NCBI GenBank assembly: GCA_965153455.1
Contig: OZ234493.1
Span: 1,488,001-1,552,000, forward strand
Direction of reading: 5' to 3'
From: Sphagnum compactum
Lineage: Eukaryota
Length of the DNA stretch: 64,000 bases
In this document: positions 1 to 64,000 of the stretch, in pieces
Numbering within the stretch: position 1 is the stretch's first letter
How the letters are laid out: each line of letters opens with the position of its first letter
Notes under the pieces: model-generated
Database searches by the model: none
What the model was told of the DNA's origin: nothing
The model's input: only the letters and a program-made list of their open reading frames with translations
Program-made: the position numbers and the translations under genes

Positions 1-459
1 GGTTTTTGGTTGGGTCTGGGTCTAAAAAACACATTCAGAGGGTCTACATGAACTTGGACCAAACCTTAAAATTAGACCCAATGGATCTACCTGGACTTGT
101 TGTAAAATTGAATTCGGATAGTTTTAAGGTTTTTTTACAAGGTTCAGGTCACTACTAGGTAAGGTTAGGTCCTTGGGTTTAAATACAATTCAAGGTTTTT
201 AAGTTATAGGGTCTTAGGTTTAAGTCCTAAAGTTCTAAGTTCGAAGACTTTAAGGTTCTAAAGTCTTAGTCCTAAGCTTAAGATATAAAGGTATCTCCAA
301 TTATAGCACTAAAACGATTTTCACGTAATTTATTGGATTCTGGAAAACCTTTGAATAATGTGAAATTCATTTTGGACTTTGCGCGTTTAAACTTTGGATG
401 TTAGAGCCACACTGTAGGATGAAATGGAGTGGGATGTTATTGTCTTTGGAATCACTTTC

Positions 460-1079
460 TAATGGATGCATCTCTTGCGGCCGTTGGCAACCTTGTGGTC
501 AACCAACTGATGGAGCGTGAGGCGGCCGCGGCTGTCACAGCCAAGGCTACTTCTGCGAAAGAGCCCAAGTGGACCACAATGATGGTCAAGAATGTGCGCC
601 AGGTGGTCAGCCGGGCTATGGAGACCCTAGCCGACGCGCCCAAACAGGAGGAGCGCAAGCTCAACTTGCGCCTCACGGGTTTTGAGGCCAAGAAGGGCGA
701 GACCGAAAAATAGTTGGTGCAGTGGTTCAACACAGAGTTGTTGCAAGGGCAAATGAGGTTGCGCGCCAAGGTTGTCATCGCCACGCGGCAGCGACCTGCG
801 ACCGCGCGAGCCTCCACTTCGACAACGGGTGCGCGCCTCGGTGTGATGTTGCTCAAATTCGCAACAAGCGAAGACTGCCAGGCCGCGCTACGAGGGCGCA
901 AAAGCCTGGCGGGGACCAAACTAGGCCTAGACGAGGACTTCACGCTCGCGCAATAGGTGCTCAAGTCGCAGCTATGGCCGCTGTTCAAGGAGGCCGAGGC
1001 GGCAGGCAAGCGCGCCTTCTGGCGCACAGCTGAGCTCTTCGTCAACGGCACTCGGATTTGCCCACCTTCCTTTATCTAA
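460..1079 (+). pseudogene. LINE ORF1 remnant (RRM-like, RKLNLRLTGF ... LLKF ... LGLDEDFT)
   Basis: ORFs 429-713 and 714-956 are in one frame, broken by TAG at 711 and 954. Motifs resemble the ORF1 of CR1/L2/RTEX-type LINEs. Confidence 0.65.
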
Positions 1080-1106
1080 GGCCACGGGGACCAGAGAGAC
1101 CTATGC

Positions 1107-4100
1107 ATGGTATTGTGGAACATGCACGGGGGTGGTGTAAATAAACTAAAATGAGGGTGCAAATACTAGAGCTATTTCAGGATGCTGACCTTGTCTTATT
1201 AACCGAAACCTGGCACTTCCCATGCCAACATTTGCCACACGTTGAAGGGTTTGACTCGCAGTAGCGCGCACTATGTAGCCGGGAAGAACAAAAGCGATAA
1301 AACATAACGGGGGGGTTGCCGCTTACTTTCACAGCCACCTCGGCCCAAACCTGTCACAATGGAAGGAAGGAAGCCATGATTTTTATCTATGGCTACGGGT
1401 CAGCGAGGGTGCTGCTCCTGACTTGTATGTCTGCGTGGTGTATGCTGCCCTTGTTGGCTCTAAACACCAAAACGAATCCTTGTTCCAAAACCTGGCAGCA
1501 GATATTGCTGAAGTTTAAACTCTAGGGGGCATATTATTATTGGGAGGGGATTTTAATGCACGAACTGCAACATTACCAGATACCATCGACACTAGCGACC
1601 TTTGTGAACTATTACAGGCACCTGAGTTCGTTCAGACTGAGTAACCAAGTGCTGTGGCTAAGTGACAGAACCGCGACGCTAGTGTTGGCGGCTAGGGCCG
1701 CGAGTTCCTGGACCTATGTTCTGACACTGGGTTGCTCATCTTCAACGGCCGGACACTTTGACGATGAATCAGGGGAGTTCACTTGCATGGCAAATGGGGG
1801 GCGTAGCATTGTCGATTATATTGTTGGCTCACTTGCAATTTGGCAAGCTGCTACACACCTCGAGGTGATAATAGATGACACCTGCTATTGCGCGATGGGG
1901 GGAGACTCTGACCACAGGCCGTTACGCCTACGGTTGAGCATCGATTGTAGCTTTGTTGAGCCACAACATACAGTTGTAACAAAAAAATTCTTACCTAGGT
2001 TCAAATATGATAAATCAAAGAAACCTATGGGTTGTTGACTCAATCGGGCATCGTGGGGCAAACGGGTTAGCTGACCTACTGCAGTAGTGCGTGGGTGCTG
2101 CAGCAGAGTCAACTTTAGGCAATAAGCCTTTGGGAGGAAACTGCAGAGCGCAACATTGCCATAAACCCTAGTTTGATGCTGATTGTCGTATAGTGAAGCG
2201 GGAGCTGAGATTCTGGCTGAAAGCCAACCCCGATTCGCACACCACTAAACATCAGGCAAGTAAACTCAAAAATTTATTAAAAAGGAAAAAAAATTCTGGG
2301 AAACTGCAAGAGCTCAACATATGTGTACGTTTGCCAAGGTGGATGCACTTTCGTTTTAGAAAAAGTACCGGCCAAGGGCACCCGTTGTGGACAAAATCAG
2401 TGTAACTACGCTTTTGGAAGGCTTCCACAGGCTAGTTGGCCAGTCTTTGCCACCCATACGGCTGCGAATTGATCACTCGGTCCAGCTGACGGAACCTCCA
2501 CCTAGCCACACCCTAAACACAGATATCACACTTGCTGAGCTGCTTCAGGCGCTGAAGAAGCTACAAAGGAATAAGGCTGTTAGTTTGGATGGTATGAAAG
2601 CTGAGTTCATTTTGGATGTGGGAGAGCAGCTACACATGCCACTATTGACAACGTTCAGTTGCTTTCTGGCAGAAGGTATGCCATAAGCCCTTTCCACTGG
2701 GGTGGTCCACGCACTCTTTAAAGGGGCGATGCCTCCGAATTTGACAACTACAGGGGGATAACTATTGGGCCTATCCTAGCAAAACTGTTCGCTATGATCC
2801 TTGACAAAAGGCTGAGCAAGTGGGCTGAACAACATGAGTTGCGTGCCAAGGGTCAAGCTGGGTTTCGCAAAGATTACCGCACTACTGACCAACTCTTCAT
2901 ACTGCGAACTTTGATAGAACAGAGCAAGGCAAAAAAGAAGCCATTCTATTGTTGCTTTGTGGACTTTAAAAAGGCGTTCGATACTGTGTCGCATGAAGTG
3001 CTGTGGGAGGTGTTGGCTAGCCTCAGGGTGGAGGGACGCTTCTTGCGATGCCTACAGGCGATGTATACCAAGGATACCGTATGCATCAACCACCCAAGCG
3101 AAGGTGTCACCTCCAGCTTCAGGTGCCAACTAGGTGTGAAGCAAGGTTGCCCTCTCAGCCCCCTATTGTTTGGGCTATATTTGGATGCCCTCGAGGGGCG
3201 CTTGGACGGCAGAGAATGCGATGCACCGACCTTAGCAAATGTGCACGTATGGCTGTTGCTTTTTGCAGATGACCTTGCTCTGATGTCGAAATCAGAGGTG
3301 GGATTGCAGCAGCAGTTAAACGTGCTCCAGCAGTTCTGTGCTGAACGTGGACTTACAGTGAACATGAAAAAAACAAAAGTCATGGTGTTCAACTCTGCTG
3401 ACCCATGCCAAAAGTTTTTGTTTGAAGGTGATGCTATTAAGCGTGTGCAGACCTTCAAATACCTGGGGATCCTGCTCGAGACCACCCCGAACCTAAACAG
3501 TGCAGTGGAACATCTAGCAGCTGCCAATAGGCGCTCGCTGTTCGCATTGAACCGTCGTTGTGCGGAGCTACGTATTATGGACATCCAGTTACGCTGTGAC
3601 CTCTTCAACACGTTGGTGCGTTCCACAACAAGTTATGCTTGTGAGGTTTGGGTGGACTCCAAGAAAAAAGATGCTATTGAAGTAGTGTACCGAAGGTTCT
3701 TCAAGTCCTTGCTCAGGGTGCGAAAAACAACTAGCATGTCCATCGTGCTAGCAGAATTTGGCAAATTCCCCTTTGAACACTTTGCATGGGAACAAGCGTT
3801 GTTGTACTATAACCGTGTGAGCACGATCACTAAAGACCGCATCTTAGGCAAGGCATGGGAAGCCCAACTCACTATGCTTGCTCTGAGAAAGAACTGTTCG
3901 GCAAGAACTGTTGGGCTAGATCCGTGAAAAAATGGCTACTCAAGAATCAGCCCCAGGAGGTGGCAGGTTTTCTGGCTCTGGTTCAACCGTCGTTGGAAAC
4001 GACGCCTAAGCCTGCAACGACCCATGTGCTCCAGGCAAGGACTGCTCAACCGCTAGAAACGACTCCTGAGACAATGCACATACACCCGACCCGTGTAGCA

Positions 4101-4720
4101 GGGGCGAGAGGCTGGGCGGAGAGCCAAGTACTTTGGTGCAATGCGCACAACGTATGGGTGGGAGTTCAGATGGCTCAGCTGGCTGCGCTACAACTAGTGT
4201 AGCCGGTTGCTGCTAGATCTACGACAGGAGGCCCGATCCACCAGGAGGCTGGGGCCCCAACCCCTCCAGGTTTTCCCCACACAATATTGAGTGTAAAAAG
4301 GGTGAAGGATAATATGCGTCTGGCTTACATTGAAAATCTCTTTACCAATCGCGAGATCGGGACTAACGTGCAGACAAAATATTTGCGTTTCAAGGGTATG
4401 TTGTAGAGAGCGAAAACTACTTGTGTGACATCAGCTGCGTTTAGCTACGAAAAGCTCTAGCCCGGTTTCGATTTGGTAACACGCAGCTTGAGGTAGTGCT
4501 AGGTGCGTGGAAGGGCGTGCCATACGCTGAGAGGCTTTGTCAAGGCTGCAATTTGGGGAAGGTTGAGGATGAAGAGCACTTGCTTCTTGTTTGTCCAAAT
4601 ACACAGAAAGTTAGGGAACGCTTTTGTTCGACCTTGCCCCTCACCCACACTAGCACTCTTGCTAAGCTCATGCAGATTACAAACACGGTCGCCCTGGCCA
4701 AGTTTGTGGCATGCTGCTAG
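1107..4720 (+). pseudogene. LINE ORF2 (endonuclease - reverse transcriptase - CCHC zinc knuckle), disrupted
   Basis: ORF 2794-3927 has QAGFR, FVDFKKAFD, GVKQGCPLSPLLF, LLFADD and FKYLG. Endonuclease fragments lie at 1107-2040 and the zinc knuckle in 4496-4720. Confidence 0.92.
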
Positions 4721-7094
4721 TGCCAGAGGACAATCTATCCTCCATGATTTACCTTTCGTCTAATGGACTCTCTGGTCCCAAACGGACGTAAAATTGCAAA
4801 CAGTAAACACATGAAAAAATAGACCGTGCAATTCAAAGCAAAAGGTGACAAGGGAGTGGGTAGTTGATGGAGTTTCCTCCTTTTTAGTGTTTGTTTGATA
4901 TAGGTTAATAGCAACGGTAAGATTTGTGGTGCTGCTTTGTGTGAGTTATTTAAGTCAATGGACAAGCCAGGTTTTTGTTCTAGCAGTCTTGATGATCTTT
5001 GGAGACTGTGTATTCAGCATGATATCAAGATGGTGGAATTTGAGGAATGGTTTGTGATGGAGAGATAAAAGGCCAATTAGTAGATGAGCTAAGTACCTAG
5101 TTCTTCATAATGATATGCTACTGAAGTGCGGATGTGGTGTGATTGGTTTTCTTGTTGAAGATTGATGAATGCCCAACAGTTGAATTCTTACTTTATTTTG
5201 ATTCCTGTTCTATTCTGCTGTGCACTAGAGTTAAGTGGATAGATAGGTGTAGAGACACAAACATGAACAAAATGTGTGGGAATGGTGAAAGTGCTCCTTG
5301 TTTCCTTTTCTCTCCCTTCTTGGGTGCTTTCTTTCTATAAAGTTTGGCAGGGTTTTATCAATAAGATTTGCTCATGCATACACACTGTGCTTTGGAGTTG
5401 TATTGATATTGAGAAAGAATTAGGTTGTATATGCAACCTCCTTTTTTTTTTGGTTACAACACCACCCACAAAAGTTGAAATAAGTGAGGACATAAGAAAT
5501 GAAGCCAGTGAGATCCTTAGGTATTAAAGTCAAGATCAAACTTGATTTGGACCTTTAAGTACAAGGGTCAATGGCAGCTTTTCTTACTATGGTCACCATC
5601 CACACTCCTAACAATGAAGAGTTTAAATGTAACTTCAATGCATTTTAAAAATATGTAAAACCTAAAATCGATGTTAAACCCAAAATTGAGGGGTCTCATA
5701 AAGCTTACTATAATCATTGATCCAAGAAGCCAACAATCTAAAAAATTGGAATTGGCTTTGAAATTGATAGTTTTTACTTTTTGAAAATATTCCGTCAACC
5801 TGGAACTAAAGGATTTTTCATTTTTCAGAAAAAAAGAAAACTTGGACTCAATGATTCTTATGAAAACCAAAAACTTAGCCCAAACTTTCCCATGCCTTGT
5901 GATTTGCATATGTTTAAGCTATTGACACTATTACAAAACCATGGGTTTTACATTAGTTTGTTTTTAAATTCAATCATTATGGAGAATCGATAATTTTGGC
6001 TATATTTAAAACAAACTAGTTGTTTAGGTCATAAAATTGACTAAGTTCAGATGAATGAAATGTGTCTTGTCTAACTAGATTGAAAAAAATCAAGTTGATT
6101 TCCCATCCTATGGGGCCAAATTATATATTTTTTATTTATTTATTTTGTTGAACTGTTGATAGGTCATTGAAGTGCCATGGGGTTTGCTGAATTTGTTCTT
6201 GAATTGGACTACCCAAAAGGAAAAAAAAAACTTTTTTTTTCACCTAGAGTATCAACGTCACCAAACCCACATCTAGTCCTCCATTTGGTTTATTATTGTT
6301 GTTATTATTATTATGTGCCATGTCAACTAGTCATTCACCTTCTTGGCCATACAAGAAGGCCATAACCATCCCAACCACAACATCATATAATGAGAAATAA
6401 TAACATCCAAAGTAGATGTAAAAATTAGATTAATTTGAAATATGTATTTTAGAAAATCAAATGTATAGTAATTATTTTTATTTGAGCTATATTTTGAAAT
6501 GTAATGTCTTTAATTATGTTTAATTTTCAATTTTTTAATTTCATAAATATATTCAATTTCTGAATATGTTCAAATTTCATACCTAAAAGCATTACATATT
6601 ATGAAAAAAGATTTTGAAATAGGTCAGAAATTAGAAAATAAAAATTTCAGTTATATTTTTAATCTCATAATTACATATAATAATAATAATTTCTTAATTT
6701 CAAATGTCAATTCATTTACATTAATTTAAAAAGTTATTTCAAAAATTTCCATGTAATTTTTTTTTCAAAGTAATTTAATCTTGCAATTTTTTATTTAATT
6801 AATTCCACATGTGAAATACATAAAGATAAATTATTCTACCATTTTTATTTTTATTTCATAATTACATTTAATTCTATAATGATATAGTGTCATAATGAAA
6901 TTGATTGCAAATGTCATTAATATATTTATTTCTATTTTATTGTATATTAAAGAAAATTTCAGTTGTTGTTGGATTTCTAGGAAAAACAATTGCTCCCAAT
7001 TCAATATCCACTACCCTTTTAGGTTTAAAATTTAGAAAACCTCCTCCATTAAATCCTACTCATAGAATTCATTCCAACAACACCAATAGCTAAA

Positions 7095-7362
7095 GAATTT
7101 CAATTTTCATTTTCAAATTCTTCAAGTAAGCTCATTGGACCCTTCACATTAAATCATAATTGTCCCATGTGGGCTATGGCATTTTACAAAAGTGCTGCTA
7201 CAAATGGTAACCTAGGAAATGCTTAGGTCTAGAAGTGGTTACTTTTATTTTCATTTTGAAAAATGAAGACAAAATCATTTAAAAATTACAAATATTTCTT
7301 TATTTCATTTTCTGAAAAAACTCACCAAGTTGCAAAAAAAATCCAAAAAAATGAAGACACTA
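7095..7362. mobile_element. MITE-like dispersed repeat, related to 43775-44027
   Basis: Shares 'gcattttacaaaagtgctg...acctaggaaatgcttaggtctaga' with about 43860-43925. Confidence 0.5.
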
Positions 7363-7961
7363 CATATAGTACAACCTTTATCAAAGGTATGAATTGAAAT
7401 AAAATTCCAAAAGCAAGTGTAGTTGATAGTTAGTCACCATCAGCCAAACAAATCCGTCATAACCACATGCATTGCCAAAATATGAGAATGAATATGTGTT
7501 TGACAAGAGCAAAACTTGGGTAGATATTGCTGAGGAGGCAAGAGGCCACAGAGCTATATAGATCTGTCCACTCAAAGAAAGGTATTACGTATCCATGGGA
7601 TCATAGCTGTTACAATTCCAAGCTGGACCTTGAAACAACAACAAATGGTGAAGCCACAAAGTTTCTTATGGTGTGCAATTGCACCCCATATTTTAATCTT
7701 CATGTATGAACAATCCAGGTTTACAAATCAGCAGCTCTTGTGTATAAGGCTGGAGAAATCACACTTGGGTGGAGGAGTAGAACACCTCTTGTTTGTGGCT
7801 GGAAATCTTTTTCAAAGAATTCTCCACAAAGCTTGGAGACAACGGATATCTTCACAGCAATTCTTGTCTGTGTGCAGCTACAGATGGTAAATTCACCATG
7901 GTTTATAACTTATTTGTACACCCACAAGAGAGGTGGGAGACGCACACAAGTGTAAGGTAAA

Positions 7962-10458
7962 TCATAGCTCCCAATTTGAATCATCAACATTTTGGCTTTG
8001 AGTTGCACCTGTTGTGCTCTCGGACGTGCATCCACTCTGAGCTGCGCTCAAACTAGTGATCCACACATCATCTGCTATAATAGGGATAGCATCTTGATTG
8101 CGATTCCAGCTCCAGTGTGCATGTGTGGCATTGAAGATTTCAAGTTCACCATGTCCAAAGCTGGACTCCCGGAATACTGACCACACAGGTTGGGGATCCA
8201 GCCACCTGTAAAACACACCTCACCCCATAAACAAAGCTTACATGAGCTGATGAAGAATCTTGACTATCATTGGACAATGTGTATAGAGTCTCTTGTAAAT
8301 GGGTTGTTGTGATTGAGTGATTATTGATCTCTTGAATAGTAATTTGCGGCATTCTTGATTTCAATGCAATGGGGGTGATAATACAGACTTACGTTCCTGC
8401 AAGACCTTCACGGTTTCCTCCGTCGCCAATAGTGATATACAGGATTCCACAGGGGTCTGGTTTTTTCAGATACGCTCTTTCCTGGTTATATTACACAAAC
8501 GTAAAAGTGCTCAGAATTTCAGTTTCAAATGTTTTTCGCTACTCAGTCAATCAAGCTCCAGGAGATCAACGATGAACCCAAGTCTAAGAAAGGCTGGTTG
8601 CTTTGTATAAATCTGAGTAGCTTACCGCACGCTCGTAAGCATGGACATGACCAGCAAACATGATATCCACCTTGGCAGCATAAAGAGTAGACTCCAATGC
8701 TGCCATCATTGCATCTCCTTCACCCTGATGGGCAGTGTTGCTATTGTACCAGGGTGCATGAAGAATTGCGATTAGCCATGGCGTCTTGGTTCTATCCACT
8801 TTTTCCAGATCTGCCTGTTATCATAACCAGTTGCATGCACACGGATCAGATCATCAAAATTTCCCCAGAATTTTGCATTGAAACATAATTCCTAGGGTTA
8901 AGATCAGACGAAGAGGGATACTACATCACATGGTGCCATCATTGTTCTGAATTTTTGTGTGAGAAAGAGGGGGGGGGGGGGGGGGGGGGGGGAGAGAGAG
9001 AGTGTGTGTGTGTGTGTGTATGTGATGTCGACAAACACCTGAAGCCATTTGAACTGTGTAGAATTTGTATCGAAGTCGGCATAAGATCCCAGCATCAGAA
9101 TGTGAACCCCTGCAACTTCGAATGAGTAGTAGAGATTGGAAGAGGATCCGCTCTCGTTGTAAGGCATTTCCCAGCGGGTGTTGTAGGACAAAAAGCTTTC
9201 CACGAGGAGAGGAATGTCTTCAATCTCATGGTTTCCTTCTGTCACCATCCACGGCCGATAATTCGCGTATGGCGACACCATCTGCCCGAAACTGTCCCAT
9301 AAAGGTTGCCACGTATCGGCGTAAGACAAATCCCCAGGAAACAATAACACATCGTAATCATAGCCTGCAAGGTGCTCCAGAGTAGTTGCCGTCCAATCAG
9401 TTTGTCCCAGATCACCTGCAGCAATACATTTCCAAAACCGCGAGGTTATTGATCCATTAGCAGCATGCAAGCAATTCAGATCCAAGGCAATGCAGCTGCG
9501 GCATTCATTCTTTTGCAATAGCTTCACCTGTGGAGTTATGAGAGGACTGTGAGCGCAGTTAGCTGCAAAAACACAATGGAAAGCTGCTGTAATCACATCC
9601 GCCTAATGGAAAGATGTCCTTAATTAGTGCTTTTCGAACACGGCAAAAACTAAATCAAATGCAACAAATGTTCCTCGAGATAAAGACAGTTTTGCAAGGC
9701 TTTTTTCTCAGTGCTCCTCTCGCAGTTTTTGGAATATTGAAAGCTAGACATGCGGATGCTAGAGGGGGACCCAAAACCCCCTGCAAAAAAAGAAAGACTC
9801 ACCGACAACTGCGAATTTGATGGGCACATTTGGGCCAGAAGGAGGAGGAGTGGTGAAATTAAACTCGGCGCCGAAACCGCCACACTTGTAGAAGTAGGTG
9901 GTGCTGGGATCGAGTGGACCCAGAATCACATCGTGGATCAGACCAGATTCGTATAAAATGAAACAATATTGTTTGGTGACACCACTTGCAATATTCGTGT
10001 AGTGCCCCGACGTTGTCCCATATTGTACAGTCGCTGGCACTGCACTGGAGGTCACCCATGTCACCTTCATCTTTCCAGGCCCGGCCAGAGAAACATGCAT
10101 CTGTTCGCACCCGCCAATTCTTCAAAAATCAGCAGTGCAAATCTAGACCCCGCAACAAGCAAGCGAGAAAACACGTACTAGAAGCAGACCCTGCTAGGAA
10201 TCTATTGCAATTCACATCCCGTAGACGAAATTCCCGCACCTGATCAGGATCGGTGCTTGCAGTCATGTTCTTCCTCTCTTGAAGGAGCTTTTCGACCGCA
10301 TTGCTCTTGGCAGGAGCTAATGGCGGCCTCTCGTATGTCGAGGATTGGCCAGCCACAAATTCTCCCAGGAAAACCAAAAACACGGCAAATACGAGAGTTG
10401 CAAACTGCAGCATCCTGGCCTTACGCCTTGATCTTGCTCCTCCTCCTCCTCCGTCCAT
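7962..10458 (-). CDS. PAP: Purple acid phosphatase (PAP18/PAP22-like), 6 exons: 10240-10458, 9803-10100, 9039-9415, 8626-8814, 8393-8481, 7962-8205
   Basis: All introns are GT-AG and phases join in frame. All five metal-ligand blocks are present ([28 protein letters not shown]), plus [17 protein letters not shown], an FN3-like N-domain (HVSLAG..VTW) and a hydrophobic signal segment. An alternative ATG lies at 10470. Confidence 0.96.
8969..9019. repeat. Compound microsatellite G24-(AG)n-(TG)n in PAP intron 3
   Basis: Read directly from the sequence. Confidence 0.95.
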
Positions 10459-10967
10459 GATCGAAAGCATGCGGTCGAACACAACAATACCAGCAATACT
10501 AACTGACGCAGCACCAATGATCTCTAGAGACAATATTTTTGCACAAACAAAGAGCGAAACCTTTTCGATATTATTGCACGAGTTCAACTGTCAAGTGCAG
10601 AACCTGAATCCGATATCCAATCTCGTCCGATACCAAATAAATTTTCGTGACAACAAAATGCTGCGTGCGTGCGTGCGTGCGTGCACACTTCCTTGCAAAA
10701 GGCAACTAGTCATTACAATTGCATCCTCTCAATCCAACACAAAAAATCAAGCTCGCAAACCTTTCCTACTTACAATATATTCACCAAAAGCGAGCGAAAT
10801 CCGATTTCATGAGTAATCGTCATTTTCGCCTCGTCATACAGCTTCAAGAGAACGCCAACAACAACAACATCAACATCAACAAAAGAAAGAAAGAACTTGC
10901 AGGAGGCAAAAATCGCAACAATTGCACGCAACAAATTCTTGTTTGCTACAAAAGCAAAATGAATCCA

Positions 10968-11012
10968 AAGAAGAAGAAGAAGAAGAAGAAGAAGAAGATG
11001 ATGATGATGATG
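10968..11012. repeat. Compound trinucleotide microsatellite (AAG)10(ATG)5 in the probable PAP 5' UTR
   Basis: Read directly; lies between the candidate TATA box and the start codon. Confidence 0.9.
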
Positions 11013-11113
11013 ATTACCAGCAACAATTGCTAATCCGATCTCTCTTGTAAAGCGTTGGAATAGATCTACAAACCACACAACAAATCAAGATCGCCAACCT
11101 TTCTTGCACACAA

Positions 11114-11119
11114 TTTATA
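11114..11119 (-). promoter_or_regulatory. Candidate TATA box of the PAP gene
   Basis: TATAAA on the minus strand, just upstream of a pyrimidine-rich 5' UTR-like region. Confidence 0.4.
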
Positions 11120-11206
11120 TGCGCAGCACAAGTGGCTTTCAAGCATGCAATTTCTCTTAATTAAATGCAAGAATATAATTTCTACTTGAAAATTCATCAT
11201 TTTAAA

Positions 11207-11214
11207 GAATATTC
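11207..11214. promoter_or_regulatory. Candidate P1BS (PHR1-binding, GNATATNC) element
   Basis: GAATATTC about 90 bp upstream of the candidate TATA of a purple acid phosphatase. Confidence 0.4.
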
Positions 11215-11516
11215 ATATAATTTGTGCCTAAGCTACCAAGGTACTATATGGTAATCTGGATTTTTCTTTTCTTTTAATATTTCTTTTAGCGAGAACACTT
11301 CAGGAATCAGGGTGTTAATTTATTTTTTTAATTAAAAAAAAGTTCTCACACAATTGTGTGATATAAAAAAATTGGGGATTTTTTTTTCCCTCAATTCTAG
11401 CAAAATTAGTTGAATTTACACTAGCAATCTACAATTTTTGCCCATATTTTTGTCAAGAAACTGACGAAATTTTGACAGCAAAAAAAAAAGCCACTGGTAG
11501 CCTACCTACTATGAAT

Positions 11517-11593
11517 GAATGATCTGCAAAGTTGGTATTATGGGCCATGTGCCTGAATGATCTGCAAAGTTGGTATTATGGGCCGTGTGCCTG
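11517..11593. repeat. Tandem duplication, 2 x 38 bp
   Basis: gaatgatctgcaaagttggtattatgggcc(a/g)tgtgcct repeated with one mismatch. Confidence 0.9.
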
Positions 11594-12621
11594 TGAGCAA
11601 ATTTGGGCGAGTCTGGTATGGCAAGCCCAAAATTTCAAAATGGTTGCCCAAAATGAGTACAGTGCTTTGTATTGGGCAACATCCTTCATTATGTGATGGT
11701 TTTCATGTGGATTTTGCATGGGATTTCTTCCCTATTAGGAAAAGTGAAGAGCAAAATGGAGGGTTTCACATTTTGGAAACCCAATTTGCTGTATGAGTTC
11801 AAAAAACAATTATGGTTTTTAGGGTTTAAACTCTTCATGATAGAATTAATGGTCAGATCCAATGGTCAGATCGTCGTGTTGCCTGAAGTGAAAATCTTCA
11901 AGCCGTTGTCCTTAATCCAGATTGACTACCCGATCATAAAGACCTGCCAAAAAATTCTAGTGTAATTTGCACAACACATTCTAGTGTGAGGAATTTGGCA
12001 CATTTTTGGAGTCACTCTAAAGTGGCGCCCACCCTCTGTTTCAGGGGTTCGAATCTCTGCCATTCCAGTTCATTTTTCAGTTCACCCCAAGAAGCACAGG
12101 GTGGTCACATTGCTGTAATCAGCCACTTTAGTGCTCTGACTTCTAGGGTTTAGAAGTAAATGTTCCGGAGAACTCTTTGTTTTAACTTCCATTGAACTAA
12201 AATTTGAAAACTGGAATTTGTGGTCCCTTTTACCAATCAGAATGTGACATGTGTCATACACATCAATTACAAACATAAATTGACTGATTAAGCTGATTAC
12301 AAAAATAATATGCAACCAAGGCAAATATTTTTTTGTTTTTAAGTCTTCTTGGGTCTATCTGACCTAACCATTGTTCAAAATCAATATGCCCATTTGTGCG
12401 AATCATTAAAGCCCATTATGTTACGGAACATGCCAGGTACAGGCTATTGTGCCCATTTTTCTGCACACTCAGAAATTTTGGCTCACTTTGCTGGGCTCAC
12501 CCAAATTCTTCACATGCACCGTACCGGGCACAATGGCCTTACCTAGCACGTTCCGTAATACTTAATAATCCCAAGCAGATGAAGTACCATGTAGAAAGGT
12601 TCAGAAATGCAGCTTTCATTT

Positions 12622-12968
12622 TCCTTGCAGTACTTCTTTGTTGGCCTTGCCTACCAAGGCAAGGATATTGTGTGTTAAGATTCATTATAGAGTATAGTAA
12701 CTTAAGGGATTTTTATAGGCCCTTACTAGGTAATAATAATAGGTCTATTTTTATACTAGGATTTTTGAAAGATGATATTTTGGCTTGTGTTGAAACTTGA
12801 AATTAGTTATAGAGTAATGATATCTTGAAGGATTTTGGTTTCTCTAAGGGGATGTTTTTAAAGATTATATTTTTGCATGGAAAAATATTTGAATTTCTGT
12901 AATTCTGCTTTTGCCTTAAAGATACTTTTTAATGTAAATGGCAAGGCCAGAGTGTGACACACCCCTGG
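12622..12968 (+). mobile_element. Non-autonomous Helitron-like repeat (second copy about 42010-42598)
   Basis: Clear homology to 42017-42255 and 42548-42600. The 3' end has a gtgtg-a-cacac hairpin followed by CTGG|T (CTRR). Internal inverted motif tggccttgcc...ggcaaggcca. The 5' end is approximate. Confidence 0.55.
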
Positions 12969-15901
12969 TTAATCTCTGGAAAGGTGTGCACTATTGATTT
13001 TGGAATATGCTTGAGAAGTATACCTGTACTTGTGGGAACATTCCAAGGGATATCTGAATCACATTCATGCAAGGAAACCTGTGATGTACATGTTAAGTCC
13101 CTTACCAACCAACAAGCAATGAAGTTTAGTCATCTGGGCTTGTTGCTACTGATTGAGCCTTTGTGAAGGAAAGTGGTCCTGCCTGACACAAAAGTGTGTA
13201 TCTCTTAGTTGAGAAGCAACCCATGTTGGTATAATGACATATACCAAAGTCATGAAAAAGCAACCTTATTGTGGTCCCCAAACCCCATCATTCGTTCCTT
13301 CAATATATTCATTTTAGTACCTTTGATGGCTGCAAAATCAGGGGAAAATGATAGTCCCATAATAATCCTAAATTTTCAGACTCACATTTAATTCACCCCA
13401 ACAAGGGTATTATTTATTGCCTTGTGGTGTCAATGAGATGTAGTTCTTCTTGGAATTTCGGTTTGCAGCCAAATTGGTGATCATCTTTAGGAAGATTTAC
13501 TCAAATTTGCCTATAAACTATCTATGAAGTACAAATCTTTAATTATCTTCCCATATTTTTGGCTACACAAAGAAAACCAAATATAGAAATTTGGTGATTT
13601 TCACTTATTGTTTCTCACTTCTGATAATTAAATACCTCCAAATTCACTCTGTATGTTTAAAATTTTAAAATTTCTCTTTTTGTCCAATTCCCAATGAAAG
13701 AAGGCCATTGAGATGCCAAGTTTCGAAGGGGAGGGAGTGTGGTCGGTTTGTGCATAGGGAATTTTCACATGAGAGATGACCATCGACACCATTAAAAATT
13801 CAAATTTTCATTTTGCAAATGAAAACACTCTACAAATGGGTTAAAGAAAAGAATTGATTTTTTTAATAAAAATTCCCCTTTAAATTGCTTGTACAAGGCT
13901 TTCAGTCACTACTCAGGGTGATGTTTTATTAAGATGCACAACGTACATGCTTTTAAGCCATCTTTTTCCAACCTTTGTGGTTGTGGAACTAGTTTCTAGT
14001 GTACACAGAAAAAGTTGTAATAACTCCATCCATGGTTAGTAGAAAAGTGGCATTGTATGTCTAAACAATATAGTTCCCAAGTGGAATGGGAACCATTGTT
14101 TTGACAACAAAAAGAAAGAGTTGTGCACCATAGATGTTATCAAATTCCATCCCATTTCCTGAAATTAAGTGAAGAGTTCCCAAATGTTACATGTACTTCT
14201 AATGTTCTACCAATTGCAAGGAATGTGGTTGAGAACATTTAGGAATCTGAATTTTACTTGCCAAAAGGCATGGGGAATTATGATATCACAGTTAATTTAA
14301 TAGTTCAATCTAGATGTGTTGCACTATGTGCAACACATATAAATTGTGCAACACAATACAAATTGATGTGTTACACTATGTTAAAATTAATGTTTTATCC
14401 CATGTTGTGCAAGTATATATGCTTTTAGATACATCTATCATTTCCGGATGCCTTTACAAAAAAATATGTACATGTCCCATTCAAGTAAGGGTATGCAAGG
14501 TTATATCCCGAAAGATACGACAAGATCAAATGATATATAGCAATGGTTGAATCCCAAGCATATATGAACATGTAAAAGACATTATATAAGCATGCTAGAT
14601 GAGATATGTATAAAGATAATACAATTTCCATATATTTAGGATCAAGTACACAATATTTTTAAACATGTTTATATGTGGTTGAAAGACCTAGCCACTCAAC
14701 ATTTGTGTCCTCATGTAATAGATAAATTCACTCCTACAAAACTTGTTCTATATGAAATATTGAGCAAGAACTTCTGTGACCCCAATCAATTAATAAATAT
14801 TGTTTCAATATGGATGATATTATTATCATATATTGAAAATAAAATAATTTTGATGTTTATGGATTTAAAATTAGATGTATATACACATGAAGGCTTAATA
14901 TTCCTACCTTCCGCTATTCAATTTATAACAAACTTTATCATGAACAATGTCTTGCATTAACATCTACATATTTAAAATTATACCCAAATATGTAGATTTG
15001 TTCCTTTTCATGTTCCCAAAGCTCTAACACATGAAGTTTTTAAATCACATTGTTTTTTAATTAAACCTATTCCGAAATCAACTAGAGAAGAACCATGATC
15101 AAGATTCATATAAAGAAAAAGTAAATTATACCATAAAAAATTGGGTGCAATGAATAAAATCAAAATTGATATTCCGTTAAGCTTGTCAAGTGATATTGGT
15201 GGTAACCCCCTTTTTTGGACAATAGTGAAAATTCACAAGACTCAAGACATGATCTTTTAACTCCTTGCAACAACCATGTTAACAAGCCAAGATCTTTGAG
15301 ATGCTAAGAAGAGATTATGTGTGTCAGGGGACCCCTTTGATCAACTACATAAAGTATACAAAGAGAGTGTTTCTAACATAAATTGAACCAAAACTCGTTT
15401 CAAGATTAATCATGGATTCACATGAACTCACGGCTTGGATCCTTATAAGAAGAATTCCTTCCCTTTCATGACATAGTTTGTAGTCCACTCCAAGATGTGC
15501 AATTAAGAATGACTTATATACCAAACTTAGTTCGGGGAGCATGAATCAAATGTACTATGGCAAAGGTGAAATGTTGGACTTGATCCTTCCCATGGGGCTT
15601 GGAGGACCAAGAATCCTAGATCCAAAATGTTGAGCTCACACTTCAAAACTTTTGTCAAAGGATTCTATCTAGGCAACAAACCATGGAAAAAAGGTAGTAA
15701 AATGGAGCTTTTCCAATTGCATAATGTTAAGGTTGGTTAACCTTTTTGCCAAAGGATTATGTGATTTCTATTTTCAAGAAGTTCTTTATATACAAGTATG
15801 GAATTCCATTCAATGGGCAAGGGCAAACGTCCATGTTATATTTGTTATATTATTAATGTGATTCATGTTAATTATAATGGGAAGTGGATGAATTGTGTGG
15901 A

Positions 15902-16200
15902 CATAGTAGAGTTATTTGTAAAATCACCCTATCTTCAAAAAATTTTGGGGCCCCTTTTCACCCCCTTTCACCCCCTATCTTCTCTTTCAATGGTATCTGC
16001 AAAGTAATGAAATTTTATTAAATCTCAGTATGAAATGTTGAAACTTAACATTTAATGCACAAGGTTCAAGAGTAATACTAGTTGTATAGGTAAGAGTAGA
16101 GAAAATATATGTAGTAGTAGTGGAGGCACTCAAGAAAAAGGACATGATGGAACTTAGTTTACCACCAAAATTGATGGTTTTTTGAGTTTCACCCCCATAA
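15902..16200 (-). mobile_element. Partial MITE copy, inverted relative to 35330-35714
   Basis: Reverse complement of about 35455-35719; includes the terminal motif tagagttatttgtaaaatcac. Confidence 0.7.
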
Positions 16201-17144
16201 CTCTGGTCTATCAAAACTAGAATTGAAAATTATCGAGTATATAAAGTAGAGAGGCTGATCATAATACATTTAAAAACTCAGATGAACCATGTGATAGAAT
16301 TAGACCTTGGTTGCTTCTGGGGCCCAAAGATGGATTGTAAAGAGATCATCACGCATTTATTGCCTTTTAAATTGCTTGATTTGGTGCACATATGTAAAAC
16401 ATATGGCTTTTGGTAACTTTCAGCCTCATTGCCTCATAACCAATTTTTACCAAATAGCTTTTAGACCTGTCTTCAACTAATGCAAACCCGATAAACACAC
16501 ATACAACATCTAACACATGTCAAATATCCATGCCATCACCAAACATTTTCATCTTCAGACCAATTAGCATCCTTTAAAAAGGACGTACACCTTTATTCAA
16601 TGGTTAAGATTAACACTCAAAATAGGGTAACAAATTATTTAGTGATTGATACCCTATTTGTTTACTAAACCCTAAAACTTGATCGGTATTTCGTGCAACG
16701 TCGTTCCTAAACCTTTTCCCTTGAGCCTCTCCTCTCTCCTCTCATTCTTTTTCGTTGCATGCTTCCATTCTTATTCAAGTTCGTTTATTTTTTATCCCTC
16801 TCATCTCTTGCTTCCATCGCTCTTCAAATGAAAGGAAAAGTCCATTCGGCTCCTTTCTCTCCCTTTCGTTTCCTACTTCCATTGTTCTCTAGGCAGGAGG
16901 AAAATTCAGGTCTCCTCTCTTTCCATGTCATCTCTTGCTTTTGTTGTTGTTTAGGTGGGAGGAAAATCTCGTTCGACTCTTCTCTTTTGGTTTCTTTTAC
17001 TCTTGGACACGTGCTCAGAACATGTTTGTCTCTCAAATTATGTGAAATTTTGTTCTAACTCTAGGTTTTATGAAGATTATAACTAACATTAAATGTATTG
17101 TTGTTGCAAGTGCTGGCACATTTTGTGGTCTTTTGTGTTGGATT

Positions 17145-17600
17145 GAAATTCTTGGTGTCGTTCCTGGTGAATCAACCCCCCGCTTCTTTATTTGTTGTGT
17201 TGATAATGGTATTTTTCCTGGTGGTCTTGAGCTTCTTGGTGGTCTTCTTATGTTTTTCAACCTCCCTTCGTGCTGTTCATTCCCTTGGTGTCTCTTCTAG
17301 TGGATCAAACCCCCTCTTCCCTTTTTTGTTGTGTTGTTGATGGTCTTCTTCTTGGTGGTCTTGAGTTTTTTCATGTTCTTAAGCCTCCCTTGGTGTTGTT
17401 CCTTTCCTTTGGTGCTACTTCTGGTGAATCGAATCCCCCCTTCCTTTTTTGTTGTGTTGATGATGGTCTTGTTCTTAGTGGTTTTTGGCCTTCCTTGTGT
17501 TCTTCCTCATGTCCTTGAACCTCCTTTGGTGCCGCTCCTTCCCCTTCATGCCGCTCCTAGTGAATTGAACCCCCCCCCCCCCCTTTGTTGTTTAATCATG
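17145..17600. repeat. Degenerate tandem repeat, about 4 units of 120-135 bp
   Basis: Recurring ttggtg..cct(g/a)gtgaatcaaccccc..ttttgttgtgttgat at about 17152, 17285, 17409 and 17527. Confidence 0.75.
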
Positions 17601-19248
17601 CCTTTGCTACATGTTGTTCACAAAGCAATAATAGTTGGACCAATTGTTTCATTGTAACAAACTATGCACCTCATAACTTGAGCATTGATAAGATTTACAG
17701 GTTTGCCATCATTCACACAAAAAAAGGCCCAAGCAGGGGCATTACAACTCCAAGGCTTCCAAAACTTAACTTGTTTTTGTAACGCTTTTAGGATTTCTCC
17801 TATAGCTTGTGCCCCCTTAATCGCTAGACACTTAAGATCACTAGATGTGCTTTCGCATGATGAGGTTGGTGCACCGAATGTAACAAGCTTTTGATTTGCG
17901 TGTGATGAACTTCATGCCCTTACCAAAATGATTTTGCTTTCAATATCTTGAAGATTTACAACATGGTTTTCAAAAGCTACATCAAATGTCATAAAAAGGT
18001 CAAATTAGCACCCTTGGTCATTGAGCTCCATTTCAAGAGATATTGGGACATTGTTGGTTGGGCATAAACCTTAAAACTCCTAGAACTTAGAAGATTTTAT
18101 ATTCTACCTTTTTCATTATGAACAATGAAGTACAAACTACAAAGTGCATTAAATCTTTGGAAGTTGGAGAACAAAACTCAAACTCAAAGCTTATGATACT
18201 CAAAGCTTCATACAAAATTGAAACCTAACCAAAAAAATGTGGATCAATAATTTCATACTTGCTAATTAATGTCACCATTGCCACCTCTTTTGAAACTACA
18301 ACATCAAATTACAACCTTCATGTGTCGCCAAAAAACCAAAACGTCAAAACCTCCTGCCACATCAAGAACTCAAAGAACCAAAGTTGTCTTCACAACCACT
18401 TTGGATCTAATGTTCAAAGTCCAAAAATTGTAATTTCTTGATGTCAATTCCTTACTTCATGAAGTTCTTTACTTCTAAAACCTTCGACGATTTTGTGAGG
18501 CCTTAATTTTTTCATGTTTTCACCCTTTTTGGTTAAGGGGGTATATACCCAGGTTGATGACTGGTGGATATTTGTTGCAATTTTAAAAATCCGCCCAAGA
18601 CTAGTATATACAGTGCAATTCATTATAACTCAATTGCAACTTTATTAAACCAACTCATTTTCAACTACTATGCAACTCCATTATAATTGTGCCCTTGATG
18701 TCATGTTGATATCATTGATCATCACCCATTTATTAAAATTTGACACGTGGCACAATATTAAAAAATCCACCTGGCATATTAATTATATTTTGGAATAAAT
18801 AAATAAATATAAATATCTATTTTAGTAGTTAGGTAGGTTGTATATAACTATAGATAGGTAGGTTGGTAGGTTTGAAAACTTACATACCTACGTATTGACC
18901 TAAAACCTACCTACCTACCTACCTACTTACCTACATAGGTAGATAAGTAGGTAGGAAAGCACAAGACTAAGTGAACTAAAAGAATAGCCATGAAATATTT
19001 TTTTAAATTTTATGTTTTGCTTTTGGGTTGAACTCTTTTGAATTCATCCCAAAATGGCATTTGTATTTTAATGTGATAACATTAAAAAAAAACCTTTTTA
19101 TATAGTTTGTAACGTGGGATTCGAAGACAAAGCATATGGGTTAAATCTTTTAGTTTTTTTTTAGTTGCAAATTAAATTGCAATTGATTTGCAACTATAAC
19201 ATATAAGTGCTCAGGGTAGGCTAGATCCAGAGGGAGGGTTCTATTTTT

Positions 19249-19730
19249 CTAGTGTCTAAACAAAACTCGAACCCGTCCTATTGGCACTTATGGGGCACTA
19301 AAAATTATCAAAAATGAAATAGAATTGAAAAAATTATGGCCCCCCAAAGTAGAGGGTGTCAAAAACTCAAAAAAACAAACCACCTAATGCTACAACATGC
19401 AGTTCCCGAACACTCTAAAAAATCCTTGTATGTTGCTATGTTACTATTAAAGTTCCAAGATCATTTTAGAACTTCAAGTGGCGCTCTTATAACACTTTAA
19501 ATCATTTAAAATGAATAAGAAATAAGAAAGTTACAAGGATCGAAAATATGAGGGGTCCAAAGAGAAAAAAAAAGGAAAAAAAAAGTGTTTTGTAAGTTGG
19601 AAAGCTTATCTCTTTTCTTGTTATTTTTTCATTACTTGTTTTCTTTTACACCAAACAAAGATGACTTCTAAAGCTTGAGGTAGCACTCCCATAACATTTT
19701 AAATCATTCAAAATGAAGCACATTTCATGA
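19249..19730 (-). mobile_element. Probable non-autonomous Helitron-like repeat fragment
   Basis: Minus-strand end ...gggttcgagttttgtttagacaCTAG, plus an internal duplicated module (19465-19520 and 19665-19720). Boundaries uncertain. Confidence 0.3.
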
Positions 19731-19827
19731 AGATATAAACAATTGATGAATATGTATATTTATTAAGTTATAAGTAGTTGTATTATAATCATAACATTGT
19801 TGAATACTAAGTACTTTAGTAGTGGTG

Positions 19828-20640
19828 CACTATTGGGTAAAACACACTACAAGGAGGTCAAAAACGTTGTCACATTATATTGTTTTCTAGGGGTGTCCAT
19901 GTTTGAACTTCAACCATGGTAATATTGGAGTATTTTTTTCAAATGTTTTGCATAATATGGTAGATTATAACACAAGGAATTTAATCACAATTAATTTTTT
20001 TTCCAACTTATATTGTGAGGTTCCAAAGTATATTTGTGGCAAAAAAAGTATGTCACTATGTACTAAAAAATGCAATATACTCAAAAAATGATCGAAATGA
20101 TTTTTAATCTTTATGAAATTTGTAGTTTCTATTAAACATTGTGATTTCATATGATTGAAATAAGTTTGTGAGCCATGTGAAAAGTATGATAATTATCATA
20201 TCACAAATGGTGTTTTGGGGGGTTATGACCACAAATATGTGGTAAATTAACATTTTGACAAACTATCACTTTCAAATGGAAAAGGACAAGATATGTGAGA
20301 TGGGTAATTTTTTTGAATTTCATTTCAAACATTTATTGGTTGATTAATTCAAACCCAAACCTAGTGCAATCCACAAACAAAAATAGGCTTTATTATACTA
20401 TATATACCATAAATATACTTAATATTCCTTGAATTTAAGTTTTTTTATTTCTTTTTTTAAGATAATATTAGATATCATTAACTTTGTGAAAATCAAAATA
20501 TCAAACCCAAAGACCAAAAGTGAAACCCAAAATTAAATGCAATATGTTTTGCAAAAATATATTTTACATACATGTCATGAAAGTGCCCAAAGTGGCCCCC
20601 TCGTAGTGTGTTTTCACCGTAGTGTGCTTTCACCCTAGTG
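19828..20640. mobile_element. CACTA-type non-autonomous element with reiterated terminal motifs
   Basis: Left: cactattgggtaaaaca-cactacaaggaggtca. Right: tggccccctcgtagtg-tgttttcaccgtagtg-tgctttcaccctagtg, which is its inverted complement. No matching 3-bp TSD was seen. Confidence 0.6.
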
Positions 20641-21397
20641 GCTATACTAATTATATCAATGGGAATCATAATCGAAACTAGTTTGCAAATGTATTCCATA
20701 ATGGGTGGTGCAAATGTGGACACATGGCATGATTGGTTGTATGTACATTGTACTTAGTTGCAACATAGTTGTTGCTTTAGTGGCACATTTACAACAATTC
20801 TAAAATAGTTATCACATGCAACTATAATGCAATTCTTAAAAAAGTCAAACATGGTTAATTACATATGTATGTATGATGTATATAAATTATTGTATAGAAG
20901 ACCCATTTTTAACATTTGCAATTATAATACAACTAACCAATTTTCTAACATGGTTAATTTATTAATACATTGTATTTTTAAGGGGATAATTACATTAGTT
21001 GTAATATTTAATAGATAATTGCGCAATAGTTGCATATGAGTTTTTTTTTAATTTTAGTTGTAATTTAATGTTATTTTGACGAACACAATTTCCCATAATG
21101 TAAATACCATAGGTGTAGGTAGCTTACTAAGTAGGTATAAACATAGACGTAGTAAATACCTATAAGGCCTAATAGATTATAACCTACATGTTACCTAAAT
21201 ACATGCAGTTATTAATAGGTACCTTCTACTTACCTAAGCTATATTACCTACAATTTACTTATTTATGTAAGTAGTGTAAAACATTCAAATTCATTTAGTG
21301 CAATATGTTGAAAAAACAATTCATGAAAATTGATTACAATATGTTGGTCCAAAATTGTGTTCATTATAATATGTTGTCCAAAAAAATCACCTTATTA

Positions 21398-21470
21398 GGT
21401 GGTGGTGCAATGGTTAAAACTTGACTCATTAATGTGGAGGTGAGGAGTTCAAATCCCTACACTTGCAACC
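21398..21470 (+). repeat. tRNA-derived (SINE-like) head with Pol III A and B boxes
   Basis: A box tggtgcaatgg (21403-21413) and B box agttcaaatcc (21446-21456). Related copies at 25072-25150(-), 29585-29645 and 30793-30850. No intact cloverleaf. Confidence 0.55.
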
Positions 21471-21954
21471 TAAGCTACCCTGGCTACTTAAGTGACCTAA
21501 TTAGGTAGCTTAGGTTGCAATTATTTACCACTTAACCTAGGGGGCTTGGCCTAGCCTAAGTGGCTTGGTTTAGCCTAGGTGGCTAAACTCAATGGCCTAG
21601 CCTAGGTGCAGGACATAAGGTTGGTAGGTAGATAAATAATGTTTTTTGGGATAATTAATTATTAGGTTTATTAATTAAGTAAGTAGGTAGGGTAGGTAAT
21701 TAATTAATTAATTAATATTTTCATGTAAATTTGGAATAATATATATACTTGGTCATTGCCCAAATTATATTATTACCACAATGGTTTAGTAAAAAGAAAC
21801 CTAGTAAAAAAACCAACCAAAAAGACTTAGTCAACGTGGTTGGGTCCAAAACAACTTGTTCAAAATGACATCTTGGTCAAGTTGGACATGGGAGCAAAAA
21901 AACCATATGGTTAAATTTTTGACCGAAATTCCCAATCAAATATGCCATGATTTC

Positions 21955-22096
21955 TTATAGTGTGTTTTCATATACAAATGATGAGACACCTATGTCAATG
22001 GTATGTTCCAGTGCCTACTGGCTTTCTCAACGAAATTGTCCCTCTTTCAACTACATCCATGGCCTCCTCCAATGCCTGGTTGCTCCATTGGCCTTT
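21955..22096 (-). pseudogene. Pogo/Tc1-mariner-type transposase N-terminal HTH (pipsqueak/CENP-B-like) fragment
   Basis: Manual translation gives KGQWSNQALEEAMDVVERGTISLRK/SRHWNIPLT*VSHHLY (one frameshift, one stop), which matches the HTH_psq pattern W...L..A+..V..G.+S+RKA.+.+.IP..T+..+L. Confidence 0.7.
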
Positions 22097-23189
22097 AGTG
22101 CTGATAGGATTGGATTTGTTACTCTTCATTGTTTTGTTACTTGTTTTTATGATCTAGAAGATGGCGGGACATTCTCCTTGGCTTGGTTGGGCTAATCATC
22201 CAATCCACTTCACCTCCTACAAGGTACATTCAACAACATCATGATTTAAAGCCCCCAAGCCTCAACCTCCAACAAGTTGGGGGTGTTTGGTCTAGCCTTA
22301 CAAGAGGTACAAACTTAAATCTTCTATATTTTGACCAACTCTGAAGAAATGTGAAAGATTAAGGTAAATGTGAAATGCATATGCAATCTAGTTGTTTGGA
22401 ACTTGTGATCAATGCATAGAATTCCTCAAAGTTTGACCATACTAAATTATGATCAGTTGTTTATGTGCAAGTAGTAGGTGTGTATAACAAACTACGACTT
22501 CTTAAAGCTTGAAAAAATCTACCGCTCTTATGGCTACCTATATTATACTTAGGTATTATAGAACTTTGTATCTAGTAATAGTACAAAAATTTCTTGAATT
22601 TTTAATTATAAAGTTCATTTATTGCATCCTTTTTTAGATGCCCCTTTACATCCACCCTTGAATCTTGGTTTTCTTTCTTTTCTTTGACAACATTAGGATT
22701 TGATTATTGATGATCATGCTTTTGTAGCCCCTCTTTGGCTAGCCTAGTGTGTGCAATTTTCTGATCTAGCTCTGAGGCTCTTCTTTGACCACTGTATATT
22801 GTAGAATTTGTTCTTGTTAATCTACTAGGACTTGTGTTTCTAATATAAAATTTTCTAATCCTTTTATGTTGTTTAGCTTTTGCTGATCTAACCCATATGC
22901 TCTCAAAACCTTGATGAATGACTTGAAACTAACTTTCTCACAAATTGGAAGCTTTGACATCCTATTTAAATTTTGCTTGTATCTTTGTAAGAATGAATTG
23001 TGTATGCAGACATGAAGATTTCCTTGTGAATTTGGTGGTTGTAGGTTTTGGTCAGAATGGGAAGTGCACACAATTGGGGGAAATTATAATGGCTTCCCCA
23101 ATTAATGTAAAGGATTTGAGTATCCCTTGGATTCATGTAAACCTTAATTCTTGTATATGGATAATTGTGTGTTATTTACCATGACTTGT

Positions 23190-23617
23190 AGACCCCATCA
23201 CTAAACTTCTCCTCTTTGTATTATCTAGTCCAATTGCTTATCACTAAGCTTTTATTTCCACACCAAACATGGGGCCCTTGTAGAACTGGCCCAATTTTTC
23301 CCTATAACTAAACATTGAAAATATTTTATATTTCCCCCTTTCCCTAATGAAATTTAACTAATCACCCATCACCAAACGGGTCCCTTGTAAACTTATTCAA
23401 ATTTTTCACAAACATGGCCACCAAAATCGCTAATATCAAACACTAAAACTTGATGGGCAGTCAACAATATGAAAAACTTAGAATAAAATTATTTTGAACC
23501 AAGCGTTTGGTGATAGATTAAAGGGCGAACACCCATAATAACTTTTTGTTTACACATAGGCCCATTGCCACACTAGATGGATGTTCGATGACCGGCCTAT
23601 GTTTGGTGATGGGCCTC
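23190..23617. mobile_element. MITE-like element with short TIRs
   Basis: Left agaccccatcactaaac versus right gtttggtgatgggcct (reverse complement aggcccatcaccaaac); internal copy at about 23365. Confidence 0.45.
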
Positions 23618-24038
23618 TTTACCTTAGTAATACATAAATTTTAAACAGGAAAAAAAATTATATTTTTTTTAATAAACAGTTAAATTTTTTAAAATCCTTT
23701 AATTGGCAATTCTTGACTAGTTATTTGAAAATTGAACCTTATGCATAATTGGCAATTATTATTCAAAAAATAACTAGGTAAGTCAACAGCTAGGGTATTA
23801 TTTTGGCATTGATATTGATAACCGATGAGTTTAAATTTGTAAGCCTTTTTTTATAACCTACCTAGTTGGTTATTGCTAAAAAGCAATAACAAGCCAACAT
23901 TGGTTATTATAGTCATACATTTCAAAGGACACCTTTTTTTGGCATATATGGACCAGTGGTATTTAAAATGGGGTTTATGATCTTATTCAAATACATTGAA
24001 GCAAAGAAGTTATCCAAGTAGAAAAGAAATTGATTGAT

Positions 24039-27000
24039 ATATTGAACACAACAACACATTTTCAAGTTTGCATTTTTTTCATGTGACGTCATGTGTCGGT
24101 TTATCATTTGATAATAAGGGATCTAAAGTTGCAATGTTTATTTAATAGTTACATATATTGTGTTTTATTACCAAGTCTCAAAATGAATTAAAGGTGTCAT
24201 CATGGTGACAACAATGTTTTTTGTGCTCATCATTTATTTTTCATTTGGCAAAATTTCGTCAAACAGTGAACTTTTTTTTACATTGGCAAAAATAATTAGT
24301 GTTCTTTTATTTTTTTATTCATAGAATTTTCTTAGAAAGTCTTCATTTTTTTTTAATTGCTAATTTTTTTCGTCAATTCCAACAAGTAACCAAAAATATA
24401 AAAGGATGTTAGATTTTTTTTTTCATATTTTTTTATCACCGAATATGGTTAAATGGTCTTATGGATGATCACCATTTTAACTACATCACAAAATTGAGAA
24501 AAACATTATGGGGTCCATCAACTACAACACATTGTGTACTTTTTAATTAAACCCAAAAATGACTATTATTTTTTTCAACTACATCTATATTTACTTAGTC
24601 ATATAAATCATTAACTTGTAGTGGCAAAAGGATATCACCATGACATCACTATTACAATTCATTATTTCTTTGATTGGGCTTTCTAATAAAAAAATACCCA
24701 AAAGGATAGGCATAAAGAAAACCACCTTATCAATGTGGACAAGTTGATTTGCACTGCCAGCATGATTGAGTAGTCAATTTGAACCTTGTCATTTTGACTA
24801 GCATTGTGCTTGACAAAATGGTTATCTATTTGACTATTGAACCATGGACCATTTGATTGGATCAAATTTATATTTAAATTAAAATCATTTTGAATTATTA
24901 TTTTAAAAATTAATAGGTAGGTAGGTAAGTAAATAGGTATTAAATAGGTCTAGATAGGTAATAAAAAAACATTTAGGTAGGTAGGTGTTAGCTCAGCCTA
25001 CTTAACCTAACTAACCTTACCAAACTACTTTAGTCTAACCTACCTACCCTAACCCTCCAAGCATGCACATAAGTTGCAAGTATAAAGAATTGAACTCCAA
25101 ACCTTCACAATGATAAACCAAGTCTTTACCAATAAACTACACCACCAAAGGTGATCACCTTTTGTCAAGTTTTTTGTCACATATTTATTTCACATCATTA
25201 AAGATAGTGGCTAAACTTAAGTGACAACTAGTGATTAAAATTAGGCTAAACATAATGGTTACATATTGGCTAAACCTAGGTGACAATTAGTGACTAAAAT
25301 CAAGCTAAACATAATCGTTGAACATAATGAGTACACATTAACTAAACCTAATGATTAAATGTAATGGTTAAACTTAGTTGATAAACTTAATGATTGAACT
25401 TCATGGCTAAGCTTTAGTTAAACCTAATGGCTAAATATAATAGTTAAATATAATGATTAAACTTTGGCTAAATCTAATGGCTAAACACAATGACTAAACC
25501 TAGTTCATAAACTTAATGGTTAAATTTTATGGTTAAACTTTGGTTAAACCTAATTGACAAACCTAATGGTTAAGCTTTATGGTTAAACTTTGGCTAAACT
25601 TTGGCTAAACCTAACATTGAATAAATGTAATGGTTAAACTTAATGGCTAAACTTTGATTAAACTTTGGCTAAACCTAATGGTTAAATTTAATAACTAAAC
25701 ATAATGACAAAATTTTGGCTAAATTTCTAATGGCTATACCAAGTTGATAAATTTAATGGCTAAACTTCATTGCTAAACTTTGTCTAAACATAGTGGCTAA
25801 ATCTAATGGTTAAACATCATGGCTAATCTTAGTTATTAACATAATGGATAAATTTCATTACTAACTTTGGCTAACATTAATGGGTAAATCTAGCATAATG
25901 ACGAAACTTTGGTTCAACCTAGTGATTAAACATAATGGTAAAACCAAATTGATAAATCTATTGGCTATACTTTATGGTTAAACTTTGGCTAAATCTAGTG
26001 GCTAAACATAGTGATTAAACCTTAGTTAAATCTAATGGTTAAACATAATGATTAAACTTTGGCTAAACATAATGCTTAAACTTAACGGTTAAACATACTA
26101 ATTAAAAATTGGTTAAATGTAGTGGTTAAATTTAAGCTAAATTTAGTAGGTAAACATAATGGTCATATTTAGGTTAAACTTAATGGGTAAACCTAATGAT
26201 TAAATATAATGGTTAAACTTAATTTATACATAGTGGCTATACCTAGTGGCCAAATATAATGGTTCAACTTAAGCTAAACCTAATGGTTAAACATAATGAC
26301 TAAACCTAATGGTTAAATTTAAGTTAAACCTAAGGGCTAAAATTTAGTTAAAATTTGGGACTTGGGTAAATTTAATGGTTAAACATAGTGGCTAAACCTA
26401 ATGGCTACACTTAGTGGCTAAAATTAGGTAGGTAGGTGGGTAGGTGTTGGGCCAAAGTTAACTTAACTCAATTTTGATTAGGAAGTATAGGGCATCTAAA
26501 GAAGTTTTGGGGTTAACCAAAAAGTTTGAAGGTGTTAGGATAGTACCTTGACCTTATCTTTGTTATACTAAATGGGTGGGTGGCCTGGTTAAATTAAGGA
26601 AGGGGGTAGATGGGCTAAATTAGGATAAGAATGGATGTCTTATCCTAATCAAGCTAGGGAAAACTTGCTGGATAAGGTGGTCCGGATAAAAAGGTGGGGT
26701 GTGAATTTCCTAAAAACTTGCAGCAATTAGGGTTAGGTAAGGGAGTAAGGATGGCGCCTTTATGGGGGCTGAAAGTTGTTGCTGAGTTTTTTTCTTTTCT
26801 TAAATGTGTGGAACACAAAGGAGGGTGGGAGTGAAGGAATGATGATGATGTGGGGAAGAAAGGAAGCTGGGTTATCATGAAAAAATAAGTTCCTCAAGAT
26901 GCAATATAGTCAACACATGCCCTGGGAGGTGGAGGTAAGATCCTCAAACGGTGGGGCGGCAACTGCCCAAGAAGAGGAGCTCACTATGTATGATGATTAG

Positions 27001-28752
27001 AGGCGAATGGGAGGGGGAGAAATAGAGGTACTTGAATTGGTTGCTAGAGTAGGACGATAGGAATAGACAAGGAGGAGATAGGATGGGTTTTTAGCAATGT
27101 GGAATTGTTATAAGAATAGAAATAGATAGTGGCCAAGGAGGAAGAAAGAGATGAGAAGAAGAGATGGTGTTTGTGTGATGCAAGAAATTGGAGGAGGTGT
27201 TCATAGTGGTAGACCTAGGAAGGGTGGTCAGAGAGGGACCAATGAGATGTTAAGATTATGAATTAATTAGGAACTAAACTTGTGAACAATAAAATTTTAA
27301 GGCAATATATTATTCATTTCTCTTGGAAATGTGATGACTATGGGTGCAAACAATTGCTGGATTATATGAACTTTGATGTAAAAAACATAATGTGCATTAG
27401 GGTTGCAACTGGTCAAAGAATTAAAAAGATAATGGTAAAAAAAAAGATGGTTGTTATCCGCATCAACCAGGAGAAGGGGAACTAAAGTCAAAGAACTTCA
27501 AGAGCAGAACAATTAGGAGAGTAAGTAGGGTTGTGAATTATACCAGATAAAAGAAGGAACTCTCATTCAAAGAAAGAGGGAAAAAAATAAAAGAGTTGCT
27601 TTGGGAGTAACGGGATTCTATTAGGGCAGCATTTAGGGTAAAGAAGTAGAGTCACAATTGGTTACTCCCCCTTTTAACCATATCCAAGGGGTGAAGGGGA
27701 AAGGACCTAGGTAGAGGTGTTCATGACGTGCTAAATTTGTTCTTAACAGTAGGTAAGTAGGTAGGTTATACGAAGATGAGAAAATATAGGTAGGTACATA
27801 GGTGGGGAAGTAGTAGGTGGGTGGGTGGATGGGTAACAGGTAAATAATAGTAGGTAAATAGTTAGCTAAGTAAATAGGTGGGTGAGTAGGTAGGTGGTAG
27901 ATACATAGCCAATAGTAGACCATGTCACATTTGATTAAGGATCATTAGTAATCTTGATTTAATATTCAACTTGATTTAAAACCATGGGTCATTTTGATTA
28001 AAAATCATTGGCCATCTTGATTAAATGTTCAACTTGATTAAAACCATTGGCCATTTTGACTAAGGTTGTACAACTTGATTATATATATCTAGTCAAATAA
28101 ACCATTATAGTCAAGTTGATTAGTCAAAAAATACATGTGTCCTTCAAACCAAAGCCTTTAATTAAAATGTACATGTCCATAGTCAAAAATGATAAATTAG
28201 TCAACTTGAATTTATTAAAAAACCATGATTTATAATAATACATGTGGCATCATGATTTTGCAACTATAGTCAATATGACAATGTTTTGGTGTTTGCAGTA
28301 AAATATTTCATTAATTTTCAATTTGTATTGTTATATATTTGTGATGCAAAATTAGTTAGTTGAAAATACCATTGATTTGTATAACTAACAAAAATTCAAT
28401 TTCTTGTAATGATGAAATGGCATGACATATGACAATAAGATGTTGTAAATACATTAGTCAAGATCATGATTCATGATATTAATTTTTATCTCATTTATTA
28501 ATTAGTCAAAATACCATTATTTTAAAAATTAACTATGATTTAATTCCCATCATGATGACATGGCAAGCCATGTGGGAACAAGGTGTTGTAATTATAGTCA
28601 ACATTGTGATTCATTGGTGTAACAAAACACAACACATGCAAATATTAAATAAATGTTGCAACTTTAGGTCCCTAATTATCAAATAATAAAGTCACACATG
28701 ACATCACAAGAAAAATTACAAACTTAAAGATGTGCTATTGTGTTCAATATAA
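24039..28752. mobile_element. Foldback/long-inverted-repeat-bounded non-autonomous block (arms 24039-24172 and 28617-28752)
   Basis: Arms of about 135 bp are reverse complements (atattgaacacaa...taaagttgcaa...tgtgtttt). The interior holds a minisatellite and GGTA-rich tracts. Confidence 0.55.
25205..26425. repeat. Minisatellite array of 11-13 bp units (taaacctaatgg(c/t) / taaactttggc), about 1.2 kb
   Basis: Continuous degenerate units read directly. Confidence 0.92.
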
Positions 28753-31487
28753 TTAGGATAAGTGATTATAACAATTAATTTCCATTGGGTGCAAACAAGT
28801 TAATAGGAAAAATTGGTGCGCCTTTAGGTGATTGATTTTTGGGAAATATTCTCAGAAAAAATCTTCAAAAATTTCTTTGTATTATTTTGTTCAGGTTTGT
28901 GTTAAAAAATTGCCATAAATATGTCATTTTCAAAGTTTTCCAAGTCCATTTACAAGTCCTTTTACTGCTCAAAAACAATGGTTACAAGTCTTTTTACACT
29001 AATTTTGAAGGTCCAAGTGTTAATGAAATAATCTCATATTTTGGAAATTTATAAAATAAGATATTAGATTTGATAATGTGAAAAATTTTAACACATTCTC
29101 AAGTTTAAATTTTTAAAAGAAATTGGTGTAAAAAACATAGAATTAAACAATGGTTACGACTACTTTTGGCGATTTTTGACTACACCCCATTGCATGATTA
29201 ATAATGAATGTTTGCATTTCCAAATGAAAAAATATCAAATAAAACCTTGACACTTGGATGCAATAAAACACAATACATGCAACTACTAAATGAACATTGC
29301 AACTGTAGGTCAATAATAATTTAATGGTAGACTCACACATGATAACATTATAGATATTACAAATGGAAACATAGTCTCAACATTTTTTAGGTAGCCTAAA
29401 GAATCCTTAGTTAGCTTCGGTAACCCTTAAATAGACCCCTAGGTAGGTCCATATATAACCTAGATAACCCTTAAGTAAACCTTGAGGTAGGTGCTTTTAT
29501 AACTTAAGTAGCTTAAAGTAAGTTGAATAGGTCATTTAGATAGGTTTTAAAAAAATGTGAATACAATTTATAAGACATAAAAACGTTGGTGCAATGGGAA
29601 GGACGTTGCCCCTCATGAAAGGTTCAAATCCTTGCTTTTACAACATATACTTTTATATGTTAGATAATTTACAGGGCAAAAATATTGGTTAAGGCGTGTA
29701 AATTATGACACCTAAGCAACTTAAACTAGTTTTTAAAGCCTGCCTTAAGTAATGACATGTGTCAACATGGTATAAGTTGAAATTAGTAAAATTCCAAATA
29801 GTATAAATATATATTTAAATAATAATTAAATAATAATTAAATATTTAAATATATATAAATAATGCAATCACATTGCTTAATCATAAAATTAGTTGCAAAA
29901 TGACAATGTTACATATAAGTTGGTTTGGAGGGATGAAAATTGCCATTGCAACTTGGTTTTAAGTATTGTCTTTTGTGACTAGACCCTATAACAATTGCAT
30001 GTGGTAATTATGACTAAAATTAATTGTTAATCCAATTGTTGATTTGCAAATTCCTTGTATTGAAATATGAAGATAGTCCAAAAATATTTTACAACTCCTC
30101 ACATTGTTGTATCATAGTTATGAGTTTTGTTTCAAATAGTGCATTTACAGAATAACAGACTTAAAAAACTTGAAATAAAAAATGGAAGTTTTGATGTTAT
30201 TTTTAGTTTTTTTAATTTGGCATTACAAAAGGATGGACAAATTGAGAACTAACCAAAGGTTACCTACATGTAAAATGAGAAAAAAATGTTTTCAAATCAT
30301 CTTGTTTTGATGTAAAGTTTCATGTACAAGGAATTTAATGAATTTAGTTTGACAACCAAAATCATGACAAAATAATGTACATGTTTTCACACACTCATAA
30401 ATGCACATGTGTAATCAAAGTTAATTCTAAAAAATCATAGGCATTATCAAAACATCAATATAAACCAAACACCTATTGACAAAATGTTGAACATTTATGG
30501 AAAAACGTTCAAAAGATCTAATGCATTGTAAGAAATAATTAGTTATTCATGCAATGGCACACTTAATGGTTATGTAACAATGCTATCAATTGTCGTTATC
30601 ATCACCCACAAGAAATATCTAGTTTTGAATAAACAAGCATTTAAACAAATGCAACTCAATGTTCAACACAAAACTACACATGTGCATCATCAATGTTTGG
30701 GTAACACAAATTGTTTTCTGAAAAGAAATTATTGTCCCTGAGTTCTGAAAACCAATTTAATTATTTTACATATACCACATTTCCTTAAAAGGAGGTTGTG
30801 ATGCAATGGTTGAAAACTTTTTCAATAAGTGTGAGGTTTTGGGTTCAAAATTTTTTTAATCATTTTCTTTTAGGATTGATTTTATACAAGAAATCAAAAT
30901 GAAGATGTTAGATGCCAACTAAAAATGGTTGGTTGAAGTTTCCTTAGGGGAACATGATTGCTCCGGGCAACTTGAGCCCATTACAATGGAGTTCCCCATT
31001 CAATGAGCCTAAGGTCTTTGGAAAATAATGGTATTCTAAAGTAAATGGACTCAAGTTCTCTAAGGCAAACATGGTTTCCCCATGCTCCTCATGGTAACAT
31101 GGTTGCCTAAGGTAATTTGGGTCCATTTGGAAAGCAACGTGGGCCCATTACTATGTGAGTTTGGGTTGTGCAATGGGCCTAGGGAAAGATGGTTGTTTAG
31201 GGCAAATGGCCCTTGTTCCCAAGGAAAACATGGTTCCTTGAGGCGATAGGGCCTAAATTCCTAGGTAAACATGGTTAACCCACGGAACTTTGGCTCTATT
31301 TGCAAGTTCCCATCAAACTCCAACTTTCATTCTCTTATTTTTTAAAAGTGTCGAGCCTAGTGCAATAGTTAATTTGTTGTTCTTATTTAGTCTTTGTTGA
31401 TTTTGATATATTCAAAGCCCAATTTTTTGTTCTCTAAATCACTCTTATATCAAGGTTAATGATATTCATCCTTAATAGTACAAGAAC

Positions 31488-32303
31488 TGTTCCAACCCCA
31501 ATCTTGCGAGAGTGTGAGGATGAAGACTCACACTCCCGAAATGGGAACTTGGGAGTCCACCGAGACTCGCAAAACTTCAGAGAGCGATTGCAGGGGTCAA
31601 AACACCACGCATTGGAGAATTTTTTATATCATTGGAAATCTATTGAAGTGTAGATGTCTAAAATGGGCTCGCATGACCCATTTGGACATCTGCAGCACAA
31701 GTTATGGCAAAATGAAAGGCCAAGAGTCAAACTGGCAATTGGACTCCCGACCACAAAAAGTCGAGAATTGACCCGATCCCTGTGTGTGCAGGTGGAGTGC
31801 GACACACCGTTGGAAAGCTCTCAACGAAAGCTACAACTTTGCTTCAGACCTCATCCCAATCGAAGGTTTGAGTAAAGAGTTATAGTCCTGCAAAGTTGCA
31901 GGAGTCCAAACCTTGGCAGTTTCGGGACTTCTCCTTGGGAGTCCCAGGACAAAAAGCCATTCGGATGTAGGCGGCGTGGAGGGCGCAGATAATACTATAT
32001 GGGGGAAGGTGATGGCTTCCCAGGTCATGGTGAGTCTTGTGAATCCAAAGTCGCGCGTGGCTTGTCCTAGCACTCAAGGTGCATCAAACAATATTCTAAC
32101 CAACTTGTTAGTTGATTTGATATAGATTCGAGTGAGTAACTAGAATGCTTATCACTCTTCCTAGTCTCGTTCTAGAGCCTCAGCACGGCCCTCTACCCCT
32201 TTGAAGTGCTGAGAGCTGAGAGCGTGCTCTGAGCTCCTAACATTTTCGCTGTTCACTACCTTAGACTCTTCTTGAGTCTATCAAGGAGCTTGGGAGCGCG
32301 TCA
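31488..32303. mobile_element. Probable solo LTR (816 bp, TG...CA)
   Basis: Sharp GC-richer island starting TGTTCCAACCC and ending GGGAGCGCGTCA, with internal gggagtcc/ggactccc motifs. No coding capacity and no matching TSD. Confidence 0.6.
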
Positions 32304-34528
32304 CATTAATTTTTTTCAAAATAGGTTTATTAGATATTTAGACATGTCTATCATTTGTTCATTTAAAAACTTTACAAAGGGACAAATCTTGTCAAAGCAA
32401 TTTTTTTTAGACCTTTTTCTTCGAATATTAGTATTGGTTATTCATTAATGACTAAATTCAACTATCACATTGTGGAAAATGCACTGGAATTTGTCACATA
32501 CCATAGTTTCATCCAATGTGATTAAGAGGCCAAATCCAACATGAGTAAGGATTTTGTAATATTGTCAAAGGATATCAATTGTAATTCTTAAAATGAAAAG
32601 TTATTAAATTGCTATTATTAAGTGATGATTAGAATAATTTTGAAACAAATGAAAACTATGGTAACAACTAGTACATTGTAATTGTGGTCTACATGAACAT
32701 TAGTTTAGACATTGTAATAATCATGTACAATTAAACTTAAAGTAACTTGCAATGTGCAACTAATCCATACATTGAAGGAGCCACGTGGTACAAGTATCAC
32801 CATTTGTTTTCTTTTTCAACCTTGTCACTCGATTTATTTTTTCAATTAATGAAATATCATTAGCAAGTTGCCAAGACTTTTGAAGCTTTGCCTTCCTCTT
32901 CTCACCACTAATGTAGTTGGTGATTTTGTTGGGATGGGACTAGGTGAAGTATGTACCAAAGTTAAGGGTTGATGATCTCTATTATGAAGATAAAAAGCCC
33001 AACCCATTAACACACCCCTTCCCACGAGATTTCTCATGTGGGACACCATTCTCACAACACCTTGTCTCTCTACTTAAGGTGCTAGCTACAGAGGCAGCTT
33101 CAACACATGTCTGTCAAATAATTAATTAATTTTGAAGATTCCATGTGGAAAACCGAATATTACTGAATATTCCAAAAGATTCTACACATTCGTTCACAAG
33201 ATTTTGCTCTTTGAAATAAATTTTTGGGGAAAATTTCAACATTTCTACACATAATATAATTGTTGTCGAAAGCCCGCCAAGGGTACTACGCTAACCAAGT
33301 CTAGATTTTTGGACAGGTGTTTTCTGTGGCAGCAACAGACTTCTGTAAATTTCCTGGTGGACTTTGGATTCCAAAGGACACAGCTGGTGCTCTTGTTTTC
33401 CTGCATGCTCCATACCTGAAGGATTGAGTTTTTTTTGTCTTCTATATAATCAGACTCATAAATAAAACTATAAAGAACTCTAACTGAATCACCACCTTTG
33501 AAAGGAAAAAAATAAGTGCATATGGGCAATGGAAAGAGGTTCTCAGTCAGTCACTCCCTCCAGCCTCATCAGCTTAATAGCTTCAAAAAAGATCTCATAA
33601 TCCAGCTGCAATGGGTGTGTGTCAATGCTTTAACAGGAGCAAGTTAAGAATCATCTTTATTGTAAAATCATCACTCAAGTGAAGTGCAGGCTTTTTCCTT
33701 GTTTAAATCATTTCCCAGTTGTTTCTTTTCTCAAGTAATAATACTTAAACCCAGTTAAAGAGCAAGCACATGGGGGCTGCAAATCAAGGATTCTGTAGTA
33801 AGTACTGTTGCAGTAGGCTGATGAAATTGACCAAATGCTTATCTATAGTAGAGCTCTCAAAACAAAGTTGGTGTGTGATTCTATTCTGGGTATGTTCAAT
33901 GCTTCAAGAACTTTTTTGTGATGGCCAATCAAAGTAATTCCTAGTGCAAAAAAACAGAAACAATTAAACACCAAGTTAGTGTGGGCAGCAGCAGCTAATT
34001 ATCAAAAGTGGACAGTAAGTAAGAGATCCTCACTCAGAATTTGCAACTTCTAAGTCCTATTTAGTTGGACACTTATGGAAAGCTTTGGTATTGTCTGTGA
34101 CACCATAGTACCAGAGATATCACACATCTGAATTTATTACTAATTGTTACCACTCTCATCAGCAATTTTTAAAGTCTCTTTTTTCTTTCTTGTTTCATTT
34201 CTAGCATCTTATGTGTGTGTTCTCAATTGTGTCTTATGCTACTAGATAGACGGTCCACATGATAAAAACTAACAAAGTCACACACATATAAAAACATTCA
34301 CATAAATAGACTCCGGAAATAGTCCTTGAAACTAAAACCCAAAAAGGAAAAGGAAAAACAAAACAAAACAACTAGGAACTTTGTTCACATTGAACTTGGT
34401 TCTAACCTACAGAAAACTTATGTTCTCTGATAAATACTTGACAATGGTAATCAAACATATTTGACAGGTTTGCATCATTTCTGTGAGCTCTAACAATTAT
34501 TTTTTTGTTTTTCTAATTTTTTTTATAG

Positions 34529-34585
34529 GACGTTCCCAGAGAGTCCCTTCTCCTCCAAGAATGTACTAAGCTTGTAACCTCAAAG
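34529..34585 (+). other. Candidate 57-nt internal exon (DVPRESLLLQECTKLVTSK)
   Basis: Branch-like ctaat, long T tract and TAG acceptor, AAG|GTAAG donor; open in phase 0. Parent gene not identified. Confidence 0.35.
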
Positions 34586-35329
34586 GTAAGGAATACTGAG
34601 CCTTGCTATTCAAAGTGAGAAGTACTTAGTTTATCACACAGCAAAAAAGAACCCACAATGAAATTTTGCAGAAAATTTGTTCTGCACTGAGCATTTTTTG
34701 AAGGAACACTCTTTTCTTAAATACCCTTTAATTTGAAAGGCTGATTGGGCTAGTGTTCTTTGGTTTGAATGAAACATTTAATTAGTGTTTAGGGTTTTAG
34801 GCAACTCCTTTTAAGTACTCATTGAATTGAAAGGTTGACTGAATTATTGTGATTTGGTTTTGAAGAACAACTAAATTAGGGTTTAAGGTACAGGGTTCAA
34901 ACTTTAGACACCTTTTGAAAGGCAATTAGGGCTTCAATATTGAAAGGCTTCTTGGTAAAAACATGGTGTGTTAGCTTAGTAGCTTCAATAGGTGACAATC
35001 ATTAGACACTGAATGCTAAAGGATGATTGAGCCTGGACTTCAACAAAAGGCCACTCTCAGTGTCCCCTTTTCACTATGTTGATTACTTTCACTGACTTGG
35101 CTTTGGAAACTGCATAACAACTTATGTTCACTACCATGAGTACAACTCCACAGCTGTATTGTGTCAGGACAGCAATCTCTGGATGCAAAACACAAATAGC
35201 TGTACCTAAAGGGCCTGGTTCCTGCAAGTACCTCTTCAGCCTTGGGTGAACTAGCACCTAGACTGGGTACTATGGTAAAAATTGAAAACCTCAAATGTTT
35301 TCGGATTGCTCTAAACATTATGTATAGAC

Positions 35330-35714
35330 CATAGTTATCTGTAAAGTCACGCGATTAGGGGGCGAGAATGGCCAATTTTGGCATAATAGGGCCTCACACG
35401 CGTGACTAGGAACGAAAATTTTACAAAACGAAATAACAGGATCCCAAACTAGTTTTTCCACCAATTTTGGTGGGAAACTCAGTTTCATCCTGTCTTTCCT
35501 TTTTCCTGAGCGCCTCCACTGCTGCTGCATATATTTTCACTGCTCTTGCATGTACAATTACTATAATTATTCTCGAACCTTGTGCATTAAATGTTCAGTC
35601 TCAGCATTTCATACTGAGATGCAATAAAATTTCTTTACTTTGTGGATACCACTGAAAGAGGGGATAGGGGGTGAAAGAGAGGGTGAAGACAGGGTGACTT
35701 TACGGATAACTCTA
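35330..35714. mobile_element. MITE with about 21-bp imperfect TIRs
   Basis: catagttatctgtaaagtcac ... gtgactttacggataactcta; second partial copy at 15902-16200. Confidence 0.7.
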
Positions 35715-36870
35715 CCATCTTAAGACTAAATCAGGGCTTAGAGTCCAATTTTAACATTTCCCACTTTTATTATAGCCTATAAGAAACCTCGCTCAAGAAG
35801 GTGGAGGTACCAGAGTAGGTGCTGGACGACTGGTTCACCCTGGGCCCTCTGGATGGGTAAAAGAGCTTGGAAATATTTTCTGTGTGGGGTAACACCCTAA
35901 TCGAGGGCATTACCAAAGTAAGGGCGCACAAGGCCATGTGAAGTCTAGTTCAAAATTTAATCCTCAATGGAGCCCTTCAATATCAAGAAAGTTGAAATTT
36001 CAATATCAGGGTGAATGATATATTGACTATTATTGATGTCATGTTGTAGCATTTATTGAATGTCTCCCTTTCTTTCCAAACATAGTTCTTTTAGGCATTT
36101 AAAATTTTAGGCAATTAAATAATTTATAGGATTTAACTTTGAGCACTCTCCAAAGTAATCACTTTTTGCCAAACCAGGCCTGGGAGGAGGAGTGGCCCTC
36201 TACATCTCACATAGTCTTCTCGTTGAAGATTGGAATTACTTATTGGTAACCCTAACCATCCCTCATGAGAATCTTGGCACTCGAATTGGGCGTCAGGTCA
36301 CAAGTTAAGCCCATAACCTTCAACCTCCGGTTCATTAGGGACTTACTAGTTAGCACACGGTATCACACCGGGCTCTCATTGGCCCAATGAATCCATAGCC
36401 CTTTGGTACTTGGATGAAGAGTTCATAATCTCTCTCTCTCCATGAGCATCTCGATTCCCACAAGGGATGCTTATGTCCAGTAACTCGCTTAAGCACACTG
36501 GTTATTTGCATGCTCTCTCCGGTTACTTAATTGTATAATTGCACAAACACTCTTGTTGGCCATTGACTTAGGAAAAACATTCAATCCACCACACATTGCA
36601 CATTTGAGAGCTTTCCCAATTTGGCTGCATAATCTTGAAAAAGAAAAATGATGATGTACAGGTGATGCCCAAACATGCACTAATTTCTAAGAAGATTAAA
36701 GGTTTTGTATGCCCAAAAAAAGGAGGTTTAGTAAGCCCAAAAGGATGGGCACAATTGGAGTTTGTGTAAGTGTTGGTCTGGACTCTGGTACAATGTTTTT
36801 TCTTTCCCAATTTCGTGATGTTGCTCAATTGGCAATCATCCATAAGAATAGTTAGCCAAATTTTGTGACA

Positions 36871-37184
36871 TCTTTTGTAGTTTGTTTTGTTTTGTCCTGC
36901 TGGGATCTCCCAAACCAGAGTGCTTCATGCTGTGCTCTTGGTATCTTTGGATTGCTCAAAGTTTATTTCACAAATTTCAGAGCTAAGGTGTGGAAGATAT
37001 TGACTTTTTGAGTGGATTTTGTTGCTGGACATTCAAACAAATTGCAAAAATTGGGTTTGGAAAGAAAAATCAGTTGAGCCCGCAATGTGTTCACATTGTC
37101 GAATTTAGAAATTTTCAATTCTGAAAATGTGAAAAATAATGAATGTGGTCACACTTGGGCCGAACGGCACAAGTTACACACTAG
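36871..37184 (+). mobile_element. Non-autonomous Helitron-like element (314 bp)
   Basis: A|TC 5' end, CTAG|T 3' end, GC-rich subterminal segment (gggccgaacggc), and no TSD. These are Helitron hallmarks. Confidence 0.6.
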
Positions 37185-40100
37185 TTCAGATTATGAATGT
37201 AAAAAGGATTTGAAATGCCTTTTCATGTTGTAGGCAGTTGTGACAATTTTTGGCAATTGTTTTCAAAAAAGAGAATTTGTGATAAAATATTCTGTTTTCA
37301 AAATATTTTTGAAAGCATTTTTCTTTGCAATGAATTTTTTTATTTGAACCAAAAAAGAAAATAAATGATAAAATGGCAAAAACTCACCACCAAATAATTC
37401 AGTGCTCTGGTGTATAGGCTTATGCCTGGTATTGACAAGGTATTGAAGACCAAACCAGCCTGCTATATAGGTAATATTCTTTGATTCTAGACCAACACTG
37501 GTTTGTACTAAATTTTCAAATGGTAGGCAAGTAGCAATTGGGGTCAACCTTGAAAGTACACATTGCAACAACCATGATAACAATAAATCAATTTCAGGGA
37601 ACCTAATGCATCCAGAATCCAGATGCAATTGATGGGCTCCTCCGAAGATAAAGTAGAACATTGCAGGCAAGCCCATATCCTTGGTTTTATGAAGAAAAAA
37701 CACCAATGCTGGAATAGGATCATGATGTTTGTTGACCTCAATCAAACACAAGTGTATTCTGGTGTAGAGTAAAGGGACCTATTTGTTGCGAATCCTCTAA
37801 CATCACATACCAATTCCCCCATTATCGCACTGTTGTTCCCTATCCTTGCACACAAAAACACTATGGTTGCGCACTAGCATTTCCTATCCTTTGACAAGAG
37901 CAATTGGGTTTTGTCAAATGAAAAAGCAATCTTGGGTATAATGTGTGCAAGGGTACTCTTGGTGTACATGTAGATGGTGACAGATTTCACTTGATAGTGT
38001 GCCCTCCAAATATACTGAAATGTTCTGCTTGTGCTTTACATTTGCTGCCACTCATTGCACATTGGTGTATGGATTAGTGAGGAGCAACTTTAGCAATTAA
38101 TTATTCATCCCCTTGCTACTCATTTCAGGATCCCAGGTATGGGGTAATATTGTATGGACATAGACTTCTGTCATTCGTGCAAAAAGTAAGCAATTATACT
38201 CTTATTGTCTCCAATCTGCTGCATATTGATTTTGCTTGTTTGTCGTGCTAGAGCCTATATGTCTTTGTTGGGCATGATTTTGCTATGATCTTCAAACTTT
38301 CATTATTCACCTCTAGTTTTCCATGGTAGAGACACTCATTAAATTATGTTGTGGGCAACAATTTGTGCTTTGTTGTGCAAAGTAGGTAGGCTGGTGAGCA
38401 AATACTGAAGAATTCAAATGAGGTCAAACTCTCACACATTGTTCCTCTGCTTTTGAAGCTCAAAGAACAGTTTTAGCCCTCCACCTAGCGCTGCCCAACA
38501 CTGCAAAAATATCTCAATTCAATAAAAGAATGGACAAGATATGAGGTGTTTGGTATAATGGGTACAGTGTTCAGTGACAGGTGAATTAAAACACAATAGG
38601 ATTTCAAGTTTAACATCTTTGATCGCTGCATCTTTGCCTTTTGGAATACAAAGAAATTTTGTAAAGCCCTAGTTGGCACACCCATTAGGTTTTAATCATT
38701 CAAAACACACTCAAAATATTTCTTTGCAATGGATTTTTTCATTTGTTTCCCAAAAAAAACACACACACACACACTAAAGTGAGGAAGATAGGGGGCTGCA
38801 ACTAGAGAGGGGTTCAGAGATTTTTCACAGATGATATATGCATAAGAATATCTCAAAAGAGAAAAACCTATGGCTATGGGTAAGTGCAATGGTAGTGTCC
38901 ATGGAGGGAAGGCAAACATCTACCTCAGGTATGCCTTAGGGTTTTCATAAAATCATACCAATTGATTCCAGTTTTACATATCAAGGTCCATACCCAAGTT
39001 CATCAAAACCCTATATTTTAGAGCAATGCTGATAGGGACTTAACACCCAAGGCAATATCAGCTTTGTACCAATTTTACATTAGTTTCAATATCAATGTTG
39101 TCCAGTTCTTATATTTCAACAAGAGGACCTTAACAAGAGGGCCTTTAGTCCTAGTTCCAACTTTTTTTTTAAATCTGAAAGAGCCCTTGGTACTGGTTTA
39201 AGGATCTTTCTAATCCCATAGAACCTCTGGTCGAGTTCCAAACCTGGTTCTTAAGATTTCTTCAAGACTCTTGGTTCACTGGTTTTGAAAAAAAAGAATT
39301 CCCAGGCAGGTCTGGTTTGACACCAGATCCAGTCGAAACCTACGCATACCCAAAACTGAAAATTTTCTAATTACTAGCATTGTACAACCAATGAAAGTGC
39401 CTACCTACATCAACTACATGCTTAAAAGATTTATTAAAAAATTAAAAAAATTAATTTTAATTTTGTGAAAATGAAAGCTTGCATGCTAGAGACAAGTAAA
39501 GCTCTGTTTCTTATCCCATAAAATTTGGGAAACAATGGAGAAAAAGCACAATGACTTTGCAACTTGCCTTTTCTGTTTGGGTCTTACAACATCTCTGCAT
39601 AGGTAGTGTCCTGTGCAGCGAGTCTGGCAAAGTTGATCAACTGAGATGGGCGTGGTTTGCTGTTTGTACAGTTGGTGTGGAGTGTTACTTACTGCTAGCA
39701 GCCATTGCCAGCCCAGCCCATCTTTCATACAGAGGTGAAGTTGGCCGACTTGTTAGTACCAAGGTGTGTACTAGTAGCTGGGGCTGCCCACTAGCTTCAT
39801 CATCCTTTTAATAAGTCCTGCCAGGATTTCATGGTTCTGTTCCTCATTCTACTTGGCCCTTGTAATCTTCAAGGGTATTCATTTTGTGGAGCTTTAGGTT
39901 AATATTTTGTTCATGTTCATCAACTGAAGTATTTATTTATTTTCACTCCCTAGTTGAGTTTTGATTTCATCAGCTCAATGTTTAGCCAGGTCAGTAGGAA
40001 TCTATCTCAACATCTTGCAAAACTACCATGGATCTAGAACTAACAAAACAGAGAAAGAGAAAAGAACAAGGAATTGAATGAACATCCTTGACACAAACTG

Positions 40101-41807
40101 ATGAACTAAAGGCTGCCTAAACACAACCCGAGAGCCTCTTTTTATTTATCCATTTGACCATAGTTGGGACAACCTCGGTAGGCCTAGGAGTTAATTACCA
40201 TGTGAATTCTCATTGTGGAGAAAATTTGAAACAAGTTAATTAACCAATATTAAAACAAATCAACCCACTCACACCGTCAGGCACAAATGTATGAATGACT
40301 AATGGAATGCATGAATTGATGAATGGATAATTTGACCACACAAGTTTTCTATCATTGATGAAGTTTTGTAGGTACAAGCTCCACCCTGCCTGTTTGTGAC
40401 TGACTCCAATTGATGACCATGTCATTCATGTACTTGGGCTTGTTGATGACTTTCTGTGAAATACAACACATGAAAGGGTATAAAGACCACCAGCAAGACA
40501 GTTGGGTACAAGCCCAAAAGTCTTTCAAAGTACACTATTAAGTACTCTTAGGCTTCAGCTGTGCACTTCACTATATGGCACCAAGGACCTAAGAAAAGTT
40601 GAAGAATGAGCAATGCCCACTTTGCACTTTTACATTAGCATGGTAGTTTAGTACTCATTCTTCAACTTTGCAAAGCAAACTACCATGCTAAAGTAAAAGT
40701 CAAGGTAAAGCGATAACCTTACTTGGAGTAGATTTTGGAGTTGATATGAGTTGTTTTGCCAAATACTTTGATGTAAAACATGCTCTTTTGTTTTCCATCA
40801 CCTCCAAAAATATGTTCAAAACAAATGCAAAAAATCACAGAAGCTGATGATATGTACTTGGAAAATACAGAAGGACCAGTTTGTTGGCAGATTTTTTTAA
40901 AAGATAAAAGACTAGTAAGCATAGCATGGGATGGTGGAGAAAAGCAAAGCCTGACCTGACATAAATTGTTTCTTCTTGTTCACAGGTCAGGTCAGGCTGA
41001 TAGTTCACAATGTTGAACTGAAGAAGAGATAAACATGACATCTCTTAGACATAATATCCCTATTAGGTGTTCATTGCAAAATATTAGTGTTTTATTTTGT
41101 GTGTCTAGTTATTTGTTGTTGAAACCCAGTTCAATGTAAACAAGGTTTTAGTTTCTTTTTGGTGTTTGGGACTTTGTCCTCGTAGGTGTCCTTGAATCCT
41201 GATCTTCGGTTCATGTTATTATATGAGCAACTTTGTTAGTTCTTTACTGTTGAGCATCCATTTAGTAATGCATAACATCTCTCTTTGCTAACTCTAATGA
41301 ACCTACTTGTCAACAGACTCTCCATACTTAACCTAACACTATGGACAAACACCACCAAAATTTCCCCACCTACATTCCAACTCTCCAAACACCACCAAGG
41401 TGAGTCAAAAAATAAAAAATACTGTAACATACAATACTCACAGCTTTCAATAAACCAGAAAGATTGCCTACTATAATGGTAAGCAATCACTAACCATAAA
41501 CATATGATTTGCTTGATCCCGAACTAAAACATGGACCTGAAGCTGCAATCCAAACTAGATCCACCAAAGCTCCAATACCCATCCAACTCTTTCCAGCTTC
41601 TAACCAAACCTGCTTATTGTCGGAGCAGTGGAAAATGTCAGTGAACAATGTTAGTGTTCACCCTTACCCTGAATCCCAACCCTCAATTTGTCATTGTATG
41701 AATCCTATGAACAGGAATCCTATGAATGTCCAAAATTATGATTCTGATACAGACCAGGTGAGGCTTACAAGGAAGTAGATGAAGTGCTAAAGAAATGGAG
41801 CACCAGC

Positions 41808-42657
41808 CAGTGGTTGTTTTCTAGTGCAAAATTTTACACTATGACAAGTTTTAAAATTCAAAGTGCTAAAATTCACTGATTTTGAACTTTTTTGGTTGCT
41901 AAAATTTGAAATATTTTTCACAAAGAAATTAGCCTTTTTGTTTTCTAAATGAGGCAGTCAATATTGAAAAAGGATGCTTCTATTGTTGTAAATGAGGGAT
42001 ATTGTTTGCTCCAATTTGTTGGCCTTGCTTACCAAGGTAAGAATATTGTGTTTAGATTCATTATAGAGTATAGTAGCTTAAGAGATATTGGCCCCCTATG
42101 TTATAGGTTTATTTTTATATGAGGATTTTTGAACCATGATATTTTGGTTTGTGCTGGAACTTGAGATTAGTTACAGAGTTGTAATATCTTGAAGGATTTT
42201 GGTTTCTTTTAGCGGATCTTTTGAACATAATATTTGCATGGTGAAATATTTGACTTTTCATTAAAAAAATAATTAAAAAAACATGTATTTAATTAATTTT
42301 GGATTTAATTGTTAATTTTGAACTTTTTTAATTTGGTTGTTAAAATTAAGTTTTCTATTGAATTTGAGCCAAAACATTGAAAACATTTATTGTTAAAACA
42401 TTAATGAGACAAAACATTATTAATATATATTATTACATCACATGGTGATTGCCAAATCAAAGTTTCTCTTCAAATTTTTTATCTTCAAAATGATCACTTG
42501 TTAATTCTAAACTTGTCAAAAGTCCAAAATTAACTAAATACATGATCTAAGATACTTTTGATTGTAAATGGCAAGGCCACAGTGTGACAGACCCCTTGTT
42601 ATATAGGTAGATGATTGCCACTTAGTCTACATCACAAAGCTCAAAAAGTAAGCACTG
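41808..42657. mobile_element. hAT-type MITE (CAGTG...CACTG) carrying a nested Helitron-like insert (about 42010-42598)
   Basis: Termini cagtg/cactg with imperfect 8-bp TSD gcaccagc/ggaccagg; the insert is homologous to 12622-12968. Confidence 0.55.
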
Positions 42658-42739
42658 GGACCAGGAGAGCAAGCAACTAGATCAAGAAAGATGTGTACAA
42701 GGCATTATTAGGTAGCTTGTCAGACTTTTTCTTTTTTAA

Positions 42740-43225
42740 AACAACAACAACATGATGGTCCCAGTTAGATGGGTACCACTCTCTTTTGTTATATGCGGTC
42801 TCTTCTCTGAGGGTCAGATCAGGAAAGGATCCATTTAACGCCGAAAAACAACAACATGGTCCAAGTTAGATGGGTACACCCCTCTCTTGTTATATGTGGT
42901 CCCTTAGGACCAGATCGAGAAAGGAGCCATTTAACATCAAAAAACAACTACATGGTCCCAGCTAGATGGGTACACCCCTCTCTTACTATATACGGTCTCT
43001 TAGGACCAGATCAAGAAAGAGGCCGTTTCACACCCAAAAAACAACAGGGTCCCAGTTAGATAGATGGATACACCCCTCTTTTGTTATGTAGGGTCCCTTA
43101 GGGCCAGATTAAGGATCCATTTAATGCCCAAAAAACAACAACATGGTCCCAGTTGGAGGGGTAAACCCAACTTTTGTTATATAGAGTCTTTTAGGGCCAG
43201 ATCAAGAAGAAGCCATTTCACACCA
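42740..43225. repeat. Tandem repeat, 5 units of about 95-105 bp
   Basis: aaaacaacaacatggtcccagttagatgggtacacccctc..ttgttatat..gggccagatc..ccattt recurs at about 42740, 42846, 42940, 43036 and 43130. Confidence 0.9.
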
Positions 43226-43580
43226 AATTTACCCCTCTTTCTTTGGATATTCTTGGATTTTGTTTCAAGTGGTCTGGACTAAGAGGCCCTTAAGAAGGCT
43301 GCGTGTGCCCCCCTCTAACTACAACTGCGAGAAGGAATTGTGGGTGAGAACTAAAAAGCTTAAATTCCTGGACAGAGAAAATGAACACCAACCCTCATTC
43401 ATACGGTGCAAGATAGATGGTGTGTGGATAGGAAACACTTTTTCATTGTATTTGTGTCCCTTACCTAACCACAATGGTTAGCTTTCTACTAACTATCCAA
43501 ATGCATCTACCCATCTTCTAGCCACCAAGTGCCTCACCCACTTATACAACCACCAATTGCACTCCCTGCCTACTTACTTC

Positions 43581-44228
43581 CCTATGATACTTACCCACTT
43601 ACTTAGGGCAAGTTGGAAGTCACTTAGGTAGTGTGAAGGGGGGCGGGAGGAGGGGGGGAAAAGAAGTGTTAGTTAACCCTCCTAAACCCTAAACCTTGGC
43701 AACTCAATTGCGTTTCATCCAAAACTGAGTCATAACATTTGGGTTTCCAATGGATGATGTGCACTGGTGGGTACTAGGGTTTTTTATTCAAATTTCTTAA
43801 GTAGATCCACTGGTGAGGATCCCCTGCATTAAATGGCGACTGTCATGGGTGAGCTGTAGTTGCATTTTTACAAAAGTGCTGGTGGTACAATTGACAACCT
43901 TGGAAGTGCCTAGGTCTAGATGTGACTAATTTAATTTTTTACATTAAAAATTAATGACGAAAAATCCCAAAATTTTCTATTTTTTTCATTTTCACGCTGT
44001 AAAAATTTTGCTCAAAGGAAAACACCAGTGGGTACTAGGCTACTCATGTAATCCCAAAGATTCTAGGCAAAATATTGCCTCTTTACCTATGATACTTACT
44101 AGCGAGTTAAATAGGTAGTGTAAGAGGGGAAGCATGGGCATTGGGGGCTTTGTAGACCTACCCTGACAAACCCTCCTAAACCCTATACCTCGACAACTCA
44201 GGTGTGTTGCATCCAAAACTGAGTCATA
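43581..44228. repeat. Diverged direct repeats (43581-43735 and 44087-44228)
   Basis: Both run cctatgatacttac...taggtagtgt...ccctcctaaacccta...catccaaaactgagtcata. Confidence 0.75.
43775..44027. mobile_element. hAT-type MITE with perfect 8-bp TSD
   Basis: TSD gtgggtac at 43767-43774 and 44028-44035; imperfect termini tagggtttt/aaaacacca; interior related to 7095-7362. Confidence 0.7.
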
Positions 44229-44429
44229 GGTACTACAAATATCCAGAAAGTGGCTCTAACTGGGAACTTATGTGGCCAGTTTGGCCAAACTGGTGGCGAA
44301 ACCCAAATTTTGGGACAGCCAGTTTTGAACTACAATGAGAAAGGAGAATAAACTGAAAAACATTGTTAGAATTGGCTCAAACTAGTTTAGTACCCAATCC
44401 ATTCTTCTCACTTTGTTTGAAGATCAAAC

Positions 44430-44870
44430 TAGGTAGGTAATGTAAGTAAATAGGTAGCCTCGGTGGGTATGTAGGTGTGCAGGTAGGTAACCTCAATGGG
44501 TATATAGGTAGGTAGCATAAATAAGTAGGTAGCCTCAGTGGGTACATAAGTGTGTAGGTAAGTAGCCCAAATAAATAAGTAGCCTAGGTGGGTAACTTAG
44601 GCAAATGAGTTGGTCGGTAGCTTAAGTAAGTAGATAACTTCGGTCGGTCGACAAGTGATAACCTAAGTAGATGTATAGGGAACTTAGGTATGTATGTAGG
44701 TAAATAGGTAACTGAAATGAGTGTGTAATTTTAAAACTTAGGTATTTTGGTAAGTAGGTATGGAAGTGGGTAGGTAAGAAGGTGAGTAACCTAAATAGGT
44801 AAGTAATGTGGGTAGGTGGGTAAATTGGTAAGTGTGTAACTTAGGCAGTTGAATAGGTAGCCTAAGCAGG
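44430..44870. repeat. Degenerate (GGTA)n/(AGTA)n-rich low-complexity tract
   Basis: Dense taggtag/taagtag motifs; similar tracts at about 18830-18955, 24915-25050, 27750-27900 and 46655-46735. Confidence 0.8.
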
Positions 44871-47474
44871 TACATGGCTGGTGTGAAACAAGTGTTTACT
44901 TGGTATTGAGATTGGTATAAAATTAATACAAGCTTAGTATTACTTTTGGTCCCTACCAGTGTAATTCAATGATTTTCTCACCTTTATCAAGAATCTCCAG
45001 TTCCAGTTTTGGTTCCAAAAATTAAATTAGAATAGTTCTGGTTTCAGTTTCGCACATAAACGGTTTCACACATAAGCACAATCGAGAATCCAGTTCCAAG
45101 TGTGAGTGTTCAAAAACAAAATCAATCATAAAGAAGTGTTCAATCATAAGATAATGATCGATGATGGGCAGTTCTACCCTAGTTCTTCAGAAAAATAAAT
45201 TTCAGTTTTAGTTCTTAAAACCAGACCTGACTCCAATCCATTGACAATGAACCCCAGATTCTAAATTGAATTTTCGGAAACACATATACCTTACCCTAAG
45301 ATCAGTTTCATAATTAGATAGTCCTTAAAATAGTGAAATGAAATTTTGTGAAATATGAAATTGACACGTTGAAAATCAACATAATTATCATAGGCTACAT
45401 TCCGAATAATGTCACTACTCATATCACAATATTATGGTACATGATGGGAAAAAACATAATTCCAAATTTATTTATAAAATTCATTTTTTGAAAAAAAATA
45501 ATTATTCGTTTTGTCAATGTAGAAATTGACCCTAGGCTATGGTATGTCAGTTAAGGTTTAAGTCCCACACATAGAATAGGGCTGTGAACCTGGCTTCAGT
45601 TCCAGTTCTTGAGAAAGCAATAACCTGATTCCAGTTCTAATTCCAGTTCTTAAGAAACAAAATTGATTTTAGTTCAATTCTTACTAACTAAAACAAAGGA
45701 ATCTACTGCAGCAAATTAAGTACCTCTCATATCAATTGGATGAGGTGCCTCCCAAGTTGTATTTTATTTCATTTTTGCAACTAGCAATTTTGACGGGTCC
45801 ATCACTCCAAAAAATAAAATAAAATCCTATGGATGCTCCCCAAAATAGAAGGTTCTATTTTGACATAAAGAATTCCTCGCCTTTGGCCCAGCTATATTGG
45901 TGAAAGGAGGACAACATTTGCCAAAGCATTCGGGACAAAAGTGAGCTGCTATGGAGAACATGTTGAGGAACACAATGGGAATTTGAGGAACATATTGGGA
46001 ACCTGATGGGAACCAGGGAAAATGAAAATCCTCATTTTTTTCTTGCAATAATTTATTTTGGGAGAAATTTTTATAATCAAAATTTCAGCACCTTTTAAAT
46101 AATATTCTCTAGATTTATTATCTAGAGAATATGGCTTTAAGCAGCTCATTAAGTATGTATATAATTCAAAATATTATGATTTCAATACCCTTTCAAAAAA
46201 TAACATGAAAGGATACAATAACATATGTCTTTTCATGTCCATGTTATATAACAAAATAAAAATTGAGAATAACAAAAATAATGATGACCCATTGAAAACC
46301 AAATGGGAACATATGAGGAAAATAAAAAGGAGAGAGAGAGAGAGAGGATATCATTAAATCGATAAACCTCAATCTCCTTTTATCATTATTCCTCCCTTTT
46401 TCTCACATTTTCAAAATGAAACTTCAATTAGAATTTTAAATTTTATTTAACTATTAAAGTACATTCCATAAATCTAGACCTTTAATCTTCCCTGGTCATT
46501 CTATTGTTAATACAAAGCACAAGCATTTATTTATTTATTTATTTATTTCTTACATAATACATGGTGGGCACTGGGTGACCTAAATCCCAAATTTCTTCCA
46601 GCCCAAAATTTTCCTGCCGAGTGAATCATCCAAGGGAAGGCTACATGAAAGCTGGAAGGTAGGTAGGTAGGTGCTGGAAGGCAGGCAGGAAGGGAGGGAG
46701 GGAGGCAGGTAGGTTGGTAGGTAGGTAGGTAGGGTCCGATAGAGGGGAAGGAAAAGCGCACACATTTGTTGCTTGCAGTGAGCGTGGCGAGTACAAGAGC
46801 GTGGCCAAGTCGCGGAAATCGTCGAACGTCGTCAGAGTGCCTGTAACACAGATGATGATCAGTAGCAGCTGCTGATGCTGCTGCTGCTGCTGTCAGAAGT
46901 ACCGGGAAGTCGATCGGGTCGTGCAATTGCAGACGTAGTTGCAGCTGAGCTTGCAGATGAGCTGCGTGTAGCTTTTCTGTATAAATCAGGGTGTCTCGCA
47001 GAAGACTTTCATCATTCCATTTACCCTCTTTTCTTCTTTTCACCCTTTCCTTCCTGTTGTCTGCTCGCATCCTTTGCAGCAGCAACAGATCAGAAATTGC
47101 AAGTTCCTTCACAATTTCGTGAGAAGACTGAGTATTAAGTAGAGGAAGCTCCGGCTCATTCACGTCCTTTGCAGATCAAGAAGAAAAAAGTTTGCTTTTC
47201 TTCGTTATCTCCGTATGTGTTGAGTACTGAGCGGAGGAGAGAGAGCTTCTTCACACATTTGAGGAGCTGCTGAGGGAGCTTCCCTAGTACAATGCAGCTG
47301 GCTCAGTGTTTCTTCTTTCTCATTGTAAACTGAGGACCAGACAGACTCGGAATCACCAGCAGACGTACTCATCTTCTCTAGAGCTTCTCTTATGATCTGC
47401 ACCACTAGTGTCGCATAGTGTGTATCACTAGGGTGAAGAATCAGTCGTATATATTCAGTCAGTAGACTTTCGAA

Positions 47475-49491
47475 ATGAAGAGCGCGTCTTCCGGCCGGTC
47501 CAGCTGCTTCGTGATTCTCCATCTGCTGTTGGTTTCGTCGACATATCTATTGTCATCGTCACCTCAGTTGGTGCAATCGACAGCAAGAGCGGACTTTATC
47601 ACTAAGCACGAGAACAATGCCGTCGAGCTGGGCACCAAGAAATCGGCGATTGGCGCCGTGAGTACTATCGTGGTGCATCAAGGGGGCTTAGGGGATTACA
47701 AGACAGTGGGTGAAGCAATTGCTGCGATCCCGCAACACAATACAGCACCCATCACTGTGTACATCCGCGCGGGAGTCTACGAGTAAGAGAATAGAATTGC
47801 TGCAGTGTTGATTCTCACGACCCTTCTTCTCATGCACTTCTGTGAGAGAAGTAATCTGTGCAGCAGCTCGTAGCCGTGGATTGCGGCAAAAATGAGCTAG
47901 AAAACTTCTTCCCGATCATCTGTTGCAGCCGCCTAGTGCGAAGTCTGCTAATGAAAATTGTTCTGTAAGTCCATAGCTGCTGATCAGTAGTTGCTGCTGT
48001 TTTCTGCGGGTTTCAGGGAACAAGTTGTGATTCTAAAGACGCAAACGCATGTCACATTGGTAGGAGACGGTCGAGACGTGACGAAGATCACCTCAAAACA
48101 GACTGCAGGAGCCACTGGCACCACCTACACATCATCAACCTTCGGCATCAGTGCTCCATACTTCACTGCCAAGAACATAACTTTCGAGGTACCCAGGTCG
48201 TGCAGTTCCAGCTGCTGCTGTGGATTCATCAGTTCTCCTCATGTGCAAGCAAGCAGTGATCGCGGCCTGATCATCGATGTTGCAGATGACTCTCTCTAGC
48301 TAGCTAGATACGTCGATATTGAGAGCTCCAAGCTGTACGTTGCTGCTGCTGCTGCTGCTGCTGAATGCTGATTTGTTTGGACATGTGTTTGTTGCAGAAT
48401 GCTTCGCCGATTCCTGTCGATGGTGCTGTTCAACAGCAAGCTGTAGCACTGAGGACAACAGGCGACTTCAATGCCTTTTACGGTTGCGGGTTCTTGGGAG
48501 GTCAGGATACCTTGTACGATGACAGAGGTCGACACTACTTCAAAGACTGCTTCATCCAGGGCTCAGTAGACTTCATCTTCGGCGATGGCACGTCCTTGTA
48601 TGCGGTGAGAAGAAGATAGCTGGTTCCTTGAAGAAGCTGGTTCTTCCCGGAGCCGCCTGTAATATGCAGCTCCAGGAAGCTTAAACCCAGCTTCTTCGTT
48701 GATTTCTAGTCCGATGTTTGTGTATTCCTGTGGTAAGTAAGAATGGGTTTTGATCGGATTTATTCTCAGAATGTGTTTGATCGAGTTGTTCTCAGTATGA
48801 CAATCAAGCTGCCTGCCATGGATCTGTGCGTGCCTGCAGAATTGCCAGCTGAATGTGATTGCTACAGCCGGGGGCGGATCATTGACGGCGCAGAAAAGGA
48901 TGTCTGCCCAAGAGCAATCAGGGTACTCGTTTGTGAACTGCGTGGTGACGGGAACTGGACCTCCAGCTGTCTTATTGGGACGAGCATGGGGAGCTTACTC
49001 GCGCGTGGTTTTCTCCTACACTTATTTCGACAACATCATCGCACCACAGGGCTGGTTTGATTGGAACATTCCTGCAAGACAAAGGTAAGAGCTCAGAGTC
49101 TCCACAGGCTTGGGCTGTCTCCTGCACGTGTTCAGTGGATGATCTTCATCAACACTAGAACAACAACAAGAGCTGTAGAAGAGCTGTATTAGTCTGATCT
49201 AGTATTGGGTTAGAAGACATGTGTGGCGTCGACAAGCTAGCAAAGTCGTTCCCATGTTGCAGGCTGCGGCAGCAGCTATGATGCTGGATTCTGGCAGACA
49301 TGGAGATGATTTTATTGTGTGTTCTGGGAATGTGCAGTACGGTGTTCTATGCGCAATACAAGTGCACAGGTCCTGGAGCAAATGAGAATGGACGGGTTGC
49401 ATGGTCTCATGAACTCACTGACGCTGAAGCTGCTCCTTTCCTGTCCACCTCTTTCATCAACGGCAACTTGTGGGTTGACGCACAGGCCTAG
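47475..49491 (+). CDS. PME: Pectin methylesterase (pectinesterase, CE8), without PMEI pro-domain; 5 exons: 47475-47782, 48017-48188, 48398-48604, 48840-49084, 49338-49491
   Basis: GT-AG introns with in-frame joins. Canonical motifs [43 protein letters not shown] and YKCTGPGA, with an N-terminal hydrophobic signal peptide. Confidence 0.96.
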
Positions 49492-49869
49492 AAACACACA
49501 CCACAAAGTTGTTCATTTCAATCCTCCTTAGCTCATCCCCAGTTTTTCCCACAGCAAAGCTCACGAGATCAACTCCAGCTCATGGGGTCTTCTAAGTGGT
49601 AATAAAGCTGGGAGCTGGAAGGCATTGTAGCTAGCTGGTGGACCATCTGTCGACCATTCAAGAAACCGCACACAAAAGTTCTCAATTTCTCTCAACATTA
49701 AGATGCAGAAGAAGAGCTTGTCGAATTCGAGGTAGTCCCATGTCTGCAATCGTGGAACTCGTCCATGAAAGAGACACATCTACGAGTCCTTTCGTCGTGG
49801 TGGTCTCACCGCTCCCAATCGACCAGGGCTATCCAAACGCGTGAAGGCTTGGGTTCCAATCTAGACCCA

Positions 49870-49980
49870 AGATTTAGGGTTCAGGGTATTTTCAAAATTC
49901 AGAGTTTAGGGTTTAGGGTATTTCCAGAACTTAGATTTCTGGAGTATTTCCAGGGATTAGGGTATTTCCAGGGTTTAGAG
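49870..49980. repeat. Degenerate telomere-like (TTTAGGG) interstitial motifs
   Basis: tttagggt, tttagggtttagggt and ttagggt interspersed. Confidence 0.5.
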
Positions 49981-51639
49981 TTCGGTGTACTGGAGGATAT
50001 TGGAGAGTGTCAGTCACTCTTGGAGGTTGGAATGTGTGGTTAACTTAGGTCTTGGAGAATTTAATTATCTGTTGTGGAATTTAGACAGAAATTATGGGAG
50101 GCTGATGCATTAGTCTGTCTCTTCTTTGATGAACACTTAATTCCCTTTCTGCTCTTCTTCTTCATTCCTATTCAATAAACTTACATGTCTATCAATTCCA
50201 TCAGCTCATTGTTCAAGGGTGGGTTAAGTTCTGTTGTTGCCATCCAAGCTATGCTCACTGCCCGAGCCTATTTTGTTGCTTGCCTGATGAGAACTGAGAG
50301 ACACTTCCCTGGGCAGAACTTTCAAATATACGGGTCATTTCCCCCACTTCAAATCTACTAAACACCTTGATCTCACTCCAAGCTCGCCACACAACCCTAC
50401 CTCACCTAGTTGATTTGGGTTTGCCATTTTATGGTAGTCCAGGAGGAGAAGAAGAGCGGCCCAGGTGGAGGGGTATGGGTTTAGGGTTAGGGTATGGCAG
50501 ATATGGGATTAACCAGGAGGTACTTCAAGTAATTAGTTGGCAGTTTCTGCAGTGATTTTGTGAATCTCTCTGTCATCAGCAGCTAGGCTGGCTGACTACA
50601 ATGACCACTACCAACCAGAATGTGGATTCTTTCCTAGTACTAATAAGGAAACCAGACTAGGTATAATTAACTACTTATCAAGAATTCCTTGACAATTGTG
50701 GACTCCCAGTCTCCAACCAACGGCATTGGTAGTGACAACCCATCCAGGAGTACTATAAAGTGCATAGGAAAGTTGATAGTAGATCCTACAAGCGAGCTAG
50801 TACGAATTTTCAACCTCTACATTCTTCAAAATAGAAATGTGTTTCTTGCTTGCCATTTGAAGAGGCCCCTTGAAGAAGCTTTTCTTTTTCTTTTTTTCAT
50901 CTTAGCAAAAAGATAAAATATATATACAACAAGAATATGCTGTTTCAGATTATTTCACATTCAGATCAGATAGCTGAAGGGGCCATCATCCATAAGACAT
51001 TATAGCAAATCGGACTACCAAAAAAAAACCATGAAAGTAAACAAAAGTTAAGAATCCTTTTATGTTATTGGAACATAATACAAAAATCTGGCAATTTTTT
51101 AATTTAATTTTCTGAAATTTGGGGACTAGAAAAACCGAAAAACACTTGTTACTGCCATTTGGAAAATATTAAACAGGCCAATATATATTTGAATGCTACC
51201 AATATGAAAGGACTACCCCCCATCACCATGATGTCATCCTTCCCCTTGCCCTCATAACCTCCGGGCTCTCCGTTTCCCTCCCCACATAACAAGTCATCCG
51301 TTCATCAACATCAATTACACCAGCGTCACCTATTTTGCGTAACGAACCATCAACATCCCCATCCCCATGGTACTCTTATGCCATGCATGCCATACCACCA
51401 TGTCTTCTCGCTGTCATGACAACGGACCTTTTCGCTTTAGAGCATTGCCGTCATCCTTCGTCATTGCACATGTTTTTTGCGTTTTGTATCGCACAGGCTT
51501 GCAACATCCCCCTCCATCATTTCTCTACGTGCATGTGCCCATTGTCACATGCTCTTGCAACAGCTTTGGTTCTTCTCTGATGCCTTTGTCGTTGATCGAT
51601 TACATCAATACAATTGCTACAAGTGCTTCTACAACACCC

Positions 51640-52630
51640 TATCCAAGTGCATGCATTGCCCAATTCGAAGATCCTACATTGCTTGTAGTTTGCTTGTAGA
51701 AATTACATGTTATTAACTTCGTTGTAGAAATTACATGTAGAAGAAGTTATCTCTACTTAGCAAGCTGGATGCATGAATTATAGGTGGAAGTTCATTTTTC
51801 AGTCCCTTTCCGAAGCTGCCAAGTGCACAGTTTTGTTCAAATCTACATGGAGATGTTTTTTCCCTTCCTTCTTCATTGTTACCTTCATTAGTTTGGTCAA
51901 AGTCTTCAACATCTTGCATCTCCCAAAATGATCCGAATTCCCCCTTCTTGATTAGATAGATAGCAATTCCTTGATCGCATGTTTCTTACAAGTATTATTC
52001 TTTCATTTGATTTCAACTATGCTCAGTGACATTCTACAAAAGACCTAGCTCTTCTTAGTGATCCCTAAATTCGAAAAGGTATGCATTGTTCAGCAGTTTC
52101 CCTTGTAACATGTACATATTATTAAGTTTTCTTGTTTCCATGGTTTTTTTTTTGTTTCTTTTCCTTTGTAACCTACAACTCATTTCAAACAAAGCATTCA
52201 ATTAGATTGTAGTCCTAGGCTTTCCCTTATAACATGCATGCCCACAAATTGTCCCCATTTTGTGCTAACAATGTCTTTGTGGTGCCTCTGTAGATCAATT
52301 GAATCACATTGTGTAACCTAAAATTCATTTCAACAAGGTACTCATTCCAAGCAACCTCAATAAATCCTTTGTAACATGCCCACAAACAGTGTTTAATTCA
52401 CTATCTTGCCTAAATTGCCCTATTTTGTCAACTCAATCTTAATTGAAACATGACTTACTAAATGACTTTTTAATTCCAAGTAACATGTCCATGCCTTGTA
52501 ACAAGCCCCCCCTTACAATAGTTTACCTTGTGAGTCCTTTGATGGAACTTGTTTGATGGTGTTGTAACTAGGTCCACTTGCTCAAATAATACAATGATTC
52601 CAATTTCATGTAACATCTCACAACATACCC
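51640..52630. repeat. Left long inverted arm (pairs with about 63003-64000)
   Basis: 51640 tatccaagtgcatgcattgcccaattc.. is the reverse complement of the window end. Both arms translate MQDVEDF.Q.NEGNNEEGR.KTS on opposite strands. Confidence 0.93.
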
Positions 52631-52930
52631 CCAAAAGTTACAATTGTTGTGTCTTCAACTCACTATGAAGTTAGTGGTAACTCCACATGATGTACCTAGA
52701 AGTTACATGACAAAGGACCCATGTTCATTGATAAACATGTACACAAAATAGAAGTTAATGGTGCTTGTCTTAACACATGTTACAAGCGCATTCTAAAGCT
52801 TGTAATTGAACTAAACACATGACGTTTGCACCATGTAACACACCAAATACCTACAATGCCCACTCTTCATACATTTATCAATCACTTTCTAGAAAATCCC
52901 TATGACACTTTAAGCTCCAACCATTATTGT

Positions 52931-55900
52931 CTAGGTTGCATTTGAAAGTTGACTCCTTATGAGAAGGATGTAACAATCCATTTTGAATTTCTGCTTGAAG
53001 TGTTTTTTGCTTGCCACTAATATTTTGCAAAACAATTTGTTAGAACAATACAAATGTTCCATCAACAACATGTTATTTCGTGCTTCCTCCAACAATTCAA
53101 ATTGAAGGCAACAAATTTCATCCTCTAAATCCACCTTGGATGATGCTTTTGGGCTCCTTGATGTTGGTGGAATGTACTACACATTGCTTAGTGAATTGCC
53201 TAGCTACCTAGTAGCACTCAATAGATTTTGGAACCCTTCATGAATTGTCCCTTTCAAAGCACCACAATAATGTGTTATCGTACCTTTTACAAGCTCAGGA
53301 TGAAAAAGTTGGAGTACTTTGACTTGGTGCTTGCAAATGTTCCCATGTGCATACAGGTAGTCGCAAGATGCCCATTCAGATTTTGGATTGTGAACGCAAT
53401 ACTTTTTGTGAAGTTGCTTCCTGGACATAACTAGTGCCACTCTAGAATTGCTAGTTGGTAACGCGACACAAGCATCTAGATTCATCTTCACCTTCAAGAG
53501 CACATTAATGACAAATTGTTCTCATTTTTTATTTAAAACAAATCCATGGTTTTTTTTGCAAGGACTGGTACCAATAATGAAGCAAAACATCACCAACTAA
53601 TTCATGTATTGCCCAATCCACACGTCTCCCATGGAATCTACCCTTAAAGGAATGAAGGGTGGCCTTCAGATTTGCATGGTAGTTCTCAATGGCCACATTA
53701 ATATCATGCCCTACGTAAGGTAAGTTACGGTTACCCACCACCCACATTTGAGTTTTTTATAGCCATTCAAACTTTATGTAATTCCAAAATGAATTAGCAG
53801 TGGGCATTTCATTTGCTACCCTTGCAAATTCAACTTTTGCCCATGGATCCAACTCTTGATCATTTGGGCAATCTATGTTGTACATTACATTTCCCAACAC
53901 CTTGAGTGCACTTGCACGAGTAGAAGCATCCTTAATTTTAATGCATGCTTGCTTCAACTAAGTTCTTTTGACATGTCACAAACATAAAAATATCTTTGTT
54001 CCTAGCCATACTTGCCTGGTCACATGCAATCAAACTCCAGTTATGTAAAATGAACATAGGGGTACATTCACACTACAACAAAAGGTGTCCTTGTACGCCA
54101 AGTGATTTCACTGGATTTTGAGTGAATTCATCAATTGTAGTGGACGGGGACCAGTGAAGAAGTAGTGAATTCACTGGTTTAGTGAACAGGGACTAATGAA
54201 TTGCACCCACATTTTGTAGCAATGTCAAGAAACTCCAATGATAATAAGATAATTTTAGTAATGTAAATGTAACAAACTTGTAATGTGAAAAGTTACCAAA
54301 CGTGTAGAGCCTAATTACAAACCATGTCACACACAAACTTCACATGCAAAAAGTTGTGGTTACATGCAATGAACCATACTTATCATTAAGATATTATAGG
54401 TATATAATATTTGTTAGAGTTAAAATATGTTATCTAGATAGTTAGGTTGGGTTGGTTGTAAGTTTTTGAAACTTGTTACTTGTGATAGAAAACCACCAAG
54501 GACGAATAAAAACGGTTGTATCATCATGTACCTTAGGTTGTTTATTTCAGCTCGAGCATCATCAACAATGAATGCATTAAGGTGTTAATCAGCCTTAACA
54601 ATCAACAAACTTTTGTTCAAATCATCCATCCAAGGGGACAAATCACATGTCTTGTAACTTGAAATGATTATGTAGGCAATAGGCACACCATTATGCCATT
54701 CATAAAAAACCATCATGGTGTACAATGGAAATTGTGGACATAAGAACACCAAGTTGGCATGTTATATAAAAAACAATGTTACTAATTACAAGTCACAATG
54801 GCATTGTTGGACAAAACTTATAACATGCCACATGAAAAGTTGCAAAAATAAATTACAAAATTACCACTTACATGTTAGAAAATGATAATCATCAACAAAA
54901 CATGTTACATATTAGAATGGAAGGTAGACAACAACATATGTTACAACAAAATACTTGTAACATGCACACACTGAATATTAGGATATTTGCATATATTGTA
55001 TGTTATTGGAACAATGTATCCCTAAAGTAAAAAGATATGGCTACCTTTTTGTCATTTGTTCCGAACATAGCATCAATAGATACACCACTTTCATGTCCAT
55101 GACATAACATCATCTCCTTTTGCCACTTAGTTTGTATGCCGATTGGGAAAGGCATGTTACCACCATGCAAGTTTCTTTCAACTTGAACACTAGATTCTTG
55201 TAGAAAAAAATCGTTTCCCTGTTTTCAGTGACCCACATTCGAACATTTTTTGCATCATTTTCATCTTTCTTGTAGGTTTCTTTTGCAAGATTTCCTGCTA
55301 GGTTACAAACATCTTGCTCACATAAAAAGAAATCCCTTGACAGGTCTCCATTTTTCTCCATGATTTCCTTAACTCAAGATTTGTGCTTGTTCATAATTTG
55401 ATATATAGAAAGGCCCAAGCAAAGGTTTTCCAAAACAAAGGATTTTATTTCCTCTAATACATGGGCAAAGAATGCTAACTTGTAACCAGATTTGACATTA
55501 CCATGGACAACAAGACACAATTTGTTGACATGTTGAAAAGTGGCATAAGAAACTTCAGCAATTGTCAGGTGAAGGTAAAATCTTTTTAAAGTGAATGCAC
55601 AACAACACCCTATGAATCTCCTTGGCTTTTCATGGAAGTTCAAAGACCCTTATGCCCTTGGCAATCTCATTGCCTTTGTTTTTCCTCTTGGTTTTCTTGG
55701 AGGCCATGTTGGGTTGGAGCATTTGCATGGTGCCAGAAGAATCTGTTAATCCATATTCACAGTGGTACTTGCGTAGAATTCAATGCCATCACGCACATTG
55801 GTGGATGCATACAAACCTTAATAATGTAAACTAAAATGTATTATGACATGTCACATTAATCTAAAAATGTGCATGCAATATTATATGTTAGAAATAAATG

Positions 55901-56481
55901 GTTTAATAAAGCCTAATTGACATTCCCACTTTATAATATATATGTTCATTATGTTCTACAAGTATTGCATTGTAACAATGCTCTCACATAACTTTAATGA
56001 ACAACGACAATCAAGATTAGTTGATGCCTTAATTTTTGCATGATTGTTTTACGTATGTCTTTGAAATAACATGTACAATCATGTTACATGTTATGGACCA
56101 TTAACTTTTAGTTGATTTATCGCATGCTTCTAAAATAGTTGTTCCATCGTGGATTTTTCAAGTATTCATTGACCCAGTTGTCTTTCCGGATGAATTTGCA
56201 TTGCGCATCCCCTCTTGTTTCTTCCCTAGCCAAGAAATCATGAACTTTGTCCCATGGAATATATGCCACATAAACCTTTTTTTGAATGCATGTGCCATCC
56301 ACAACATGTTGTGGACAACGTGTTGTGGAGTTACATGGTACTCATTCCACCAACAAATGTCCTTATAGTTAAAAAGACATGGAGGTGGTTATTAAACATG
56401 TCCCATCATTACTTCCAAAGTTTCTTTACATTAATCCATGTACACTTTCCCATAATTTAAAATTTTAGCATATCAATGCCA
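52931..56481 (-). pseudogene. MULE-family DDE transposase with SWIM zinc finger, intron-containing, disrupted
   Basis: Exon remnants read YIPWDKVHDF (about 56250), GCCCAFTLKR, GIQTKWQ..SIDAMFGTNDKK (D1, ends 55045), FPLYTMMVF..GVPIA..AFIVDDA (D2, 54532-54731), FLC.HV, NVAIENYHANLK (E) and SWIM CD(Y)..GNICKH. Multiple stops and frameshifts. The putative first codons lie beyond the copia insertion (62599-62629). Confidence 0.85.
54071..54224. mobile_element. 154-bp CACTA mini-element in a transposase intron
   Basis: TIRs cactacaacaaaaggtg / cacattttgtagcaatg (13/17), perfect 3-bp TSD TCA, and repeated internal agtgaattcac motifs. Confidence 0.8.
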
Positions 56482-56795
56482 TGTTAACAAATAGGAGATC
56501 TACTCAAGTGCAAACATAAAACTTTATTGAAAGGAAACTATAACACGATGCTCACAACACAAAACACAAAATCAAGAACTCTTCAAAGTTCTTATCACAA
56601 GAAATACACAAACTTGTGTAATGAAGAAAAGATAAGCAAACCATCAACACCAAGGTATTTAACTAAAAAGACCAAACCACAAATAACCAAACTAAAATAA
56701 GTAACGAAAGTAATTCAACCTTGTGAAAGTAACCTAGTTACTTTCCTACTCCAGTAACTAATGAAACCTAACTAGTTGAGCTTGAATTCTCAACA
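56482..56795 (-). repeat. Copia 3' LTR (314 bp)
   Basis: 4 substitutions versus 62285-62598; preceded on the minus strand by the PPT ttgagggggag (56796-56806). Confidence 0.97.
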
Positions 56796-59700
56796 CTCCC
56801 CCTCAAGCTCAAATCCATTTTTAGTACACCAAACATTTTTCTAAACTTCTTTAGCTTGTCTGTACCTAAAGCCTTTGTGAAAATGTCAGCAACTTGATCT
56901 TCGGTATTGACATGAATGAGGTTAATTTCTTTTGTTAGAAATTTTTCTCTAATAAAGTGGTAGTGCACCTCAATGTGCTTTGTCCTAACATGATAGACCG
57001 GGTTGTTAGCAAGTAGTATGCTACTAAGGTTATCACAATAGATGACAACAGGAGCATCCACTAACTGTCCCAAATCTGAAAATAGTTTTTGTAACCAAAC
57101 TACTTCACATGCAACAATTGTTGCACCTCTGAATTCTGCTTCCGTGCTTGATAATGCAACTGTTGGTTGTTTTTTACTGCTCCAACTAACAGCACCACTT
57201 CCAAAAGAAAACATGAAACCACTGGTTGATCTTCTATCTGAACCATTGCCAGCCCAATCAGCATCCGTGTATCCATGTACTTGTAACTGGCTCTTGGCTT
57301 CATAAAAAATTCCACATTGCAAGGTATGTTTTATGTACCTCAGTATGCGCTTCACTGCATCCAAATGTGGCTTTCGTGGTGTTTGCATGAATTGACTCAC
57401 CACTCCAACTGCATAACTAAAATCTAGCCTTGTGATGGTCATGTAGATCAAACTCCCCACTATGCGCCTGTACATAGTGGCATCCTCCACAAGGTCTCCT
57501 TCATCTGCACTTAACTTCACATTTTGCTCCAATGGAATTGAAATGGGTTTGCACCCTGTCATCCCATATTCGGATAATTTGTTCAAGGCATATTGCCTTT
57601 GTAGTAACCATATCCCTTTCGGGGAATGGATTACCTCAATGCCGAGGAAATAACGCAACTCTCCCAAATCCTTCATCTCAAACTTTTGCTTCAAAAGCTT
57701 CTTCAAATCAGAGATGTCTGCATCACTATATCCTGTGATAATCAAGTCATCAACATAGATGACTATGACTACAATCCCATGATTTGTCTTTCTCACATAT
57801 AGTGAAAAATCTGCATTGGATGTTTGAAATCCACTTGTGACAAGATATTGTCCAATCTTATCTGACCAAGCTCTAGGTGCTTGTTTCAAGCCGTACAACG
57901 CTTTCTTCAACCTACAAACCAAATTAGGATGTGTTTGGTCCACATAACCTGGTGGTTGTTCCATGTACACTTCTTCCTGTAAATCTCCATGAAGAAAAGC
58001 ATTCTTTACATCCATTTGATGTAAAGACCATCCTTTTGTTATTGCCATAGCAATGATTGCTCTTACAGTTGTCATTTTGGCAACTGGACTATAGGTTTCT
58101 TCATAGTCTATGCCATAAGTTTGGGCATAACCTTTGGCAACCAATCTTGCTTTGTATCTGCTCACAGATGCATCTGCATTGTGCTTGACTTTGTACACCC
58201 ATTTGCACCCAATTCCTTTCTTGTCCTTTGGTAAAGCTACTAATTCCCAAGTAGCATTCGCATCCAAAGCCACCATCTCTTCATCCATGGCATTGTCCCA
58301 CTTAGGATTTCCAACCGCTTGTTTAAAACAAGTGGGTTCAACCTCTTGTATAACTCTCACCATGTATGCGTAATGATGAGCTACAAAGCCATCATATGTG
58401 AGTCTTTGTACAGGGTACTTGACTCGTGTGGATCTTCGTACTCCAATGTTGTTGTCAGGTGTTTTCAAAGCTTTCTTGACCATCCGAACTCCAGGAGTAG
58501 TAATTGAGGTGATTCTTGATTCTTCACCCTCACTCTTCTCTGACTCACTTGATTCACCATCTACATGAGAATTTCTAGATGATGTTTGTGAACTACCATG
58601 TACAATGTTTGAAGATCTTAATCTTCCTTTCCATGGAGTGCTACTGGACCCACTAATTGAAGATTCTTGTGGTCCACTAATTAATTGTGATTATTGTTCC
58701 ACATTTGATGAAACATCACCATTTCTAGCCTCTCCATCTTCTGCTATCTTCAATGGTGAATACCAACTAATCGTCTCATCAAACACAACATCTCTACTCA
58801 CTTGTAACTTCCAAGTGGAAGGGCTAAAACATCTATATCCCTTTTGTTCTGAAGAGTATCCAATGAAGATACATTTCTCAGCTTTTGGGTCTAGTTTTGA
58901 TCTCTTCTCATTAGGAACATGCACGTATGCAATGCAACCAAACACTCTAAGGTGTGAAACATCGGGTTTCTTGCCTGTGAATTTTTCTTCAGGTGTCATG
59001 CCATGAACTGCCGTTGTGGGTGTTCGATTCATGATGTAGATTGCAGTTGCTACCGCTTCAGCCCAAAAGTAATTTGGCAAATTCTTCTCATTCAACATGG
59101 CACGTACTATTTCTGCAATGTGCCTGTTTTTCCTTTCAGCAACTCCATTCTGCTGTGGGGAATAACTACATGAGTACTTCCTTTGAATTCCATGCTCCTT
59201 CAAGTACTCACTGAATTCATTTGAAAAATACTCTCCCCCTCCATCGGACCTTAGGCACTTGATGCTCACACCTTTCTCCTTCTCCACCATTGCTTTGAAA
59301 TTCAAAAAATATTGAAACACTTCACCTTTGTGTTTCATGAAGTAGACCCACACCTTCCTTGTGTGGTCAACAATGAAACTCACGTAGTACTTGCATCCTC
59401 CAATGGATTCTGTCTTCGTGGTCCACACATCTGAGTGGATCATTTCCAAAGGTTTGGAACTTACATGAATTGTTTGAACTGGGAAAGGATGCCTAGCTTG
59501 CTTCCCCAATTGGCATGCTTCACAAACCTCTGACATCACCTCTTCTGCTCCAAATTTGGGAAGACCTCCAACAAGTTTTTGTTTCTCCATGAACTTAAGA
59601 CGTCGGAGATTAACATGGCCAACTCGCTTGTGCCAAATTCCAATGTCTCCAGCTCCTTTTCCATGTGTGAATAACATGGAATTCACCTCAGGCATGTTCA

Positions 59701-61063
59701 CATCCAAGGTGAACATTCGTCCATTCCTTTCCCTTTTTGCAATCAATTTGCCTTAGTTCTTCATGTCTTCCACAAAACATCCATTTGGGTTGAATGTCAC
59801 CTGTAAACCTTGTTCCACCATCTGGCCTACGGAGACCAATTTTTTTGTTATGGTTGGAACATGAAATACATCTTTCAGGTACTTTGTTTGCCCATCTTCC
59901 ATGGACAATGGCACCTTGCCAATTTGTGTGATGGGATGTGTATTGTCATCACCAGTTTCCACAAACCCTGGTGTCTTCAAATCCTTTGCGTCTCTAAACC
60001 ATTCTCCATGGCTAGTCATGTGGTTTGAAGCTCCAGAGTCCACATACCAGACATTGTTATCTGATACACCTCCTATCATTGAATTTGCCATGTGCTGCAT
60101 CACAAACAGTTGCTCATCACCTTGATTGCTAGTTGATGCATAATTCCCTTGTTGTAGCTTTCCATTTCGTGCATCATGCTCCCTTTGATAACAGTTCTTT
60201 GCCATGTGCCCAAGTTTCCCGCAGTAGTAGCAATTTGAATCGCTATTTGGTTGTTGACCTCAATGACTTCCACCACGACCTCCACGACTTCCTCGACTTC
60301 CTCTTCCTCCAAAGTTTCCTCGTCCACCTCCATGAGCTTGACCTTCATGTTGTTGATGTACACCATGCGAGCTTCCGGGTCGACCTCGAAATGAGGTTTT
60401 ACCACCTCTGCCTCTACCTCTATTGGTATTTGAGTAAAAAGCACTTTCTTGTGATCCTCCATTGGATGAAGTACCAACAATTCTCATCTCTTCACTTATA
60501 AGTAGTGTTATTAAGTCTTGGAAGTTGGAAAATGTTTCTCGAACTGCAATTGAGGTACGGAATTGACTATAGTCTTTTCCAAGTCCATTTAAGGTCACGG
60601 CCACTAAATCTTCATCATCTACAGGGGCTCCTATAGATGCAAGAGCATCTGCAAGGTTTTTCACCTTTGTAGAATAGTCATTGATGTTCGTCTTGTTTTT
60701 CTATAGATTATGCAACTCTTGCTTGAGCTGCATTTTGCGGGCTTGTGTATTGGTGCTGTACATCTTCACCAATGTATCCCAAGCTTGCTTGGGTGATTTT
60801 GCATCTTGAATATGCACAATCATGGAATCGGACACACTCACAGAAAGCCAATACAAGACTTTCCTTGCTTTTTCATGCCAAGTTTTATTAGCTTGAATTT
60901 GTTGTTGTGTGGGGTTTTCTAGGAGAGGAGGTTCTTTTTCATCACCAGTTATGAATTCCCAGTAGCCTTTCCCCATCAAGAAATTCATAATCCTAAATTT
61001 CCACACTTGGAAATTGTTCTTGTTTAGTTTCTCAATTGCAATTTGAGAAAGACCGTCCGCCAT
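56768..61063 (-). pseudogene. Copia gag-pol polyprotein, single frame with 4 premature stops
   Basis: Gag (NFQVWKF, UBN2-like; CYYCGKLGHMAKNC knuckle), PR (WYVDSGASNHM), GAG-pre-integrase (WHKRVGH..CEAC), IN (HSDVW, RSDGGGEY, NGVAERKN), RT (YKARLVAKG, YVDDL) and RNase H (DADWAG, KHIEV). Confidence 0.96.
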
Positions 61064-62272
61064 CTCTCAAGGCACTATTCAATGTCTTCTTGGGGTTTCA
61101 AAATGACTTTAATTCCTTCCTTGGATTTCTAGGGTTAGGGTTAGGGTTTTTCTTCCTTAGGTTTCTAGGATTAGGGTTAAGGTTAGGGCTGAACAAGATA
61201 GACCTTGCATATGTATGTATGTCTTGAGTATTATACGGAATTCTATATTATACATAGGTTTTACGTATAGGTACGTATCTCGTATAATATTTCGTATGGT
61301 ATTAAATACATGATTACATACCACACTTTTGTACGAAGGTCTTGATAATGTATTTGCGCTTCCCAATCTTCAAACTCCTTCCTTCAAGTTCTCCCAAGTT
61401 GTATTTGCTCCACTTCAAAACTTTGTTGTCTTCTCAAAACAAACTTCTGTCACAGCAACTTTGCAAAGCTACTCCACACACATATGACCTTGGATCGAGG
61501 GAGAAACATAGAACACTATGTCTACTACCTTCTCTCAAAATTTCAGCTCATTTAACTACATAAATTGAGAGATCTTGCTACTTCTTTGAAGTCACCTCAA
61601 ACTGGGACCTGAACACAAAATGACTTACAACTCGCTCTCAGCAACTCCAAAATCCTTGAGATTTTGGGAGACACATAAGATATATGTCTTCTATATCTGC
61701 TCAAAATTTCAGCTCTATTGATGATGACCACAAAGAGATATCACTTTCAAAAGAAATTGACTTCAAAACTGAGACAGAAACTTCAGATGCTTGGATCTCT
61801 ATCTATACAAATTCAAATGACATGAAATTTCTCTCACACATACATTCCTATATGATCTATAAGATCCCAAAGCTCCAGATCCAAAAAAGCTCAAACATAG
61901 GAGATATGACCAAAAAACCAGATCTAATACAGAATCTTCAAAAGCTTATAACTCCCACAAAACAAATCTTTTTCACTTGAAATTTTGAGAATAGAAGCGT
62001 CTTATAGTCTTCTATAATCTCTTAAAGTTTCACTCCAAAAAAATTTCACAATAGATCTAGATCTAGACTTAAAGATCTGATTTCCACAACTCTTGATATG
62101 TGGATCTCCTCTCACCTCTTTTCTTTTCTTTTCTTTCTCTTCACTTTTTTCCTTTCCCCGTTTCTCTTTTGCACTTGACAAACTCCTATGATATTACTAG
62201 AGACTCTCAAGCTCTAGTTCTAAAGACTTTCTAGCTCTAAATCTCTTTCAACTTTCTCACCAAACAACCTAA

Positions 62273-62284
62273 GCTCTGATACCA
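62273..62284 (-). other. Primer-binding site (tRNA-iMet), TGGTATCAGAGC
   Basis: gctctgatacca immediately adjacent to the 5' LTR. Confidence 0.95.
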
Positions 62285-62598
62285 TGTTAACAAATAGGAG
62301 ATCTACTCAAGTGCAAACATAAAACTTTATTGAAAGGAAACTATAACACGATGCTCACAACAAAAAACACAAAATCAAGAACTCCTCAAAGTTCTTATCA
62401 CAAGAAATACACAAACTTGTGTAATGAAGAAAAGAGAAGCAAACCATCAACACCAAGGTATTTAACTAAAAAGACCAAACCACAAATAACCAAACTAAAA
62501 TAAGTAACGAAAGTAATTTAACCTTGTGAAAGTAACCTAGTTACTTTCCTACTCCAGTAACTAATGAAACCTAACTAGTTGAGCTTGAATTCTCAACA
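62285..62598 (-). repeat. Copia 5' LTR (314 bp)
   Basis: Matches 56482-56795 with 4 substitutions. Confidence 0.97.
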
Positions 62599-63002
62599 TG
62601 CCACCTTCTTCACTTGCCCTCCTCTCCATAATATTTTTCTTGTATTTCTTGTTACAAGAAGCCTTCACAAGTCAAGAGAAACTATCAAATGTTATAGCAA
62701 ATTGGGATTACCGTATTATGAGGGTAAAGGGGAATAATTACAACAACATCCAACAAGCTTCCCCATACAACTAAAAGTTACATTACAAGATGGGATTGAC
62801 ATTATCTAGTGATCCATGTTACACCTAAGATTTTGTACACAAATTGTGGGCCTATTAAAAAGGACAGATTGAGTACCTTGTTGAAATGAGTTGAAGGTTA
62901 CAAACTATGGCTCAATGGACCTGCAGGGACAACATTGGAACCTTATCAAATGTCACATGAAATAATTTGGGTGACCACATCAAAACAAGTGGGAGTGGTT
63001 AT

Positions 63003-64000
63003 AGGGACATGTTGTGAGATGTCACACGAAATTGGGATCAATATATTATCTGAGCAAGTGGACCTAATTACAACACCATTAAACAAGTTCCATCAAAAGA
63101 CTTCCAAGGTAAAATATTGTAAAAGGGGGCCTGTTACAAGGCATGGACATATTACTTGGAATTAAAATCATTTAGTAAGTCATGTTTCATTTAGCGTTGA
63201 GTTGACAAAATAGGGCAATTTAGGCAAGATAACGAATAAAACACAGTTTGCGGGCATGTTACAAAGGATAAATTGAGGTTGCTTAGAATGAATACCTTGT
63301 TGAAATGAATTGTAGGTTACACAATGTGGTTCAATTGATCTATAGGGGCACCACAAAAACATTGTTAACACAAAATGGGGACAATTTGTGGGCATGCATG
63401 TTATAGGTGAAAGCCTACGATTGCATTATGATTGAATGCCTTGATAGAATGAATTGTAGGTTACAAAGGATAAAAAACCAAAAAAAACCATGGAAACAAG
63501 AAGATTTAATAGTATGTACATGTTACAAGGGAAACTACTAAACAATGCATACCTTTTCAATTCTAGGGACCACAAAGAAGAGCTAGATTTTTCGTAGAAT
63601 GTTGTTGAGCGTAGTTGAAATCAGATGAAGGAATAACACTTGCAAGAAACATGCAATCATAGAATTGTTATTTATCTAATCAAGAAGGGGGAACTTGGAT
63701 CACTTTGGGAGATGCAAGATGTTGAAGACTTTAACCAAATTAATGAAGGTAACAATGAAGAAGGAAGGAAAAAAACATCTCTATGTAGGCACACAACATT
63801 CGGACAAAACTGTGCGCTTGGTAGTTTCAGAAAGGGATTGAAAAGCAATCTTTCACTTGTAATTCATACATCCAAGCTTGCAAAGCAGAGTAATTTCTTC
63901 TACCTGTAATTTCTACAATGAAGCTAATAACATGTAATTTCTACAAGCAAACTACAAGTAATGCAAGACCTTTGAATTGGGCAATGCATGCACCTAGATA
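63003..64000. repeat. Right long inverted arm of the MULE (truncated by the window end)
   Basis: Reverse complement of 51640-52630. Confidence 0.93.

Follow-up and report, generated by a model that had tools for sequence, protein, structure and literature searches.

Features at the locus

The window, a 64,000-nucleotide stretch of Sphagnum compactum DNA, ends on the right with two long inverted arms that bracket a transposase pseudogene, a MITE and an LTR retrotransposon (Table 1). Read in the orientation of the gene, which is that of the window minus strand, the layout would be a 5′ arm with its inner edge at 63006 and its outer end past base 64000, next a short subterminal region, the transposase gene and a 3′ arm that ends at 51161. 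The 12.8-kb span was found to be enlarged by the nested copia element (6117 bp and a 5-bp target site duplication, TSD) and the 154-bp MITE. Without both, the element would be ~7.04 kb, and the arms make up ~42% of this length.

Table 1. Positions in the window of the element, its parts and its nested insertions; L013 is one of 43 related loci
Feature	Position	Strand	Basis
Candidate left TSD copy (CTGCCATTT)	51152–51160		Nine bases outside terminus 51161; partner beyond the window end, so candidate only
3′ arm (left in the window), 1466 bp	51161–52626	−	Inner edge: arm alignment; outer edge: similarity of related copies stopping at 51161–51163
TGTAAC motif cluster (mostly TTGTAACATG-like), seven copies in one orientation	52103–52615	+	Mirrored in the right arm
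MULE+SWIM transposase pseudogene	52881–56302	−	tblastn of P0005, P0001, P0050 and P0056 against the window
Nested 154-bp MITE, CACTA-like ends (start CACTACAAC, end TTTTGTAGCAATG)	54071–54224		Lies in a pseudogene intron
Nested Ty1/copia LTR retrotransposon, 6117 bp	56482–62598	−	LTRs, TSD, domain matches, empty site
5′ subterminal region, from the copia site to the 5′ arm	62604–63005	−	Collinear with L013 2281–2677
5′ arm (right in the window), cut by the window end	63006–64000	−	Inverted match; 5′ arm of L013 has the full equivalent of 51163–52626

The inverted arms

The sequence at 51640–52626 is the reverse complement of 64000–63009, with 87.4% identity over 997 columns (blastn, 1217 bits, E value reported as 0.0). 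A repeat search gave collinear inverted blocks (51640–52636 versus 62999–64000) at 81–90%, and a MAFFT alignment of the two arms had 871 matches, 145 mismatches (108 transitions and 37 transversions) and 14 gap columns. The original prediction had described an inverted match between 51640–52630 and approximately 63003–64000 that continues to the last base, and this was seen by the repeat search, by blastn, by MAFFT and on reading both ends. Base 64000 pairs with base 51640, and the match thus reaches, and is cut by, the end of the window. No further copies of the arm sequence were found in the 64-kb window using blastn.

The length of the terminal inverted repeat (TIR) is 997 bp as seen in the window, and from the related copies we infer 1466 bp. 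An arm of ~1.4 kb starting at a GG near 51210 had been proposed earlier; the long arm stands, but the termini of related copies place its left end at the GG at 51161–51162. Read inward, this terminus is GGAAAATATTAAACAGGCC. The outer 480 bp of the left arm (51161–51640) are C-rich, and read and contig depth both rise in the bin 51000–51250, consistent with a left terminus at 51161. The right arm is predicted to extend ~479 bp past base 64000, where the right end of the window copy would be expected to carry ...AACATTTTCC-like bases. Both arms are probably inverted copies of ~1.47 kb each that belong to the element.

The subterminal region beside the 5′ arm holds an additional, diverged copy of the repeat unit found in the inner arm (62866–62949 resembles 63285–63368), and a diverged unit of ~400 bp is also present.

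The TGTAAC copies are spaced ~45–145 bp apart in the inner third of the arm, with no tight tandem array. Seven were observed against a mean of 0.42, and none of 2000 mononucleotide shuffles reached seven. Clusters of the motif were also found in the arms and subterminal segment of the related loci L013 and L002. It may be that the transposase bound these motifs.

The transposase pseudogene

The pseudogene includes six exon-like blocks (56302–56132, 55700–55036, 54734–54531, 54011–53550, 53557–53042 and 53030–52881), and residues 1–602 of the 654-aa protein P0005 were covered in six pieces with 41–57% identity and E values down to 2e-83 (tblastn). The spliced DDE/SWIM transposase that had been expected between the arms is present as a gene with introns, but it is a dead pseudogene with at least eight in-frame stops plus frame changes. 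Translation of 52637–56475 as a whole frame gave 87 stops.

As the window's own stop-free exon fragments have no credible Pfam match alone, the family assignment was made from homologues. P0005 matches PF10551 (MULE) at 4e-10 with 40.4 bits against a cut-off of 27.6, which is also exceeded by P0041 (55.6 bits) and P0050 (45.6 bits). The SWIM domain PF04434 is above its cut-off in the relatives P0002, P0053 and P0055, and relatives also match PF21056. The SWIM finger in the window is degenerate, with the CKH part kept and the CxC part reading SCDY. Judged by these homologues, the window gene is probably a member of the MULE/SWIM family that had a cysteine-rich N-terminal region, a MULE DDE core and a SWIM finger. 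Eleven of the 43 loci were tested for an intact transposase, and all were found to have stops.

Nested insertions

The MITE, a high-copy element, is flanked by a 3-bp TSD (TCA, at 54068–54070 and 54225–54227), and the site was empty in all four related loci that span it (L001, L004, L013 and L019). Summed contig depth, which does not equal copy number, was 36,884 over the MITE versus ~29 in the flank, and loose-end piles were seen at 54070–54074 and 54218–54219.

The copia element has LTRs of 314 bp (56482–56795 and 62285–62598) that are 98.7% alike with four mismatches, and is flanked by the TSD TGCCA (56477–56481 and 62599–62603). Its domains are RVT_2, rve, gag_pre-integrs, Retrotran_gag_2 and zf-CCHC, and the gag-pol frame contains four in-frame stops. 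In L013 this site is precisely empty, and TGCCA occurs there once. The copia element is younger than the MULE. It takes up roughly half of the sequence separating the arms and was not mentioned in the original prediction.

Related copies and their termini

The comparison set consisted of 43 related loci (L001–L043) from moss-bearing metagenome contigs and not of copies from the window's own assembly. The arm sequence of the window adjoins the gene in eight of them (L001–L007 and L013). The related contigs are 86–89% alike to the window, and four copy lineages, likewise 86–89% alike, were distinguished. L013 is a complete copy of ~7.05 kb that consists of an arm, the subterminal region, the gene and, from the other arm, only its outer 590 bp, and carries neither the copia element nor the MITE.

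At three insertion sites (those of the L013/L005–L007 lineage, of L004 and of L002/L003), the flanks are unrelated and mutual similarity is lost at one base. This common end base aligns to window positions 51161–51163 in alignments of the window with the loci, and no match to the window sequence left of 51161 was found in any of the loci. The window's own 40-base terminus gave no match when ends were compared between loci, and its placement rests on the window-versus-loci alignments. The TSD of L013 is 9 bp with 8/9 matching (TTTTGACAT / TTTTGACAC), and that of L005–L007 also matches at 8/9 (CTTTGACAT / CTTTGACAC). These two represent one ancestral insertion and thus a single independent case, for which chance at one fixed register is ~1e-4. 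In the L001–L004 lineage, the pair of flanks from L004 and L002, which come from contigs ~2.5% apart, match at only 6/9 without a T-run slip. The window copy has its right terminus, and any TSD beside it, past the window end, and the 9-bp TSD is known at the level of the family. As no site lacking the MULE was found, the case for past mobility is made from the differing flanks and the common termini.

The reading as a Mutator-like element whose arms clearly exceed 1 kb was borne out by the finding of the same arms flanking the same gene in the complete copy L013 and in two further insertion lineages. Independent copies end at one sharp terminus, with the 8/9-matching 9-bp duplication in the lineage for which both ends are available.

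The distant loci (L008–L012 and L014–L043) were searched for an inverted repeat of at least 100 bp (E ≤1e-10) flanking the gene in the available flanks, and 0 of 34 had one, though short or decayed TIRs would be missed by such a search. This, and the presence in the protein family of ~700-aa seed-plant genes named only as SWIM-type domain-containing or uncharacterised, could be taken to mean that the window gene is a decayed, domesticated host gene of SWIM type with incidental flanking repeats. However, several copies exist of the subfamily to which the window gene belongs, each copy tested is a pseudogene, and arms that have common ends, together with a TSD, enclose the gene; a host gene is scarcely credible here.

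Extent of the true terminal repeat

Arm extent varies between copies. The inverted repeat within L013 and L005–L007 is only ~630 bp, as their 3′ arm lacks its inner part. In the L001–L003 lineage, the 5′ subterminal region is present a second time, inverted, on the 3′ side within the 3′ arm. These loci have an extra 1.3 kb, in which there is one 126-aa open frame with no Pfam match. A segment of L013 (6372–7195) was considered as a diverged arm, as its length is close to that of the inner arm of the window, and was rejected because the global score was within the range of shuffles and only short motif matches were present.

It is possible, though we favour it clearly less than the alternative, that only the outermost 100–200 bp are a true TIR and that the kilobase symmetry is an accident of the founder, arising, for example, from internal inverted duplication or template switching in gap repair, with no role in transposition or silencing. 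The inner arm would then be dispensable, in keeping with the shortening of the 3′ arm to its outer ~590 bp in L013 and L005–L007 and with the rearranged 3′ side of L001–L003, and the TIRs of MULEs in a eukaryote-wide survey are given as 14–500 bp (PMC6446971). However, three lineages conserve all 1.47 kb as a single unit beside the terminus, and the oriented motif clusters are mirror-symmetric in the inner arm. In the account of Muta1, subterminal repeats raise transposase binding and excision (PMC5499845). Moreover, the truncated form in L013 and L005–L007 is a single inherited locus, with no evidence of movement after loss of the inner arm.

Pairwise identities between arms are alike within and between copies (78–90%), as would be expected if the arms were near-identical when the copies were made. 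This star-like pattern of divergence suggests that the arms were near-identical during the active period of the family.

Abundance and transcription

In contigs with the window's own species label (X1), summed depth, again not a measure of copy number, was ~29 in the flank, 196–354 in the arm and 53–154 in the gene. The corresponding values in contigs of another species (X9) were 23–38, 575–1318 and 135–481, and one X9 contig matches the flank at ~97% over 49000–50269. The number of distinct contigs at variant sites was 5–11 (X1) and 10–32 (X9) in the arm (51640–52626), and 0–3 (X1) and 2–15 (X9) in the gene. Arms and gene are both multi-copy in the two species, and the arms are more abundant. 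A raw Hi-C DNA run (X21) had zero depth on the unique flank, hence it provides no calibrated baseline for copy number. In a polyA RNA run (X22) there were essentially no reads on the gene or the arms. Leaving the MITE bin aside, 3 of 29 bins had depth, of at most 0.6 per strand, and the exon of the neighbouring pectin methylesterase gene also had zero depth, leaving the run with no positive control.

An arm that is ~3 times more abundant than the gene in the contigs of two species, together with a right terminus that lies beyond the window, might indicate that each arm is its own copy of a dispersed repeat, or that the pair is an inverted segmental duplication, bracketing an unrelated MULE-derived pseudogene by chance. 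This is very improbable, as arms and gene lie side by side with unchanged order and orientation in L013, L005–L007 and L001–L004, the copies have common termini, and the 8/9-matching TSD of L013 lies outside the paired arms. The excess of arms also fits internally deleted derivatives such as L005–L007.

The region is very likely a single DNA transposon copy of the Mutator superfamily (MULE), old and inactive, in which the arms are integral to the element. The family is new and extinct, with unusually long TIRs, and no transposon function remains in the window copy.

History of the window copy

The element would have moved by DDE cut-and-paste transposition, with the transposase presumably recognising the common termini (GGAAAATGTTAAACA...) and possibly also binding the oriented TTGTAACATG-like motif clusters in the inner part of each arm. 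The window copy appears to have inserted ~1.7 kb downstream of the pectin methylesterase gene. Since then it has probably lost at least 0.8 kb of internal sequence still present in other copies (~2.4 kb relative to L002), decayed to a pseudogene, and received the CACTA-like MITE in an intron. The copia element would have inserted much later, ~170 bp upstream of the first recognisable exon. The series of old MULE, MITE and then copia with LTRs 98.7% alike provides a small, well-dated example of layered insertions near a host gene.

A bolder reading, which we consider unlikely, is that the active family carried near-perfect arms of 1.5 kb (possibly ~1.9 kb, as hinted by L001–L003) that served two purposes, the TTGTAACATG clusters offering the transposase multiple landing sites and the arm pair supplying a built-in hairpin that triggers silencing by small RNAs. 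If so, the arms would exceed all TIRs so far linked with a MULE transposase, and the double role of the arms would explain the low copy number and the extinction seen in every tested copy. Neither the hairpin-RNA idea nor the motif-binding idea is new in kind, and the dsRNA/siRNA idea for MULE TIRs has been published (PMC6446971). The practical consequence for the genome is small, given a dead element with a low copy number. The family adds a bryophyte MULE to those known and widens the range of TIR length, a trait linked to transposase binding, promoter activity and host silencing.

Comparison with known MULEs and foldback elements

Literature searches found no paper related to Mutator elements of Sphagnum, and found no kilobase MULE TIRs, though this does not establish them as unpublished. 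Members of the Mutator superfamily usually have TIRs of over 100 bp, with TSDs of 8–11 bp and a C-terminal SWIM zinc finger of the form CxCx..CxH. As described in the sources consulted, plant MULEs (MuDR, Jittery and Hvu_Abermu) share with the window family a MULE-domain DDE transposase with a C-terminal SWIM finger, long TIRs, a 9-bp TSD, and internally deleted non-autonomous derivatives with common arms (PMC6446971, PMC9168764, PMC3310237). However, at 1466 bp, the arms of the window family are ~3 times the upper value of 500 bp in the survey (PMC6446971), and the TIRs reported for Hvu_Abermu are 138–145 bp (PMC9168764). The window-family protein is distantly MuDR-like, as Pfam gives MULE, ZSWIM1-3 RNaseH-like and SWIM domains and no N-terminal MuDR DNA-binding domain. 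Every tested copy of the family is dead, unlike these plant elements.

Long inverted duplications of Mutator sequence also have a counterpart in Mu killer-type loci, which silence MuDR through a hairpin. The window copy is likewise a long inverted duplication of Mutator sequence, and would fold into dsRNA if transcribed through.

Foldback-type MULEs include FARE of Arabidopsis. Others, namely Muta1 of Aedes aegypti, MuTAnT of Medicago and Tm1 of Meloidogyne, are described as having long composite arms, repeated short subterminal motifs and a 9-bp TSD (PMC5499845, PMC4486113, PMC3169594), all of which are shared by the window family. However, the motifs of the window family are dispersed in the inner third of the arm and not arranged as tight tandem arrays beside the terminus, and its arms make up ~42% of the element and not nearly all of it.

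Structure of the element and its inverted arms

The element on the minus strand of the window is a genuine, extinct Mutator-like element (MULE) that belongs to a new family. Its inverted arms are unusually long (1.47 kb), and it was invaded by a miniature element (MITE) and a copia retrotransposon. The original prediction of a Mutator-like transposon with inverted arms of at least 1 kb was supported, with its left end, the state of its gene and its interior contents corrected as described below.

A repeat search of the window identified collinear inverted blocks at 51640–52636 and 62999–64000, and blastn joined 51640–52626 and 64000–63009 in one alignment of 997 columns (87.4% identity, 1217 bits). 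In a MAFFT alignment of the two arms, 871 matches, 145 mismatches (108 transitions and 37 transversions) and 14 gap columns were found, and the alignment collapsed inside 52626/63009. The inverted match first seen between 51640–52630 and ~63003–64000, reaching the last base, is thus real, and as base 64000 pairs with 51640 it is cut by the window end. The two arms are 88–90% alike, and no further arm copies were found within the 64-kb window using blastn.

The outer 480 bp of the arm is C-rich. TGTAAC occurs 7 times in the inner 500 bp of the left arm, always in a single orientation and chiefly as TTGTAACATG, a count reached by none of 2000 shuffles (mean 0.42). In the right arm this cluster is mirrored by 5 oppositely oriented copies. 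A diverged unit of ~400 bp is repeated immediately interior to the 5' (right) arm.

Features located in the window and segments of L013, a complete related copy
Feature	Position	Strand	Evidence or remark
Open frame of 401 aa	2722–3927	plus	RVT_1 reverse transcriptase (E 1.7e-35)
Calcineurin-like phosphoesterase frame	8904–9602	minus	
MULE+SWIM pseudogene	~52881–56302	minus	tblastn of relatives; Pfam on relatives
MITE, 154 bp, CACTA-like ends	54071–54224		3-bp TSD TCA
Ty1/copia element	56482–62598	minus	314-bp LTRs, TSD, gag-pol domains
L013 5' arm	equivalent to window 51163–52626		82%
L013 subterminal region	equivalent to window 63001–62604		
L013 gene region	equivalent to window 56481–52627		uninterrupted across copia and MITE sites
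L013 segment X	6372–7195 of L013		824 bp, not in window
L013 3' arm, outer 590 bp	equivalent to window 51801–51161		

The transposase gene

Relatives of the gene between the arms were found by a search with a 105-aa frame (53207–53521). Among them was P0005, a 654-aa moss protein that matches Pfam PF10551 (MULE) at 4e-10; other relatives match PF04434 (SWIM) and PF21056. When P0005 was compared with the window using tblastn, residues 1–602 aligned in six blocks (41–57% identity) separated by intron-like gaps, and longer fern relatives added an upstream exon (56302–56132) and a cysteine-rich block (GCCCAF...) at ~55610. The spliced DDE/SWIM transposase predicted between the arms is therefore a MULE+SWIM gene with intron-like gaps, but it is not intact: at least 8 in-frame stops and frame changes were found in the tblastn alignments, and the SWIM CxC reads SCDY. 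The gene is a pseudogene.

The wider protein family includes members in Ceratodon (49%), ferns, conifers (several paralogs) and angiosperms, the last being genes of ~700 aa (P0053, P0055, P0057, P0058, P0060 and P0061) annotated just as SWIM-type domain-containing or uncharacterised. These share 29–33% identity with P0005 over 78–87% of its length and may be domesticated descendants of the clade to which this moss MULE belongs.

Related copies in metagenome contigs

Scanning metagenome contigs once for the C-terminal exon of the gene identified 43 loci, nine of which (L001–L007, L013 and L019) match the window gene at 84–88% nucleotide identity. The window arm sequence was found in 8 of the 43 loci, namely these nine minus the short L019. 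Together with the termini common to three insertion sites, this makes it unlikely that the arms are independent repeats unlinked to the gene. Among distant relatives (45–70% protein identity), a flanking inverted repeat of at least 100 bp was found at 0 of 34 loci within the flanking sequence available, though short or decayed TIRs would escape this filter. In-frame stops were present in all 11 of the 43 loci tested with tblastn (5 to 21 summed over aligned pieces), and no intact transposase copy was found among them.

Pairwise gene identity defined four copy lineages that are ~86–89% alike, represented by the window copy, L001–L004, L005–7 with L013, and L019. L001–L004 are one insertion in two genomes ~2.5% apart. 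L005–7 and L013 are 92.6% alike in the gene and share 700 bp of flank on each side (82–96%), indicating one ancestral insertion, of which L005–7 is an internally deleted derivative. Arms of different copies are 78–89% alike, about the same as the two arms within one copy (82% in the multiple alignment and 76% by blastn for L013), and this star-like divergence indicates that the two arms were near-identical when the copies were made.

The complete copy, L013, is ~7.05 kb. An internal segment of 0.8–2.1 kb separating the gene from the 3' arm (segment X) is kept by L013, L002 (1219–3298) and L001 (1919–4026), and has been lost from the window copy. It is rich in TTGTAACATG, whose orientation is direct with respect to the 5' arm, and its one open frame, of 126 aa, had no Pfam match. 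TGTAAC clusters in L013 and L002 too, within segment X of each and, additionally, in the inner 5' arm of L013 and the 3' arm of L002. In L001–3 the 3' arm is preceded by an inverted copy of the 5' subterminal region, hence the symmetric part may reach ~1.9 kb there.

Termini and target-site duplication

An end is included at three insertion sites, those of the L013 lineage, L004 and L002/3. Their flanks are unrelated, and their mutual match stops at a single base, which aligns to window 51161–51163. Window sequence to the left of 51161 matches none of the loci. The common end, reading inward, is GGAAAATGTTAAACA(G/T)GCCAAGGGTCTTGAATG, and the window has GGAAAATATTAAACAGGCC from 51161; the window's own 40-base terminus, too diverged, had no match in the end comparison among the loci. 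A long arm of ~1.4 kb had been predicted from a GG at about 51210. The long arm stands, at 1466 bp, but the GG is 49 bp too far in. Interpolation of the rise in depth placed the left end at ~51160 (raw reads) and at 51108 and 51182 (two contig sets), compatible with 51161. The right end of the window copy should lie ~479 bp beyond base 64000, giving a predicted length of 13,319 bp, of which 7,043 bp remain once the copia element and MITE are subtracted.

The 9–10 bp target-site duplication (TSD) expected of such an element was found in related copies, as a 9-bp duplication at the L013-lineage insertion. In L013 the element is preceded by TTTTGACAT and followed by TTTTGACAC; in L005–7 the corresponding flanks are CTTTGACAT and CTTTGACAC. 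The flanks match at 8 of 9 positions at a fixed register (chance ~1e-4), which is one independent case; in the L001–4 lineage, two flanks taken from different contigs match at 6 of 9. The two descendants of this insertion show a paired difference at the first TSD base: both TSD copies begin with T in L013 and with C in L005–7. Transitions arising by chance, gene conversion or an incorrectly set TSD register could account for it.

Nested insertions and neighbouring genes

In addition to the transposase gene that had been predicted, the interior holds a copia element and a MITE that the earlier picture left out. The copia LTRs (314 bp each) differ at 4 positions (98.7% alike) and are flanked by a 5-bp TSD, TGCCA. 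A primer-binding-site-like TGGTATCAGAGC borders the 5' LTR; the 3' LTR is bordered by a purine tract. Gag, zinc knuckle, integrase and RVT_2 domains were identified, in a gag-pol frame broken by 4 in-frame stops. The insertion lies upstream of the MULE gene, ~170 bp from the first exon that can be recognised, and the single TGCCA in L013 marks a precise empty site. The MITE site is empty in all 4 related loci that span it. The relative order of the insertions follows from the divergence of the family copies and of the two arms (10–22%) against that of the copia LTRs (1.3%). The MITE is extremely abundant in reads as well as contigs. Summed contig depth over it is ~1,000 times that of single-copy flank in two moss species, such sums not being copy numbers, and polyA RNA reads also contain the 154-bp sequence.

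A multi-exon gene at ~47.5–49.5 kb on the plus strand, which from translated frames judged by eye we take to be a pectin methylesterase-like host gene, ends ~1.7 kb from the left terminus of the MULE. Pfam searches of two frames near this gene, both on the opposite strand, found nothing. The RVT_1 frame indicates another retroelement near the window start.

Repetition and expression

Reads and contigs were aligned to 49000–56481 at 80% likeness. Summed depth in X1, the contig set with the window's own species label, was ~29 in unique flank, 79 then 124 in the bins at 50750–51250, 196–354 in the arm and 53–154 in the gene, and in X9, the contig set of a second moss species, 23–38 in flank, 575–1318 in the arm and 135–481 in the gene. 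Such sums do not give copy number. A rougher count, of the distinct contigs present at the variant sites listed, gave 5–11 (X1) and 10–32 (X9) for the arm at 51640–52626, and 0–3 (X1) and 2–15 (X9) for the gene. Both measures indicate that arms and gene are repeated, the arms more than the gene. One polyA RNA run gave almost no signal on the arms or gene, which is weak evidence as the neighbouring host exon was also blank.

Comparison with known MULEs

The element would have moved as a cut-and-paste DDE transposon. Its transposase probably recognised the terminal bases and perhaps also the oriented subterminal motif clusters, by analogy with Muta1, for which transposase recognition of subterminal repeats was shown experimentally (PMC5499845). 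Read-through of these arms may, as had been suggested, yield hairpin RNA, which for MULE TIRs is an already published idea (PMC6446971).

Searches of open-access article text found no MULE reported to have kilobase TIRs. TIRs of MULEs are described as commonly hundreds of bp, with 14–500 bp in a eukaryote-wide survey (PMC6446971), as >100 bp (PMC5499845), or as possibly >300 bp, those of Hvu_Abermu being 138–145 bp (PMC9168764). Foldback-type MULEs with composite arms are represented by Muta1, MuTAnT, Tm1 and FARE (PMC3169594, PMC4486113, PMC5499845).
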